The notes under the pieces were generated by a model. That model worked only from the letters and a program-made list of their open reading frames with translations, did no database searches and had not been told where the DNA came from. A stretch of 64,000 nucleotides of DNA, from NCBI GenBank assembly GCA_047602425.1, contig JASGHG010000001.1:3648001-3712000 (forward strand), read 5' to 3'. This DNA comes from Nibricoccus sp. (GTDB lineage Bacteria; Verrucomicrobiota; Verrucomicrobiia; Opitutales; Opitutaceae). Shown one piece after another: positions 1 through 64,000 of the stretch (the first letter of the stretch is position 1; each line of letters begins with the position of its first letter). A program made the position numbers and the translations under genes.

Positions 1-733
1 GAATCCGATAGTGAGCGAACTTGGTGCGTTCACGACCTTCCTCAAGCCGATAAATAGATTCCCACGCTCTATGAACTGCCGCAATAGCTGCGGGAAAAGG
101 AATCAGTAACTTAATCGATTCATGTTTTTTTATCTCTGCAATATGACTTTGCATACTCTCCACCATGAATCCGACACTAGCAACTAATGTTTCTTGTTTT
201 GAATTGTCACATTGAAAACCAGGAATATTGAGCCATTCAGACGCTTTCTCGCTTAGTGTACGTTTGTTGTCGTATTTTTCTGGAATAGCATACGTGACAA
301 CCAAGTTATTTACCTTATTACTGCGGAGGAAATATCGCAGTAAAGGGAAGAAAAAACGCTTAGGTAGTGATGTGATATCTAAGATTATTGAATCCTCGAT
401 TAAACTTTCCAATTCTCTACCGATAGCGATTATTTTATGCAATTCGGTGAGTAGTTCGACAGGTCGTATAATCTCATTGGATTGACCACCAGAAGCGTAG
501 AACTCTGTTTGACGCTCTGTGAGAAGCTGTTTGCAGCGCTCCGTGTATTTGGATGGCAGGTCGTGGATCTCCAGCAATCGAGTAAATCGCAATTCGCTTA
601 AGCCCCTAAGCCATTTCCATGATGCTAACGAACGTTCTTCTGTACCTAATGCTCCCAAAATGCCCCATTGGTGTCGAGATGACAAATTAAGAGCCCAATC
701 GAGCAATCCCCAAGGACGATATTCGTTTGGCAC
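1..733 (-). CDS. Uncharacterised protein, fourth gene of putative defence operon (3' end runs off window)
   Basis: Not in ORF track. Manual translation from GTG at 733 (2 nt after previous stop) is open to the window edge: MPNEYRPWGLLDWAL...ILDITSLPKRFFFPLLRYF...VTYAIPEKY. Confidence 0.75.
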   Translation of the reverse strand, partial: MPNEYRPWGLLDWALNLSSRHQWGILGALGTEERSLASWKWLRGLSELRFTRLLEIHDLPSKYTERCKQLLTERQTEFYASGGQSNEIIRPVELLTELHKIIAIGRELESLIEDSIILDITSLPKRFFFPLLRYFLRSNKVNNLVVTYAIPEKYDNKRTLSEKASEWLNIPGFQCDNSKQETLVASVGFMVESMQSHIAEIKKHESIKLLIPFPAAIAAVHRAWESIYRLEEGRERTKFAHYRI

Positions 734-735
734 GT

Positions 736-2831
736 TTAGAAAAGTGGAAGTTCTTCCTGCCAGTCTTTATTAGTCTTCATTTGTTTTAAACGGGATGATC
801 GACGTGGGCTGGAACTACGTTTATTATCCAAATTTACCGTTGTAAAAAGGATCTCTGCTGCGCGTGCAATCTCTAATAGTTTATCGATGTGCCAATAGAG
901 AGGTTCTTTTGTGTGTGCAGCTGGAATTTGGAAAATTGGAGATAATACAGGGTTTAAATAAAACTTTATACGCTGTTCGCCACGTTTATTCTTAGTTGTA
1001 TGCGGAGTTGAAACAAGGTCACCATAACCCACGGCCTCTATCAAAAAGCGCCAAATCTCTCTATTGGATCTGGCTTCAAGTTCGTCTCGACGGAGCGAAA
1101 ATCCATTTGCTCCAGGATAGCTCATTGCAAGGTCGTCCCTGAGCTGTTCACGAAATTTTCGTCCGAGTTCATCTATAAATCGTCGGCGAACGTCGCCTCC
1201 GGGTTGCTCACTAAGTTTTTCGTGCCATTCACGACTGGCATTTTGGATACCAGCGACCGAGTTTCAGGTAGAATACTGCCTTCTGCGATGAGGTTTAGCC
1301 GCTTTGATTCAGAGTCTATAAGACGCTGCTCCTTTAGAAATAGGTCCCAAACGGCATGACAGAGATGGAGAAAAACAGTTATATTTGGGGCACTCAGAGC
1401 GATGACATCGTCACTGCCAAACCAAATTAAGCGTTGTGCCCGGCGTGCCGTTAACTGCAGCACTGCCTGCATTAGGCGTTCTTTGCGCCACCATTTTTTG
1501 AGCCAACTATTTTCTAGCGGCGGTGGTTTTGCGCGATTGGGCATTTTACCACGACCGCCTGTCTGTCTTCCCCACGCAGCGGCGAGTACTGCCAGTAATG
1601 GGTCTTTAGTTGTTAGATGTTGAAACCATTCGATCCATTTGGGCGACCAGTTTTCAGCCTCAGTTAACCTCAAAACACGGTTAAGCTGTTCTTGGCTGGG
1701 TGGACTACTTGCCAAGAGAGCAGCCCTATTGGAGGGGGCAGGTGAGCGACCGAAAATACGATTGAAGATCTTAACATCGGTTTCTACATCACCACCGTAT
1801 GCCCATTTTATTCTTCGATAAAAGGCATCCGAGGCAAACCTAGGAAAGGTCCATCCGGTTCGTCTTTCCCTTCGTGCAAGCATATCTTCAAGGTCTACTA
1901 GAAGGTAATCGCGGCGTGATTCTAACTTTGCGCCGCTTCCATGGACTTGCAGATACTCCGGTTGGTTCCATCCATAACGCCGAGTGCCAATTCTATAGTG
2001 AAGTCGAAGATCGCGAGACGCGAAGGCTCTATTTAGCATTTGGCGAAAACCAATTCGAACCCGCTGTTGGTGCTCACTGGCATCTTGGTGGAGCTCTTCT
2101 AACTGATCTACTCTTATAAAACATTTTACATCTCTCTTCAAGACGCCGCTTTGTTTGAGGCATTCAACGGTGCGCGCAATTGGCTCGCCAATAGCCGTTT
2201 TCGTTGCGGCGAGAAGATCAGGTATAGTTATATCTGGATTACTAATCCACCGTCGGTACGCTTTTATTCTGAATGAAAGGCGCTCTAGTACAGAATTTAG
2301 CGAGTCACAACCGTCTAGTGCTCCAAGCCAGCAGTCTTGTGGGGCCAATTTTTGAGCAAATTCTGCACTTCTCTCAATTTGGACGATGTTGTCGAAGACT
2401 TCTGGCCGAGTGCTGATGGCGACAATATTATTCAGCAGATCTTGAACGACAAGACTGTTGAAGAAATCGGCGAAAAAGAAAGGCAGGCGCTCGACGTCGA
2501 AATCATCGCCTTTACCTAGAGTTACTTGTCCAATATCGCAGATACCACTTTTGATTAAATGTATGCCGCCACTGACAAATCGTGCTGCACGGGCATTGAC
2601 TGGGAACGGCTGGTTTTTGTTGGCAAACGCAATACGAGTTTCTGGAAATAGTAAACGGAGGATCATTGACTTACCGCACCCTTGAGTGCCGCTCAAAACC
2701 ACATTACCCTCTTGAAATAGAGGGTTTATTGCCGATGTCAGTGGTATAGGACTGAATAAGTCTACAAAGGCTTCTTCATTGACGCTATCTGAAAGGTACA
2801 ATTCCTGAAATGGATTAATTTGCCAGTCCAT
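736..2831 (-). pseudogene. ORC/CDC6-like (STAND-related) P-loop ATPase, split by a 1-nt frameshift near 1258-1259
   Basis: Walker A GTQGCGKS and Walker B FIRVDQLEE in ORF 1173..2831. The alternative frame from ~1257 reads VAGIQNASREWHEKLSEQPGGDVRRRFIDELGRKFREQLRDDLA directly into MSYPG of ORF 736..1125. Confidence 0.75.
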
Positions 2832-2837
2832 AACCTA

Positions 2838-3899
2838 TTAAGCTCGTTTAGATCTGGGAAATAGCGGTTGCCAGTTTCCTGTCACTGATTTGTGATGAAC
2901 TAGTGGTAGAGTGTTATTTGGAGTATTACTATGGGAGACATAGGTTGCACCAGTTTCCTGATATCCAAACGCCGTGTATGGAGATGTATTTTTATCGGTA
3001 TGTGTACTGCCTGCAACCAATCCAAAAGTACTGTTGGCTAGTTTTTCAATTTCAGCGGCGATTTCTATTCCTTCTTTACCCCGCCTCTTGGGGCCTAGCA
3101 AATTCTCTTCGCTTAAAACGATAATCGGGGAAACATCTAGATTGGGAAGATCTTTTCGCAAATCGTTGATCTTGCTCAACCCCGGTGCACAAATAACTAG
3201 CGGGATGAATAGTATAGGGACGTTTAGATTCTGAGCAGCCCACTTAATTGGCCCAGTAACTTGTGTTCCGCTGCCAACAAAATCATCCAGCAGCACCAAT
3301 CGTTTTAGCGACGGAGCGCCCGCGGAAGAATTCGGTTTACTCATATATTTCTTAAATTTCGCTATAGTGCCATCTACTTCCTCAGGACTCTTGAAATGAT
3401 AATGATCGCGAAAACAAGGTCTATAATTCTCCGTAATGAGATTGATGTGGAGAAAATCTGCAATTTTCATACTATCCGTAACAGGACAGTACCACGTGAG
3501 AGTATGGAGTTCTTCTTGTAACCGAATTTGGAATTTTGGATCTAATAGTGAGAGTTTTTCTTTCTCAATTATCCATTGAGTGATTGGACCTGTGAAAGCC
3601 GTTTGATACAACGCTTCCATGTCATCTTGAGAGAAGTATGTAATGCGCCGCGCATATTTTAAGAGTAATTGCCTCTCCTCATCGGTTTTTACATTCCCCA
3701 TCCATTTGGCGAGTCGAACCATGTAGTCTGCATTAAAAGCTGGATTTTTTGTAGGAAGATAGTTGCGCCAATCATTGTCGGAAAACCACTGCAACCTGTC
3801 GTAAATCGCTTGATATTGAGATGCTAAACCGGGTTCCAAATCTGGACCTTGAGTTAAGTCCCAATTTTTAATTAATCTTTGGAGCTCCAAGAGGTCCAT
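2838..3899 (-). CDS. Phosphoribosyltransferase-like conflict effector (PRTase-CE-like)
   Basis: PRPP-binding loop LVLLDDFVGSGTQ; C-terminal FGY...SHSNTPNNTLP...WQPLFPR typical of PRTase-CE proteins. Confidence 0.75.
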   Translation of the reverse strand: MDLLELQRLIKNWDLTQGPDLEPGLASQYQAIYDRLQWFSDNDWRNYLPTKNPAFNADYMVRLAKWMGNVKTDEERQLLLKYARRITYFSQDDMEALYQTAFTGPITQWIIEKEKLSLLDPKFQIRLQEELHTLTWYCPVTDSMKIADFLHINLITENYRPCFRDHYHFKSPEEVDGTIAKFKKYMSKPNSSAGAPSLKRLVLLDDFVGSGTQVTGPIKWAAQNLNVPILFIPLVICAPGLSKINDLRKDLPNLDVSPIIVLSEENLLGPKRRGKEGIEIAAEIEKLANSTFGLVAGSTHTDKNTSPYTAFGYQETGATYVSHSNTPNNTLPLVHHKSVTGNWQPLFPRSKRA

Positions 3900-3900
3900 C

Positions 3901-5082
3901 TTAACGGTGGTTTAATAGACCAGTAGTTAAATCTGCTGCGACAGCGCCGAGGGGCGGGGGGACGGCATTACCGATTATCCGATATTGAGCAATTTCGCTT
4001 CCTCGGAAAACATAGTTATCGGCGAAGCCTTGAATACGCGCTGCTTCTCGAACTGTAAAACCTCGGTGATGTTGCGGGTGCAGAAAATAACGCGGAGAGC
4101 CAAACCGAGTGTCAACCGTGCAACTTGGCTTATTCCAAGCAAGTCGTCGAAACTTTCCATTAAATGTTCCCACGAGGTCAATGCCTCCTTCGACACGCCT
4201 CAAGTAGCCTTTTGTAATCAGCCCTTCTGTTAATCGGTGAAAGCGGATGCCTAGTGCTGCTTCCAATCGCTCAATGCTTACAGGATCTGCGTCACCATGA
4301 TCTCTTTGGCGTTCCTGTCTTCTCAGACGCCGCAACAATTCAAGAACCGTGCGTTCGTGTTCAGTTGTACGTCCGAATACCTCAGGAATATCCCATGTAG
4401 CTATAGCATTTGCCCCCCCGCGTACATTTGACAATTTCTGTCCCTGTTTAATCCGCAATGCGATCTTCCAATCACGAGAGCCGACAGATAAGTTGCGAGG
4501 TAGATGGTTTGAGTGGGAACTTACCCCTCGAAGAACAGTGTGAAGATCGCTAGGCTTAAACCTAGGTATCACGAATTTCATGTCCCGACCAGTTCGCCAC
4601 GCAAAGAAGAGTACACGACGTCGTAGTTGTGCCATGCCGAGTTCTGATACTTGGCAACGCAGAGTATGTGTGCGATAACCACGAAGCCTCATCAAATATT
4701 CGAGCGACTTGAAATATTGGGCGTGTTCACCAGAGAGGGCGCCAGCGACATTTTCGACCACGAGAACTTTGGGTAATACGCGGTTGGCTAAATAACCGGT
4801 TAGGGTGAGCAGGTGGTTTCGATGATCATCAACTTGCCGCTTACCCACTGTAGAGAACCCTTGACAGGGAGGCCCAGCGATCAGTGCGTCGACTCCGTTT
4901 AATGTGTGCTCGTTCGGTATCCCGTTCGTCAGGTCTGCTCGGAAAATCGGTCCACCAACGTTGGCAGAAAAATTTTCGATAGCTTCTGGGTCACAGTCAT
5001 AAGCACCACTCGGATTGAAACCACGGGATGAGAACCCGAGATCAAAACCTCCACATCCAGAGAATAGACTAGCGAACTTCAT
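3901..5082 (-). CDS. DNA (cytosine-5)-methyltransferase
   Basis: Motif I LFSGCGG, IV GPPCQGFS, VI ENV, VIII QLRRR, IX REAARIQGF, X GNAVPP. Confidence 0.95.
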   Translation of the reverse strand: MKFASLFSGCGGFDLGFSSRGFNPSGAYDCDPEAIENFSANVGGPIFRADLTNGIPNEHTLNGVDALIAGPPCQGFSTVGKRQVDDHRNHLLTLTGYLANRVLPKVLVVENVAGALSGEHAQYFKSLEYLMRLRGYRTHTLRCQVSELGMAQLRRRVLFFAWRTGRDMKFVIPRFKPSDLHTVLRGVSSHSNHLPRNLSVGSRDWKIALRIKQGQKLSNVRGGANAIATWDIPEVFGRTTEHERTVLELLRRLRRQERQRDHGDADPVSIERLEAALGIRFHRLTEGLITKGYLRRVEGGIDLVGTFNGKFRRLAWNKPSCTVDTRFGSPRYFLHPQHHRGFTVREAARIQGFADNYVFRGSEIAQYRIIGNAVPPPLGAVAADLTTGLLNHR

Positions 5083-5672
5083 ATGAGATCCTTACGCTAG
5101 TGTGGCGTTGCGCAGATTATTCTTTAAGAATGGACGCCAATTTAGTGACAAGTTTGGGTTTAAGAGACGTCGTAGGTACATTGCTGGAAGCCCTCTTTTT
5201 TTGTATCAGGCGGGAGATGACTAGTTTGATAATTTCTGCGATTACGCAATCTTGGATTCTTCCTGCGTACAGAAATTAACGAAGACGCAGAACGCAGATA
5301 CGGAGCAGGCAAGCAGTGAAGGCTGGCAGAAATTTAATGTTTTAGATTGAGGAGGTTTTTGCAGAACGGTGGGTGATGATGGCTGCAAGGCGATATCTGG
5401 GGAATTTGTCTTGGCTACGGAGACTTATTATCATCGGGCGAGGGCTTTTTTGGGTTGGGCTGCATTTGTACAATGGCCTGCACAGTGGCGGTCACGTCCG
5501 CCTTGTCGACGTGGAGGTATTTCTGAGACGAGCGAATGACGGTCTCAGGCTTTGACTCATGAGAAACGCACCACGTGGCGCGAGTAGAAAGGTGGCCTCA
5601 CACGCAACTACCTTGGTTGATGTCTCGGTGGATTACGTTGTGGTGCAGAATCGTAAAACAAGACTGCAAAGC

Positions 5673-7157
5673 CTACTCGGTGGTCCACGAACGGGCACGC
5701 TCGATGGCTCGGCTCCAACCTCGGCGGTGAACTTCGCGTTTCGTTGAGTCCATTGTCGGGAGGAAGCGGTGCTCTTCGCTCCAGCGCTGGGCGATTTCTG
5801 ATGGTTCGCGGAAGATTCCTACGGCGAGACCGGCGAGGCAGGCGGCGCCGAGAGCGGTTGTCTCCACCGTATTTGGCCGAACCACGGGACAGTTGAGAAG
5901 GTCGGCCTGGAATTGCATGAGCAGGTTGTTGGCGGCGGCGCCGCCGTCGACGCGCAGCTCTTTGAGATGGATGCCGGTGTCGGCTTCCATCGCTTTCAGG
6001 ACATCGGTTACTTGGTGGGCGATCGCTTCGACTGCGGCTCGCGCGATATGGCCCGCTCCAGTTCCGCGCGTCAGACCAAGGATGGCGCCCCGGGCATCTT
6101 GATCCCAATACGGCGCACCCAAACCAACGAAAGCCGGCACAAAATAAACTCCGCCGTTGTCGGGGACCGACGTGGCCAGTCGCTCGACTTCGCGCGCCTC
6201 GCGGATGAAACCGAGCGCATCGCGCAAGTACTGAACCACGGCACCCGCCACAAAGACGCTGCCTTCCAGGGCGTATTCGATCCGACCATTGAGGCGCCAG
6301 GCGATCGTGCTGAGCAAACGCTGGCGCGAACGCACGCGCTCCAGCCCGGTGTGCATGAGCATGAAGCAGCCCGTGCCGTAGGTGTTTTTGGCCATGCCGG
6401 GTTGCAGGCAGGCTTGCCCAAACAGGGCGGCTTGTTGGTCGCCCGCGATGCCGGCGATGACCACACCCGGCACGACTTCGGTGGCGGTGGCGTAGACTTC
6501 GCTTGAATCCCGAATCTCGGGGAGGAGCGCGCGGGGAATGGTGAAGAGGGCCAGCAGCTCGTCGTCCCATCTGCCCGAGGAAATATCCACCAGCATCGTG
6601 CGCGAAGCGTTCGACGCATCGGTCAGGTGGGACTGGCCGCCCGTGAGTTTCCACACGAGCCAGGAGTCGATCGTGCCAAAAGCGAGTTCGCCTTTTTCCG
6701 CCTGGGCTCGCGCCCCCGGGACGTGATCGAGCAGCCAGCGAATCTTGCTCGCCGAGAAATATGCATCAATGACCAAACCGGTTTTCTCCGCCACGAAAGG
6801 CGCGTGACCGGCCTCGCGCAGTTGTTCGCAGTAGGCGGCGGTCCGCCGATCCTGCCACACGATGGCCGGCGCGATGGGACGTCCCGTTTTTCGATCCCAG
6901 ATCAGCGTGGTTTCGCGCTGGTTGGTGATGCCGAGCGCAGCGAGATCGCCGGGGCGCAAGTGAGCCTTGGCCAGAGCTTCCGTGATCGTGGCCGCCTGGC
7001 TTTGCCAGATTTCCTCGGGATCGTGTTCCACCCAGCCTGGCTGCGGAAAGTACTGGGGAAACTCCCGCTGTGCGGAGGCGACGAGTGCTCCCGCCGAATC
7101 GAATATCATCGAGCGCGAACTCGAGGTGCCCTGATCGATGGCGAGGAGATACTTCAT
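5673..7157 (-). CDS. glpK: Glycerol kinase
   Basis: [50 protein letters not shown]. Confidence 0.97.
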
Positions 7158-7372
7158 CGGCAGATGAGGAGGGGTAGGAAGACAACGTTCGGTCGCTTAG
7201 AGCGAAGGCGCTACCTCCCGGTAGTCAAGGCCGAGCCGCGGCGAATCGGACTTGCCGGTGGCACCCAGGTGTGACGAGGAAATGCACACTCAGGCACCGA
7301 GGCAAAAAGAGTCTTTGCGGATCTCTGCGATCTTCGTGTTAAACCATTTATTACTCGGTCTGGCATCAACAA

Positions 7373-7427
7373 GGTAGGGGCAATGCTCCGTCATTGCCCG
7401 AGGACATTGCGGAGCATTGTCCCTACC
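7373..7427. repeat. GTAG-type REP-like palindrome
   Basis: GGTAGGGGCAATGCTCCG...CGGAGCATTGTCCCTACC inverted repeat; related to copies at 20573 and 23083. Confidence 0.7.
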
Positions 7428-7565
7428 GGCGCTACCGCGCCAAAGTGTCAAATCGAGAGGTAAATGGAAATGAACGATGTGGATGGAGGCCGGTTAGACA
7501 GAACTGTCGAGAAGAGCGAGAAATTATCCGGTGCCGAGAAAATCCCTTGAGGGAAAGGCCGGTGC

Positions 7566-7778
7566 CTAGCGCGTCTTGGCGCGGGCGGTCTCTTTGGTCT
7601 GCTTTTCGGCAATCATCTTGACGGCTTGTCCAATGCGGGCGGCGCGGGTTTCGGGGCGCTTGGCTTCGCCGATCCATTTCAGATATTCGCGTTGGTGGGC
7701 CGCGGTGCAGTCGGCGAAGAATTCGCTCAAGCCGGCCTTGGCGAGCGCGGCTTCCAAATCAGGCAGTGGCGTGGACAT
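7566..7778 (-). CDS. YdeI/OmpD-associated family small protein
   Basis: PDLEAAL...HQREYLKWIGEAKRPETRAARI signature. Confidence 0.85.
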   Translation of the reverse strand: MSTPLPDLEAALAKAGLSEFFADCTAAHQREYLKWIGEAKRPETRAARIGQAVKMIAEKQTKETARAKTR

Positions 7779-8559
7779 GGTGGGGTGTGCTTTTCGAACT
7801 CCAGCGATAAAAGATCAGGCCGATGACGAGCAAGGTCACGCCGAGGCTGCCGGTTTTCATGATGGCGGCGCCCAGGAGTTGGTCTTCCATCGGGCCGAAG
7901 GCGGCGAAGAGGCGTGGCGCGTATTCGTAGGTGGGATACAGGACGTTGTCGGAAAAGGCGATGAAGGCGAAGAGCGGCGTCATGCCGATCGTCACGGCGA
8001 CGAGGTAGAGCACGCGACCGGCGTAACCGAGCGGCGGATACTCAGGCGATGGGCTGAGGATCGGCCACCAGTAAAAAAGCGCGGCGCCGAAAAACATCAG
8101 GTGTTCGAGCACGTGGATGTTTTTGTCGCGGAGCGCGAGGTCATAGAGTCCAGGAGCATGCCAGACGGAAAGGGTGATGGTATAAAGCAACCCGCAAACC
8201 ACCGGATGCGTGAACAGGCGCAACGGTACGTGTAAAGAAGACCGGCGTGTTATAGGTTGAAGCAGCCAAGTCGGCAGCCCGGTGAGAAAGAGCACCGCGG
8301 AAACGTAGATCAAGAGCTGGTGCTGGATCATGTGCGCGCTGAGAAGAAAACGCTCACCGGCCTGGTCGAGGGGTGAACCAACCGCCAGATAGAAAACGAA
8401 CAGGGCGAGGTAAAAGCGAAGCGCGTGACCGCGGGGAAACGGCTGGCCATGCGCGAGGCAGTCGCGGAGAGGTCCGGTCAGCAAGGCGAAGAGCCACCCG
8501 GCGACAATGAGTCCGCCGATCAGGTAGGGTTCATTGTGCCAGTGCCGCCAGTCGATCAT
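7759..8559 (-). CDS. ctaG: caa3-type cytochrome c oxidase assembly factor CtaG
   Basis: SPLD...LSAHMIQH, WHAP, HVLEH, DQLLG motifs; position in cta operon. Confidence 0.9.
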   Translation of the reverse strand: MIDWRHWHNEPYLIGGLIVAGWLFALLTGPLRDCLAHGQPFPRGHALRFYLALFVFYLAVGSPLDQAGERFLLSAHMIQHQLLIYVSAVLFLTGLPTWLLQPITRRSSLHVPLRLFTHPVVCGLLYTITLSVWHAPGLYDLALRDKNIHVLEHLMFFGAALFYWWPILSPSPEYPPLGYAGRVLYLVAVTIGMTPLFAFIAFSDNVLYPTYEYAPRLFAAFGPMEDQLLGAAIMKTGSLGVTLLVIGLIFYRWSSKSTPHHVHATA

Positions 8560-8562
8560 GGT

Positions 8563-8916
8563 TTAGCCCACTGCGCCGGTGCAGTGGGTGAGGAGCGCGC
8601 TGGTCAGCGGGGCGCTGGCCTCGCCGGCGAAGAGGGCGATAAGCGCGGCGGCGGTGCCGAGGGCAAGGATCAGGCCGATGAAAAACAGGATGGTGCAAAA
8701 GGCCTTGTCCCACTTCAGGTGCATGAACACGAAGATGACGAAGAGGAATTTGACGGCCGACAAGATCACGAGGGTGGAGACGAGCAGCCACTTCGCGAAA
8801 GGCAGGTAAACGAGCACGATCTCCACGCCGGTGATGACGGCGAGCACCATGGCGATCTGCACGAAGATGTGAAATTTGCTCTGCTCAGGATTCAGGCTGG
8901 CGGTGGAGGAGCTCAT
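8563..8916 (-). CDS. Cytochrome c oxidase subunit IV
   Basis: LAVITGVEI...KFLFVIFVFMHLKWD; start reassigned to ATG 8916. Confidence 0.85.
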   Translation of the reverse strand: MSSSTASLNPEQSKFHIFVQIAMVLAVITGVEIVLVYLPFAKWLLVSTLVILSAVKFLFVIFVFMHLKWDKAFCTILFFIGLILALGTAAALIALFAGEASAPLTSALLTHCTGAVG

Positions 8917-8927
8917 GGCGGGGAAAA

Positions 8928-9761
8928 TCAGAGGTATTCGAGAAGGTAAACGGCGGTGAAGATCACAATCCACACGATATCGACAAAGTGCCAGTACAAG
9001 CCCATCGATTCGACGTCGATGGCGTTGGCCTCGCCGAATTCGACCGCGGATTTCTTACGGCTCAACGCGTAAAGGCCGAGCAGTCCGGCAACCATTACGA
9101 TGAGGGAAACGACATGGTGTTGCGCGAACACGTCGAGGTTTTCGTGAGTTTGCAGGGCGTGGATGAAGCCGAGGATGGAAGCCATGCCGGCGACGATGGT
9201 GACGCCGAAGACCGCCAAGTGCAGGCCGGCGCGGGCGATCCAAGCGCTGCCGTCGGCCGGCTTGAAGGAACGGATGTACATCAGGATCAGCCAGAGCACG
9301 CCGATGGCGACGTGGCAGCCGTGGGTGCCGGTGAGCGTGTAGAACGTGTCGGCAAAAATTTGCCCGTGGCCGATCTTCAAGTCCTTTTCGTGCGCAAAGT
9401 GCGTGAACTCGTAGACCTGGCAGCCAAGGAAGATGAGGCCGAAGAAAATTGTCCCGAGCAGATTGTGACGCGTGCTTTTCAGCAGGCCTTTTTGAATGGA
9501 GTTCACCGCCAGCGCCATGAGGAGCGACGACATCAGGAGGATGAACGTGGAAAACGAGGTGAGCTCGATGCTGAAGACCTTGGCGACATTGGGAGAGCCC
9601 GGAGGTGGATGCAGCCGGTAGATCAGATGCGTCGAGATCAGCGCGCCGAAGAACATGCAGTCCGAGGCAAGAAACGCCCACATGAAAAGCTTCTTGTTGG
9701 GAATACCGGTCGACGTGGTGGCGTCGTGGTGGTGATCGATGGTTGCGGCGTGGCTGCTCAT
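8928..9761 (-). CDS. ctaE: Cytochrome c oxidase subunit III
   Basis: MWAFLASD, LTGTHGCHV, YWHFVDIVW. Confidence 0.93.
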   Translation of the reverse strand: MSSHAATIDHHHDATTSTGIPNKKLFMWAFLASDCMFFGALISTHLIYRLHPPPGSPNVAKVFSIELTSFSTFILLMSSLLMALAVNSIQKGLLKSTRHNLLGTIFFGLIFLGCQVYEFTHFAHEKDLKIGHGQIFADTFYTLTGTHGCHVAIGVLWLILMYIRSFKPADGSAWIARAGLHLAVFGVTIVAGMASILGFIHALQTHENLDVFAQHHVVSLIVMVAGLLGLYALSRKKSAVEFGEANAIDVESMGLYWHFVDIVWIVIFTAVYLLEYL

Positions 9762-9788
9762 GAAAATGGTGAGAAGATTATACGGGTT

Positions 9789-9873
9789 TCTTTATTCTTT
9801 CTCGTTCTCTTTATCTTTCGTCCGATCGAGGGAAAAGGCGGAGAAAGAGAAAGATTAAGATAAAGACGAAAGA
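9789..9873. repeat. Pyrimidine/purine low-complexity imperfect inverted repeat (intergenic)
   Basis: TCTTTATTCTTTCTCGTTCTCTTTATCTTTC opposite GAGAAAGAGAAAGATTAAGATAAAGACGAAAGA between ctaD and ctaE. Confidence 0.5.
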
Positions 9874-9884
9874 TTAGGTGGAAA

Positions 9885-11834
9885 TTAGTGTTTGGCGGAG
9901 GAATATGGATCGGCTTTTTCGCTTTCCGGATGCACATGATAACCGCCCGGCGCTTCGTGGGACCAGAGGTAGGCGCCGAGGAACGTCAGTCCGCCGCCGC
10001 AAATCGCGCCGATGTAATTGTGATGCGCCAGAAACAGGCCGCCGACGAGCATGCCGATGGCGGTGAGCAGCGGGAACCATGACTGGCTCGGCATGTGGAT
10101 GCCGCCGTGCTCGGACTCGGCCTTCGCGTGCTGAAGCGTTTCCTTGGCGATTTCCTCGCGGTTATGTTTCTCGTACCAAAAGGCGTCACGGGTGTGGACG
10201 GTGGGAGTGACGGCAAAATTATATTCAGGAGGCGGATTCGGAATGGCCCATTCCAGCGTGCGGCCATCCCAGGGATCGCGGCCGGATTTTTCGCCCTTGA
10301 AGTAGGTGTAGATCATCGTGGCGAAATAGATCGCGATACCGATGCCAAGGATGAAGGCGCCGACCGTGGCGATGAAGTTGGCCTGGTTCCATCCCATGTT
10401 GCCGTCGTACACGGCGGTCCGGCGCGGCATGCCGTTGAGGCCGAGGAAGTGCATGGGGAAGAACGTGGTGTTGAAGCCGACGAAGATGACCCAGAAGGAA
10501 AGTTTACCCCAGAACTCGGAAACCTTGCGGCCGAACATCAACGGGAACCAATAGTGAATGCCGGCGAGCAGCGCAAAAACCGAACCACCGATGAGAACGT
10601 AATGGAAATGGGCGACGACGAAGTAGCTGTCCTGTTGTTGTGCGTCGGCCGGGGCGGCCGAGTGCATGATGCCGGAAAAACCGCCCATCATGAACATCCA
10701 GATGAAGCCGAGGGCGAACATCATGGGCGTGCGCATCTGAAGATGGCCGCCCCACAGGGTGCCGATCCAGTTGAAGATTTTCACGCCGGTCGGAACCGCG
10801 ATGGCCATCGTCATGAGCGAAAAGGCCGCGGTGGCGACCGTGCCCATGCCGGTGGTGAACATGTGATGGCTCCAAACGCCGAAACCGAGGAAGCCGATGC
10901 AGGCGCCCGAGAAAACGACGATGGGGTAACCGAAGAGCGGCTTGCGCGAGAAGGTCGGGAGGATTTCCGAAATGACGCCCATCGCGGGGAGAATCAAAAT
11001 GTAGACTTCAGGGTGTCCGAAAACCCAGAAGAGATGCTGCCAAAGGATCGGGAGGCCGCCGGTCGACGCTTCGAAGAAACTGGTGGAGAAATTGCGGTCC
11101 ATCATCAACTCGACGAGCGCAATGGTGATCGCGGGAAACGACAGCACGATGAGGAAGGCGGTGATGAGCGTCATCCAGGTGAAAACCGGCAGGCGCATCA
11201 TCGTCATGCCCGGGGCGCGGAGATTGATGATCGTGACAATGAAATTGAGCGAGCCGACGACCGAAGAGACGCCGAGGATCTGCAGGCCCATGACCCAGAG
11301 ATCGGTCGAAACGTCGGTGGCAAACTGATTGGAAAACGCCTTCGAAGTGAGCGGCGCATAGCCGAACCAACCGACGTCGGGCGAGCCGGCTTTGACGAAC
11401 CAGCCGACATTGAGAATGATGGCGCCGGCGAGAAACACCCAGAAGGCGAAGCCGTTGAGCCGGGGGAAAGCCACGTCGCGCGCGCCGATTTGCAGCGGCA
11501 TGATGTAATTGAAGAACGCGGCCGAGAGCGGCATGACAGCGAGGAAGATCATCGTCGTCGCGTGCATCGTGAAGAGCTCGTTGTAGAGCTGGTGCGAAAC
11601 AAAAGTGTTGTTGGGCACCGCGAGCTGGATGCGGATCATCAGCGCTTCAACGCCGCCGACGAGGAAGAAGAACAGGGCGGAGATGCCGTACATGAGCCCG
11701 ATGCGCTTGTGGTCGACAGTGGTCAGCCAGCTGACGATTCCCGTTTTGGCCGTGGGGCGGTTGAAAAACCACGGGCGTTTTTCGGCCGTGTGGGCGTCGT
11801 GATGGGCGGGAGCGGTGGGCGCGATGGTATCCAT
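9885..11834 (-). CDS. ctaD: Cytochrome c oxidase subunit I (A1-type)
   Basis: TVDHKRIG, FGHPEVY, WSHHMF, AHFHY, GMPRR. Confidence 0.98.
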   Translation of the reverse strand: MDTIAPTAPAHHDAHTAEKRPWFFNRPTAKTGIVSWLTTVDHKRIGLMYGISALFFFLVGGVEALMIRIQLAVPNNTFVSHQLYNELFTMHATTMIFLAVMPLSAAFFNYIMPLQIGARDVAFPRLNGFAFWVFLAGAIILNVGWFVKAGSPDVGWFGYAPLTSKAFSNQFATDVSTDLWVMGLQILGVSSVVGSLNFIVTIINLRAPGMTMMRLPVFTWMTLITAFLIVLSFPAITIALVELMMDRNFSTSFFEASTGGLPILWQHLFWVFGHPEVYILILPAMGVISEILPTFSRKPLFGYPIVVFSGACIGFLGFGVWSHHMFTTGMGTVATAAFSLMTMAIAVPTGVKIFNWIGTLWGGHLQMRTPMMFALGFIWMFMMGGFSGIMHSAAPADAQQQDSYFVVAHFHYVLIGGSVFALLAGIHYWFPLMFGRKVSEFWGKLSFWVIFVGFNTTFFPMHFLGLNGMPRRTAVYDGNMGWNQANFIATVGAFILGIGIAIYFATMIYTYFKGEKSGRDPWDGRTLEWAIPNPPPEYNFAVTPTVHTRDAFWYEKHNREEIAKETLQHAKAESEHGGIHMPSQSWFPLLTAIGMLVGGLFLAHHNYIGAICGGGLTFLGAYLWSHEAPGGYHVHPESEKADPYSSAKH

Positions 11835-11895
11835 GAACGGGCTAAAATTAGATCAGGCGACTGGGTGGCGAAGGGCGTGAGATGGCGACGCCGGA

Positions 11896-13182
11896 TTATT
11901 TGAGGCTTTGCAGATAGGCGACGAGCGCGGTGGCCTCGGTCTCGTCGATCTTGATGTTGGGGGAGAGATGGCCGGTGTTGATATCGCGCTTCATATAGCC
12001 GGTCATTACCGAGCCGCCCATGGGGACGCCGACGTACATCTTGTTGTTGGGTTTCACGCCGTTCGGGTCGGTGATCCAGCGACGGAGATTGTCGGGATTG
12101 TTTTCGAGCAGGCCGGCTGCGATCGTGGTGCGCGCGCCGACGTGCGTGAGGTCGGGTGCGGTGGTGCCGGCGCCGTCGTGGCCGCGAACGGTGTGGCAGC
12201 TGACGCAGGTTTTTTCGGTGAAAAGTTTCCGTCCGCGGGCGATGAGCGCCGGATCCTCGTTTTTCGCGGGGAATTGCTGCTGGCGCCAGTTATCGAACGG
12301 GCTGGCGTCGAACTGTTCGCTCCAGCCAGGCGCGTTGCGACGGAAGGAAAGGGAGGCGGGCTGGATCTTGAGGGTTTCGGTGGAAGCGGCCGCGGCGACG
12401 TTGCGGGCTGGCTGTTTTTGTTGGTTGAGCCAGTCGGCAAATTCCTTCGGGTCGAGGGCGATCACGCGGAAACGCATGACGGCATGGTCCTCGCCGCAGA
12501 ATTCGGCGCATTGTCCCCAGAAGTAGCCGGGCTGGTCGGCCTTCAGCCAGAGGTGGTTGCCGCGGTTAGGGATCATGTCGACCTTGCCGGCGAGCTTGGG
12601 GACCCAGAAACTATGAATCACGTCCGAGGTACGCAGATTGACGCGGACGGGGCGGCCGGCGGGTATGACCAGTTCGTTGGCTGCGACGAGTTGACCGGCG
12701 CCGTCGATCTTTTCGTTGGGATATTCGAAGCGAAACCACCATTGCAGGCCCGTGGCATTGACCTCGTACATGTTGGCCTTTTCCTCCTCGGGCACATCGT
12801 AGGTGTACCAAATCGCATGCAACGTGGGCACGGCGATGATCACCAAGGCGAAGATGGACGCGCCAATCAGGCTGAGCTCGATGAGGGGATTGCCGTGGCT
12901 CTGTGCGGGTGGTTCGGCATGTTCGTCGGCCGCGTTGCGCGCGCGGAATTTCAACGTCGCATAGGCCAGCACGCCTGCCACGAGCACAAAAATGATCCCG
13001 GTGACCCAGACCGTGGTGTAGAAAACCTGTAGCTGCGACTTGGCCACCGGGCCATGGGTGTCGAAGGTGGACTGCGGGCCTTGGATCCAGGACCAGCCGC
13101 CGAGCAGAAGCGGCGAAAGGCCAACCAAGGCAATTTGGCAAAGACGACGAAGCGAATGACGCGTGGAAGCGAACAGACTCAT
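11896..13182 (-). CDS. ctaC: Cytochrome c oxidase subunit II with fused cytochrome c (caa3-type)
   Basis: DVIHSFWVP, CuA motif CAEFCGEDHAVM, heme c motif CVSCH. Confidence 0.96.
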   Translation of the reverse strand: MSLFASTRHSLRRLCQIALVGLSPLLLGGWSWIQGPQSTFDTHGPVAKSQLQVFYTTVWVTGIIFVLVAGVLAYATLKFRARNAADEHAEPPAQSHGNPLIELSLIGASIFALVIIAVPTLHAIWYTYDVPEEEKANMYEVNATGLQWWFRFEYPNEKIDGAGQLVAANELVIPAGRPVRVNLRTSDVIHSFWVPKLAGKVDMIPNRGNHLWLKADQPGYFWGQCAEFCGEDHAVMRFRVIALDPKEFADWLNQQKQPARNVAAAASTETLKIQPASLSFRRNAPGWSEQFDASPFDNWRQQQFPAKNEDPALIARGRKLFTEKTCVSCHTVRGHDGAGTTAPDLTHVGARTTIAAGLLENNPDNLRRWITDPNGVKPNNKMYVGVPMGGSVMTGYMKRDINTGHLSPNIKIDETEATALVAYLQSLK

Positions 13183-13345
13183 GAGAAAATTAGGCGTCGG
13201 GAACGGTGGTGTGGGGGTGGTGGTTACAGCGTTTTCAGAGCTCGGTCTATTTCAACTACTAAAGTCCGCCATAAGCCGATCTGATCTAGATTTGCGCCGA
13301 GTGTTAGCGTTGATTGTGGCGAAGCGCGAAAAATCGGGAGGCGCG

Positions 13346-13786
13346 TCACGGCGCGGGCCACCAATGGTAGAGGAAAAAGTAGACCAGCACGCCCGTAACC
13401 GAAACGTAGTACCAGAGCGGAAAGGTCCAACGCGCCCATTTGCGATGCGTCTCGAACCGGCCTTTCAATGCGAGGAAAACGGTTCGCAAAACCAGCGGCA
13501 CAATCGCCATGGCGAGGACGATGTGCGAGAGCAGCATCGTGAAATAAACCGTGCGGATTACCCCGGTTCCGCCGAAGCGCGTGGGTTCGCCTTTCTGCAC
13601 GTGATAGATCACGTAGCTGACGAGAAAAACCGTCGAAACGATCACAGCCCCAAGCATGCAGGCGCGATGAGCCGCGATCCGGCGGGTGCGAATGAAAGCA
13701 TAGCCAGCCGTCATGAACAGAGCCGACGTGGCGTTGAGACTGGCATTGAGCGCCGGAAAATCCTGGATCGTCATTTCAGCCAGCAT
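13346..13786 (-). CDS. DUF420 family membrane protein (CtaM-like)
   Basis: LNASLNATS...HRACM...HIVLA...HRKWARWTFPLWYYVSVTG; ATG overlaps ctaB TGA. Confidence 0.88.
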   Translation of the reverse strand: MLAEMTIQDFPALNASLNATSALFMTAGYAFIRTRRIAAHRACMLGAVIVSTVFLVSYVIYHVQKGEPTRFGGTGVIRTVYFTMLLSHIVLAMAIVPLVLRTVFLALKGRFETHRKWARWTFPLWYYVSVTGVLVYFFLYHWWPAP

Positions 13787-14703
13787 CAGCTCAACAACCA
13801 GCGATCGGCCACGAGCGCTGCGAGTTGCAGCGGCAGCCAGATGATCGACGCAAAAAACAGACTGCGCGCGGTTTTTTCGCGTGACGAAGCGCGGAGGAAC
13901 GCTCCGGCTTTGTACACGAACCAGACGCCAAGGATAATAGAAACGCCCAAGTACCAACGACTGGCCAGGCCGAACAAGAACGGCGAGATCGCAGCACCGA
14001 CGGCGAGAGTGGTGTGCAACAGCGACCAGCGTGCCACCAACCGGCCGCTGGCGTCGCGCACGGGCAACATTGGAAAGTTGACCGCCTCGTAATCACGACG
14101 GTAGGTCCACGCGATCGCCATGAAGTGGGGGATTTGCCAGAAAAGCAGCACGCCAAACAGAATCCAGCCCAAGGGCTCGATCGGACCCGTCGCGGCCGCC
14201 GAACCGATCAACGGAGGAAATGCGCCGGCGACAGCCCCGATCTCGGTGGACCAGCGCGACCAGCGTTTGGCCGGCGTGTAGAGCGCGAGATACGAAACCA
14301 TGGTGGCAAGAGCGAAGAAGGCGGAAAGGCCATTGACCTTGGCGAAAAGGAGGCCGAGCCCGGCGACGCAAAGAGCCCAGCCGAGCACGAACGCTGCACC
14401 GGTGTTGACGCGGCCCGACGGAATCGGTCGGTCGGCGGTGCGTTTCATCAACGCGTCGGTGTCGCGTTCCATCCATTGGTTAAGTGAGGCGACCCCGGCG
14501 GCGGCGAACGACGTGCCGATCAGCATCGGAATGAAAACCACCAAATCGCACGAGCGGTGGGCGGCGAAATAGCCCACGACCGCCGTTATCACCGAAAGTA
14601 AACTCAGGCGTGGCTTGGTAAGCTCAAGATAGTCGCGAAAAGTGGCTCTGGGCGTTGTTTCGGCCAGACTGGGCGAAGGAAGCGGGAGCGCAACGGGGTT
14701 CAT
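13786..14703 (-). CDS. ctaB: Heme O synthase (protoheme IX farnesyltransferase)
   Basis: LTKPRL, NQWMERDTDALMKRTADRPIPSG, YTPAKR, WQIPHF. Confidence 0.96.
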   Translation of the reverse strand: MNPVALPLPSPSLAETTPRATFRDYLELTKPRLSLLSVITAVVGYFAAHRSCDLVVFIPMLIGTSFAAAGVASLNQWMERDTDALMKRTADRPIPSGRVNTGAAFVLGWALCVAGLGLLFAKVNGLSAFFALATMVSYLALYTPAKRWSRWSTEIGAVAGAFPPLIGSAAATGPIEPLGWILFGVLLFWQIPHFMAIAWTYRRDYEAVNFPMLPVRDASGRLVARWSLLHTTLAVGAAISPFLFGLASRWYLGVSIILGVWFVYKAGAFLRASSREKTARSLFFASIIWLPLQLAALVADRWLLS

Positions 14704-15743
14704 GCGTGCTGATTGGCTGGAATCTGCGATGAGGAAAGTTTTTCGGCCACGATCGCGAACGCCTGTTTTTCAATGGCGTCCCGATGCAAGTACCAAGTAA
14801 TGAGGAATGTGGCGGCGAGCAAACTGGCCCCGACGATCACATGGGCGGTCGTGGTGTGCGGTTGACGCCCCGTCAGGACTACGGCGGCGCCGAGTGCGAT
14901 TTGAGCCACGAGGAGAACGATCAGCAGCACGGCGCCGTTTTTCATTTTGCGGGAAAGCCCTGCGGATCTCAGCAGCGCGGCTGAAAACCAAACAATGGCG
15001 ACCGCGAGAACCACAGCTGTGACGCGATGGGCGAAATGGATGCCTACGCGAAAATTCCACTCGGCGGGCAGCCAGCCGCCTTCCGGTGTGCTTTGTGGAA
15101 AAGACGGGATGGCGAGACCCGCGAAGCTGTGCCGCATGACGGCGGCGATGGCGAGTTGGAGCAAGAGCAGGGCGCAGCAGACGATTCCGAGAGTCCGCAA
15201 TGCCGGGGAGAAATTCTTTTTGTCGGCGGGGGCAGGTTCGACCCAGGACCGTGAGCAACCGGCAGCGATCGCCACGAGCGTACAGACGAAGATTTGCGCG
15301 AGACAGGCATGCGCCATGGCGAAAAGCCGGCCCACGCTGGTCTCGATCATTTCCACGTGCTGCTTTTCGAGCAGCACGCGCAGCCCGCCGACGAAGGCTT
15401 GCACGAAAATCAGGATCACGGCCACGGTCGCGGCGCGGCGCAGCCAACGACGTTCCTCGGTGCGCCAGACGGCCACAGCGATCGCGATGGTGATCATCGT
15501 CATCAATCCCGCGCTCAACCGGTGCGAGTGTTCCGCAAACATGGCGATGTTGCCGAGCCAGCCGGCCGGGTTGAGGGAACCATTGGACAGAGGCCAATCG
15601 GGGAAAACCATGCCCGCGCCAATGCTCGTCGTAAATGCGCCAAGCGTGACCAGCACGAACACCCAGGCGCTGCCCAACGTCGCAAACCAGGCTAGGCCGG
15701 GTTTGTATGAGCTGGTACGGTTTGACGCGGAAGCGGGGACCAT
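14700..15743 (-). CDS. ctaA: Heme A synthase (COX15/CtaA)
   Basis: GAGMVFPDWP, EHSHR, HACLAQ, HFAHR. Confidence 0.9.
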   Translation of the reverse strand: MVPASASNRTSSYKPGLAWFATLGSAWVFVLVTLGAFTTSIGAGMVFPDWPLSNGSLNPAGWLGNIAMFAEHSHRLSAGLMTMITIAIAVAVWRTEERRWLRRAATVAVILIFVQAFVGGLRVLLEKQHVEMIETSVGRLFAMAHACLAQIFVCTLVAIAAGCSRSWVEPAPADKKNFSPALRTLGIVCCALLLLQLAIAAVMRHSFAGLAIPSFPQSTPEGGWLPAEWNFRVGIHFAHRVTAVVLAVAIVWFSAALLRSAGLSRKMKNGAVLLIVLLVAQIALGAAVVLTGRQPHTTTAHVIVGASLLAATFLITWYLHRDAIEKQAFAIVAEKLSSSQIPANQHA

Positions 15744-15799
15744 GGGTTGCGAAACGAAGCGGTCTGCATACGATCCGCAAATTCCGAGGTCATTTTTCC

Positions 15800-16729
15800 A
15801 TGTCCAAACCCGTTGTTCGTAACAAAACTTATCTCAGGCTCACACTGCTAGTGAATCTTTTACTGGCGATCCTGCTGAGCCCGGGTTGTGCGAAGAAAAA
15901 TGACCAAGCCGCTGATTCGGCAAAAAGCGAACCGACGCAAAAACGCTATCCATTGACGGGCGAAGTGCTTGCCATCGACAATGCCGCCAAGACCCTTCGT
16001 GTGCGCCACGATGAAATCAAAGGACTTATGCCGGCCATGACCATGGACTTCGACGTTTCGGCGGGGGATCTGGCGATCGCGACTCCGGGCCGCCGAATTC
16101 GAGCCGAACTTGTGGAAATCGGCCAAGGGGAATTCAAATTGGAGAAAATCTGGCCGGCCGATGCGGCGGAAAAAGCCATCATCGACAGCGCGGCGAACGC
16201 CCTCGGTCAGGAAACAGTGATCCGGGGAAAAAAAGCCTACCGCGAAGTGGGCGAGCAGGTGCCGGAATTTGCGCTCTACGACCAAACCGGACGCGTGGTG
16301 AAAAGTGAGCGCTTTCGCGGCAAGCAGATCATGCTCAACTTCATTTTTACGCGATGCCAGGTCGCAAAAATGTGTCCGGCCGCCGTCGCGCGTTTTCAAC
16401 AATTGCAGCAACTTGCGCGCGATGCAGGGGTGGCGAACCTGGAGTTGATTTCGATTTCCCTCGATCCAGCCAACGACACACCCGGCGTGCTCAAGCAATA
16501 CGCCTTGGAGCGGCAAATCGATACGAGCAACTACACCTTTCTTACCGGCCCGGAAGCCTCGATCAAGAGCCTGCTCGCCCAATTCGGTGTGTTGGCCGAA
16601 TTTAAGGACAACATCCTGAACCACACCGCCACAACCTTGCTGATCGATGCGTCGGGTAAAATCGTGCACCGCGCGGACGGCAGCATGTGGGACGTGCAGG
16701 AATTTCTGGGTAAATTGAGAAAAACGTGA
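15800..16729 (+). CDS. SCO family lipoprotein with N-terminal CusF-like copper-binding domain
   Basis: Lipobox-like SPGC; HDEIKGLMPAMTMDF (CusF-like); FIFTRCQVAKMCP, ISLDP, NHT (SCO). Confidence 0.85.
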   Translation: MSKPVVRNKTYLRLTLLVNLLLAILLSPGCAKKNDQAADSAKSEPTQKRYPLTGEVLAIDNAAKTLRVRHDEIKGLMPAMTMDFDVSAGDLAIATPGRRIRAELVEIGQGEFKLEKIWPADAAEKAIIDSAANALGQETVIRGKKAYREVGEQVPEFALYDQTGRVVKSERFRGKQIMLNFIFTRCQVAKMCPAAVARFQQLQQLARDAGVANLELISISLDPANDTPGVLKQYALERQIDTSNYTFLTGPEASIKSLLAQFGVLAEFKDNILNHTATTLLIDASGKIVHRADGSMWDVQEFLGKLRKT

Positions 16730-17685
16730 TCGCTCCCGAGCCAGGCCCATACACCAGCGCGGCAAAATCCACCTCGCGAATCCACTGGCGGCAAGTCGGG
16801 TGGATTACGCTCGCGGCCATTGTTCTCTATATTGTGGTTCGGCATTTGCCAACGGGGACGAACCTGAGCCACATGGATTTTCGCCCGGGCGGAAGCAGCG
16901 TGGAATTTTGCGACCCGGCGAATCCCCAGTTCATGCCGGTGACGACCGTGCGCTCTCCGGTTGCCATGGTTTTTACCGGTGACGAAGTGTTCGCGGCGCG
17001 GTCGGCGCATCTTGCGCTCGCCATGAAAACGGCAACTGGAAAGCCGGTTGGCCCTGACGACTTGTTGGTCGTGCACACGCAGAAACTGCATTTGATGATC
17101 GTGGATCCAACGCTTACCGACTACCAGCACCTGCATCCGCTGGCGGGAAAGAAGCCCGGCGAATGGCTCGTGGAATTCACACCGAAACGAGCCGGACTTT
17201 ATCGCGCATTTGCCGATTTCACTCCTGCCGCAACCGCGCGCGGTCTTTATGCGAGCGCGGATATTTTAGTGAAGGACTCATCCGCTGTACCGCGGGCGAA
17301 TGACGAAACGCCGACGGTGGCCGGGCCTGACGGAAGTATTCTGCGTGAAGGATTTCGTTTCACTCTTCAACCGCGCGAAAATCCGATGCGAGCGGGGAAG
17401 GTGCTCGATCTTACGTTTTCGGTAAAGCGTGAAGACGGAGCGGCGGTGCCGCTTCAGACCATCATGGGAGCCTTCGCTCATTTAGTCGCCTTTGACCAGG
17501 AACGCGGAGGTTTTGCACACCTGCATCCCAATGAAATCGATCTTGCCCAAAAGCCCGATGCGGTGCGTCCGACACTGAGCTTTAAGGTGACAATCCCCAA
17601 GGCCGGGCGCTACGTTGTTTGGGCGCAAGTGAATCTCGCGGGACAGGATACGGCGGTGCCTTTTTGGCTGGACGTGCAGCCTTGA
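16726..17685 (+). CDS. Putative exported heavy-metal-binding protein
   Basis: N-terminal TM; duplicated His motifs LHLMIVD...YQHLHP and AHLVAF...FAHLHP; overlaps SCO gene. Confidence 0.6.
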   Translation: MIAPEPGPYTSAAKSTSRIHWRQVGWITLAAIVLYIVVRHLPTGTNLSHMDFRPGGSSVEFCDPANPQFMPVTTVRSPVAMVFTGDEVFAARSAHLALAMKTATGKPVGPDDLLVVHTQKLHLMIVDPTLTDYQHLHPLAGKKPGEWLVEFTPKRAGLYRAFADFTPAATARGLYASADILVKDSSAVPRANDETPTVAGPDGSILREGFRFTLQPRENPMRAGKVLDLTFSVKREDGAAVPLQTIMGAFAHLVAFDQERGGFAHLHPNEIDLAQKPDAVRPTLSFKVTIPKAGRYVVWAQVNLAGQDTAVPFWLDVQP

Positions 17686-17712
17686 CGGCGCGCGTAGGAA
17701 GCCGGGCGGGTG

Positions 17713-18399
17713 TTAGTTCTTTTTGGCGCTTCCGATGGTGAGCGTGTAAGGAATGAAAACGGCAATTTGCTCGTTGTTGATTGGACGTTGTTCGACCCGA
17801 TTTTCGAGACCGCCAAAGGTGACATCGGAATCGTTGAAAAGTTTTTTCAGTTTCGCGGCGTCGGCTGCGATCGCTTCGAGGACGGCGGTGCGCAAACTAT
17901 CGACGTCATTGACTTCGATCTGCATCGAATCGATCCGGACCGCCACGTCCGCAGGAAGTTTTAAGGCCCCGATCAAATTGCGGAGAACCTCGGCTGCTTC
18001 GGGCGCATTTTTACTGGTCGCGAGTGGATGGAGCAGCTTGAGATCGGAGCCGCTGCGTTGGGTATTGAATCTACCGGCCGCGTAGCTTGATGCGAACATG
18101 CTGGGTTCGCCGCCGCCGAAAAACATGCGTTCGTCTTTGATTTTGAGTGCGGGATTCTTGGCCACGGCGTTGCGGAGGACCTGAAGTCCCCTGGCAAAAT
18201 CGGCGGCCTGCTCCGCCGGGTTCCGCTTCGAAGCGGCGATGGTAATGTTGGCGACGAGAACGTCAGCCTCCTTAACGAGATGGACGGCGGGCGGCTCCGC
18301 GGGCGGTGGCATTTTCAAGCCCCAGAATGGATATTCCTGGGCCTGGGCGATGGACGAAACGACAACGAGGGCGAGAAAAGGAAGGAATGGGTTTTTCAC
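17713..18399 (-). CDS. Exported hypothetical protein (possibly SIMPL/DUF541-like)
   Basis: Signal peptide MKNPFLPFLALVVVSSIAQA; weak resemblance to SIMPL architecture. Confidence 0.55.
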   Translation of the reverse strand: MKNPFLPFLALVVVSSIAQAQEYPFWGLKMPPPAEPPAVHLVKEADVLVANITIAASKRNPAEQAADFARGLQVLRNAVAKNPALKIKDERMFFGGGEPSMFASSYAAGRFNTQRSGSDLKLLHPLATSKNAPEAAEVLRNLIGALKLPADVAVRIDSMQIEVNDVDSLRTAVLEAIAADAAKLKKLFNDSDVTFGGLENRVEQRPINNEQIAVFIPYTLTIGSAKKN

Positions 18400-18454
18400 G
18401 GGTTTTCAGGAAGTTTGACGAACGGGGTGAGTGACTCGACTCTGCTGTGACACC

Positions 18455-20488
18455 ATGGACAACGCAATGATCCCTCCAACAACCGAACCCGGTCTCCAGG
18501 CGGATCAGCGGTTGGTGGATCGTGGATGGTTGCGGATCGGCGCCGGCGCGGCAATCGCAGCCCAAGCGATGGTCTTCAGCCTCGCGGTGAACTTGTCGGA
18601 AATCGCAGGCTGGGCCTATGCCGTGGTACATGGGATTTTGATTTTATCCGCGATTGCTGCACTCGCGTTTCTCGGTGGCGACTTGGTGCGCTCGGCGTGG
18701 GACTCGGTACGCGAACGCAAAGTGAGCATCGATCTTTTGTTTTTGGTGACCCTTGCGGGAGCTCTGGCAGGATCGCTGATCAGCACCTTTACCCAGGCGG
18801 GCTCGGTTTACTACGAAGTCGTGGCAATCTTGATCGTGGTCCATACGACCGGAAAAATGCTGGGCGCGCGTAGCCGGGTGGCGGCGCTGCGGGCAGTGGA
18901 CGAAACCCGGGAAAAATTCGAATATTGCGACGTAGTTCAGGCGGATGGTTCGGTTGCAAGCGCAAAGGCGGGACAGGTCGCTGCCGACGCGCTCGTGCGG
19001 ACGGCGCCGGGCGCACCGATTGCGGTGGACGGCGAGATCGTTACGGGGCGTGGCTACGTGCAGGAAACTTCGATGACCGGCGAGTGGCGGCCGGAGCCGC
19101 GAGGCCCGGGAGACCGTGTCTTGGCGGGAACTTATTCGGTGGACGGCTCTTTCGAAATTCGGGTCGACGGTGGAACGCGGAAACTCGATGCGATTCTTGC
19201 CACCGTGCGTGAAGCGCGGCTGGCGCCATCGAAGCTGCAGCAGCAAGCCGACCGGTTGATGGCGTGGTTTTTGCCCCTGGTGGTTGGCGTGAGCGTGGCC
19301 ACGTTTTTTTGGTGGACGGCGCACGGGCCTTGGGAGCGGGCGCTTTTCAACGCAATGGCGGTTCTATTGGTCGCCTGTCCCTGTGCGATGGGTTTGGCCA
19401 CGCCTGTGGCGGTGTGGGGCGGTTTGGCCCGGCTGGCGAATTTTGGACTCGTGGCACGGACGGGCGATTTTCTCGACGTTCTCGCGCAAGCCGATACGCT
19501 TTATATCGACAAAACGGGCACGCTCTCGGTCGATGCACTCTCGGTGCGCGAGTGGCGGATGGAAACTGGTTTCGGCGAACACACGGATTGGCTGAAAGCC
19601 GCCGTCGGGGAGATCGAGGCCGGTCTGAAGCACCCCGTCGCACAGGCGCTGACGAACGCTTGTCATCCATTAAATGACAAACGATTGGGCGGGACACAGC
19701 CTTCGAACGTCGCGCTGCGGAACAGGCGGATTATTCCCGGGCAAGGCGTCGTGGCCGAGGTTGCGGGTCCTGAGAGAAATTTCGTTTCGCTGGCCGTCGG
19801 TGAACCCGAACTCGCCGCTTCTTCGGGCAACGATGCGCCGGAAAAAATCGGAAACGTTCGTCATTTAATGGATGACAAACGTTCGGGGAAGGCCGTGCGC
19901 GTTTTTATCGATGGGAAGTTGGTTGCTTCGATTATTTTGGAAGAGAAATGGCGGGTGGGGATGGGCGAGGCGTTGGAAAAACTTCGTGGGCAGGGCATCG
20001 CGGTCACGGTATTGAGCGGCGATCCGGGGGCGGGCGAAGTGTTAAGCGGTTTGCCGATTACAGTGCGGGCGGGGCTGACCCCTGCGCAAAAGCTGGCTCA
20101 GGTCGAAGAGGCGGTGCGAAGCGGGCGGACGGTCGTTTATGCGGGCGACGGCATCAACGACGCCGCGGCGATGAGCGCGGCGCACACTTCAGTCGCGATG
20201 CGGAGCGGGGCCGAATTGACGCGCGCGTCGTCGATGGCGGTGTTCGTCGGTGACGACCTGCGATTTTTGCCGCAGGCAATCGAACTGGCCCGGGCGGTGC
20301 GAACGAGTATTCGCAAAAATCTACTTTTCGCCGCGGGCTATAATTTGGTGGGCATGGCATTGGCGGCAGCCGGTCTGCTCCATCCGGTGGCTGCGGCGTT
20401 GCTCATGCTGGGCTCGAGCGTATTTGTCTCTATTGGTGCGTTGCGGTCGGGGCACCTGTTTTCGAATGAAGCGGCGGGCCGTCGTTGA
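18455..20488 (+). CDS. P1B-type heavy-metal (probably Cu+) translocating ATPase
   Basis: TGE, CPC, DKTGT, HP, GDGIND, YN and MLGSS; no N-terminal CxxC domain; start uncertain (18431 or 18455). Confidence 0.92.
   Translation: MDNAMIPPTTEPGLQADQRLVDRGWLRIGAGAAIAAQAMVFSLAVNLSEIAGWAYAVVHGILILSAIAALAFLGGDLVRSAWDSVRERKVSIDLLFLVTLAGALAGSLISTFTQAGSVYYEVVAILIVVHTTGKMLGARSRVAALRAVDETREKFEYCDVVQADGSVASAKAGQVAADALVRTAPGAPIAVDGEIVTGRGYVQETSMTGEWRPEPRGPGDRVLAGTYSVDGSFEIRVDGGTRKLDAILATVREARLAPSKLQQQADRLMAWFLPLVVGVSVATFFWWTAHGPWERALFNAMAVLLVACPCAMGLATPVAVWGGLARLANFGLVARTGDFLDVLAQADTLYIDKTGTLSVDALSVREWRMETGFGEHTDWLKAAVGEIEAGLKHPVAQALTNACHPLNDKRLGGTQPSNVALRNRRIIPGQGVVAEVAGPERNFVSLAVGEPELAASSGNDAPEKIGNVRHLMDDKRSGKAVRVFIDGKLVASIILEEKWRVGMGEALEKLRGQGIAVTVLSGDPGAGEVLSGLPITVRAGLTPAQKLAQVEEAVRSGRTVVYAGDGINDAAAMSAAHTSVAMRSGAELTRASSMAVFVGDDLRFLPQAIELARAVRTSIRKNLLFAAGYNLVGMALAAAGLLHPVAAALLMLGSSVFVSIGALRSGHLFSNEAAGRR
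19660..19878. repeat. Two palindromic TTGTCA-N9-TGACAA-type elements inside the ATPase CDS
   Basis: 19660-19678 TTGTCATCCATTAAATGAC is the exact reverse complement of 19860-19878 GTCATTTAATGGATGACAA. Confidence 0.8.
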
Positions 20489-20572
20489 GCAGTTTGGCGA
20501 TTGCCGCGGCAAAACTAGAGCACACACATAAAACTGTAGCCGTAAACCGGTGTTACAAACCGAGCTGTCTTC

Positions 20573-20601
20573 GTAGGGGCGCAGCAAGACTGCGCCCCTA
20601 C
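20573..20601. repeat. GTAG-type REP-like palindrome
   Basis: GTAGGGGCGCAG-CAAGA-CTGCGCCCCTAC, perfect 12-bp stem between convergent genes. Confidence 0.75.
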
Positions 20602-20665
20602 AGCCGGAGTTGTGCGGCTATGACATTTTTAAAAATGCTCTAAGAAGACAGCTTTCGCGAGAATA

Positions 20666-21601
20666 CTATTTTTGTCTTCGCTCACGTTTTCGCGGCGGCG
20701 TGTTTTGCGGCGCCGCGGCAAATTGACGACGCCAGTTGTCGGGGGCGGCACCGAATGCTTGTTTGAAGGCCGCGGAAAGGTGAAAGGCCGAGCTGAAACC
20801 GAGACGGTTGGCGATGTCGTCAAGAGTGCTGTCGCCGGCCGACAGCAAGCGCCGTGCGCGGTCAAGGCGTTGGTAAAGCACATATTGCCAGGGGGCAAAT
20901 CCCGTATGGAGCTTGAACGCGCGGCGAAAATGCGAGTAGGCCACGCCGAGACGGCGGGCGAGGGCTTCGATGTTAACTGGTTCGCTCAGGTGTTCCGCGA
21001 GATGGCGTTCGGCTTCGGCCACGGCGCGTACGAGGCGCGAGCGTGCGGGACTGGCGCGTCCACAGGATTGCCAGACGGCGAGCGCACTGAGCAGCCGCGC
21101 GGAGAGTTCGGGATCGAACCCGGGTTGCTGCGCGTTGCGTACGCGGGCATGAATCGCATCAACCACCGTTTCGAGACCGGCGGCAAGTGCGCTTTTGCGG
21201 AGGGGCGATTCAGGATTGAGCACACCTGCGCGCCGAAGGTCATCGACGACGGGGCCACGAAACTCCGTCCATTTTTCCTCCCAGCCGAGAACGGGATCCG
21301 GGCGGTAGCGATGCCAGACTTTGGGAAAGAGGATAAAAGCGGTGCCAGTCTCTACTTCGACCCGACCGGTTTCGCGCGTTTCGAAAATCCCGCGACCGGC
21401 GGTGATGAGCAGAATTTGAAACGCGTCGAGACGTCTCCCCCGCGACCACGCGAAATAGTGATCGGTCGGGTGATCGCGAGGCGGGTAGGGCGCAGCGGGA
21501 GCGATGCGCGCAGCACCCACGGCGGTTACACCGAGGCCCCAATGAACGAGTTCGGGCGAAGCGGGCAAATAGTGAAAGTAGTCCGGCGCAGCGACGGGCA
21601 T
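20666..21601 (-). CDS. AraC family transcriptional regulator
   Basis: Cupin-like N-terminus (FPKVWHRYRP); double HTH (SHFRRAFK...IANRLGFSSAFHLSAAFK); divergent from rhamnose genes. Confidence 0.92.
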   Translation of the reverse strand: MPVAAPDYFHYLPASPELVHWGLGVTAVGAARIAPAAPYPPRDHPTDHYFAWSRGRRLDAFQILLITAGRGIFETRETGRVEVETGTAFILFPKVWHRYRPDPVLGWEEKWTEFRGPVVDDLRRAGVLNPESPLRKSALAAGLETVVDAIHARVRNAQQPGFDPELSARLLSALAVWQSCGRASPARSRLVRAVAEAERHLAEHLSEPVNIEALARRLGVAYSHFRRAFKLHTGFAPWQYVLYQRLDRARRLLSAGDSTLDDIANRLGFSSAFHLSAAFKQAFGAAPDNWRRQFAAAPQNTPPRKRERRQK

Positions 21602-21733
21602 TTTTTGTATGAAGAAGATCATTGAGGCGATTCCTGCGCGCATGTCGATCCGCTAAGGTGGAACTCTTAGTTTCGCCCTGCGGTCGCAAAGTGACCGCTA
21701 CTCTGCCCAACCCTAACCCTGCAGTTTTCGCTC

Positions 21734-22933
21734 ATGACTCCCCAACAACAGAAAACCGCCCTTGAGGCCCTGAAATCGTTTAACATCGAAGTCCCTTCGT
21801 GGGGTTTCGCCGACACCGGCACGCGCTTCGGAAAATTTTTCCAGCCCGCTTCGGCCATCGATCTCAATGACAAACTCGCCGACGCCGGCCAGGTCCACAA
21901 AATGACCGGTTGCTGCCCGACCGTCGCCGTGCACGTCCTTTGGGATTTCAGGGCCGGTGAAGATCCGAACGTTTCCGCCAAGCTCGCCAAGAAGCACGGC
22001 GTGAAAATCGGTTCGATCAACCCGAACGTTTTCCAAGATCAGTGCTACAAGTGGGGTTCTTTCGCCAATGTTGACCCGAAGGTCCGCGAGCAGGCGCTCC
22101 AGCATTGCATCGATTCCATCGAAATCGGCAAAGCCGTGAAGAGCGAATATCTCTCCCTGTGGTTTGCCGACGGCACGAACTATCCCGGCCAGGAAAGCAT
22201 CCGCGACCGCAAGGCCCGTTTCGAGGAAGCCCTCAAGGCCTGTCACAAGAAACTCGCTCCCTGGCAGACGATGCTTGTCGAGTACAAGCCTTTCGAGCCC
22301 GCCTTCTACGCCACTGACATCGCCGATTGGGGCATGTCCTACCTGATGTCGAAAAAAGCCGGCCCTCGCGCCAAGGTCCTCGTCGACACCGGCCACCACT
22401 ACAACGCGCAGAACATCGAGCAGATCGTCGCCTGGCTCCTCGACGAAGAAATGCTCGGCGGCTTCCACTTCAACGACCGTCGTTACGCTGACGACGATCT
22501 CACACTGGGCTCGATCGATCCGTACCAGATCTTCCGCATCTTCCACGAAATCCATTCGTACGCGGTCGACACCGGTAAGATGCCGAAGATCGCCTACATG
22601 ATCGACCAGTCGCACAACGAAAAGCCGAAGATCGAGGCGACGATCCAGACCGTGATCATGGCACAGGAACTTTACACGAAGGCCGCGCTCGTCGATCACA
22701 AGGCGCTCCGCAAGGCTCAGGCGAAGAACAACGTCGTTGACGCCGAGCTAGAGTTGAAAAAAGCGTTCTTCACCGACGTCTCCCCCGCGCTCAAAGCTTG
22801 GCGCAAGGCCAACAACCTGCCGCTCGATCCGCTGGAAGGCCATCGTAAGAGCGGTTACGAAGCCGCCGCCGCGAAAGAGCGTACCCAGCGCCGCAAAGAC
22901 CTCGGCATCGTCCAAGGTGGAGGCTACGCCTAA
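21734..22933 (+). CDS. rhaI: L-rhamnose isomerase (RhaI type)
   Basis: IEVPSWGFADTGTRF, DGTNYPGQ, EYKPFEP, DTGHH, HFNDRRYADDDL, DQSHN. Confidence 0.9.
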   Translation: MTPQQQKTALEALKSFNIEVPSWGFADTGTRFGKFFQPASAIDLNDKLADAGQVHKMTGCCPTVAVHVLWDFRAGEDPNVSAKLAKKHGVKIGSINPNVFQDQCYKWGSFANVDPKVREQALQHCIDSIEIGKAVKSEYLSLWFADGTNYPGQESIRDRKARFEEALKACHKKLAPWQTMLVEYKPFEPAFYATDIADWGMSYLMSKKAGPRAKVLVDTGHHYNAQNIEQIVAWLLDEEMLGGFHFNDRRYADDDLTLGSIDPYQIFRIFHEIHSYAVDTGKMPKIAYMIDQSHNEKPKIEATIQTVIMAQELYTKAALVDHKALRKAQAKNNVVDAELELKKAFFTDVSPALKAWRKANNLPLDPLEGHRKSGYEAAAAKERTQRRKDLGIVQGGGYA

Positions 22934-22951
22934 GCGCTGAATGATTTACAC

Positions 22952-22990
22952 GAAGGCTGGTGGATGTTTATCTGCCGGCCTTCTTCCTAA
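22952..22990 (+). terminator. Hairpin downstream of rhaI
   Basis: GAAGGCTGGTGGAT/ATCTGCCGGCCTTC stem followed by pyrimidines. Confidence 0.5.
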
Positions 22991-23082
22991 AATCTGACCG
23001 GACGTTTTCTTCCGATCTGACTTTGTTCTTTGTATGTTTCTAGTGTTTTCCGGTTTCTCGGCTAAATCGGTTGTCGGGCCAA

Positions 23083-23166
23083 GGTAGGGACGGCTCTCCG
23101 AGCCGTCCGTTATCGTGGACCGAGTTTGATGTTACGGTGCGGACGCCTCGGAAAGGCGTCCCTACC
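23083..23166. repeat. GTAG-type REP-like doublet
   Basis: GGTAGGGACGGCTCTCCGAGCCGTCCG...CGGACGCCTCGGAAAGGCGTCCCTACC. Confidence 0.75.
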
Positions 23167-23268
23167 ACTGGACCTCGAACAAAGCACAAAATCGTTCTTT
23201 CCTACTACAGTTTTCCCCTCCTCCAAAACCCGTCTCAACCCCCAACCTCAGCTTCACGCATCACACCC

Positions 23269-24456
23269 ATGACCCCTAATCCGATTCTTGGCGTTATTTT
23301 TCACTGGCTCGGCGGCCTGGCCTCCGGGAGTTTTTATGTGCCGTACAAAGGCGTTAAAAAATGGTCGTGGGAAACCTACTGGCTCGTCGGCGGTTTCTTT
23401 TCCTGGCTCATTTGTCCATGGTTCTTCGCGAGTATCCTGACCAAAGACCTGCTCAACGTCATCACCTCGCAATCCGGCAGCACGCTTTGGTGGACGTTTT
23501 TCTTCGGCCTGCTCTGGGGTTTTGGCGGCCTGACCTACGGTCTGACAATGCGCTATCTCGGTTTGGGATTGGGCACCGGTGTGGCGCTTGGCTACTGCGC
23601 TGCAATCGGCACTTTGTTGCCGCCTATCTTCAAGGCATTTATTCCTGCTATTCCGGTTCCTGAAACGTTGGCTCAGATCGCCTCAACTACAGCAGGTCAG
23701 ATTACTCTCGTCGGTGTCGCTGTCTGTTTGTTGGGCATCGCAATCTCCTCGCTCGCCGGATATACCAAGGAAAAAGAAATGCCGGCCGAACTAAAGGCCA
23801 AGGCTAATGCCGAGTTTAGTTTCGGCAAGGGCATCATCGTGGCTACCTTCTGCGGCGTGATGAGCGCTTGCTTTGCTTTCGCACTCACCGCGGGCAACCC
23901 AATCGGTGAGGCCTCAGTTAAGGCGGGCACTGATCCAATTTGGAGCGGTTTGCCGAAGCTCTGTGTGCTGCTTATCGGTGGCTTCACGACCAACTTCATC
24001 TGGTGCATTATTCTCAACTTTAAAAACAAGACCGGATATCAATACCTCGCCACTCACGTTCGTGCTGAGCATGCCGGTCTGACCGCTTCCGGTGGCGAAC
24101 ATGGTGCTGGTGATGCAAAATCCCCGGCTCCAACCGCAACCGATCTGAAGGTTCCTCGTCTTAGCAATTTCCTGTTTTCGGCGCTGGCCGGAACCACTTG
24201 GTATTTCCAATTTTTCTTCTATACGATGGGAGAAACTCAGATGGGTAAATTCGGTTTCGCCTCTTGGACGCTGCATATGGCCAGCATCATTATCTTTGCG
24301 ACGATATGGGGTTGGATTTTCCACGAATGGAAAGGCTCCAGTAAGAAAGCTCACAAGTTGATCGCATCGGGTGTTGCTGCACTTATCTTATCAACGATCA
24401 TTATTGGCGCTGGTGTAGGCTGGAAGGACATCCTCGCGTATTTCCAAGCTCACTAA
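23269..24456 (+). CDS. rhaT: L-rhamnose/proton symporter
   Basis: FHWLGG...SFYVPYKGVKKWSWETYW, GLTMRYLG, WYFQFFFY, SWTLHM; start reassigned to ATG 23269. Confidence 0.93.
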   Translation: MTPNPILGVIFHWLGGLASGSFYVPYKGVKKWSWETYWLVGGFFSWLICPWFFASILTKDLLNVITSQSGSTLWWTFFFGLLWGFGGLTYGLTMRYLGLGLGTGVALGYCAAIGTLLPPIFKAFIPAIPVPETLAQIASTTAGQITLVGVAVCLLGIAISSLAGYTKEKEMPAELKAKANAEFSFGKGIIVATFCGVMSACFAFALTAGNPIGEASVKAGTDPIWSGLPKLCVLLIGGFTTNFIWCIILNFKNKTGYQYLATHVRAEHAGLTASGGEHGAGDAKSPAPTATDLKVPRLSNFLFSALAGTTWYFQFFFYTMGETQMGKFGFASWTLHMASIIIFATIWGWIFHEWKGSSKKAHKLIASGVAALILSTIIIGAGVGWKDILAYFQAH

Positions 24457-24655
24457 TTACTACGTAGTCTTTGTCCTCGGGCGGCTGATTTCGATCAGCC
24501 GCCTTTTTTGCGGGTATAAGGAGGAACGCGCAATCGTCTAGGGTGTAACCGGAAATGGAAAATAGCGGGTTCATGCTTGGCAAGAGGGGCTTGTGAGGAC
24601 GGTCTAGATCGAATCGTACACGGTTAGCCTCATGCTCTCGTTCGGCTGATGTGGA

Positions 24656-24877
24656 TTAAAATAAAACAATTAGCAGCGAAATGAAGGCCGTGAGCAAAAT
24701 GAAGCTGCCCTTTTTGCGCAGACGTTTTTGTTTTTCCCTGATTTCAGAAACCTTTTCAAAGGTTAAGGTTTTTTCTTCTATCTCACTTTCATACTTTTGG
24801 CATTCAGCAAACATCCACAAACCGGATAAAATAAAAGCCGTCGCATTGAAGCAGAGTAACACGTGGAATGTTGTCAT
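24656..24877 (-). CDS. Small AT-rich membrane protein, hypothetical
   Basis: 73 aa with two hydrophobic segments flanking a charged middle. Confidence 0.45.
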   Translation of the reverse strand: MTTFHVLLCFNATAFILSGLWMFAECQKYESEIEEKTLTFEKVSEIREKQKRLRKKGSFILLTAFISLLIVLF

Positions 24878-25258
24878 GCTTTGCCAGACAAGGTTATGAC
24901 CTCAATGGGGGTTGAACGCAACATGAGATGAGGGTTAGAGGTAAAGGGTGGATTGGGATTTCATAACCTCAGTAAATTGGATTTTAGGGGTATGACCAGG
25001 AGGGATTGAGATACTTCGAGCTGAGAGTGAACCGGCTGGAGCTCAACCCGCGGGATCGCCGATAGCGAAGGGAATCACGGAGCAGAAGGCAAAGGGTGGG
25101 GCATGGCAAATGGAATGGAAAGGATGGGCATAGCGGGTGCGGGGATTACGCAGTGAGATTTACGTATTTAAGCGGCGGTCTAGAGCTTAGTCTTCTGTGG
25201 TTGCTCGCTGTGGAAACAAAACTGGCGATGACAGCGCATCGCCCTCCAACCGGAGCAC

Positions 25259-28200
25259 TTAGCGTGTGCCGGGGGCTTTGCTGCGGAGCGTGGAGGCGGG
25301 TTCGGGCGCGGGGGCGGCGATGGGGAGGGTGGCGGAGGTGTGCAAAGTCACGGGACCGAGGAGGCCGGAGGGTTGCAGGGGATCGTCGCTTCGCCAGAGA
25401 CGCCAGCTGCTGAAGGTCTGGCGGCCTGTCGGGCTGGGCTGGTTGTCGAGCAGCCATTGCGGCCAGGATTTCAGCGTGCCGTTGGGATTTCGCTCGCTGT
25501 CGTCGGGAAGCAGTTCGTCGGCGATCAGGCGGTTGGGCCAGAGGTTGATGACTTCGACTTCAAGTTCATTGGGACCGGCAATCGCCGCGTTGGTGATGTC
25601 GATTTGATAAGGCGACTTCCAGAGCAAGCCGAGGGGTTTGCCATTGAGGTTGACCTTGGCCATCACGCACACCTTGCCGAGGTCCAGAATGAGGCGCTGG
25701 TCTTTTCCGAGATACCCCTTGGGGATGTCGATGGTTTTGGTGTAGGAGGCGATACCGGAGAAATAACGGGCGCCGGGCTCCGCGAGAGCGGTCCAGGATT
25801 TGAGTTCGTCGAGCATGACGTGGGCGGGCGCGCCCGAGCCGGCGGGGAAACGCAGGTTCCAACTACCCTCGATGGTCGTGTCGGGCGGAAGGAGGGGAAC
25901 CTTGAATTTCCGTTTTCTGCCATCGGAGAAGGTGAGGACGTAAGGCCCGGCTTCCCGAACCGAACCAGTAACCAGGTTAAGCGGATATGCGGCGCGGGTG
26001 GAGAAACCGTTTTCGTAGAGCGGAATTTTGTTGAGCGTGATGCCGATGAGATTGGGCGGCGGAGCCCCTTGGGGCGCCGGCCGGAAGACGACGAACCACG
26101 AGCCATTGGCGGCGAAGGGAATCGAAAGGCGAGTCTGGCCGGGCTTGGCGGGAGCGTTTGGGTAGGACGCAATGATGCGGCCGGTTTCGGCGTCCCAAAG
26201 TTCGGGAATTTTGCCGGCGACACGGAAGGCGCAGAGGGCAGTGGTAGGCGAGTCGTTTTGGTTGGAAACGAAATAAATTTCAGTGGAATCGACGGTGCGG
26301 TGGGTCCAGCGAAGTTCCTTGTCGGCCTCGAAGTCCACCGGGATGGCGAGGAGTTCCAGTGCCTTTTCGGCCGGAATGCCGCGGAAAACGCGCCCCTTGC
26401 CGAAAGTGCGGGTGGTCGTGATTGGTTCGTTGCCCCAAAGTTCGTTGGCGATGGTTTGAAGTTCGGTGTCGGCTTGCGGATAGCCGGTTAGGCCGGGCGT
26501 GGCATGCGGTGGTTCGCCGAGGATGGCGGCGCCGGCCTGCACGAGGTCGCGGAGATGTTTCAACGTCGGCAGCGTCATCGTGCCGGTGTGATGGAGTGTG
26601 AGCAGGCGATAGCTGCGTCCATTGGGCAAGGAGAGACGGCCGTTTTTGAAGGAGAGTTTGGCAAAGGTGTCGGTGCCGCACACGTCGTAGTCGTATCCGT
26701 TAAGTGGCGACAATTGGACGCGAAGGAGAGGTTCCTCAGACTGGAGCTGAAGGACGTCGGCGACGGCATCGCCCTGGCGGAGGAGATATTGGCAGCGCGT
26801 GAGGTAGTCGTGCCACGGGCGGGAGTATGCCCACCAAGTGTTGGTGCGTTCGTAGTGGAGACCGGAGGTGCCGGCTTGCAGGCCGGGCGCGCGTTTGGGG
26901 AAGGGTTGGGCGGCGAAGCGGTGGATGACGAGCCGGTTGATGCCTTGGCAGAAGGCGTCGTCTCCTATGCTTTTGAGGAGCGCGGGATGCCAGAGCCAGC
27001 GTTCATTTTGGGAAGATGTGAACGCCTCGGAGGCGACGATGCGGCGGCCGTTGACGTGGGCGGCGGAAGCCATGGATTTGGTTGTCGGATAGAAATCGGC
27101 GCCCTGGCCAGTGGGCGTCCAGAACTCGGCCATTGGTTCTTCGACGTGGTTGGCGGCGTCGAGGTCGCTGCCGGTGGTGGTGTAGCTCTCGAAGGTGAAC
27201 CGCAGGCCATTTTCGCGGGCGAGGCGGGCATATTCGGCGACGTAGTTTTCCACCATGAGTTCGGACACGGTTTTGCGCAGGTCCCAAAGGAAACGTTCGG
27301 AGATTTGCAGGCTGCCGATGACGCGACCGGTGAGCACGGGCAGGAACGGCACGGGATCGTAGCCGCGGCGTTTTTGAAATTCTTCGCGCATGCCGGCGGT
27401 CCAGTTTTGTCCACCGCCTTCCCAGCTATCGATGTGCGTGGCGACGAGCGTTTTTTTGCCATCGGGGCCAGCGAGGGCGTTGAGTTGTTGGGCGAAGGCG
27501 TTGAAGTGAAGCGCGGTGGCGGCCTTGCTGAGTTTGTCGGTTTCGGGACCGCTCTGATCCTTGGCGGCGGACCGGACGACACTGCCGTTGAAGGCATGGC
27601 CGATACGGAGGACAGTCCAATCCCCGGGCGGAGCATCCCACGTGAGCTGGCCGTCGGCATTCATCGCGGCGGTGAGATCGATCACGCGATCCTGTGCAAT
27701 AATGGCGGAGGCGGGAGCAAGGGCGTTAGGTGGAGCGCTCTGAATGCCGCCGTAGGCAATCCACATTTTCCATTGGAGCGCCTTCATGGTTAGACTGGGG
27801 ATTTTGTAGCGGTCTTTTTCCGGGAGTGGGAACTCAGAGAACGCGAGCACGGCGATGTCGCGATAATCGGGACGATCGACAGGTTTCGCGAGCGTGCCCT
27901 GAAAGCGTTTGCCGCCCTTGACGTAGTGCTCGCTCTGATACACGGACTGCATGCCCTGTTCGGGCATCACCCAAGGACCGCCGCTGCCACCGCAGCCGGG
28001 GCCGTTATTGACGTTGAGTTCGAGCCCAAGGCGTTTGGCTTCGCGTACGGCATGTTGGATCAACGCCTGCCACTGGTCGTCGAAAAATTTCACTTGGCTG
28101 GCGGGAGTACCTTGATCGACGTCGAGGAGCAGGGCGCCACCGAGGCCGACGCGGGCCATGGATTCGAGATCGGCGGTGATGCTTTCGCGGGTGACATTGC

Positions 28201-28342
28201 TGTTGAGCCACGTCCAATAAACCCAGGGGCGGGCCGAGGCGGGAGGCCGGGCAAAATTGTCGCTTAAGGTATTGGCGCGAAGAAAGGGGAGTGACAACCC
28301 AAGGGAAAGGGCCAAGGCAAAAAGCTTCAGGAATCGCGGCAT
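25259..28342 (-). CDS. GH106 alpha-L-rhamnosidase-like glycoside hydrolase, secreted
   Basis: FARPPASARPWVYWTW, GSGGPW, HIDSWE, EAFT, LDLGKV, SGLLGPV; adjacent to rhamnose genes. Confidence 0.88.
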   Translation of the reverse strand: MPRFLKLFALALSLGLSLPFLRANTLSDNFARPPASARPWVYWTWLNSNVTRESITADLESMARVGLGGALLLDVDQGTPASQVKFFDDQWQALIQHAVREAKRLGLELNVNNGPGCGGSGGPWVMPEQGMQSVYQSEHYVKGGKRFQGTLAKPVDRPDYRDIAVLAFSEFPLPEKDRYKIPSLTMKALQWKMWIAYGGIQSAPPNALAPASAIIAQDRVIDLTAAMNADGQLTWDAPPGDWTVLRIGHAFNGSVVRSAAKDQSGPETDKLSKAATALHFNAFAQQLNALAGPDGKKTLVATHIDSWEGGGQNWTAGMREEFQKRRGYDPVPFLPVLTGRVIGSLQISERFLWDLRKTVSELMVENYVAEYARLARENGLRFTFESYTTTGSDLDAANHVEEPMAEFWTPTGQGADFYPTTKSMASAAHVNGRRIVASEAFTSSQNERWLWHPALLKSIGDDAFCQGINRLVIHRFAAQPFPKRAPGLQAGTSGLHYERTNTWWAYSRPWHDYLTRCQYLLRQGDAVADVLQLQSEEPLLRVQLSPLNGYDYDVCGTDTFAKLSFKNGRLSLPNGRSYRLLTLHHTGTMTLPTLKHLRDLVQAGAAILGEPPHATPGLTGYPQADTELQTIANELWGNEPITTTRTFGKGRVFRGIPAEKALELLAIPVDFEADKELRWTHRTVDSTEIYFVSNQNDSPTTALCAFRVAGKIPELWDAETGRIIASYPNAPAKPGQTRLSIPFAANGSWFVVFRPAPQGAPPPNLIGITLNKIPLYENGFSTRAAYPLNLVTGSVREAGPYVLTFSDGRKRKFKVPLLPPDTTIEGSWNLRFPAGSGAPAHVMLDELKSWTALAEPGARYFSGIASYTKTIDIPKGYLGKDQRLILDLGKVCVMAKVNLNGKPLGLLWKSPYQIDITNAAIAGPNELEVEVINLWPNRLIADELLPDDSERNPNGTLKSWPQWLLDNQPSPTGRQTFSSWRLWRSDDPLQPSGLLGPVTLHTSATLPIAAPAPEPASTLRSKAPGTR

Positions 28343-28465
28343 AAAGCCGCTCCTACCGAGGGGAGCGGGGAAGCTGGGAGGCATGGCCGGTATTGAACAA
28401 AAGCCCCGGAGGTTGTTCCGGGGATTCTTTTGTTGGGGTAGAACTGGGTTGGGAGAAAAAATCGT

Positions 28466-28807
28466 TTAGCCGGGAGGCCAGTTGAGCTGACGACGCGCAA
28501 GCAAGTGAACGTGAAGATGAGGGACGGATTCGCACGCGTCGGGGCCATTGTTGATCACGAGACGAAAACCTTTGGCGAGGTTGAGCTTTTTCGCGACGAC
28601 GCCGGCGGTGAGAATGAGATGGCCGAGCGTGACCTGGTCATCGTTGGTGGCGGCCTCGACGCGCGGAATGACCTTCTTCGGGATGATCAGAAGGTGCACG
28701 GGCGCTTGGGGCTGGATGTCGTTGATGACGATGCAATGTTCGTCCTCGTGTTCGATCTTCGCAGGGATTTCGCGATCGATGATTTTTTGAAAGATGGTTT
28801 TGGACAT
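28466..28807 (-). CDS. HIT family nucleotide-binding protein
   Basis: TIFQKIIDREIPA; histidine triad HLHVH. Confidence 0.95.
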   Translation of the reverse strand: MSKTIFQKIIDREIPAKIEHEDEHCIVINDIQPQAPVHLLIIPKKVIPRVEAATNDDQVTLGHLILTAGVVAKKLNLAKGFRLVINNGPDACESVPHLHVHLLARRQLNWPPG

Positions 28808-28827
28808 GGGAGAAGGTTTGTTTTTGA

Positions 28828-28855
28828 CCACGGATTTCACGGATGGACACGGATA
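28828..28855. repeat. Short tandem CACGGAT repeat (intergenic)
   Basis: CCACGGATTTCACGGATGGACACGGAT. Confidence 0.55.
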
Positions 28856-28894
28856 GGATGTATTGATCGATGCATGTCTGCGCAATCCGAGGTT

Positions 28895-29401
28895 TCAGAG
28901 AAACAACAGCTGCAGGTTGGCGCTGGGAGCGGTGCGGGCGGCGGCGAGGTCGCGGATGAAGGCGAGCGTGTCCTCGTAATTTTGCACGCGCTTGGCGGTG
29001 GCGCGGCGTTCGGGCGGGAGCAGGGCCGGGCGGAGATTGGTGACGAGGAGGGTCGATTCGCGGAAGCGGGCAAGCTGCTTGAGACCGGTCATGATCTCGC
29101 TGCGCGCAAAGAGAGGCGTGGCGGATTCGAGTGAGTGTGCGGCGTTCCAGTGGTAGAAGCCGTGGCTGGATTGCTGCTCGAAAAATTTATTGAGCAGTTT
29201 CGCGGCGGAATCGGTGAACGCGGCGTCGTAGGTGAAGGCTAGCTCGGGATTGGCGATAGTTTGTTGTTCGAGCTCGGAAAGGCTGAAGGCAATGGCTGAC
29301 TTGATCTGCTGCGCGAGATAGAGGTCGTGGCCGGTGACCTGGGCGAACAAGGCGTCGATGAAATGCAGGCGGCGGAGCTCGTCGCGGGAAGGTGCGGGCA
29401 T
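28895..29401 (-). CDS. Hypothetical protein
   Basis: Host-like codon usage from MPAPSRDELRRLHFIDALF. Confidence 0.65.
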   Translation of the reverse strand: MPAPSRDELRRLHFIDALFAQVTGHDLYLAQQIKSAIAFSLSELEQQTIANPELAFTYDAAFTDSAAKLLNKFFEQQSSHGFYHWNAAHSLESATPLFARSEIMTGLKQLARFRESTLLVTNLRPALLPPERRATAKRVQNYEDTLAFIRDLAAARTAPSANLQLLFL

Positions 29402-29424
29402 CTGAGGAGTGAAAACCTGTTGGG

Positions 29425-29781
29425 TTACGCGGTTTGTTTTTTCTCTCGCTCCAAGAGTGCTGCAACGGCGGAGAGGCAGGTAGCGATCGCCCACCAAACT
29501 AAAAAAACCAGAGGTTCGTGCGCCGGGCTTTTTAAGTATTTTAACAGCCAAAACAGGTTATAGCCGAAGGAGGCAAACCAGATAAGGCATTTGAGCCATA
29601 GAGCGAGATGGTTTGCCATGGCACGGCAGATCCAGAGTCCCCAAATCAGAAATCCCAAACCAAAGAGAGTTAATAAAACGGGATTCCCAATGGCGAGGCT
29701 GACTGCCACGAGAGCGCAGGCCCAGAATAATCCTCCCCACGCAAGAACGGCTGCGATGGCTTGGGGATTCGGCTTACTCAT
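29425..29781 (-). CDS. Hypothetical membrane protein
   Basis: 118 aa with about four hydrophobic helices. Confidence 0.55.
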   Translation of the reverse strand: MSKPNPQAIAAVLAWGGLFWACALVAVSLAIGNPVLLTLFGLGFLIWGLWICRAMANHLALWLKCLIWFASFGYNLFWLLKYLKSPAHEPLVFLVWWAIATCLSAVAALLEREKKQTA

Positions 29782-29808
29782 TGGGCGATAGTTTCTATCG
29801 TTGTAGTA

Positions 29809-30276
29809 TCAGTGAACGTCGGGTTTTGGTTTTCCGAGGCTGCTGATTTCCTGCATGAATTCGGAAACGTCACGGAATTCCTTGTAGACGCTGGCGAAGC
29901 GGACGTAGGCGACTTGATCGAGCTTGCGCAGGCGTTGCATGACGGCGTCACCGATGGCCTGCGAGGGGATTTCGCTTTCGTACTGTGCTTCAAGGGCGTC
30001 GATCACATCTTCGATCAACATGTCGAGTTGCTCGCGGTCGACGGGACGTTTGTGCAAAGCGGCGCGGACGGCGCGGACGAGTTTGTCGCGGTCAAAATCT
30101 TCGCGGCGTCCATCGCGCTTCGTAACGACGAGGTCTTCACGCACGAACATTTCGGTTGTGGTGTAACGGTGACCGCATTCGAGGCATTCGCGGCGCCGGC
30201 GAATGGTGCTACCTTCCTTGCTAATGCGGGAATCGATGACCTTGTCCTCGATCGATGTGCATTTGGGGCAACGCAT
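29809..30276 (-). CDS. nrdR: Transcriptional repressor NrdR
   Basis: CPKC...VIDSR...RRRRECLEC, ATP cone, AYVRFASVY. Confidence 0.97.
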   Translation of the reverse strand: MRCPKCTSIEDKVIDSRISKEGSTIRRRRECLECGHRYTTTEMFVREDLVVTKRDGRREDFDRDKLVRAVRAALHKRPVDREQLDMLIEDVIDALEAQYESEIPSQAIGDAVMQRLRKLDQVAYVRFASVYKEFRDVSEFMQEISSLGKPKPDVH

Positions 30277-30297
30277 GGGTTTGGGTGGGGCAAACGG

Positions 30298-30864
30298 TTA
30301 GTTGAGTTCCAGGAAATTCTGGAGGATTCGCATCCCGCCTTCGGTGGCGATGGACTCAGGGTGGAACTGGACGCCCCAGATGGGAAGCGTTTTGTGGCGC
30401 AGGCCCATGATTTCGCCTTCGATGGTGTCGGCGGTCACTTCAAGGCAGTCGGGCAAGGAGGAACGTTCGACAAGCAAAGAATGATAACGCGTGGCGGCGA
30501 AACCCTGCGGCATCCCATGAAAAACATCGGTGTCCTTGTGGCGGATGGGGGAGGTTTTGCCATGCATGAGCCGATCGGCGCGGATGACGCGTCCGCCGAA
30601 GTAGTGGCCGATGGATTGATGACCAAGGCACACGCCGAAGATGGGTTTTTTGCCTTTAAAAGCCTCGATCATCGCGAGGGTGACGCCGGCCTCCACGGGC
30701 GAACAAGGCCCGGGCGACAACAGCACGCGATCCGGATTCAGGGCGAGCGCCTCGGCGGGAGTAATTTCGTTATTGCGGAAAATGCGCTGTTCAACCCCGA
30801 GTTGGCCGAAGTATTGGACCAGGTTGTAGGTGAAGGAATCGTAGTTATCGATGACGAGAAGCAC
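30298..30864 (-). CDS. Anthranilate/aminodeoxychorismate synthase component II (glutamine amidotransferase)
   Basis: [35 protein letters not shown] start at 30864. Confidence 0.95.
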
Positions 30865-30941
30865 GCTGGGAATTAACGTCTTGTTGACACATCGGTCAAG
30901 CGCAGGGGTATTGGTAGGCACCGCACAGCCTCCCGCCGCTC

Positions 30942-32078
30942 ATGCCTGCACACTTCCAGCTTTTGAAAACCGATACCGCCACGGCGGCCCGACGCGGCCG
31001 TTTGCAGACGCGGCATGGCGTGGTGGAAACGCCGATTTTTATGCCGGTCGGCACGCAAGGTACAGTTAAAGCAATCACTCCCGTGCACTTACGTGAGATT
31101 GGTGCGCAGATCATTTTGGGCAATACGTACCATCTCAATCTTCGTCCCGGCAGTGAACTCGTGCGGGAAATGGGCGGATTGCACAAATTCATGGGGTGGG
31201 ATGGCCCCATTCTGACGGATAGCGGTGGCTTTCAGGTTTTTAGTTTGGCCAAGTTGCGCGACATCCGCGACGACGGCGTGGCTTTTCAATCGCACGTCGA
31301 CGGCGCGAAACTTTTCCTCGGGCCACGCGAGGTAATGACGATTCAGGCGAATCTGGGCAGCGACATCGCGATGGTGCTCGACGAATGTCCGCCTTGGCCG
31401 TGTGAACGCGACGCTTGCGCGAAAGCAGTCGCGCGAAGTCAGCGTTGGGCCGAGCAATGCAAAACCATCGCCACCGACAACGGGTTTCTCGCCGCGGGGC
31501 ACCATGTTTTTGCAATCGTGCAAGGTTCGACCTTTGACGATCTGCGGCGCGAAGCCGCCGAGGGATTGGCGTCGCTGGATTTCCCGGGTTACGCGGTTGG
31601 CGGGGTGAGCGTGGGCGAACCCGAACCAGAGATGTTGAAACAAGTAGGCGCGACCACGCCGTTCATGCCGGCGGACAAACCGCGTTACACCATGGGCCTC
31701 GGCACGCCGCCGCAGCTGCTGAAAATGATCGCGCTCGGTGTCGACATGTTTGACTGCGTATTGCCGACGCGGGTCGCTCGCAATGGGCTCGTTTTCACAC
31801 CCGACGGACCGATCAATTTGCGCAACGAAAAATTCCGCGCCGATCCGCGGCCGATTGTGGAAGGTTTGGGCAATTACACGGCAAATTTCTCCCGCGCCTA
31901 TCTGCGACATCTGACGGTTGCGGGCGAAATGTTGAGCGGGACGCTCCTGACGATTCACAATCTCCATTTCTTTCTCGATCTCATGGCGCAGGCTCGCGCG
32001 CACATTGAGGCGGGCGACTATGGCACGTGGCACCAAGCATGGATCGAGCGGTACGAGGCCGGACTGAGGGAGAAATAA
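30942..32078 (+). CDS. tgt: tRNA-guanine transglycosylase
   Basis: FMPVGT, NTYHL, TDSGGFQVFSL, DMFDCVLPTR. Confidence 0.97.
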   Translation: MPAHFQLLKTDTATAARRGRLQTRHGVVETPIFMPVGTQGTVKAITPVHLREIGAQIILGNTYHLNLRPGSELVREMGGLHKFMGWDGPILTDSGGFQVFSLAKLRDIRDDGVAFQSHVDGAKLFLGPREVMTIQANLGSDIAMVLDECPPWPCERDACAKAVARSQRWAEQCKTIATDNGFLAAGHHVFAIVQGSTFDDLRREAAEGLASLDFPGYAVGGVSVGEPEPEMLKQVGATTPFMPADKPRYTMGLGTPPQLLKMIALGVDMFDCVLPTRVARNGLVFTPDGPINLRNEKFRADPRPIVEGLGNYTANFSRAYLRHLTVAGEMLSGTLLTIHNLHFFLDLMAQARAHIEAGDYGTWHQAWIERYEAGLREK

Positions 32079-32113
32079 AAAGCCCGCACGTATAAGTGCG
32101 GGCTAGGAAATTT
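32077..32113. terminator. Probable bidirectional intrinsic terminator
   Basis: AGCCCGCAC-GTATAA-GTGCGGGCT with a flanking A run, between convergent genes. Confidence 0.7.
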
Positions 32114-32130
32114 TGCGCTGTTAACTCGTT

Positions 32131-32778
32131 TTAGAAGCGAACGCGCACGCCGACGGTCAGACCGACTTCGATGTTCGAATCGTTCATGATATCGATGGCT
32201 GCAATCTTTGTGAAAATGCCGATCTGCGATGTGGCCCAGGAATTCACCTCAACCGCGTAGTGCATCGATTGCGTGCTGGGATCGCGGTGACGGAGATCGT
32301 CATGATAGGAAATAGAGGGCGTGATCGAGACGTACTTGTATGGGAATTCGGCACCAATACCAACGCTCCAGTTGATCCAGCTAGTCGAGTGATCCCGCAC
32401 GTCACCAATGGAAAGGCCAAGGCCCGCCTGCAGGAAGGGCTTCACATCGTCTTCAATTTTATTGTAGACGCGCACGCCACCATCGAGATTAGTCAGGGTC
32501 GTGGACCAATCGTCGGGTTTGTAGGACGTATAGCCAACGCCACCGATCAGATCCAGGCCTTTGCAGACCGGTAGATTGCCGCCTACGCCAATGCCGAAGA
32601 TGTCGTCGGAGGAATGGCTGACATTCTGAAGGCTGAGGTAGCCTTCGCCATAGCGGCGGCCGATGGTGCCCTGGCCGTCTTGGTCGCCTTTAGGGAACAG
32701 CGAACTGCCGGATTGTGCAAAAACAGTGGAGGCCGCCAGCAGCGCCACTGTGCCAATTAAGGTTTTGATGGTAGTCAT
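32131..32778 (-). CDS. Outer-membrane beta-barrel protein
   Basis: Signal peptide, alternating amphipathic strands, C-terminal GVRVRF. Confidence 0.8.
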   Translation of the reverse strand: MTTIKTLIGTVALLAASTVFAQSGSSLFPKGDQDGQGTIGRRYGEGYLSLQNVSHSSDDIFGIGVGGNLPVCKGLDLIGGVGYTSYKPDDWSTTLTNLDGGVRVYNKIEDDVKPFLQAGLGLSIGDVRDHSTSWINWSVGIGAEFPYKYVSITPSISYHDDLRHRDPSTQSMHYAVEVNSWATSQIGIFTKIAAIDIMNDSNIEVGLTVGVRVRF

Positions 32779-32985
32779 AGGTTAAATAGAACCGCCGTAA
32801 TCAGGTTTAGGTTGTGCGATTTAGGAGTGTTTAAGGCTAATCATCCTATATTAAGCGCAATTCGAAAATTGGAGGTGGGGACTGGCAAAGTCGTCCGGAT
32901 TGGTTTAAAAATGAGGCTCGGGGATTCCCCCGGTTTTTTTAACTTTTGCTGGCCTGATGACCCGCTTTTTCCATCGTAAGTTCCC

Positions 32986-33912
32986 ATGCGCATCCTTGTA
33001 ACCGGCGGTGCCGGATTTCTCGGTTCAAACCTCTGTGAACGCCTCCTAAATGACGGCCACGAGGTGATATGTATTGATAATTTCTTTACGGGCCGAAAGG
33101 CCAATATCGCGCATTTATTGCCGAATCCGAACTTCGAGCTGGTGCGCCATGACGTGATCGATCCGTTCAAATACGAGGTCGATCAGATCTACAATCTCGC
33201 CTGTCCCGCCTCGCCGCCGCACTACCAATACAACCCAATAAAAACCACCAAAACCTCGGTGATGGGCGCGATCAACTGCCTTGGCCTGGCCAAGCGCGTG
33301 AAGGCCCGGGTTTTTCAGGCGAGCACGTCCGAGGTGTATGGCGACCCTTCGGTGCATCCGCAGCCGGAAAGTTACTGGGGCAATGTCAACCCGATCGGCC
33401 GACGCTCGTGTTACGACGAGGGCAAACGCTGCGCGGAGACACTCTTCTTCGACTACCACCGTGAAAACAAGGTCGATATCCGCGTTGTCCGTATCTTCAA
33501 CACTTACGGCCCGCACATGCATCCGAACGACGGACGCGTGGTATCCAATTTCATCGTACAGGCGCTGAAGGGGCAGGATCTCACCATTTATGGCGATGGC
33601 TCGCAGACACGTTCGTTCTGTTATGTCGACGATCTGATCGAGGGCTTCGTGCGATTCATGGCGCAAAACGAAACAGTAGGGCCTTTGAACCTTGGTAATC
33701 CCGGCGAGTTTACGATGCTGCAACTGGCCGAGCTCACGCTGAAACTGGTCGGCAGCAAGTCGAAGATCGTGCACCAGCCGCTGCCCTCCGATGATCCGAA
33801 GCAACGCCGACCAGACATCACTCTCGCGCAGAACGTGCTGAAATGGGAACCGAAAGTTCCGTTGGAGGAAGGCCTAAAGCGCACGATCGCGTATTTCAAA
33901 ACGCAGATTTGA
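32986..33912 (+). CDS. UDP-glucuronate decarboxylase family NAD-dependent epimerase/dehydratase
   Basis: [29 protein letters not shown]. Confidence 0.93.
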
Positions 33913-34573
33913 GATTTGCCGTTGCCTCGATGCCTTTTGCGATTTGGTGAATCTCTGCGAGGACAACGTTGGGAGCTAACCGGGCGATATCGTGCCCTGT
34001 GTTTTCGATTATTTTGAAAACAGCAGTCGAAGTGAGGTTGCAATATTCCCTCAGCAGAGAGTGGCGGCTGCACAATAATCGAGACTGGATGTTTTGAGGC
34101 AGCCTCGTGGAAAGGTCGAACCTGCCGGCAGCAAACACATGCAGTTGTGTTTTGCCGATATATTTTAGTTTGGCTACCTCGCGGCAGGACCGAACCCAGG
34201 CTGGACCGAAGCCTGAGAAAAACAACGTCAAGCATTCCCGTTCTGAACTTGGCGGAGCAGACTCCAGAATGGCGATTGCTTCGTCGCCTTGGCGCGGGTG
34301 TGAGGGGTCGAGAAGCAGAACCGCGGCAAGGGCTCCCGGATACTGACCAGCATGCAGGAGCGCGGTGAAGCCTGCGAAAGAAGGTGCCACATAGACGGCC
34401 CGGCCATGTAGGTTTTCATCGACGAGCAGCTGGTGGAGCTCCGTGGCCGCCGCTTTGGAGTCGCAATGGAAACCTGTTGAACGTTTGAACACCCGGACGG
34501 CGGCGAAGCGTGCAACCGCCTCTTGGAGGTGGGCGCAGCTTTCATCTAAAACTACAGTGGCTGTCAGGGGCAT
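33896..34573 (-). CDS. Alpha/beta hydrolase-fold protein (possibly degenerate)
   Basis: YVAPSFAG nucleophile-elbow-like, LLDPSH, TGHDI. Confidence 0.55.
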
Positions 34574-34679
34574 CGGATCGCGGTGGAAGATTTAGGCGAG
34601 TGATTCGGAAAAGGCGGTCGAAGAGAAACTCCGCCTCTTTTTGGCGGGGTTCGTAGGTTGAATAAGCAGGCTGTTTTTC

Positions 34680-36026
34680 TTAGCAGAGGAATAGCCAGCC
34701 GCTGAGAACGAGAATCGGCAGCAGGATCGGCAGGCTATATTTTATAGTGTAGCCGAAGAAGGTGGGAACTTTCACGCCCTCGGATTCGGCGATGGATTTG
34801 ACCATGAAGTTGGGGCCATTGCCGATATAAGTCATAGCGCCAAAAAACACCGCGCCCATACTGACGGCGATCACGAGCAGGCGGTCGGCGGGATGATCGA
34901 TGAGTGCGCGCACGACTTCGGCTTCCGTGACGGCGTTGGCTGGAAAGTCCGACGGGCGTTCCTTTAGCGCGGTGGCTTCGGCGAGGCGGAGGAAGGTCGC
35001 GTAGGTTGGGGCGTTGTCGAGCACCGAGGAGAGGCTGCCCGATGCAAAGTAATACTGTAGCGGCTTCTTCACGTGAAATTCGTCGCCGTGACGGTCGATG
35101 TAATTGAGGGCGGGCATCATGGTCGCAAAGATACCGACGAAAAGAAAAGCGACCTCCTTGATGGGACCGAAGCTGAAGGCATTTTGGCTGTGGACCGTTT
35201 TTGGGGTCAGAAAATAAGAGGCGGTAGCGGCGCCGAGCATCACGATTTCGCGGAGGAAGAATTTGTCGGGCAGAAACACGGCGCCAATGATGGCGACCAA
35301 GAAAAGGACGTTGATGCCGCCGTCGAAACGCCACGTTTCAGGTTTTTCCAATTCGGCCTGCAGCTTGCGCGGCATCTTTTTAAAGGACCATAGGTCGAAG
35401 GCATAAAAGGCGGCCAGGATCAGACCAACCGTGACCAGCCATTGGCGAATGACGTGTTCGATCAGCCAGAAGAAAGGAACTCCTTTGAGATAACCGAGGA
35501 AAAGCGGAGGATCGCCGATGGGGGTGAGCGCGCCGCCGACGTTGGAAACGATAAAGATGAAAAAGATGATATGATAAGCGGAAATGCGGATCTTGTTCAT
35601 GCGGATCCACGGGCGGACTAGAACCATCGACGCGCCGGTGGTACCGATAACGTTGGCGATTACCGTACCAATCGCTAGAAACAACACGTTGCCAAGCGGG
35701 GAGGCCTCGCCCTTGACGTTGATGTGGATGCCCCCGGCAACGACAAATAACGAACCAATAAGGGAGATGAACGAAATGTAGTCGGTTGCCGTTGTTAGCA
35801 GAGTGGGTTTTCCGCCTTCGAGTCCGAACGCATAATAAAGGGCAACGACTGCGGCGAGGCCGAAGGAAATGAACGGATAGTTGTGCTCCCAGAAGTGTTT
35901 TATCTTCGGTGGCGACAGGGGCATGATCGCGATCAGGAACAGCAGCAGTCCAAACGGAAAGATCAACCAAACCGGAACGTCCGGACTGGATTCCACGGTT
36001 GATGCGATGAGCATGGGCGACGCCAT
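34680..36026 (-). CDS. Putative Na+/H+ antiporter (IT superfamily)
   Basis: GTTGASM, SNVGGALTPIGDPPLFLG, LDNAPTY, TYIGNGPNFMVK. Confidence 0.85.
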   Translation of the reverse strand: MASPMLIASTVESSPDVPVWLIFPFGLLLFLIAIMPLSPPKIKHFWEHNYPFISFGLAAVVALYYAFGLEGGKPTLLTTATDYISFISLIGSLFVVAGGIHINVKGEASPLGNVLFLAIGTVIANVIGTTGASMVLVRPWIRMNKIRISAYHIIFFIFIVSNVGGALTPIGDPPLFLGYLKGVPFFWLIEHVIRQWLVTVGLILAAFYAFDLWSFKKMPRKLQAELEKPETWRFDGGINVLFLVAIIGAVFLPDKFFLREIVMLGAATASYFLTPKTVHSQNAFSFGPIKEVAFLFVGIFATMMPALNYIDRHGDEFHVKKPLQYYFASGSLSSVLDNAPTYATFLRLAEATALKERPSDFPANAVTEAEVVRALIDHPADRLLVIAVSMGAVFFGAMTYIGNGPNFMVKSIAESEGVKVPTFFGYTIKYSLPILLPILVLSGWLFLC

Positions 36027-36131
36027 AAGCGGCAGAGATTGGCGGCGGCCGGTTGGCTCTGCAATTTGATACAGCGACAGCCGTTACAGGCTTGGGAAAA
36101 ATGGACTACGAGGACCGCGAGACGAACAGGA

Positions 36132-36899
36132 CTAACCGATTTCCCGCAAGAGGGCGACCTGGCTGGCTTCGAGATTGAGGGAGTTGCCGTGGTCGTCGAC
36201 AAAGCTGAGCCGTCCTTCCGGATCGACGCCGCGAAAGGTTCCGGCAATTGGTTCGGTGCGGCTGTTGAGGGTGAGTTGCACGCGGCGCGGATCGCCCCAG
36301 CGGATGTTGATGTCTTCCACAATCTCGGCGAAGCGATCTTGTTCGACGAGGCCTTGCATGCGACGGAAGGCGCCGAGAGTGAGGCGGGCAACTTCGTCGA
36401 GGGTTACGGGCCGTCCGGCGAGTTCGGCCACGCCGACGGTGTGACCTGCGAGAGAGGCCTCTAGGGTATCGGGACGGTTGGCGATATTGATGCCAACGCC
36501 GATGACAACGGTTTCAGGTTGGTATTGCTCGACGAGCAGGCCGGCTAGTTTGCGGCGACCGTGCAGGATGTCATTGGGCCACCGGAGGCGCAGCCCTTCG
36601 ATACCGAGGCTACGGAGAGCTTCAATCACGGCCCAACCAGCGCCCAGAGGCAGAATGGACCACTTTTTTCGGGGTCCTGGCGCGGGAAGAACCGCGGAGA
36701 GCCAAAGGCCGCCGGCATCTGAGATCCACGCACGACCGGTGCGTCCGCGTCCGCCGGTTTGCACGTCGGCTCGCACGGCATGCCAGGGCGGGAGGGCACC
36801 GGCGATGGGGTTGGTGGATGGAAGCGTGGCGAATTCATGAAGCTGCCAGCCTTCAATGGCACGACAGCTTCGTTCGCTGAGTGGGCGATCCGCAGGCAT
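36132..36899 (-). CDS. birA: Biotin-protein ligase
   Basis: STN, QTGGRGRTGRAW, RWPND, KLAGLLVE, GVGIN. Confidence 0.9.
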   Translation of the reverse strand: MPADRPLSERSCRAIEGWQLHEFATLPSTNPIAGALPPWHAVRADVQTGGRGRTGRAWISDAGGLWLSAVLPAPGPRKKWSILPLGAGWAVIEALRSLGIEGLRLRWPNDILHGRRKLAGLLVEQYQPETVVIGVGINIANRPDTLEASLAGHTVGVAELAGRPVTLDEVARLTLGAFRRMQGLVEQDRFAEIVEDINIRWGDPRRVQLTLNSRTEPIAGTFRGVDPEGRLSFVDDHGNSLNLEASQVALLREIG

Positions 36900-36937
36900 G
36901 TGCGGAGTGAACTGGGTTTGATTTGAGTAGGTGATAC

Positions 36938-38125
36938 TCAGATGATGCCGAGACCCTTGAGAACCGCCAGCATGATGGCGGCGGCCATGACCGAGCCGAC
37001 CTGACCGCCGGTGTTGGCACCCATGGCGTGCATGAGAAGGAAGTTCTGTTTGTTCCAACGCTGGCCTTCGGTTTGGACGAGACGAGCGGCCATCGGGTAA
37101 GCAGAAATGCCAGCGGCGCCGATCAGCGGATTAACTTTTCCACCGGAAAGCGCGTACCAGATTTTGCCGAGAAGCAATCCGCCTGCCGTATCGATGATGA
37201 TGGCGACAAGACCAAGGCCGAACACGAGCAGTGTTTGCATCTTGAGGAACTGGCCGCCAGCCATGGTGCCGCCGATGGCGAGGCCGAGGAAGAGCGTGGA
37301 GATATTGGCGATTTCGTTTTCGCTGCACTTGCAGAGGCGTTGAACGGCGCCGGTGACCTTCATGAAATTGCCGAGCATCACCATGCCCATGAGCGGAAGA
37401 CCCTTCGGCGCGATGAGGCCCGTGACGAGAGTGACAACGATTGGAAAAGCGATGAGGGCGGTCTGGGAAACTTTGCCTTTTACGCTGGGCATTTTGACCT
37501 GACGTTCTTTCTCGGTGGTCATCATGCGCATGATCGGCGGCTGGATGATCGGCACGAGCGCCATGTAAGAGTAGGCGGCCACGGCGAGCGCTCCGACCAT
37601 GGCGGTGTCGATCTTACCGAGACCGGCAAACATGTTGGAAACGTAAATGACCGTCGGACCGTCACAGGCGCCGATGGCGGCGATGGAGACGGCGGTTTCT
37701 TTGATCTGGGCGGGGTTGATGCCGGGCACAAAAGGCAGGACCAACAAGGCGAGCATGAGCGTGGCAAAAATGCCGAGCTGACCTGCGGCGCCGAAGAGCA
37801 GGAGCTTTGGTTCGGCGAGGAGCGGCTTGAAGTCCGTCATCGAGCCGATGCCGACGAAGATCAGCAGGGGGAACAGTTCGTTGCCGATGCCGAAGTCGTA
37901 CATCGTCTTGAGCACACCGCCTTGGTCCATGACCTCGCTGAGGGGGAGATTGACGAGGAAGCAGCCAAAGGCGATGGGCAACAGGAGGAGGGGCTCCACG
38001 TCCTTCGCGATCGCGAGGTAGAACATCACGCCGGCGATTGCCAGCATGATGAGATTGGACGGTCCAAAGTGGAGCATGCCTTCCGACAGACCGCGCAGCG
38101 CATTGAGAATGGTATCGAAGTTCAT
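36938..38125 (-). CDS. mmdB: Na+-translocating decarboxylase beta subunit
   Basis: EPLLLLPIAFG, DGPT, AAYSYMALVPIIQPP, NPLIGAAGISA, HAMGAN. Confidence 0.93.
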   Translation of the reverse strand: MNFDTILNALRGLSEGMLHFGPSNLIMLAIAGVMFYLAIAKDVEPLLLLPIAFGCFLVNLPLSEVMDQGGVLKTMYDFGIGNELFPLLIFVGIGSMTDFKPLLAEPKLLLFGAAGQLGIFATLMLALLVLPFVPGINPAQIKETAVSIAAIGACDGPTVIYVSNMFAGLGKIDTAMVGALAVAAYSYMALVPIIQPPIMRMMTTEKERQVKMPSVKGKVSQTALIAFPIVVTLVTGLIAPKGLPLMGMVMLGNFMKVTGAVQRLCKCSENEIANISTLFLGLAIGGTMAGGQFLKMQTLLVFGLGLVAIIIDTAGGLLLGKIWYALSGGKVNPLIGAAGISAYPMAARLVQTEGQRWNKQNFLLMHAMGANTGGQVGSVMAAAIMLAVLKGLGII

Positions 38126-38134
38126 CGGGAAGCT

Positions 38135-38278
38135 TTAGTTCTTTTTGTCGGTTTCACCTTCGTTCGCAGGAAAGAAATGCGTGAGGCCGCGCAATACCCA
38201 GGTAAGCGCGTAAAGCGTGATGAGCGTGCCACCCATGCCGACGATGAGCATGGTGATTCCAAATGTGAGGTTTTCCAT
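38135..38278 (-). CDS. Small OadG-related membrane subunit (47 aa)
   Basis: Not in ORF track: MENLTFGITMLIVGMGGTLITLYALTWVLRGLTHFFPANEGETDKKN; G-x-T-x3-VGM TM anchor directly before the beta subunit. Confidence 0.8.
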   Translation of the reverse strand: MENLTFGITMLIVGMGGTLITLYALTWVLRGLTHFFPANEGETDKKN

Positions 38279-38308
38279 AGTGATGTCTCTTGGTTTTGCT
38301 TGGGGCTT

Positions 38309-39304
38309 TTAGATTGAGGGCTCGCCGTCCGTCTTCGGTTCCATGGAGCGATCGTGCCACACCGACAGCACAATGGATACGCCCAGCACGAGGACGATAA
38401 CGAGCAGGGAAACAAAATTATGGCTGCGGAACCACACGTCGACCGAGTGGATCATGCCGGCGACCATCTTCCCGCCGATGAAGAAAAGGATGATGCTGAC
38501 GCCGTGTTTGAGGAATTTGAAAAGTCCCATGATGCCGCGGACTGCGAAGAAGAGTGCGTTGAGGCCGGTCACGGCGAAGACATTGGAAGTGATCGCAACA
38601 AACGGATCGGTGCTGATGCCCATGATCGCGGGGATCGAATCCATCGCGAACACCAAATCGATGCTCCCGATGACAAGGAATGCTAAGAAGAGGGGCGTCA
38701 TGCACAGTTTCCCATCATGGCGGGTGAAAAAGCGACGCTTGGATTGATCTTCCGCGTGGACCGGGAAAACTTTCGAAGCTGCCCAATAGAGAAGATTTTT
38801 CTCGGGGTGAACTTGTTCGTCTTCGTCGGCGGCCAGCATTTTCCAAGCGGTCCAAATCAACACGCCGCCGAGGGGGTAGAGCAGCCATTCGAATTTTTGC
38901 ACCAGCGCCAAACCGAAAACAATGAAAGCGATGCGCAATGCGATCGAAAGGTAGATGCGGATCTTGATAATCTTGGGCTGCGCCGCTTCGTGCACGCCCA
39001 TCAGCGAAAACGTCATGATGAACACGAACAAGTTGTCCACCGACAAGGAATATTCGGTCAGATAACCGGTGACGTATTGCATCGCGACGGGAGCGCCGCC
39101 CGGATGCAGAAAATAAATGGCGATGGCAAAGCTCAACGCCACGCAGATCCAGAGGCCGGTCCAACAGAGAGACTGTTTCACTCCTCCCGCGCTCTTGGTG
39201 TGGGTGACCACGAACAGGTCGATCGCCGAGATGACGATGAACATTGACCAAAAGATGATCCAGAGGAGGGTAAGCGAGTTCACGGTGGTAAAAACTGTAT
39301 CCAA
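38309..39304 (-). CDS. TerC/Alx family membrane protein
   Basis: EYSLSVDNLFVF, DLVFAMDSIPA, TSNVFA. Confidence 0.9.
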   Translation of the reverse strand: MDTVFTTVNSLTLLWIIFWSMFIVISAIDLFVVTHTKSAGGVKQSLCWTGLWICVALSFAIAIYFLHPGGAPVAMQYVTGYLTEYSLSVDNLFVFIMTFSLMGVHEAAQPKIIKIRIYLSIALRIAFIVFGLALVQKFEWLLYPLGGVLIWTAWKMLAADEDEQVHPEKNLLYWAASKVFPVHAEDQSKRRFFTRHDGKLCMTPLFLAFLVIGSIDLVFAMDSIPAIMGISTDPFVAITSNVFAVTGLNALFFAVRGIMGLFKFLKHGVSIILFFIGGKMVAGMIHSVDVWFRSHNFVSLLVIVLVLGVSIVLSVWHDRSMEPKTDGEPSI

Positions 39305-39730
39305 AAAATGGAGGTATTATTTTTGGGTGGCGTTATTGGTTCGAGAAGGTCCTGGGATTCCTGTTTTTTGGACGTCGCGCAATCGCGGGTTTCCCCTGGT
39401 TCAGCGATGCCATTTTTCGAGGAGAGGGGTTCCTGAAAAAGGGAAGGGCCATGATGATCATCGTACTCCTGACCCCCGAAATGGGCTCTGCAGATCTTGC
39501 TGTACTATCCCCATTGTTTGCATTCCAAGTTTTCCAATATGTTGATCTTTATGATGAAAGAAATTTTCACTCTGCATAAGAAAATTTAATTCACCGGGGG
39601 CCCGACGGCCGCGGGTTGATTGCGAAATGGGACGCGGTTGCGCGGCGATTTCACGACGTTGCAATGACTTCGTCGCGGCCTTGCTTTCTGAGAAATTGCC
39701 GCCGGCTCAGGCGTCGCAATTTTCGGGCTT

Positions 39731-40699
39731 TTAGCGGACAGGCCGGGAGTTTTCCCGAACTTTTCGATCGTGCCAAACGGACAGACCGATTGAGATCGCG
39801 AGTACGGAAAGAATCACGAGCAGCGTGACGTAAGGTTTGCCCTGAAACCAGTCCTCCAGCGGCTGATAAATCGCCGCGATCATCTTCGCTCCGATGAAAA
39901 AGAGGATGAAACTGATGCCGTGTTTAAGGAACTTGAACATGCCTACCACGCTACGAATGGCGAGGTAGAGCGAGTTGAGCCCGAGGACCGCGAACAGATT
40001 GGAAGTGAGAACGACGATGGGATCCTGACTGATGCCCATGATGGCTGGAATGGAATCGACCGCGAAAATCACGTCGGTACTCCCAATCACCAGGAGTACG
40101 AGGAAGAGTGGCGTAACGTAGCTTTTCCCCTCCGCCTTGAAAAAAAGTCGTTGGGAACCCTCGGTATGGGCGCGAATCGGGAGGATGCGCGTGGCGAGTT
40201 TATATAATAGATTTTTTTCCGGCTGAACTTGGTCGCCATCACCGTCGGCGATCATCCGCCAAGCTGTCCAAACCAAGAGGACGCCGAACATGTGGACCAA
40301 CCAGTGAAAGCGTTCGATGAGAGCGATGCCGAAAAGGATGAAGATGATGCGCAGTACGATTGAGAAATAGATACCGAGCTTGATCAGCCTTGGCTGCGCG
40401 GCGTCGGACACGCCCATCACGGAAAAGATCAGGATGAAAACAAACAGGTTGTCGACTGACAGCGAGTATTCGGTGAGATAGCCGGTGATGTACTCGGTGC
40501 AGACGGTGCGTCCGTTTGCATGCAGATGGTAAATTGCTAGGGAAAATCCCAACCCAATCGCGATCCACAACGCTGTCCAGCGAAGCGCCGATTTCACGCT
40601 TACGGGGGTCTTCCGCCGTCCAACGATAAGGTAATCGATGACCGAGACCCCAACGAATGTTACCCAAAAGATGAGCCAGAGCAGAGTATTAGCGGACAT
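39731..40699 (-). CDS. TerC/Alx family membrane protein (paralog)
   Basis: EYSLSVDNLFVF, DVIFAVDSIPA, TSNLFA; start reassigned to 40699. Confidence 0.9.
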   Translation of the reverse strand: MSANTLLWLIFWVTFVGVSVIDYLIVGRRKTPVSVKSALRWTALWIAIGLGFSLAIYHLHANGRTVCTEYITGYLTEYSLSVDNLFVFILIFSVMGVSDAAQPRLIKLGIYFSIVLRIIFILFGIALIERFHWLVHMFGVLLVWTAWRMIADGDGDQVQPEKNLLYKLATRILPIRAHTEGSQRLFFKAEGKSYVTPLFLVLLVIGSTDVIFAVDSIPAIMGISQDPIVVLTSNLFAVLGLNSLYLAIRSVVGMFKFLKHGISFILFFIGAKMIAAIYQPLEDWFQGKPYVTLLVILSVLAISIGLSVWHDRKVRENSRPVR

Positions 40700-40721
40700 C
40701 ACTTCATACTCCGGCTTTTGC

Positions 40722-41288
40722 TTAGCGAACCTTGTGAGAACTGAACACTTGGCGACGTCCTTCGACAGACCAGGCTTGGCGGTCTGAAGAAGCATGACCG
40801 ATGGACACAAGGCGGTAGCGGGCGCGCAGGGTGGTATGAATTGCCGCTGAAATGGTTGCGACCGTATGCGGAGGAATGGCTTCTCGTCCGTGGCCATTTA
40901 CCGCGGTGGACATGATCGGCATCGGGGGTGTGGTTTCGAGCGTTTCCACGCGGCGGTGCAAACTGCCGAAATCGCCCTCACGATGTTCGGTCCATTCGGT
41001 TTGCATGTTTTCCAGCCGATGATGGAGCTTGGAAATATCGTTGTTTCGAAGATCGCGGCATTGGGCCTCGAGCGTCTCCACTTTGCGTTGCAGAACCGCC
41101 GTCGCTTTCTCGATGGCGACATGGGCGGAATTTTCCACACTTCCCAGCTTGCGGTGGAGGGTGATCAACTTCCAAGTCACAGCAATAAAGGCGACGACGG
41201 CGACCGCGAGGAATACGGTCTTTAAATCAAGTTCGCTACTGGGCGCTTCGGCCAAAACTTGGGTGGAAAAAATCGACGGGCTTAACAT
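40722..41288 (-). CDS. OadG/MmdD-like protein with coiled-coil insert
   Basis: N-terminal TM; C-terminus ATISAAI...WSVEGRRQVFSSHKVR nearly identical to that of 41970..42344. Confidence 0.7.
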   Translation of the reverse strand: MLSPSIFSTQVLAEAPSSELDLKTVFLAVAVVAFIAVTWKLITLHRKLGSVENSAHVAIEKATAVLQRKVETLEAQCRDLRNNDISKLHHRLENMQTEWTEHREGDFGSLHRRVETLETTPPMPIMSTAVNGHGREAIPPHTVATISAAIHTTLRARYRLVSIGHASSDRQAWSVEGRRQVFSSHKVR

Positions 41289-41505
41289 GGATTGGGGTGG
41301 GGACTGGGGTTGAGCTGGAGGAGAGCTCCGAAAACCTGCATGTAATTGATCGGAAAACAAGTCCGACTTTATAACCGGGCTATCTAGTCGTTTGCCTTAA
41401 CCTCTCGCCGCGGTGATCGTTCGCAGGCAGGGCATTCATTTTCAGGTGAAGTAAAGCGATATTGTCCTTTGTTATGTAACCGTGCGGTTGCCTAAATCAG
41501 GACAC

Positions 41506-41537
41506 AAAAAAACCGTCCGACTGGAAGGCCGGACGGT
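41506..41537 (-). terminator. Intrinsic terminator after biotin-carrier gene
   Basis: ACCGTCCG/CGGACGGT stem followed by a T7 run on the minus strand. Confidence 0.75.
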
Positions 41538-41553
41538 CGCTTTAAAATAAAAA

Positions 41554-41934
41554 TTAAGCAATGCGCAGGAGGACGGTGCCTTCTTCGACGCCATCGCCCG
41601 GAGCAATCAACGTGGCGGCGACTTTGCCAGCTGAAGGAGCGTAGATGTAGGTGTTCATCTTCATCGCTTCGATGGTGGCGACTTGGGCACCTTCTTTGAC
41701 GACATCGCCGACCTTCACATCGTAGGAGACGAGTTTGCCGGCGAGAGGACTGACGACGTCACCAGGGGCTGCTGGATTGACGGGGGCTTTTGGGGCGGGA
41801 GCCGCTGGCGCAGCGACAGGAGCAATGCTGGCGGGGGCGACGGGCATCGGCACCGCCGTTTGGGTGCCCTCGTCGAGAATTTCGACAAGAACTTCGTAGG
41901 CTTTGCCCTCAACTGTGACACGGAGTTTTTTCAT
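41554..41934 (-). CDS. mmdC: Biotin carboxyl carrier subunit of methylmalonyl-CoA decarboxylase
   Basis: Ala/Pro linker and EAMKM biotinylation motif. Confidence 0.9.
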   Translation of the reverse strand: MKKLRVTVEGKAYEVLVEILDEGTQTAVPMPVAPASIAPVAAPAAPAPKAPVNPAAPGDVVSPLAGKLVSYDVKVGDVVKEGAQVATIEAMKMNTYIYAPSAGKVAATLIAPGDGVEEGTVLLRIA

Positions 41935-41969
41935 ATGGACTAGATTGACTGGTTGTTCTGCGGGGGTGG

Positions 41970-42344
41970 TTAGCGGACCTTATGGGAAGAATAGATTTGA
42001 CGGCGGCCTTCGGCGGACCACTGGAGATGGCCCGGATCGACGACGACGGTGGAAGGTTTCACGGAGGCGATGCGGGCCTTGGAACCGAGCGTGACAGCGA
42101 CTGCTGCTGCTATGGCGGCGAACACTTCGACCGACGGGCCTTCCGCCGGCGCTGGCGTTGCAACACCAGCGGACGCCGTGGCGGTTTTTGCCGGTTGCGG
42201 CGCCGTCGCGAGCGAGCGCCTGAAGGCGATGATCGCATGGACGAAAGCGGTGAGGCTTCCGAGAATGACGAAGAACGCCACCCATTCGTTGTCGAAAAGC
42301 GACTGGCCGGCTTCGGCCAGCAAGGGTGAGAAAGAGGACATCAT
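41970..42344 (-). CDS. mmdD: Decarboxylase delta (OadG family) subunit
   Basis: TM, Ala/Pro linker, AAIAAAV, W-x3-GR; lies between mmdA and mmdC. Confidence 0.75.
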   Translation of the reverse strand: MMSSFSPLLAEAGQSLFDNEWVAFFVILGSLTAFVHAIIAFRRSLATAPQPAKTATASAGVATPAPAEGPSVEVFAAIAAAVAVTLGSKARIASVKPSTVVVDPGHLQWSAEGRRQIYSSHKVR

Positions 42345-42389
42345 GATTAGAGCCTCGCGCGATGACAGCGCGAGGCAGATTGAAGTCGG

Positions 42390-43943
42390 TTAGAGCGGAA
42401 TGTTGCCGTGCTTCTTGGGTGGACGGGTCTCGCGTTTCGCGAGCGTGTTGCGCAGGGCCATGGCAACGATGCCACGAGTCTGCGAGGGCTCGATGACGTC
42501 GGTGATGAGCGCCTTGCTGGCGGCCTCGTAAGGAGCGGCGAACTTGTCGCGATAGTCGGCGGACAATTCCTTTTCCTTTTTCTTCGGATCCGTTGCGGAC
42601 GAAATCTCGCGCTTGAAGAGAATCTTGACTGCACCTTCGGCGCCCATGACGGCGATTTCCGCGGTCGGCCAGGCGAAGACGAGGTCAGCGCCGAGATCGC
42701 TTGAGCACATGGCGAGGTAGGCACCACCGTAGGCTTTGCGCATGATGACGGTGATCTTCGGCACGGTCGCGGCCGCGTACGCGAAGAGCATTTTGGCGCC
42801 GTGGCGAATGATGCCGCCGCGTTCCTGTTGGATACCGGGCATGAAGCCGGGAACGTCGACCAAGGTGACGATCGGAATATTAAAGACGTTGCAGAAGCGG
42901 ATGAAGCGGGCGCCTTTGTCGGAGGAATCAATATCGAGCGTGCCGGCCTTGACCGTCGGCTGATTGGCGATGATGCCCGTAACAATTCCTTGGATACGGC
43001 AGAAGCCGACGACGATGTTTTTGGCGAAATCGCGCTGCACTTCGAGGAAATCGGCGTTGTCGACGAGGCGGGCGATGACCTTGTGCACGTCGAGCGGAGC
43101 TTTCGGGTCCTCGGGAACGATGTCGTTCATCGCGAGATCCGGTTCCATCGAGACCGAAGGGGTCGGATGGTGCGGAGGATCCATGACGTTGTTCGAGGGG
43201 AGGAACGAGTGCAGCTTCTTCGCGATCTCGAAGGCGTGCTGTTCGTTTTCGGCGACGAAATGGATGTTACCGCTGATGGTCGCGTGGGCGGCGGCGGAAC
43301 CGATTTCGTCCATCGTCACGGTTTGGCCGGTGGCGGCCTTGATGACCTCGGGTCCGCAGATGAACATCTGGGCGTTGGTCTTCGTCATGATGATGAAGTC
43401 GGTGAGGGCGGGCGAGTAAGCCGCGCCACCTGCGCACGGGCCGGCCAGAATCGAAATCTGCGGCACGACACCGGAGAGAAGGACGTTGCGGAAGAAGATA
43501 TTGCCGTAACCGGAGAGCGCGGCGTCGCCTTCCTGAATGCGGGCGCCACCGGAGTCGTTGATGCCAATGAAAGGCATGCCGGACTTCATCGCGTAATCCT
43601 GCAGATTGCAGATTTTCTTCGCGTGCATCGAGCCGAGCGAGCCACCGCCGACCGTGAAGTCCTGCGAGTAAGCCGCCACGGGACGGCCATCAATGTAGCC
43701 GATGCCGGTGATGACACCGTCGGCCGGGAAAACTTTATCGGCGAGGCCGAACTCGTGGCACTGGTGTTGGGCGTGGAGACCAAACTCCATGAAAGTGCCG
43801 GGCTGGAAAAGGGCCTCGAGGCGCTCGCGCGCGTTCATGAGTCCCTTCTTTTTGCGTTCGGCGAGTTTGTCTTTGCCGCCAGCTTCGTAGATGACTTTGC
43901 GCTTTTCTTCGAGCTGCTTCAGGAGGTCAGGCGAGATGGCCAT
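42390..43943 (-). CDS. mmdA: Methylmalonyl-CoA decarboxylase alpha / acyl-CoA carboxyltransferase
   Basis: DSGGARIQEG, GPCAGGA, DVPGF, RKAYGGAY, KKHGNIPL. Confidence 0.92.
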   Translation of the reverse strand: MAISPDLLKQLEEKRKVIYEAGGKDKLAERKKKGLMNARERLEALFQPGTFMEFGLHAQHQCHEFGLADKVFPADGVITGIGYIDGRPVAAYSQDFTVGGGSLGSMHAKKICNLQDYAMKSGMPFIGINDSGGARIQEGDAALSGYGNIFFRNVLLSGVVPQISILAGPCAGGAAYSPALTDFIIMTKTNAQMFICGPEVIKAATGQTVTMDEIGSAAAHATISGNIHFVAENEQHAFEIAKKLHSFLPSNNVMDPPHHPTPSVSMEPDLAMNDIVPEDPKAPLDVHKVIARLVDNADFLEVQRDFAKNIVVGFCRIQGIVTGIIANQPTVKAGTLDIDSSDKGARFIRFCNVFNIPIVTLVDVPGFMPGIQQERGGIIRHGAKMLFAYAAATVPKITVIMRKAYGGAYLAMCSSDLGADLVFAWPTAEIAVMGAEGAVKILFKREISSATDPKKKEKELSADYRDKFAAPYEAASKALITDVIEPSQTRGIVAMALRNTLAKRETRPPKKHGNIPL

Positions 43944-43983
43944 GATGGATAAATTAGGACGATGGAGGGGTTGAGGAAATAAC

Positions 43984-44391
43984 TCACGCCTTCGGTGCGC
44001 AGAACTCGGTCAGCACGCCGAAAGTAGACTTGGGATGAAGGAAGGCGACCAATTTTCCGGCCGCGCCTTCGAAAGGAACTTCGTGGAGCAATTTCACGCC
44101 GGTGCCGGCAGCCTGCTTGAGCTGACCGTTGATATCCGACGTGGCAAAAGCGATGTGGTGGATGCCGCCGGAAGGATTTTTCTCCAAAAACTTCGCGATT
44201 GGGCTTTCCGGGGAAGTCGGCTCGAGCAATTCGAGATGAACTTCGCCCGCGCTAAAGAAAGCGGTTTTGACTTTTTGCGAAGCGACTTCTTCGCGATGTT
44301 CGCAGCGCAGGCCGAGCGCTTTTTCGTAGTAGGGCAGGGCTTCGTCGATGGATTTGACAGCGATGCCGAGATGGTCGATGCGAGTGATCAT
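43984..44391 (-). CDS. mce: Methylmalonyl-CoA epimerase
   Basis: IDHLGIAV, ELLEP, GIHHIAF, FLHPKSTFGVLTE. Confidence 0.93.
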   Translation of the reverse strand: MITRIDHLGIAVKSIDEALPYYEKALGLRCEHREEVASQKVKTAFFSAGEVHLELLEPTSPESPIAKFLEKNPSGGIHHIAFATSDINGQLKQAAGTGVKLLHEVPFEGAAGKLVAFLHPKSTFGVLTEFCAPKA

Positions 44392-44587
44392 TGGAAAGAG
44401 GATAAGATTCTTGCGAAAGCAGACTTCTGACGTGAGGTTCCCATTATTCCGGAAGCGGTCGGACCTTACTGCGCATCGCTTGGCGAAGCGTGGGCATTCT
44501 TTGGCAAAATCTGCGGAGCGAATTAGTAATTCTGTCCTTATAGTTTCACCTCTCGTTTCGAATATTTCAACCACGACTGACTCCATT

Positions 44588-46681
44588 ATGAGCCAAAATC
44601 CGGAAAACAGCCCCGCCCCGTCGCTTGACGCCGCGCGCGCCGCCTATACGCAATGGCGGACCGCCGTCGAGGCCGAACTGCAAGGCGCGCCATTTGATAA
44701 GAAGCTGGTGACACGTACTTTCGAAGGCGTGTCGCTTCAGCCCGTTTACACGCGTGCTGACGTGTCCGGACTGGCCAACCTGGCCTCGCAACCCGGTGAA
44801 GCACCATTCCTTCGCGGGTATTCGAGTAGCGGATACACAGCTGGAGCGTGGGAATTTTGTCAGGAAATCGCGGCCGCAAAATCGCTGGATTTTAACTGCG
44901 CATTATTAAAAGACCTTATGCGCGGACAGGACAGTGTCGCGCTTACGCCTGATCGGGCCACGCGTAACGGACAGGATGCTGACGCCGCTGCGGCTGCGGT
45001 GGGCATCGACGGCGTTTCGATTACCGACCTGAACGATCTTACTGCTGCTTTGCACGGTATCGGTCTGCAAGCGCTGCCGGTTCACATCCGTGCTGGTGCA
45101 AATCCGCTGCCAGTCGCTGCACTCTATCTCGCACACGCCGCCAAAACCAAAGTCTCGGCCGAAAAGCTGACGGGCTCGGTCACCGCCGATCCGCTTGGTG
45201 AACTCGCGGAACAGGGCAAACTCCCAGTCGCTTTGAACAGCGCCTACGATTCACTCGCTGCCTGGACGCAGTGGGCGGCGAAAAACGCTCCCGCTCTGGC
45301 CACGGTCGGTGTGAACGGTGCCCTCTGGCTCGAAGCCGGTGGCAATGCCGTGCAGGAACTCGCCTTCGCCATCGCGGCGGGTGCGGAATATTTCCGCGCA
45401 TTCGCTGCCCGCAAGGTCGATGCTGCGACCGCCGCGCCGCGCATGCGCTTCACCTTCGCAGTTGGCCCGCAGTTCTTCCTCGAAGTTTCAAAGTTCCGCG
45501 CGTTCCGCCTCCTCTGGAGCCGCGTCGCGCAGGGCTTCGGTGTCAAACCCGAGCAAGCCAAGGCCCGCATTCACGCCCGAACCAATCGCTGGAATAAAAC
45601 GCAGCTCGATCCGCATGTGAACATGCTCCGCGTCACCACCGAGGCGTTCTCGGCCGTGCTTGGAGGCATCGAAAGCCTGAGCATCGGCACGTTTGACGAG
45701 GTGCTTGGCGGTGGCGACGAGTTTTCTCGCCGCATCGCGCGCAATCTCCACACGCTCCTTTCCGAGGAGTTTCACACGATTGCCCCGGTTGATCCGGCGG
45801 GCGGTTCGTGGGTCGTGGAAAAAGTCACCGACGAACTCGCCCGTAAAGCCTGGGCTCTCTTCCAGGACATCGAGAAACAAGGCGGCCTCGCCGCTGCGCT
45901 TCGCTCAGGTTACGTTCAAAAGCTCGTGGCGACTTCCGCTGCGGAAAAGGACGACGCGATCAGCAAGCGCCGCTCCGGGCTCGTTGGGACGAACCTCTTC
46001 CCAAATCTAAAAGAAAAGCCGCTCTCCAAGCCCGTCTTTGACCAGGCCGCGTTTGCCTCCGCTCGCGCCACTGAGATCAAGGGCCGCCGCGCCGCTGCGC
46101 CGAAAGTTGCTGCGAACGATGTCGACGCGCTGATCAAGGCCGCCGCTGCCGGGGCCACGATCGGCCAGCTCGCTGCGCTCAGCGCCTCCGCTGCTGAAGC
46201 CGCGATTCCCGCGGTGAAAGCCAAGCGTGCTGCGGAAGGTTTCGAAGCCCTTCGCGCCGCCGCCGATGCGTTTGCCAAGAAAAACGGTTCTCGTCCGAAG
46301 GTCTTCCTCGCGAAGATCGGACCGGTCAAACAGCATAAACCCCGCGCTGACTTCACTGCTGGCTTTTTCGCGGTTGGCGGTTTTGAAGCGGTCGGCAAGG
46401 AGGCGTTCGAGACTGCCGAAGCTGCCGCGCAAGCTGCTGCCGCTTCCGGTGCGTCCGTCGCCGTGCTCTGCTCGACTGACGAAACGTATCCGACGCTCGT
46501 GCCCGCCTTCGCCTCTACGCTGAAGGCCGCCAAGCCCGGCATCACCGTTGTACTCGCGGGCCTGCCCGCCGACAAAGCCGTCACCGAGTCCTTCCAGAAG
46601 GCCGGCATCGACGACTTCATCCACATTCGCGCCAACGTCCGCGAACTCCTCGCCAACCTTCTCAAGAAGATCGGAGCCTGA
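44588..46681 (+). CDS. mutA: Methylmalonyl-CoA mutase small subunit
   Basis: [28 protein letters not shown]; lacks the DxHxxG B12 motif. Confidence 0.9.
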
Positions 46682-46686
46682 AACCC

Positions 46687-48822
<2,136 letters not shown>

Positions 48823-48846
48823 GTTCTAACAACCGCTAACCACTTC

Positions 48847-48885
48847 AACGTCGGTGACGGCTTCGGCTGTCACCGACGTTTTTTT
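48847..48885 (+). terminator. Intrinsic terminator
   Basis: AACGTCGGTGACGGC-TTCG-GCTGTCACCGACGTT followed by a T run. Confidence 0.9.
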
Positions 48886-49016
48886 GTGACTCGAAAGGAA
48901 GAGTTCGCCCGCTGATGAAATATAGGGGCTCTACATGCCCATTTCTGGAAACATTTGTGATCAACCTTGCCACGTGCGAGCCGTTGATCAGGGTCGAACC
49001 GAAGATCATAACTATT

Positions 49017-49478
49017 ATGCATTCAGAAATTGCGGGTTGGGTGTCGCAGAGTGAAAAAGTAACTGCATTTTTTGGCCATTGGCCTTCGTTCCATGATGCT
49101 GAAGTGGTTGAACTATCTTTATGGCGAGGCCGTATCCGTGAAGAGGAGAATGAATATATTTTTCCTGCTCTTACTTTAAAACTACATCACTGGCTTCTAA
49201 CGAACAAAACCGATGCCCAAGGATCTCTTGTTACTGAAAAACACGCAGTAACAACTTTCCGGTTTGATGGACTTGAGGATTTCCATGCCGATGGATTTAA
49301 TCACCAGAATGCAATTTTCTCTCTCTTGATTGAAAAGAAAAAGAAGACTGATTCCGAAACCTGTTACTACTTTGTTAAGCTTGAGCCTTCATTTGGGATT
49401 GATGCTCAATTCATTTGTAGCGGTATCACGGTGGTTGAATCGCTGGCAACGGATAAGGACGGTAATTTGGTTGAGTAG
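49017..49478 (+). CDS. Imm50-like immunity protein
   Basis: FGHWPSFHDAEV and FNHQNAI signatures; AT-rich. Confidence 0.75.
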   Translation: MHSEIAGWVSQSEKVTAFFGHWPSFHDAEVVELSLWRGRIREEENEYIFPALTLKLHHWLLTNKTDAQGSLVTEKHAVTTFRFDGLEDFHADGFNHQNAIFSLLIEKKKKTDSETCYYFVKLEPSFGIDAQFICSGITVVESLATDKDGNLVE

Positions 49479-49548
49479 GTCCTGTTAGGAATGGAACACG
49501 TTTTTCTGTGCGCTTGACCTTGCTCGTGTTTGGCGCGGCTCTTTTCAC

Positions 49549-50685
49549 ATGACAAAGAAGGAGCGCGAACACTGCCATCAGCCTCGGCCTGATTGGGTGC
49601 CGGAACAAGCCGGACCCGAGTTCACCACGCGCGTAATGGAAGGCGTTACACCGGCGGGTGTGGTAAGCACACATGCGCATACACCGCGTCGGCGTCAGCT
49701 TTCGTTGGACGATTACGTTGCTGGTATTCAGAACCGCGATACAGGCATACTGGCGCGCGCGATCACGCTGGTTGAAAGCAACGCCGCGGCGCACCAGGAA
49801 CTCGCGCAACAACTCCTCGCGCGGGTGTTGCCTCAGACGGGCAAAGCGCTGCGCGTGGGCTTGACCGGCATTCCGGGCGCGGGCAAGAGCACATTTGTCG
49901 AGGCGATGGGCACGTGGCTCTGCGACAAAGGTCATCGCGTCGCGGTGCTGGCGGTTGACCCGTCGAGCACGATTACCGGTGGCAGCATTCTCGGCGACAA
50001 GGTGCGCATGGAAAAACTTTCACGCCATGCCAACGCCTTCATTCGTCCTTCGCCGTCGGGTGGTTCGCTCGGCGGTGTGGCGCGCAAGAGTCGCGAGGCG
50101 ATGCTGCTCTGCGAGGCGGCGGGCTATGACGTGCTGTTGATCGAAACCGTTGGCGTGGGACAAAACGAAGTGACCGTGCGCTCGATGGTGGATTGTTTTC
50201 TCATGCTCATGATCGCGGGTGCGGGCGACGAGGTGCAGGGCATCAAGAAAGGCATCATGGAGCTCGCCGACCTCGTCGTTTTCAACAAGGCCGAAGGCGA
50301 CAACCGTCCGCGAGCGATGGCCGCGCAGGCCGAGATGATTCGCGTATTGCATTACCTGCGACCGGCGACCGAGGGCTGGACCACACCGGCATTATTGGCA
50401 TCGGCACTGACGGGCGACGGCATTCCGAAGGTGTGGGAAACGGTCGAAGAATTTTTCAAAACCGCGCGGCTCGGTGGAGCACTCGACGAACGCCGTCGTA
50501 CGCAAGCAATCTCGTGGATGCACTCGCTGATTCGCGAATCGCTGCAAACCGATTTCTACCACAACGCAGCCGTCGTTGCGCAGCGTGCCGAACTCGAAAC
50601 CGCGGTCGCCAACGGCCAAATGCCCGCGCTGGCCGCGGCGAAGCAGTTGCTCAGCGCCGCCCAAGCAAAGCCGCACGCCCGCTAA
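49549..50685 (+). CDS. meaB: Methylmalonyl-CoA mutase GTPase chaperone MeaB
   Basis: GIPGAGKST, AVDPSS, GDKVRM, ETVGVGQ, NKAE. Confidence 0.95.
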   Translation: MTKKEREHCHQPRPDWVPEQAGPEFTTRVMEGVTPAGVVSTHAHTPRRRQLSLDDYVAGIQNRDTGILARAITLVESNAAAHQELAQQLLARVLPQTGKALRVGLTGIPGAGKSTFVEAMGTWLCDKGHRVAVLAVDPSSTITGGSILGDKVRMEKLSRHANAFIRPSPSGGSLGGVARKSREAMLLCEAAGYDVLLIETVGVGQNEVTVRSMVDCFLMLMIAGAGDEVQGIKKGIMELADLVVFNKAEGDNRPRAMAAQAEMIRVLHYLRPATEGWTTPALLASALTGDGIPKVWETVEEFFKTARLGGALDERRRTQAISWMHSLIRESLQTDFYHNAAVVAQRAELETAVANGQMPALAAAKQLLSAAQAKPHAR

Positions 50686-50736
50686 ACCGGTTCCGGCTCA
50701 AAATTGCTCCAAACGTCCGTCCATTTCCGCGAAAAG

Positions 50737-50759
50737 TTTGTCACGTAATACGTGACAAA
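50737..50759. repeat. Perfect 23-bp palindrome of the TTGTCA-N9-TGACAA type
   Basis: TTTGTCACGTA-A-TACGTGACAAA. Confidence 0.8.
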
Positions 50760-50899
50760 TGGGTTTTGTAGGGGTGGATGGTGGCGGGTATATCGCGGAT
50801 AGGATTGTCAGGCTTCGCGCGCTTGGAACTTTATCCATGGCCGGTTTGGGCCGATACTGGATTGTCGGACGCTGAACGCGGCTGACACAAATTTCCATC

Positions 50900-51340
50900 A
50901 TGCCCAAACCTGCGTCAAAGACCACGCGTGTGATCTTGGTCTGTCTTTGTCTCTTGGGATTGGGTATTGGCTTGTTCTGGTGCGGTCATCGAACGCAGAT
51001 GGCCAAACAAGCTCAGAAAGCGGCTGCCTGGGAAAAGGACGCGGCGCGTCTCGTGATGATCAACGAGGGGACGTGCGAATGGCTTGTCACGATCTGGCCC
51101 GCAGGCGCTGACGACGGCAAACAATGGAAAATGCCCGTCGGACAATCCGCCGAGGCAATGCTAACGGCTGGCACTTATCGGGTGGAGCAGAAGCTTCTGG
51201 CAAACGTGGGCGACGCGCAGATGCGAAAGTTCGCACTGACGCTGGAGGCGGGGCAGGTTTACCGGTGGCGGTTGATTAATTTACTTTCGAGCGACGCGAA
51301 AGAGTGGGCGGTTTCTTTGGACGAGGAGGGCCGGCCATGA
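50900..51340 (+). CDS. Hypothetical membrane-anchored protein
   Basis: N-terminal TM followed by beta-rich domain; ATGA overlap with next gene. Confidence 0.65.
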   Translation: MPKPASKTTRVILVCLCLLGLGIGLFWCGHRTQMAKQAQKAAAWEKDAARLVMINEGTCEWLVTIWPAGADDGKQWKMPVGQSAEAMLTAGTYRVEQKLLANVGDAQMRKFALTLEAGQVYRWRLINLLSSDAKEWAVSLDEEGRP

Positions 51341-54168
51341 GTGCGGGCGATTCCAAGCGTGCGGTGGCAGAGATTCGTTTTGGCGAAGATCGTGCTGGCG
51401 TGGCCAAGGTTGGCGGTCGGTCGATCCACCAATATTGGAGCATGCTTTCGCCGCATTTTCGCGATGTATTTTTGGCGCCGCAGCGACGTTCCGACGATGG
51501 CGGTGTGTCATGGACCTGGCGCGAGCCGGCGGAAAAACAACCGCTGACTGCGGCCGAATTGGCGGGCGTGCGTAACCGAATGGAACGCGCAAAAGAATCG
51601 TTCGAAGAAAATCCCGTAAGTCCGCTGATGAACGAGGCGCGCGGAGGCGGCGCGAGTTCACAGGAGATCGTCGATCAGCTCATGGTGCGCGTGAAGGCGC
51701 TCGCCGAGGGACTCGTGGGCAAGCCCGATGCGGCTTTGGCGGAGTATGTTTGTCGCACGGAAACCGGGGTGATGGTCCACAGCTGGGGGCTTGATGTGGC
51801 GGCTAAAATTTCCCATCCCGATTCGCAGGAGAGCGCGGTTAGCGGTAAGGTGATGTTCGGCGGAAACGGTTCGGCGGGCAACGACGTTGTGATTGAAAAC
51901 GCGCGAGGTTTGCGGGTGGCGAGAACGACGACGGACGAAAGGGGCGAGTTTAATTTCACCAAACTTGCGCCGGGCCGCTACCGCGTGCGCGTGATTTCGG
52001 GGCCGGGCGAATTTTCAAAGAAAGGGATTCTGGTTACCGTCGAACGAGGCGAAACCTCCCGCATCGAATTGCGCAGCACCTCCGATCCTGTGGCTTCCAC
52101 CGCCGGGGGAACGGAGGAAGCCGCGACCGAAAATGCGGCAGAGACGAATGCGCCGATTGTCGCGACGAAGCGTCGGACTTGGATTTGGGGTGCCGCGCTG
52201 GCGGCGCTGTTTCTCTTTGGCGGTGGTGGATGGATTTGGTTTTCCTATTTTAGATCGGCAAAATCGGACACGCAGACTACCCAGCGTGTTTCGACGCTGA
52301 CGCCGGAAAAGTTTTCCTCCGCAAAATCAGCTCCACCAGCTGAAGCACAGACATACGCGAGGAATCACAGTCCGGGTTCGGGGCTGGGAGCTGTGGTCGA
52401 CGGATCGGGGGACACGAAGCTGCCGACGGTGCGTCGCGAGACCCCCTCAATTGACGTGCCGACCTTGTCATCCAGTGCGGAGTTAGGCATGGGATCGGTT
52501 TCTAAAATAGGTACGCGCGTGGAACTTTCCGGCGTAAGTTCTGCGGATATAAATCCAAAGTCGTCGGGGTCGACGAGTGACTCCCGCGCAATGCCGAGTC
52601 CGACGAGCAGTCCTGACGCTTCATTGGAAAAACGGTCGAATTCAGCCGAACCATCAAGTGGAATGGATACCGATGCTCGCGTCAAAAATTCCACGGCGAC
52701 GAGTGTAGCCACTTCGCGCCCGGAAGCCGAATCACGCCCTCCAGCCGACGGCGCACCCGCCGAAGCATTGTCCGGGCATTTGCCGGTTGGCGCGATGGGT
52801 GCAATGCCGGAATCGCCAGCGGGCAGTGATACAGAAAGGAAGCAGGGCGTAGCGATAAATGCTGGTTTGGCTCCCGAAGATAAAAAGGCAGGCGCAGGCA
52901 AGGGGAGCGGACTTCCCATGGCTGTTCGTGCGGAGAAGAAGACGTCATCGGAAGATGCCGCTGGAGCTTCTTCGAATGGTAGAGCAGCTTCCGTCGGTGC
53001 CGGAGTTCAGCGGATTTCTGGACAGGGCCCGGAGGCGTCTGTTTCGGTGGTCGAAAAGCCTGTCAAAAAATCCCAAACTCCCATCGCAACTGACGTTGGA
53101 AATCCCGCGGGTCGCCCGAGTGATCTTTCCAGCGATCCCTCATCACCCGGAGATTCTGACGAAGTCGATGAAAAGCCGAATAATCGGAAAGAACCAAGGA
53201 CCGCTTCCAAGGCTTCCAAACCGGCTCCAAGTGAAGGGCCAGAAGGTGCCACAACTTCTTCTTCGGTTTCGTCTGCATCGGGGACAGGCACGCCCCGCAT
53301 GAGCGAATCGGCGGAGAGTGAACAACCAGAGACACCTGACACCGCCAATGGGTCTTCCGTGACATCATCGGACGCTGGTGCGCCGGACACTCCTGCCGGT
53401 GATAAAAATTCCAGTTCTACGGCCGGATTGAGCGCGCCTGAAAAGATTGGTGATGCAGCCCGTGGCACAGGCTTGCCTCAGAGCAAGTCGTTACCAGCCG
53501 GCATGCAGATCGTGGGCTCGGTGAAGCTTGGTCGGTGGAGTCTGGGCGTCGGACGCGATGCCATTGTGCCTACGATGCCCTTGCGAGAAGGGGCGACCGA
53601 TCTGGCCGAGGCATTGCGTCGAAAGATGAGTGAAGAACAAAAGGCGCGACTGCCTGCGACATTGAAACATCCAAAATTGTTGAGCGGATTCGCCTTCAAA
53701 TTTGCGAGCGGCGTCAAACCGCGCCCCTTGCGTTGGTCGGCTGGTGGGGAGCCCGGTTTGACTTTCGCAGTGGAAAATAATCGTGCCGAAATGGGATGGC
53801 TCCCATCCGAGCCGCCACGCCAGGCGGTGTTCACGCTGACATCCTCGGACGGTGCAGAGATGGCCCGGGTCGAATTTGACTCCACGGGACGAGCTACGGT
53901 GGCGGTGAAGTCAGAATTGCGGGCAATGTTTTTATTGGGCGTGTGGTATGCCGAGACTGAACGTCCAGTTTCAGGGGGCGCATCTCGTATCGCATGGCAA
54001 GTGGTTAGAGGACCGCTCGCCTCGACAGCTTGGACCTACGACAGTCGCTGGCGGGAAGGCGGTGGCTGCAGGTTGGAAGTTGTGCTCAATGGCGCGAATC
54101 CCGCGAACACGCGTATAGCGCTTGTCGACCAAGCAAGCGGTTGGCAATTGGCGACGGAGCTCGAATAA
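51337..54168 (+). CDS. Large membrane protein: SrfA-like N-terminus, prealbumin/carboxypeptidase-regulatory-like domain, TM, long S/P/A/E-rich region
   Basis: TTTDERGEFNFTKLAPGRYRVRV; TM WIWGAALAALFLFGGGGW; low-complexity region. Confidence 0.65.
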   Translation: MSAGDSKRAVAEIRFGEDRAGVAKVGGRSIHQYWSMLSPHFRDVFLAPQRRSDDGGVSWTWREPAEKQPLTAAELAGVRNRMERAKESFEENPVSPLMNEARGGGASSQEIVDQLMVRVKALAEGLVGKPDAALAEYVCRTETGVMVHSWGLDVAAKISHPDSQESAVSGKVMFGGNGSAGNDVVIENARGLRVARTTTDERGEFNFTKLAPGRYRVRVISGPGEFSKKGILVTVERGETSRIELRSTSDPVASTAGGTEEAATENAAETNAPIVATKRRTWIWGAALAALFLFGGGGWIWFSYFRSAKSDTQTTQRVSTLTPEKFSSAKSAPPAEAQTYARNHSPGSGLGAVVDGSGDTKLPTVRRETPSIDVPTLSSSAELGMGSVSKIGTRVELSGVSSADINPKSSGSTSDSRAMPSPTSSPDASLEKRSNSAEPSSGMDTDARVKNSTATSVATSRPEAESRPPADGAPAEALSGHLPVGAMGAMPESPAGSDTERKQGVAINAGLAPEDKKAGAGKGSGLPMAVRAEKKTSSEDAAGASSNGRAASVGAGVQRISGQGPEASVSVVEKPVKKSQTPIATDVGNPAGRPSDLSSDPSSPGDSDEVDEKPNNRKEPRTASKASKPAPSEGPEGATTSSSVSSASGTGTPRMSESAESEQPETPDTANGSSVTSSDAGAPDTPAGDKNSSSTAGLSAPEKIGDAARGTGLPQSKSLPAGMQIVGSVKLGRWSLGVGRDAIVPTMPLREGATDLAEALRRKMSEEQKARLPATLKHPKLLSGFAFKFASGVKPRPLRWSAGGEPGLTFAVENNRAEMGWLPSEPPRQAVFTLTSSDGAEMARVEFDSTGRATVAVKSELRAMFLLGVWYAETERPVSGGASRIAWQVVRGPLASTAWTYDSRWREGGGCRLEVVLNGANPANTRIALVDQASGWQLATELE

Positions 54169-54265
54169 GGCGAAGCGAAGTCGAAGAGCGACGGTAGAAC
54201 GTCGGGGAGCTGAGAGACGTCGGAGGTCGAAGACCGCTGGACCTGAAACTTAGCGGAGATCCGCC

Positions 54266-54566
54266 TCAGATTGGGTCGTAAATCTGTACGCGTGCCCAGA
54301 ATGAGCTGAATTCTTGGAGGAAAGCCTTGTGAAGCGGATCAATCTGATAGGCATCGTGAGATGCGATGTCTTTGAAGAGTACGGTGAGCGCAAAGGTATA
54401 ACTGCTGTCGCGAACCGGACGCTCAGGCAGAGTGGCGGGCGTTCCGACGTAAACGGCACTCTGCGGACTTGATGCCGCGCAGGGATTCAAGGCCCTTTTG
54501 CAGGGCAATACGCTGAGCGGAGGTGGTTTCAGGTTTTAGCCAGAAGAAAACGGAGTGTATGAGCAT
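54266..54566 (-). pseudogene. Dabb (stress-responsive A/B barrel) protein with frameshift at ~54458
   Basis: MLIHSVFFWLK...LRGIKSAE in one frame continues as AVYVGTPA...HDAYQIDPLHKAF...QIYD in another; one extra base (GAG-T-GCC). Confidence 0.8.
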
Positions 54567-54682
54567 GAAGCACTTGTCACAGGAGGGGCAGGACGTTGGC
54601 AAGCCGCGAAAACTAGGTTTTAAAAGGTCCTTTAGAATCCTTGACGCGGTCCGATTCAGCCTCAATTTCCCAACCTTCTGTT

Positions 54683-54756
54683 TGCCCGATGGTGTAATGG
54701 CAGCACCGGAGATTTTGGATCTCCTTGTCATGGTTCGAATCCATGTCGGGCAGCCA
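54683..54756 (+). tRNA. tRNA-Gln(UUG)
   Basis: Acceptor TGCCCGA/TCGGGCA, anticodon arm GGAGA-TT-TTG-GA-TCTCC, T arm GGTTCGAATCC, encoded CCA. Confidence 0.96.
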
Positions 54757-56002
54757 GCTTGGGGAGGCCAAAAACAGTGTTATCCCCCTCTGATATAGCC
54801 TTTTGTGCCAGTTCTACCAACTGAGTCAAAACAGCCCTAAAAGGCCCTTGCGCACAACTAGACACACAATCTGTGCGTGCAGCTGTGTGTACTTCAGGAG
54901 CCAGCACCCACGGCAACTTTGCCACCTCGGCATGCAATCCGAGTGCGGCAACATCCGTGTAAACATTAGCCGTCAACGACGGGTCCGAGTGACCGAGCAT
55001 TTCCTGTGCGGCACGCTGACCGACACCCGACTGAGCGCCCCACGTCTGAAAAGTTTTTCGAAATGCATGAAAATGTAACACGCGACCAGACGCGTCACGC
55101 CGCTCAATACCAGCCCTCGCCATATCCGCCTGCAACGCGTCGTCAGATGGAAACCGAGCAAACACACCTAGATCACGCCGCCACCTCGTCACCTCAGCCT
55201 CACAACACAACAACTTTGCCAACTCCGGATGCAACGGCACAGTCCGCTTGTCCTTGTCCTTCGTCGTGCTTGCCCGGAACACGACGCACGGAGCATCCCC
55301 AAGGTTAACATCATCCCATAGCAACGCACGCGCCTCATTCGTACGAGCTCCAGTGTATGCAAGAAACAAATACACAAGCCGACGATAGGCAGGAGCCACC
55401 TCACAGAGTTTCGCCAACTCCGCTTGAGTGAACGCACGCGACACCCGAACCGCCTTCCCTCGAGTATCCACCATATCTACACCCCTGAGAGGATTGACCG
55501 CCAAACGCCCAAGCCGAACCAGCCAATTGAAGAAAGCATTCACCGACACCTGAAATTCTTTCTTCGTTTTTGCCGCACACGTAAGCTTTGCCCGCCACGC
55601 CACAAACGAAGTAGGGGAGACATCCGCAAGACGCGCCCACCCCGTCTCCCCAATGACCCGCTCGATGCGCCGCACACTCTCGACCACATGCGCAGCAGCA
55701 AGACCCCGCCCGTTCAAATCCGCCTTGTATTCAGAAACCAATGACACCAGCGACGCCGCAGCAGCAAAACGAATTGCCTCAGGTTGCACGATGCCTTCCG
55801 CCTCACATTGCTTCGCCGTCACCAAATCACGAAGACGCTTTTCTGCTACCTTTTTGTTCGACGTGTACAGCGACACCGTCACCGGTCGGTCACCAGCTTG
55901 CAGCGCGTACCGCCCAGAATACGACCGCGACAAGATACGCCTACCGGCCTTTCTACGACTCTGTTTGAAGACATACTGAATCACGCACTCATATGAATGC
56001 AA
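54728..56002 (-). CDS. Tyrosine recombinase/integrase (prophage form; stop codon lies within the tRNA)
   Basis: TGARTNE, HAFRKT, LGHSD, NVYTD; ORF reads through att core (LAARHGFEP*); start TTG 56002 or GTG 55984. Confidence 0.95.
   Translation of the reverse strand: MHSYECVIQYVFKQSRRKAGRRILSRSYSGRYALQAGDRPVTVSLYTSNKKVAEKRLRDLVTAKQCEAEGIVQPEAIRFAAAASLVSLVSEYKADLNGRGLAAAHVVESVRRIERVIGETGWARLADVSPTSFVAWRAKLTCAAKTKKEFQVSVNAFFNWLVRLGRLAVNPLRGVDMVDTRGKAVRVSRAFTQAELAKLCEVAPAYRRLVYLFLAYTGARTNEARALLWDDVNLGDAPCVVFRASTTKDKDKRTVPLHPELAKLLCCEAEVTRWRRDLGVFARFPSDDALQADMARAGIERRDASGRVLHFHAFRKTFQTWGAQSGVGQRAAQEMLGHSDPSLTANVYTDVAALGLHAEVAKLPWVLAPEVHTAARTDCVSSCAQGPFRAVLTQLVELAQKAISEGDNTVFGLPKLAARHGFEP
54732..54757 (+). 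repeat. attL core (3' end of tRNA-Gln)
   Basis: GGTTCGAATCCATGTCGGGCAGCCAG, identical to 61637-61662. Confidence 0.95.
54851..54869 (+). promoter_or_regulatory. Putative integrase arm-type site (P' arm)
   Basis: CGCACAACTAGACACACAA, exact reverse complement of 61555-61573. Confidence 0.7.
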
Positions 56003-56010
56003 AAGAACTC

Positions 56011-56032
56011 ACAAAAGCAAGTAGATTTTTGT
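56011..56032. promoter_or_regulatory. Putative operator in int/regulator divergent gap
   Basis: ACAAAA-N10-TTTTGT inverted repeat in a ~43-bp AT-rich divergent intergenic region. Confidence 0.4.
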
Positions 56033-56045
56033 AACATCATAAAGT

Positions 56046-56270
56046 ATGAAATCTCGCGTGCGTTCTAAGCCGCAAATAGCCGCCTCTTTACCCAAGCACA
56101 TCGCGGAAGAAATTCAGCGTTTCAGCACTGCACTTGATATCACAAAAGGTGAATACCTAGCGCTAATCGCTCGCAAATGGTATGCCGACAACTGTCCCCC
56201 GGTTAGCGATGAAGAAAAAAGACTCAGGGAAACAGCCGACCACCCAAAGCAGGTAAAAAAGCCAGCTTAA
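56046..56270 (+). CDS. Small putative DNA-binding regulator (ribbon-helix-helix/CopG-like), candidate repressor
   Basis: QIAASLPKHIAEEIQRFSTALDITKGEYLALIARKW strand-helix-helix pattern; divergent from int. Confidence 0.6.
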   Translation: MKSRVRSKPQIAASLPKHIAEEIQRFSTALDITKGEYLALIARKWYADNCPPVSDEEKRLRETADHPKQVKKPA

Positions 56271-56304
56271 CACCCGGATGCTGGCAACGCCCCAAGCAAA
56301 CACC

Positions 56305-56802
56305 ATGCGCCATCTGCTCTCACTGCTCCTATTTGCAGCAGTATCACTGACGGCCAGCGCCCGACTTGGAGAAAATGAGCAAGAGCTTATAAAACGATTC
56401 GGGCAACCTCTGTCACAGACACCGGAAAAGTTTTTCGCGCAAGGAAAATTCATAACCATCGGTACCGCTCTAACATTTCAACAAGAATCATGGCGAATAA
56501 CAGCCGTTTTAACAGAAAACCGTTGCTCGAAAATCACCTACACCCACCCCGGAGACTGGACCGAAAATCAATTCACAACGACTCTCACAGCAAATTGCCA
56601 AGCATCGAAATGGACCGACACGTCAAGCACTGACCAAGGATTCCGAAAACTATCGCGCAATTGGAAACGCGCTGACGGAGGAACCGCCTCGTGGACAATG
56701 GCAGGGACCAGTTTGGTAATCACAAACCCAGCCTACAACAGAACCAAAGAAAAAGCTGAAGCAAAAGCCAAAGCCGAGACCTCACGCATACCCAAAATCT
56801 AG
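56305..56802 (+). CDS. Secreted/periplasmic phage cargo protein
   Basis: Signal peptide MRHLLSLLLFAAVSLTASA; co-oriented with regulator, opposite to virion genes. Confidence 0.7.
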   Translation: MRHLLSLLLFAAVSLTASARLGENEQELIKRFGQPLSQTPEKFFAQGKFITIGTALTFQQESWRITAVLTENRCSKITYTHPGDWTENQFTTTLTANCQASKWTDTSSTDQGFRKLSRNWKRADGGTASWTMAGTSLVITNPAYNRTKEKAEAKAKAETSRIPKI

Positions 56803-56806
56803 CAAC

Positions 56807-58132
56807 CTAACGCATAGAACTCGTTAGCGTTTCGGTGGTCTTCAGACGAGCAACGCCATCTACCACCGACCACGACCCCTCGTCCCGAGGCTTGTCGATC
56901 GCTTCGATTCTAGACATTTCCGTTCGCACAGGCATCTCCACACGTTCCGGATCCTTCGCTCGCTCCAAATAGACCCTCGTGCCGTCTACAACGGTCCCGG
57001 CTGCGTCTACACGCTGCAATTCCTTATCTCTATCCGTAACCGTACGACCGTCACTTAAAACAACCTGTACACGCCCCGCACGGATCAAATAACCACGAAC
57101 CAAAACCGGCTGGGGAAGGGGACGATTCGCAATATCCGAGGGCAAAGCGCTCGACGCAGCCGGCGTGTTGTTTGGTTTCAACTGCGCCAACTGGACCGAC
57201 GGCAGTCCCGTCACACTGTCCATTTGGACAGCGGGTCGGGCTGTCGGGTCTGTACCATTGCCAAGAGTAGGGGATGCCGTTGCGCTCGACGGCGCGCTCT
57301 TCTGAATTTGCTTGCCCAATAGCTTACCGCCAATCCATGGCGCAAACCAGGTCAAGGCACAAAGCAAAACCGCACCCGGTAAAACCAGAATAATCGGTAT
57401 GCCCGAGGCCCGCTTCCCTTTGTCCGCTTGCGATCCATGCACGCCAATCCCCTTCGCAGTGTCGTAACAAGACGCCGCGCCTTGCGTATCCAAATGATAG
57501 ATACGTTTTATAAATGGCTCAGAATTACGCGACGGCTCTTCGTTGTAATAACGCGCAACGAACCGACCACGACCTCTAAACATGCCAAACCGAGCTTGGT
57601 ACTCGTTACGGGAAATAATAAAATCCTCCGCCACAGATCGAAACTGTTTATCCAAATTCGAAGCCGCTTGCGTGATACACCACACGCGGTCGCTCAGCTT
57701 GCGATGTTGCGCCAGATAGATCAATGCCTCTGGACCAATTTCCGCCCACTTACGCGCGTTAAATTTCAACTGCGCTTCATCAATAACGTAAAAGACGCCT
57801 TGCGGGCAACCCTCAACACCCTCCATCACCTTTTCCGCTTCGACATCATCTAGTTTCTCAAGCGTTGAAAACTTTGGCACCGGCAAACGTTTCGGTCCAC
57901 GAACCAACCAAAACGACTGCACCTCATCACTACGGATCAGACAAACACGTTCAACCGTACGGAAATTTCGGCCGGGATACTTTTGTTGGAGGTATTCGTT
58001 AAGCCGTCCAACATCTAAAGGAAGGTTCGTAACGATGTTTCGATAGCCCTCCACGAGTTCCTTGATGATCTCCAAAAGAGCCAGGTACGACTTACCGCCA
58101 CCCGGTTTGCCCATGCCGATGTGAATACTCAT
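56807..58132 (-). CDS. Zot/pI-like morphogenesis ATPase
   Basis: Walker A GKPGGGKS, Walker B YVIDEAQ, QHRK, ITQ, TM after the ATPase domain; GGAGG RBS upstream. Confidence 0.93.
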   Translation of the reverse strand: MSIHIGMGKPGGGKSYLALLEIIKELVEGYRNIVTNLPLDVGRLNEYLQQKYPGRNFRTVERVCLIRSDEVQSFWLVRGPKRLPVPKFSTLEKLDDVEAEKVMEGVEGCPQGVFYVIDEAQLKFNARKWAEIGPEALIYLAQHRKLSDRVWCITQAASNLDKQFRSVAEDFIISRNEYQARFGMFRGRGRFVARYYNEEPSRNSEPFIKRIYHLDTQGAASCYDTAKGIGVHGSQADKGKRASGIPIILVLPGAVLLCALTWFAPWIGGKLLGKQIQKSAPSSATASPTLGNGTDPTARPAVQMDSVTGLPSVQLAQLKPNNTPAASSALPSDIANRPLPQPVLVRGYLIRAGRVQVVLSDGRTVTDRDKELQRVDAAGTVVDGTRVYLERAKDPERVEMPVRTEMSRIEAIDKPRDEGSWSVVDGVARLKTTETLTSSMR

Positions 58133-58135
58133 CGT

Positions 58136-58270
58136 TCACTCCTCCAACTTGTCAAAACGCTTTGCCCTCCTGATTGCCCAAACGTCGGCAATCAAAAACC
58201 CGAAAAGCGTACTAACCGAACCAACAAGCATCCAAAAAACAATACCCCAAATAGAATCAGCAATTATCAT
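58136..58270 (-). CDS. Small single-TM phage protein (minor coat candidate, 44 aa)
   Basis: Not in ORF track: MIIADSIWGIVFWMLVGSVSTLFGFLIADVWAIRRAKRFDKLEE. Confidence 0.7.
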   Translation of the reverse strand: MIIADSIWGIVFWMLVGSVSTLFGFLIADVWAIRRAKRFDKLEE

Positions 58271-58274
58271 AAAT

Positions 58275-58421
58275 TTATCTTTCGATGTTATCCGAACCAA
58301 CACGACGCACCCAACGAAGCCCTGTACGAGTCAAACGCACCAACGCTCCAAACATCATACCAAGGGCAAAAACTTTCGCCTCATCGGTAAGCGCCCATTC
58401 AGGAAGATTCTCAAAGTTCAT
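58275..58421 (-). CDS. Small single-TM phage protein (minor coat candidate, 48 aa)
   Basis: MNFENLPEWALTDEAKVFALGMMFGALVRLTRTGLRWVRRVGSDNIER; ATGA overlap with upstream gene. Confidence 0.7.
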   Translation of the reverse strand: MNFENLPEWALTDEAKVFALGMMFGALVRLTRTGLRWVRRVGSDNIER

Positions 58422-59752
58422 GGCACAATAAACCGAATTGTAGCAGCCGCAGCCGCGAAGATTGACGAAGCATAGAGATTCCATCCAAAGCGCGCCACGA
58501 GGGTCAACACAATCGTCGCAACCGGAAAAAGCTTATCCAACATATACAAGGCCCCCGCAGCCATTCCCGTAGTTGGATTCGTGCCCGCCGCCGCTATGAT
58601 CGCAGACAAACTAATATCTCCGGTCAACCAAGACAACAAAGCCAAAGTAAATGTAGTCACCGCCACCGTTATTGCCGAAGCAGCAACCAACGCCGTCGCT
58701 TGCGCGCCCGTACCACTGACTATCGGATTCCCCTTCGCTTGCGGCAAAACACTGATCCCTTGCGTCCAGTCCTTAACCTGCGCTGACGCCCAAATGCCAA
58801 AAACAATTATACACGCCCAAGCAGTGGCCGACCGGAACCATTCACAAATCCCAGCGAAACGTTCATTCTTAAACGGATCAGCATCGACCGTAGCCCCGCC
58901 CATGTTTGCCGGAAAAACTATCGCGAAGTTCGGCGCACCACCGCCAACAGTCGGCTTCACGGGCTGACTAACAGAAGGATAATGAGCCCTAGCCACCGAT
59001 GCCGCCGCAGCCCCTTTTCCCTCCATTTGACTAGTACCCTCTTCACCTTTCTTCTGCGCAGCCTGTACAGCTTCCCACAACGAGTCGCCACCTGTACCCG
59101 TACCCGAAGAACCAGACGACCCCGAAGAGCTTGACGACGAACTCCCACCCGAACTTGACGAAGACGAAGATGACGACGAACCGCCTTCACCTCCCCCTGA
59201 ACTTCCGCTTGAAGACGAGGATGACGACGACGATGAAGAAGACGATGACGACGACGAGGAAGAGGACGAAGAACTAGACGAAGACGAACTGCCTTCAGGC
59301 GATAGATAATCAGTATAATTGACCGAAACCCGCTCAGTAGGATTTAAGTTACTATACGTAAACGCATTAATCCGTAACTCCGCACCTACCTGGTATTCGC
59401 TATCAAACAATATATCGTAATATCCGCTGGCTTGCTGCTCATACACTAAAGCGACCTCAAGACCATTCGCTTTCTTTATATATATCGAATAATACTGTCC
59501 CGGCCAACCCGGGGTACCCGAGTTTGTGCTCACCGCTGTAAATAACCGAGCCCCAGCCCCATTATTCGTCAACTCTGTGTGAGTCGTAACCGTAAATGTA
59601 ATATCCCTAATTTCATAGCCAGAACCATTCCAATAGTTAAACGGCACGACATACGAACCGCCACCACCAAAGACCTTCAAACATCCAAAGGCGACAAAAT
59701 AAAAGAAGACAACCAACAACCTGCTACAAAAATTAGGAATAGCATATTTCAT
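58418..59752 (-). CDS. pIII-like attachment protein with poly-Ser/Gly linker and multi-TM (pVI-like) C-terminus
   Basis: Signal peptide, beta-rich domain, long Ser/Gly tract, TM, extra hydrophobic helices ending TIRFIVP. Confidence 0.8.
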   Translation of the reverse strand: MKYAIPNFCSRLLVVFFYFVAFGCLKVFGGGGSYVVPFNYWNGSGYEIRDITFTVTTHTELTNNGAGARLFTAVSTNSGTPGWPGQYYSIYIKKANGLEVALVYEQQASGYYDILFDSEYQVGAELRINAFTYSNLNPTERVSVNYTDYLSPEGSSSSSSSSSSSSSSSSSSSSSSSSSSSSGSSGGGEGGSSSSSSSSSSGGSSSSSSSGSSGSSGTGTGGDSLWEAVQAAQKKGEEGTSQMEGKGAAAASVARAHYPSVSQPVKPTVGGGAPNFAIVFPANMGGATVDADPFKNERFAGICEWFRSATAWACIIVFGIWASAQVKDWTQGISVLPQAKGNPIVSGTGAQATALVAASAITVAVTTFTLALLSWLTGDISLSAIIAAAGTNPTTGMAAGALYMLDKLFPVATIVLTLVARFGWNLYASSIFAAAAATIRFIVP

Positions 59753-59767
59753 GGGATTTAAAGGTTT

Positions 59768-59793
59768 AAAGCCGGGGTTTGCAGTCCCCCGGC
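59768..59793 (-). terminator. Terminator after major coat gene
   Basis: GCCGGGG/CCCCGGC stem followed by TTT on the minus strand. Confidence 0.65.
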
Positions 59794-59802
59794 ATAGCAT
59801 CG

Positions 59803-59919
59803 TTAGATGCGCTTGAGCCACTTGCGACCGAGGAAAAACCCGGTCACAGAGACGGCCAGAACAACGATAACGCCAAACAGCGTTGTTGCGGATGCAACCA
59901 TTGCAGTAATCTCAGTCAT
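59803..59919 (-). CDS. Major coat protein (pVIII-like), 38 aa
   Basis: Not in ORF track: MTEITAMVASATTLFGVIVVLAVSVTGFFLGRKWLKRI; acidic N-terminus, TM, basic C-terminus, directly upstream of pIII-like gene. Confidence 0.8.
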   Translation of the reverse strand: MTEITAMVASATTLFGVIVVLAVSVTGFFLGRKWLKRI

Positions 59920-59936
59920 GTTTATGTTTCCCGGTT

Positions 59937-60065
59937 TTATTTTGTTATTTTTCGCCGCCACAACCAGACGCGGAAACTAATTCCGGCAGCGAATAGCACC
60001 CATAGTGGCCAACAGGTCAGCAAAAACTGCCGAACCATTTGCGATACTATAGACGCAAAAATCAT
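59937..60065 (-). CDS. Small TM phage protein (pVII/pIX-like candidate, 42 aa)
   Basis: MIFASIVSQMVRQFLLTCWPLWVLFAAGISFRVWLWRRKITK. Confidence 0.6.
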   Translation of the reverse strand: MIFASIVSQMVRQFLLTCWPLWVLFAAGISFRVWLWRRKITK

Positions 60066-60067
60066 AC

Positions 60068-60304
60068 TCAGGTCAGAACCAACTCCCCCTGACCCTCCAA
60101 GAGCATCAAAGCCCCGTTTAAACGCGATATCTCCCCAGTAAGCGCAGTGATAGCCTGCTTTTCCGTAGACTCCCAAATTTCGGCATTTAAACAACTGCTA
60201 GGGGTAAGCAGCAGACGCTCACAACGCATCGTCTTTGCTTTTTCGAGATCAGCGATACGACGACGAATAGCACCAATTTTATTAGCTCTCTGGAATCGAT
60301 TCAT
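60068..60304 (-). CDS. Hypothetical phage protein (78 aa)
   Basis: MNRFQRANKIGAIRRRIADLEK...; packed against the next ORF. Confidence 0.55.
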   Translation of the reverse strand: MNRFQRANKIGAIRRRIADLEKAKTMRCERLLLTPSSCLNAEIWESTEKQAITALTGEISRLNGALMLLEGQGELVLT

Positions 60305-60334
60305 AACGACAGTTAGTTTTGTTTTGAACAAGGA

Positions 60335-60381
60335 AAGGCCGCGCATGCCGTCCGCTAGCGCGTCCGGCATGCGCGGGCCTT
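60335..60381. other. Strong hairpin: candidate replication origin or packaging signal
   Basis: AAGGCC-GCGCATGCCG...CGGCATGCGC-G-GGCCTT with inner CGCTAGCG, in a gap between phage genes. Confidence 0.55.
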
Positions 60382-60686
60382 TATTTCTTCGATACTTCTG
60401 GACGCTCCAATTTGACATCGAGAGACAGAAGGCCGTTTGCCTTGAATCCCGGAACGACTTGCGCGACGACATCTTCGCCAGAGCGAAAGAGCAGGGGCAT
60501 TTCACCCTTTGCTTGATCGACTGACTGAGTGAGGTTGACGAAGGTCTCACCAGCGAGAACCTTGCCACGAACCATTTGATAGGCGCGACCCTTTGCAGAG
60601 ACGCCACCGATCATTTCGAAATCGCCAACCGCTTTACCGATCAGGAAGACGCCGGTTGGAAGTCCGGCAGGTAGTTTGATAGCCAT
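60381..60686 (-). CDS. Putative ssDNA-binding protein (pV-like)
   Basis: 101 aa, beta-rich, SAKGRAYQM loop, directly downstream of rep. Confidence 0.65.
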   Translation of the reverse strand: MAIKLPAGLPTGVFLIGKAVGDFEMIGGVSAKGRAYQMVRGKVLAGETFVNLTQSVDQAKGEMPLLFRSGEDVVAQVVPGFKANGLLSLDVKLERPEVSKK

Positions 60687-61498
60687 GTTTGTACTTTCGT
60701 TTCTATTTTATTGCGGTCGATTTTGAGGACATCCGCCCCGAGACCGTGCCGGAGCAGAAGTTGTGAAAACTCCACAAGTAACGCACCCCACGAATCCTGA
60801 CGGATTACAAAGAGCTGATGACGTTTTGAGCCGTCATCCAAAGTGGTCCGACCGACGACAAGCTTTGACCATTTCTGAATTCTCTCCCCGATTGTATCGG
60901 ATTTCCCGATACGTTCGTTTTGTGTGTCGCTGGACAGGTCATCACCAGCTTGGCGGGGGGACGCCTTTTCTTCTTTCTTTAGCTCATCGCCGGTCGAAGA
61001 GGGGAAGAATCCCATTGAGGTCTGAAAGAGCCTCATCTGGCTGCGATTGAGAACCCAATCGGGCAGATTTTCCGCAGCCTTGGAAACGTACTTAAAAAGG
61101 TAATCAAAGCGGGCATCTGTCACACCCTTGATTTCTGTCCGTCCCTTCGCCCACCGGTTGTGAATGTCTTCAGCTTCGATAGGACGCTTGTAGTCAACTA
61201 ACAGATGCCAGTGAGGCCACACCTTGCCGTTTTCATCCGGCTCATGGAACTCCAGTTTCCAACACCAACGCTTGATGCTGTAATCCTCGCGCAACCGGTC
61301 GATAAAATGCCGCATAGACCGTTTTCCGGCTTCATATGCAGCCTCTGGATCAGGAAACCGCTCACGGTCTAGCGTGAGGGTTATAAAACGCCAATTGCGC
61401 AGATTGTCCGGAAAACCACGGCGCACTAGCTGGCGAATCTTCGCTAGCGCCCCCAACTCCGTCCAAAAGCCCGGAACAACGTATGGAGAAATCGTCAT
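60641..61498 (-). CDS. HUH rolling-circle replication initiator
   Basis: Motif I FITLT, II WPHWHLL, III YLFKYVSK; GGAGG RBS. Confidence 0.9.
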   Translation of the reverse strand: MTISPYVVPGFWTELGALAKIRQLVRRGFPDNLRNWRFITLTLDRERFPDPEAAYEAGKRSMRHFIDRLREDYSIKRWCWKLEFHEPDENGKVWPHWHLLVDYKRPIEAEDIHNRWAKGRTEIKGVTDARFDYLFKYVSKAAENLPDWVLNRSQMRLFQTSMGFFPSSTGDELKKEEKASPRQAGDDLSSDTQNERIGKSDTIGERIQKWSKLVVGRTTLDDGSKRHQLFVIRQDSWGALLVEFSQLLLRHGLGADVLKIDRNKIETKVQTWLSNYLPDFQPASS

Positions 61499-61554
61499 TT
61501 AACGCCCTCCACATCCGTCAAAGTTCGCCAAACAACCGCCAAAACTAAACGCGT

Positions 61555-61573
61555 TTGTGTGTCTAGTTGTGCG
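61555..61573 (-). promoter_or_regulatory. Putative integrase arm-type site (P arm)
   Basis: TTGTGTGTCTAGTTGTGCG, inverted copy of 54851-54869. Confidence 0.7.
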
Positions 61574-61636
61574 TAATACTCACCAGCCCAATCCTTAAGG
61601 CATGACTCGAAATCCTTTACCACCCCACTGAAACAA

Positions 61637-61662
61637 GGTTCGAATCCATGTCGGGCAGCCAG
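61637..61662 (+). repeat. attR core (duplicated tRNA-Gln 3' end)
   Basis: GGTTCGAATCCATGTCGGGCAGCCAG. Confidence 0.95.
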
Positions 61663-61835
61663 TTTGGCTATTCAGCCCATGGTGGAGGGCGGTTTTCCGG
61701 TGATTTTGATCAAAATGTAAGACACTCGTAACGTGGCGGCTCTTGTGCAGGGAGATTGGCCCGGTTATAGCTAGCGGTGTTGGGACAGTTCACCGTACTT
61801 AGCCAACGCTCAACCGAAAGGAGAAAGCAGCCGCC

Positions 61836-62027
61836 ATGATCAACCTCGAAGCAATCAGGGAAAAAATCGGCTCGGCAACCACTGTTGAGGAGTCGAAACA
61901 AATCGCCCGCTACCTGCTCGGCTATATCAGCGCCATGAACGACGATGTGGAGCCCGATCACGTCAACGGAAATTGGGAGGATCTCACGTTTCGTCTTCCG
62001 ACCGATCCGCTGCGTTTCCGGCAATAG
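61836..62027 (+). CDS. Small hypothetical protein
   Basis: 63 aa with AAGGAG upstream. Confidence 0.4.
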   Translation: MINLEAIREKIGSATTVEESKQIARYLLGYISAMNDDVEPDHVNGNWEDLTFRLPTDPLRFRQ

Positions 62028-62084
62028 CATCGACGGGTTTTGAGCCCCAACCAATGTTCTCTAGGCAGTGGTTGTTGATGGTTT

Positions 62085-62735
62085 TTGTTTTCGATCAAAA
62101 GGTTAGGGTATTGGCGGCGGAATAAGGGAAGATATTCTTTCAAGAACAAAATTTGCCGTAACTTTTGGCGGTCCTTTTACGTTATTAACGCTGACAACAT
62201 GCCGGCCGGGCTTTTCAATATCGGCTCACTGGCTGCGTGGAGTCATCTTATGGGAGTTACCTTATCATACATCACATCAATAAAGCCTTTCGCGCGAGAT
62301 CGCAAAAGCCCCGGGGGCGCCGTCTGGTGGCGGGTGGCTGGTTGGGGAGCCGCATGGCATGTTTGGGCGCGGCGCGGGGCGGCAGTGACAATCTCGGTTG
62401 CTGCGATGACGGTGTTGGCCGAAGAAGATGAACTCAAAATGGACCGGGATTATGCGAATGAACCCGAACTTGGAACTTTAGCCAAAGTGGAACCCAACGA
62501 CGGCTCTTCCAAGATGATGGATTTCGTATTGGCTGAGGTGCGCAAGCGTTTGGAGCCGAATCCGGAAACTGAAATCGTGGAATTGAAAATCGATCCCGAT
62601 TATCACGGGGCTAAAGACACGTATCTGGTCAATGCAGTGCTCGATGCCCACGGCCGCACGCTTACGGTGGGTGTATTGGTTACGGTCAGACAGACGAACG
62701 ACAGATTACAAGCTGACGTCGGATACATCCAGTGA
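62085..62735 (+). CDS. Hypothetical, possibly exported protein (start uncertain)
   Basis: Plausible coding C-terminal half (EEDELKMDRD...VGYIQ). Confidence 0.4.
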   Translation: MFSIKRLGYWRRNKGRYSFKNKICRNFWRSFYVINADNMPAGLFNIGSLAAWSHLMGVTLSYITSIKPFARDRKSPGGAVWWRVAGWGAAWHVWARRGAAVTISVAAMTVLAEEDELKMDRDYANEPELGTLAKVEPNDGSSKMMDFVLAEVRKRLEPNPETEIVELKIDPDYHGAKDTYLVNAVLDAHGRTLTVGVLVTVRQTNDRLQADVGYIQ

Positions 62736-62859
62736 GTTGAAGTGGAGTGCGGGAACGCGCTGCGATTGTTCGCCGCATGAACGTCCCGTGAACAGCGGGT
62801 GGTTCTACCATCTCGAGTGGTGTCTTATACAGTCCACTCCTTTTCTCGGGAAGAAAATC

Positions 62860-64000
62860 TCAGCGTTTCGTTGATTTGCCCTCGACCACAAACGGCGCAA
62901 AGAGGGCGGATTGGGCAGCGGGAAAACGGCCATGGATCGAGACGCCGTCATCACGTTGCTCTTCGCTTTGAATGTGGCCGAGAGCGTGGAGCTTGGCGAT
63001 GACATCGTAGCGCGAATGGGGGACGAACAATTCGACGGATCCAAATTCGTGGGCGATCAACTCGGCGAAGCGACCTTGCAATGCTTCGATTCCTGAACCG
63101 GTATGGGCACTGACGAAGAAACCGTCGGCGGCGAGATGACGGGCTTGGGCGCGCATGGTTTCGTCGGCCGAGTCATCTTTGTTGAAGACGGTGACAATGG
63201 TTTGGCCGGTGGCGCCGAGTTCCTCAAGCACACTGAGCGTGGTGGCGTGGTGGTGGGCAAAGTTGGGATTGGTGACATCGATGACATGCACCAGAAAATC
63301 GGCGACGAGCACCTCTTCCAGCGTGGCTTTGAAGGCTTCGACAAGCCCATGGGGCAGGCGGCGGATGAAGCCCACGGTGTCGGTCACGAGGAGTTTCTGA
63401 CGGTTGGGTAGTTGGAGCTGGCGCGTGGTTGGGTCGAGCGTGGCGAAGAGTTTGTCTTCCGCGAGCACGCTGGCGCCGGTGAGACGGTTGAGGAGCGAGG
63501 ATTTTCCGGCGTTGGTGTAGCCGACGATCGCGGCGGTGGGAACTGGCACGCGCATGCGGCGCCGGCGCTGAGTGTCGCGTTGTTTGACGACCGTGGCGAG
63601 TTCGTCACGGAGGTGCACGATACGATCGGCCACGATACGACGGTCTTGTTCGAGTTGAGTTTCGCCTTCGCCGCCCATGGCGCCTTTGCCGCGCTGACGC
63701 GAAAGATGGGTCCACGCCCGAGTGAGACGCGGGAGGGAATATTCCATCCGGGCGAGGGCAACTTGAAGGACGGCTTCGCGGGTGTGGGCGCGGTCGGCGA
63801 AGATTTCGAGGATAACCTCCTGGCGGTCGATCACGACAAGGCCGGAGATTTCTTCCCAGTTGCGTTGTTGGGCGGGGGAAAGGGCTTCGTCAAAAATGAT
63901 GACGTCGGCACCGTCGGCTTTGGCGAGGGCGATGAGTTCCTCGGTTTTGCCGCTACCGAGCAGGGTGGCGGGCGTGGGCGAACGGAGATTGACGAGCGTG
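62860..64000 (-). CDS. hflX: GTPase HflX (5' end beyond window)
   Basis: GETQLEQDRR, GYTNAGKS, LFATLDPT, DTVGF, NKDD; frame stays open to 64000. Confidence 0.97.
   Translation of the reverse strand, partial: TLVNLRSPTPATLLGSGKTEELIALAKADGADVIIFDEALSPAQQRNWEEISGLVVIDRQEVILEIFADRAHTREAVLQVALARMEYSLPRLTRAWTHLSRQRGKGAMGGEGETQLEQDRRIVADRIVHLRDELATVVKQRDTQRRRRMRVPVPTAAIVGYTNAGKSSLLNRLTGASVLAEDKLFATLDPTTRQLQLPNRQKLLVTDTVGFIRRLPHGLVEAFKATLEEVLVADFLVHVIDVTNPNFAHHHATTLSVLEELGATGQTIVTVFNKDDSADETMRAQARHLAADGFFVSAHTGSGIEALQGRFAELIAHEFGSVELFVPHSRYDVIAKLHALGHIQSEEQRDDGVSIHGRFPAAQSALFAPFVVEGKSTKR

Follow-up and report, generated by a model that had tools for sequence, protein, structure and literature searches.

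An attachment site within the integrase gene may couple replication to excision in a filamentous prophage of Nibricoccus

The window, a stretch of 64,000 nt from Nibricoccus sp. (GCA_047602425.1, contig JASGHG010000001.1, positions 3,648,001–3,712,000, forward strand) whose numbering is used throughout, carries a prophage of 6,905 bp that is integrated in tRNA-Gln and flanked by 26-bp cores (Table 1). Judged from its genes alone, the element is filamentous (inovirus-like) by criteria drawn from part of Roux et al. 2019 (PMC6813254): (i) it encodes a pI-like ATPase whose nearest relative is Zot and which has one hydrophobic, presumably transmembrane, segment (hydropathy 2.35 at residue 245); (ii) it has short structural genes with a single such segment; (iii) it combines a replication initiator (PF23343) with direct-repeat att sites of at least 10 bp in a tRNA gene.

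Table 1. Features of the prophage and its borders, in window coordinates
Feature	Position	Strand	Basis or remark
Host tRNA-Gln promoter-like site	54641..54668	+	Host-trained matrix; directed into the prophage, antisense to int
tRNA-Gln(TTG)	54683..54756	+	ARAGORN; integration target, restored at attL
Tyrosine integrase, prophage form	54728..55984	-	418 aa from GTG 55984 (424 aa from TTG 56002)
attL core, 26 bp	54732..54757		Exact repeat of 61637-61662; spans tRNA T-loop to 3' end; within int frame
Predicted amphipathic helix, Int residues 381-400	54785..54844	-	Model pLDDT about 67; just before core
Inverted-repeat Int-side arm-type repeats	54848..54889		Two pairs, ~11-12 bp period, opposite orientations; aligned in relatives
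int/regulator gap, 61 bp	55985..56045		Presumed control region; divergent layout also in 8 other elements
Ribbon-helix-helix (RHH)-like regulator, 74 aa	56046..56270	+	ESM Atlas: CopG/RHH clusters matched by features (0.94-0.95) and by structure
Accessory protein, 174 aa	56278..56802	+	ORF; hydrophobic N-terminus (hydropathy); L137 homologue at 50%
pI-like morphogenesis ATPase (Zot family)	56807..58132	-	PF05707 E 4.6e-12; phrog_197, phrog_1675
Hydrophobic ORF, 55 aa	58136..58303	-	19-residue hydropathy 2.16
pIII-like adsorption protein	58418..59752	-	Named for its position and composition; contains a Ser/Gly-rich linker
Terminator-like hairpin	59771..59793	-	After major coat gene; -16.3 kcal/mol, z -3.1
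Major-coat-like protein, 38 aa	59803..59919	-	Start at ATG 59919 in a frame open from 59961; single hydrophobic segment, hydropathy 2.32
Minor-coat-like hydrophobic ORF, 42 aa	59937..60065	-	19-residue hydropathy 1.58; name inferred
78-aa ORF, no assigned family	60068..60304	-	ORF, hydropathy; no Pfam or PHROG match
Very stable hairpin, ssb-like gene/virion gene junction	60334..60381		-45.3 kcal/mol, z -7.8
ssDNA-binding-like protein, 101 aa	60381..60686	-	Name from position and size; L031 homologue 54%, behind rep
Rolling-circle replication initiator rep, 285 aa	60641..61498	-	PF23343 E 1.9e-12; phrog_3584
46-codon Int tail at attR	61495..61635	-	Continues the int frame only in the circle; its stop codon overlaps the rep ATG
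Arm-type repeat pair inside tail	61555..61576		Best-conserved tail part among close relatives
attR core	61637..61662		Exact repeat of attL core; displaced tRNA 3' fragment
Host-side in-frame stop TGA, upstream of tail	61672..61674	-	Sequence

Several of these genes are recognizable chiefly by their position and composition. Pfam and PHROG returned no match for the 74-aa regulator, the pIII-like protein or the 101-aa ssDNA-binding-like protein, and the short structural ORFs (38, 42 and 55 aa) have no family matches; the relatives L112 and L137 carry homologues of the pIII-like protein (43–46%) and 38–39-aa homologues of the major coat protein. Homologues of rep are present in 37 of 401 genomes, its own included. 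The regulator, conserved in relatives and lacking a match in L160, is probably a repressor, and the 174-aa accessory protein is probably exported, as its hydrophobic N-terminus suggests. The hairpin at the ssb/virion gene junction recurs at −37 to −53 kcal/mol in 9/9 filamentous members and is a candidate origin or packaging signal. The original prediction saw in int, rep, ssb, coat, pIII and pI one contiguous minus-strand run in the circle; the genes do share one orientation, whereas the hairpins between the ssb and virion genes and after the major coat gene make one transcript as far as pI only a possibility.

The integrase (Int) belongs to the tyrosine recombinases (PF00589, E 2e-20; phrog_1, E 5e-42) and combines, by alignment and structure model, an N-terminal beta-sheet/helix domain of the arm-binding type, a core-binding domain, a catalytic domain and a flexible linker encoded across the att site. 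Its frame runs through the core at attL and stops within the tRNA gene, 4 nt beyond the core (TGA 54730–54728). The two cores are offset by exactly the length of the circle, and when the ends are joined in silico, Int as read from TTG 56002 grows from 424 to 470 aa, its new stop (TGA 61497–61495) overlapping the rep ATG at 61498. Thus, the geometry that had been proposed, namely an attP within int, an Int lengthened by 46 aa on excision and an in-frame stop on the host side of attR, is borne out. The start needs amendment: the N-termini of homologues favour GTG 55984 (418/464 aa), which leaves the gain of 46 aa unchanged. Likewise, the catalytic R-K-H-R-H-Y residues, invariant in the integrase alignment, all lie upstream of the core and are kept in both forms, as anticipated; the Pfam match does not extend past residue 352 of 424, and the amphipathic helix before the core is also present in both forms and in close relatives. 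Because attP sits inside the 3' end of int, full-length Int is predicted to be made from the excised circle only, where int is joined directly to rep. We further observed a 22-bp inverted repeat with one arm at 54848–54869 and the other at 61555–61576, within the 46-codon stub; these arms are probable arm-type sites bound by Int, and the original prediction did not mention them.

Taken singly, an open 46-codon stub is only modestly beyond chance, as it arises in about 5% of base shuffles (0.048 and 0.046), and the weight of the argument rests on comparison. The prophage integrase nests within the tree of a family of integrases from PVC-superphylum elements that use tRNA 3' ends, from which we assembled 42 non-redundant relatives with an intact int and a located attR, spanning 13 integration targets; these share descent, so that the counts are not of independent events. 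Beyond attP, 41/42 relatives have 30 or more open codons in the int frame, versus 9/42 and 7/42 for the other frames, and the int frame is the longest of the three in 38. In 34/42, the stop of the tail and the start of the following ORF (at least 40 aa) overlap, versus 6/84 in the other frames, and an SD-like word precedes 26 of 35 overlapped starts. All three reading phases across the core are represented (29, 7 and 5 relatives, one being ambiguous), and in eight neighbouring pairs sister integrases differ in phase, the tail still being in frame. In a wider, redundant set, 102 of 105 int matches with a convergent tRNA/tmRNA gene read at least 20 nt into it. The comparison thus answers in the affirmative whether relatives keep the stub and the start-stop overlap, a test set by the original prediction, and indicates that both are under selection; that they are accidents of one prophage is contradicted by these counts and by the phase switches, and has next to no likelihood.

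Of the filamentous members, recognized by pI, 9/9 have a tail of 30–147 aa ending in an ATGA/GTGA overlap (12/13 in the clade); on the other side, six of these nine have small ORFs between tail and rep. The gene coupled to the tail is a PF23343 Rep in 13 of the 34 scanned. Natural joined proteins also exist: P0002 (418 aa) contains the core-derived peptide and the tail in one chain, being 52% identical to the Int of L099 and 79% to the tail left at the attR of that element, and P0003 and P0005 likewise unite Int, core peptide and tail. In 16/16 pairs the tail has pN below pS (e.g., 0.23 versus 0.59 in L039/L127 and 0.16 versus 0.68 in L103/L108), ratios that are biased low since local alignments favour conserved stretches; some pairs approach equality (0.30/0.36, 0.36/0.40).

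These joined proteins also bear on whether the attR stub is instead a small gene in its own right, expressed from the prophage and encoding, for instance, a directionality factor that acts in trans. Gene callers do annotate such stubs as hypothetical proteins of 30–100 aa, and at 28/42 attR sides the core or its vicinity contains an in-frame start codon; however, such codons are a consequence of reading the tRNA end in antisense, only 6/42 are preceded by an SD-like word, and the Nibricoccus prophage has no in-frame start between the host-side TGA (61674–61672) and the core end. Together with the natural fused forms of Int, this makes a separate gene highly improbable.

In the wider family, the tail has the look of a functional part of Int. 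A motif of the form W-x-x-L...R-x-A-I-L is conserved in 26/42 relatives, it forms two confident helices in the model of a natural full-length Int (residues 383–413, pLDDT above 90), 162 short database proteins match it, and pN lies well under pS in L103/L108. These features speak for an enzyme switch of the type of the Myxococcus phage Mx8, for which the part of PMC6070905 drawn on here reports that a 3'-end swap alters Int activity: the long form would integrate efficiently (or differ in stability), while the short form would integrate poorly or favour excision, replacing an excisionase. Consistent with this, the small ORFs scanned against Pfam and PHROG yielded no match to an excisionase family. 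For the Nibricoccus phage, however, such a switch is possible yet doubtful, and the case for the earlier suggestion that directionality depends on the tail swap is weak: its tail has no Pfam or PHROG match and scores −0.7 bits against the family tail profile, a value that lies among those of 1,000 shuffles; of the 16 tails outside the training set of the profile, none exceeds 1.6 bits. The tails of the other eight filamentous members do not match the conserved helix-turn-helix tail, keeping only the open frame and the coupling; the best-conserved residues of the Nibricoccus tail coincide with the arm-type DNA repeat; and the host-derived Int ends share no tag and range in length from 0 to 85 aa. 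Moreover, the arm-type repeats and the N-terminal arm-binding-type fold suggest a lambda-like system, a kind that normally uses a directionality factor, and a diverged one may lie among the small ORFs. Hence, the element shows the read-through core and the open tail coupled to the next gene that typify its integrase family without the two-helix motif; the filamentous clade has lost the latter while retaining open frame and overlap. As tail sequence is mostly free in this lineage, the coupling, rather than a tail domain, seems to be selected.

The coupling of rep to excision is accordingly well supported by sequence comparison, and the predicted decapitation of the operon by integration fits the conserved gene order; the silencing itself we infer, as no promoter was located. 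With a matrix trained on host tRNA promoters and random 200-nt windows as background (90th percentile 9.65 bits), neither the int/regulator gap (at most 6.7 bits) nor the stub (at most 8.8 bits, at 61549–61521) has a convincing promoter, and the medians over 39 elements (6.3 bits upstream of int, 5.0 bits for tails and 4.0 bits within int) do not discriminate. The weak site in the stub, the rep gene's own SD (GGAGG, 61510–61506) and the highly variable tail length in the clade would all suit plain compaction, in which int overlaps attP to save space, the open frame avoids a premature stop or polarity in the circle, and rep has its own RHH-repressed promoter; gene overlap is indeed common in small phage genomes. 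With that SD, coupling would be dispensable for translation wherever mRNA is present. We nonetheless consider compaction alone rather unlikely: an overlap at the tail stop implies that the tail is translated, and translation reaches it only from int, in the circle; sites of at least 9 bits occur in just 2/39 tails; and the regulator adjoins int, at the far end from rep, in nine elements, the TGCA-type repeats beside int not being noticed near rep (by eye only). Silencing of the virion genes is less certain than that of rep, given the internal hairpins and possible internal promoters.

We propose, with a probability of roughly 0.6, that excision is a switch placing rep (and ssb) under the int promoter with coupled translation. 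Briefly, the inovirus-like prophage uses an integrase module of a PVC-superphylum family of tRNA-3'-end elements, with attP in the 3' portion of int. Once circular, the element would have a single frame leading from int through the att core to the tail, whose stop codon would overlap the first codon of the gene that follows, rep in this phage. Integration would split the element at attP, leaving int with its whole catalytic domain and an end in tRNA antisense, and leaving tail and rep at attR with neither an upstream promoter nor ribosomes arriving from int. Excision would then bring rep (and ssb) under the int promoter, which the RHH regulator would control, and couple the translation of rep. 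The rolling-circle initiator would thus be made only once the DNA is circular, sparing the chromosome nicking and unwinding in place. The enzyme switch is compatible with this coupling, and both can hold together.

In Tn916, only transcription is known to cross the joint, whereas in the Nibricoccus element, a phage, the reading frame crosses it as well; what they share is that genes separated from an upstream promoter on integration are rejoined to it in the circle, as Celli and Trieu-Cuot are said to have described for Tn916 in 1998. The principle of an attP inside int is already published. In the parts of PMC6070905 and PMC4383910 used here, the tyrosine integrases of the Myxococcus xanthus phages Mx8 and Mx9 have such an attP, and integration gives a new 3' end that does not inactivate the enzyme. 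Of the precedents first invoked, Mx8 is therefore apt, sharing the internal attP, the new 3' end and the catalytic domain kept in the prophage form; its genome is, however, 49.5 kb, and those sections report no coupling to a downstream replication gene. In a tblastn search of Int against 50,697 phage records, there were 72 weak matches, none covering more than 80% of the query, and Mx8 was not among the best 15 of the 72.

The other two precedents, SSV1 and BPs, differ in defining features. In archaeal SSV1-type viruses, as outlined in part of PMC8371274, integration leaves two inactive halves of the integrase gene, the catalytic domain being in the C-terminal one; we rejected such a suicidal integrase, since integration here removes only a 46-aa non-catalytic tail. 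In the Ralstonia inovirus phiRSS0 (PMC3816273) and mycobacteriophage BPs (PMC9262239), the portions drawn upon describe an internal attP that cuts the 3' end of a repressor gene, with phiRSS0 using host XerCD at dif and BPs having ssrA-like tags and no arm sites. Integration-dependent immunity of the BPs type was rejected as the regulator lies 1.3 kb from attL and attP is not in a repressor, neither Int end is LAA-like (by eye), and arm-type repeats lie on both sides of attP. The serine integrase DsiB of Dehalococcoides ssrA islands, whose gene overlaps attL/attP at its 3' end and which the authors suggest may be fully functional only on the circle, belongs to another recombinase class; the relevant part of PMC3146451 neither analyses the tail nor describes rep coupling. 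Pseudomonas Pf prophages are inoviruses with their own tyrosine integrase and attB sites in tRNA/tmRNA 3' ends; in the sections of PMC7549136 consulted, they differ in having an excisionase and accessory genes between core genes and att sites, and no attP within int is described.

What is new here is that an entire lineage of filamentous phages has kept the design, the trick being known from other phages. More tentatively, recombination might be the main lysogeny switch of this lineage: attP in int would rewrite the Int C-terminus as a stand-in for an excisionase and gate both transcription and translation of Rep, and int would be damped in the prophage by transcription reading in from the promoter of the host tRNA. 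If true, hundreds of 30–100-aa 'hypothetical proteins' beside tRNA fragments in PVC genomes would be cut-off integrase tails. The host tRNA-Gln promoter-like site has the top score in 54600–61900, at 14.3 bits, the promoter itself being in the training set. By eye, relatives repeatedly show TTGC/TGCA motifs upstream of int.

Besides a tyrosine integrase (int), the element in the window encodes an initiator of the PF23343 family, a pI ATPase of the Zot family, a pIII-like protein and short hydrophobic proteins resembling coat proteins; this is the content that the sequence criteria of Roux et al. 2019 (PMC6813254), as given in the available part of that paper, describe for an inovirus prophage. 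Genes are called ssb, pIII and minor coat here from their position and make-up, with no family matches behind the names. The small gene divergent from int is RHH-like, and most named integrase relatives belong to Opitutaceae (Verrucomicrobiota). The element is single-copy in its host genome and is bounded by two exact 26-bp cores, the left of which forms the 3' part of tRNA-Gln(TTG), giving an excised circle of 6,905 bp. As originally noted, int crosses the left core in the prophage, stopping 4 nt past it, and upon in-silico joining gains 46 residues by coordinates and acquires a new stop that overlaps the start of rep. The in-frame stop on the host side of attR was likewise confirmed; further, no in-frame start precedes the end of the core at attR. 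The catalytic positions all lie upstream of the core. The likely start of int is supported by matching homologue N-termini. A pair of 22-bp inverted repeats, probably arm-type sites, flanks attP, with one arm within int and the other within the stub left at attR. At the empty sites of three genomes of the same genus the sequence diverges directly past the tRNA, such that the attB flanks are comparable by gene neighborhood only.

Positions of the features discussed (loci other than the window are named by their handles; G000 is the host genome)
Feature	Locus	Position	Strand
attL core	window	54732-54757	
attR core	window	61637-61662	
int start, likely GTG	window	55984	minus
Stop of the joined int frame	window	61497-61495	minus
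rep start	window	61498	
In-frame stop, host side of attR	window	61674-61672	
Very stable hairpin	window	60334-60381	
Ser/Gly linker of the pIII-like gene	window	59100-59290	
Phage side of the tRNA	window	54757-54850	
Naturally tailed integrase	L079	1714-2970	
Naturally tailed integrase	L203	1-993	
Naturally tailed integrase	L076	15371-16867	
rep-int fusion	L039 (genome G219)	9801-11825	
Major-coat-like paralogues, three	L137	2581-3144 from attR	
Major-coat-like paralogues, two	L112	2110-2359 from attR	
tRNA array, 16 genes	G000:C1	2388522-2391778	
tRNA array, 22 genes	G000:C1	2425174-2431080	

Taken alone, the open stub of the window has a chance probability of ~0.05; hence, we gathered relatives for comparison, choosing them by the similarity of rep and int and never by the tail, i.e., the int codons left at attR. 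The 401 genomes of the order gave 80 regions and three collections a further 104 loci, which with the window make 185. Viral contigs gave no locus in single-protein scans and one distant locus in an alignment scan, and a plasmid search with the joined protein P0002 at E 1e-15 gave no match. Filtering left 143 int matches, 53 with attR located, 47 unique after removal of copies of >90% identity, and 42 intact. The last step set aside two true exceptions in which int ends before the core (L088, L107) and three broken frames (L127, L205, L210); two doubtful loci, L083 with a 13-bp core and L075 with a partial int, were kept within the 42 and counted among the misses. In the redundant set, int faces a tRNA or tmRNA in 105 of the 143 matches and reads into it in 102 of these 105.

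Related elements were found to keep both the open stub and the start–stop overlap: the int frame remains open for at least 30 codons past attP in 41/42 elements, as against 9/42 and 7/42 for the other two frames, and its stop overlaps the start of a gene of at least 40 aa in 34/42, as against 6/84 for the other frames. The coupled gene is Rep in 13 of the 34 scanned, and an SD-like word precedes 26 of 35 overlapped starts. Since the elements are kin, these counts do not represent independent events. The 42 elements target 12 tRNA types and tmRNA (four have no assigned target), each of the three phases is represented among the int frames crossing the tRNA antisense, and eight pairs of tree-neighbor integrases differ in phase with the tail still in frame; a phase change requires compensating changes on both sides of the core. 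On these sequence comparisons, we hold the read-through of the int frame with the rep overlap to be real and selected.

The joined form also occurs in databases: P0002, P0003 and P0005 each hold int sequence, a core-derived peptide and a tail within one chain, with P0002 showing 52% identity to the integrase of L099 and matching the attR tail of that locus at 79% identity. Such proteins may stem from circles or from tandem junctions, the latter being seen at L076.

Several loci show other arrangements of these parts. Integrases with a tail in one natural frame are encoded by L079, where the att-derived peptide is absent, and by L203 and L076, where it is partial; that of L076 stands in tandem with a second int. 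A further candidate, L017/L215, was dropped, as a host frame enters its attR stub and int lies elsewhere on the contig. At the attR of L054 the tail shares its frame with rep itself, and the int of this element is broken. At the same tRNA-Gln in a genome of the same genus, L039 is a 2,276-bp element with rep and int fused in a 674-aa frame, and its attR tail of 85 codons overlaps the start of the fusion gene; it is probably what an internal deletion has left, or else a minimal element.

With respect to the tail itself, a conserved two-helix motif is present in 26/42 elements, a count that holds by construction, as those 26 tails trained the profile. In a motif-bearing natural full-length Int the tail is modelled as two confident helices. 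The motif is matched by 162 short database proteins, mostly annotated 'hypothetical', and a loose pattern recovers a tRNA-antisense-like peptide near the start in 46 of the 120 matches listed. The tail of the window scores -0.7 bits against the profile, inside the range of shuffles, and the reading of it as a diverged copy of the motif was thus rejected. In the midpoint-rooted tree, the nine pI-bearing, i.e., filamentous, members group with four close relatives on the motif-free side of a branch whose support is 94/71 (not starred). Their tails span 30-147 aa and end in an ATGA/GTGA overlap in 12/13, with the best-conserved residues falling on the putative arm-type repeat and a hydrophobic stretch coming after them. 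One tail pair of this clade shows pN 0.23 vs. pS 0.59, and the window and L039 tails, over 17 aligned codons only, show pN 0.35 vs. pS 0.51. A helix is predicted directly before the core in this clade, where both Int forms would retain it. Pfam searches with 20 tails gave no credible family (best E 0.04, one member each); a fold search with the L079 model recovered general tyrosine recombinases only (Brujita, lambda, Tn1549) and nothing for the tail; and a complex prediction for two copies of one family tail scored 0.37 against a mark of 0.42, which says nothing either way. For the window phage, whose tail lacks the motif, the proposal that directionality is set by the swap of the tail is weak; for motif-bearing members it is plausible. 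The proteins scanned gave no match to excisionase families, and a diverged excisionase is possible. There are signs in the sequences that coupling to the downstream gene has outlived the conserved tail in the filamentous lineage.

An integrated rolling-circle element needs its initiator off until it is out of the chromosome, and this would be achieved without extra proteins by an attP lying inside a translated frame, with the promoter on one side and rep on the other. Most likely, excision would put rep behind both the int promoter and the ribosomes finishing the Int tail, and integration would take both away from it. Nine elements, that of the window among them, have a regulator divergent from int (L160 has no regulator match), a layout in line with one control region heading the early operon of the circle. 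With a promoter matrix trained on 43 upstream regions of host tRNA genes, scores reached 6.7 bits in the gap between int and the regulator (55985-56045) and 8.8 bits in the stub, neither of them convincing against a background 90th percentile of 9.65; family-wide scores did not discriminate, and a consensus scan found 3 sites vs. 5.4 expected. A very stable hairpin follows ssb in the window, and each of the nine filamentous members has a similar one. In seven of them it lies after ssb; in L117 and L153, where the Rep type of the window is missing, it directly precedes a 320-aa ORF. It is a candidate origin or packaging signal. Another, terminator-like hairpin follows the coat gene, and with hairpins at both places the virion genes may be controlled separately. 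On the phage side of the tRNA there is no good terminator for the tRNA strand (best -4.9 kcal/mol), nor a clear one on the host side in the window; across the family, terminators of -8 kcal/mol or better occur on the phage side in 10/40 elements and on the host side in 17/40. Thus, transcription from the tRNA may continue into int in antisense, a possible further layer of control.

The phage, at 6.9 kb, offers a compact test system, and the comparison of motif-bearing with motif-free (filamentous) members makes the enzyme switch and the expression coupling separable for testing. For annotation, the prophage-form integrase sequences of the family differ from the circle form, which is relevant to their cloning as tools, and the attR stubs are unlikely to be genes in their own right.

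In expression, the window phage is probably like Tn916, in which genes are reportedly expressed across the joined ends. In geometry, it works like Mx8, for which the available portions of the papers establish attP within int, a new 3' end and altered activity (PMC6070905, PMC4383910); for DsiB the same layout, with a new 3' end and altered activity, is suggested in the part of the source available (PMC3146451). According to the accessible text, the gene cut in phiRSS0 and BPs is the repressor (PMC3816273, PMC9262239), and SSV1-type integrases are inactivated by integration (PMC8371274), which the integrase here is not. For Pf phages, the available text describes no attP inside int (PMC7549136), and the part of PMC12884075 at hand held nothing relevant. 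Our literature search, covering openly accessible main texts, found no description of this integrase family or of an inovirus whose attP lies in int, although such prophages may appear in the supplements to Roux 2019. The present analysis adds a lineage of filamentous phages carrying the attP-in-int module, with the signs that coupling has outlasted the conserved tail.

The Rep family of the window also occurs with another integrase class having tRNA 5'-half repeats and with AT-rich repeats (L043-L046, L051, L056, L058-L060, L062-L064, L066-L068; L032, L036, L040, L069); the latter repeats resemble dif sites. The pIII-like gene of the window contains a long low-complexity linker, and the major-coat-like gene has tandem paralogues in two relatives. 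Finally, the host genome carries two near-duplicate tRNA arrays ~35 kb apart.
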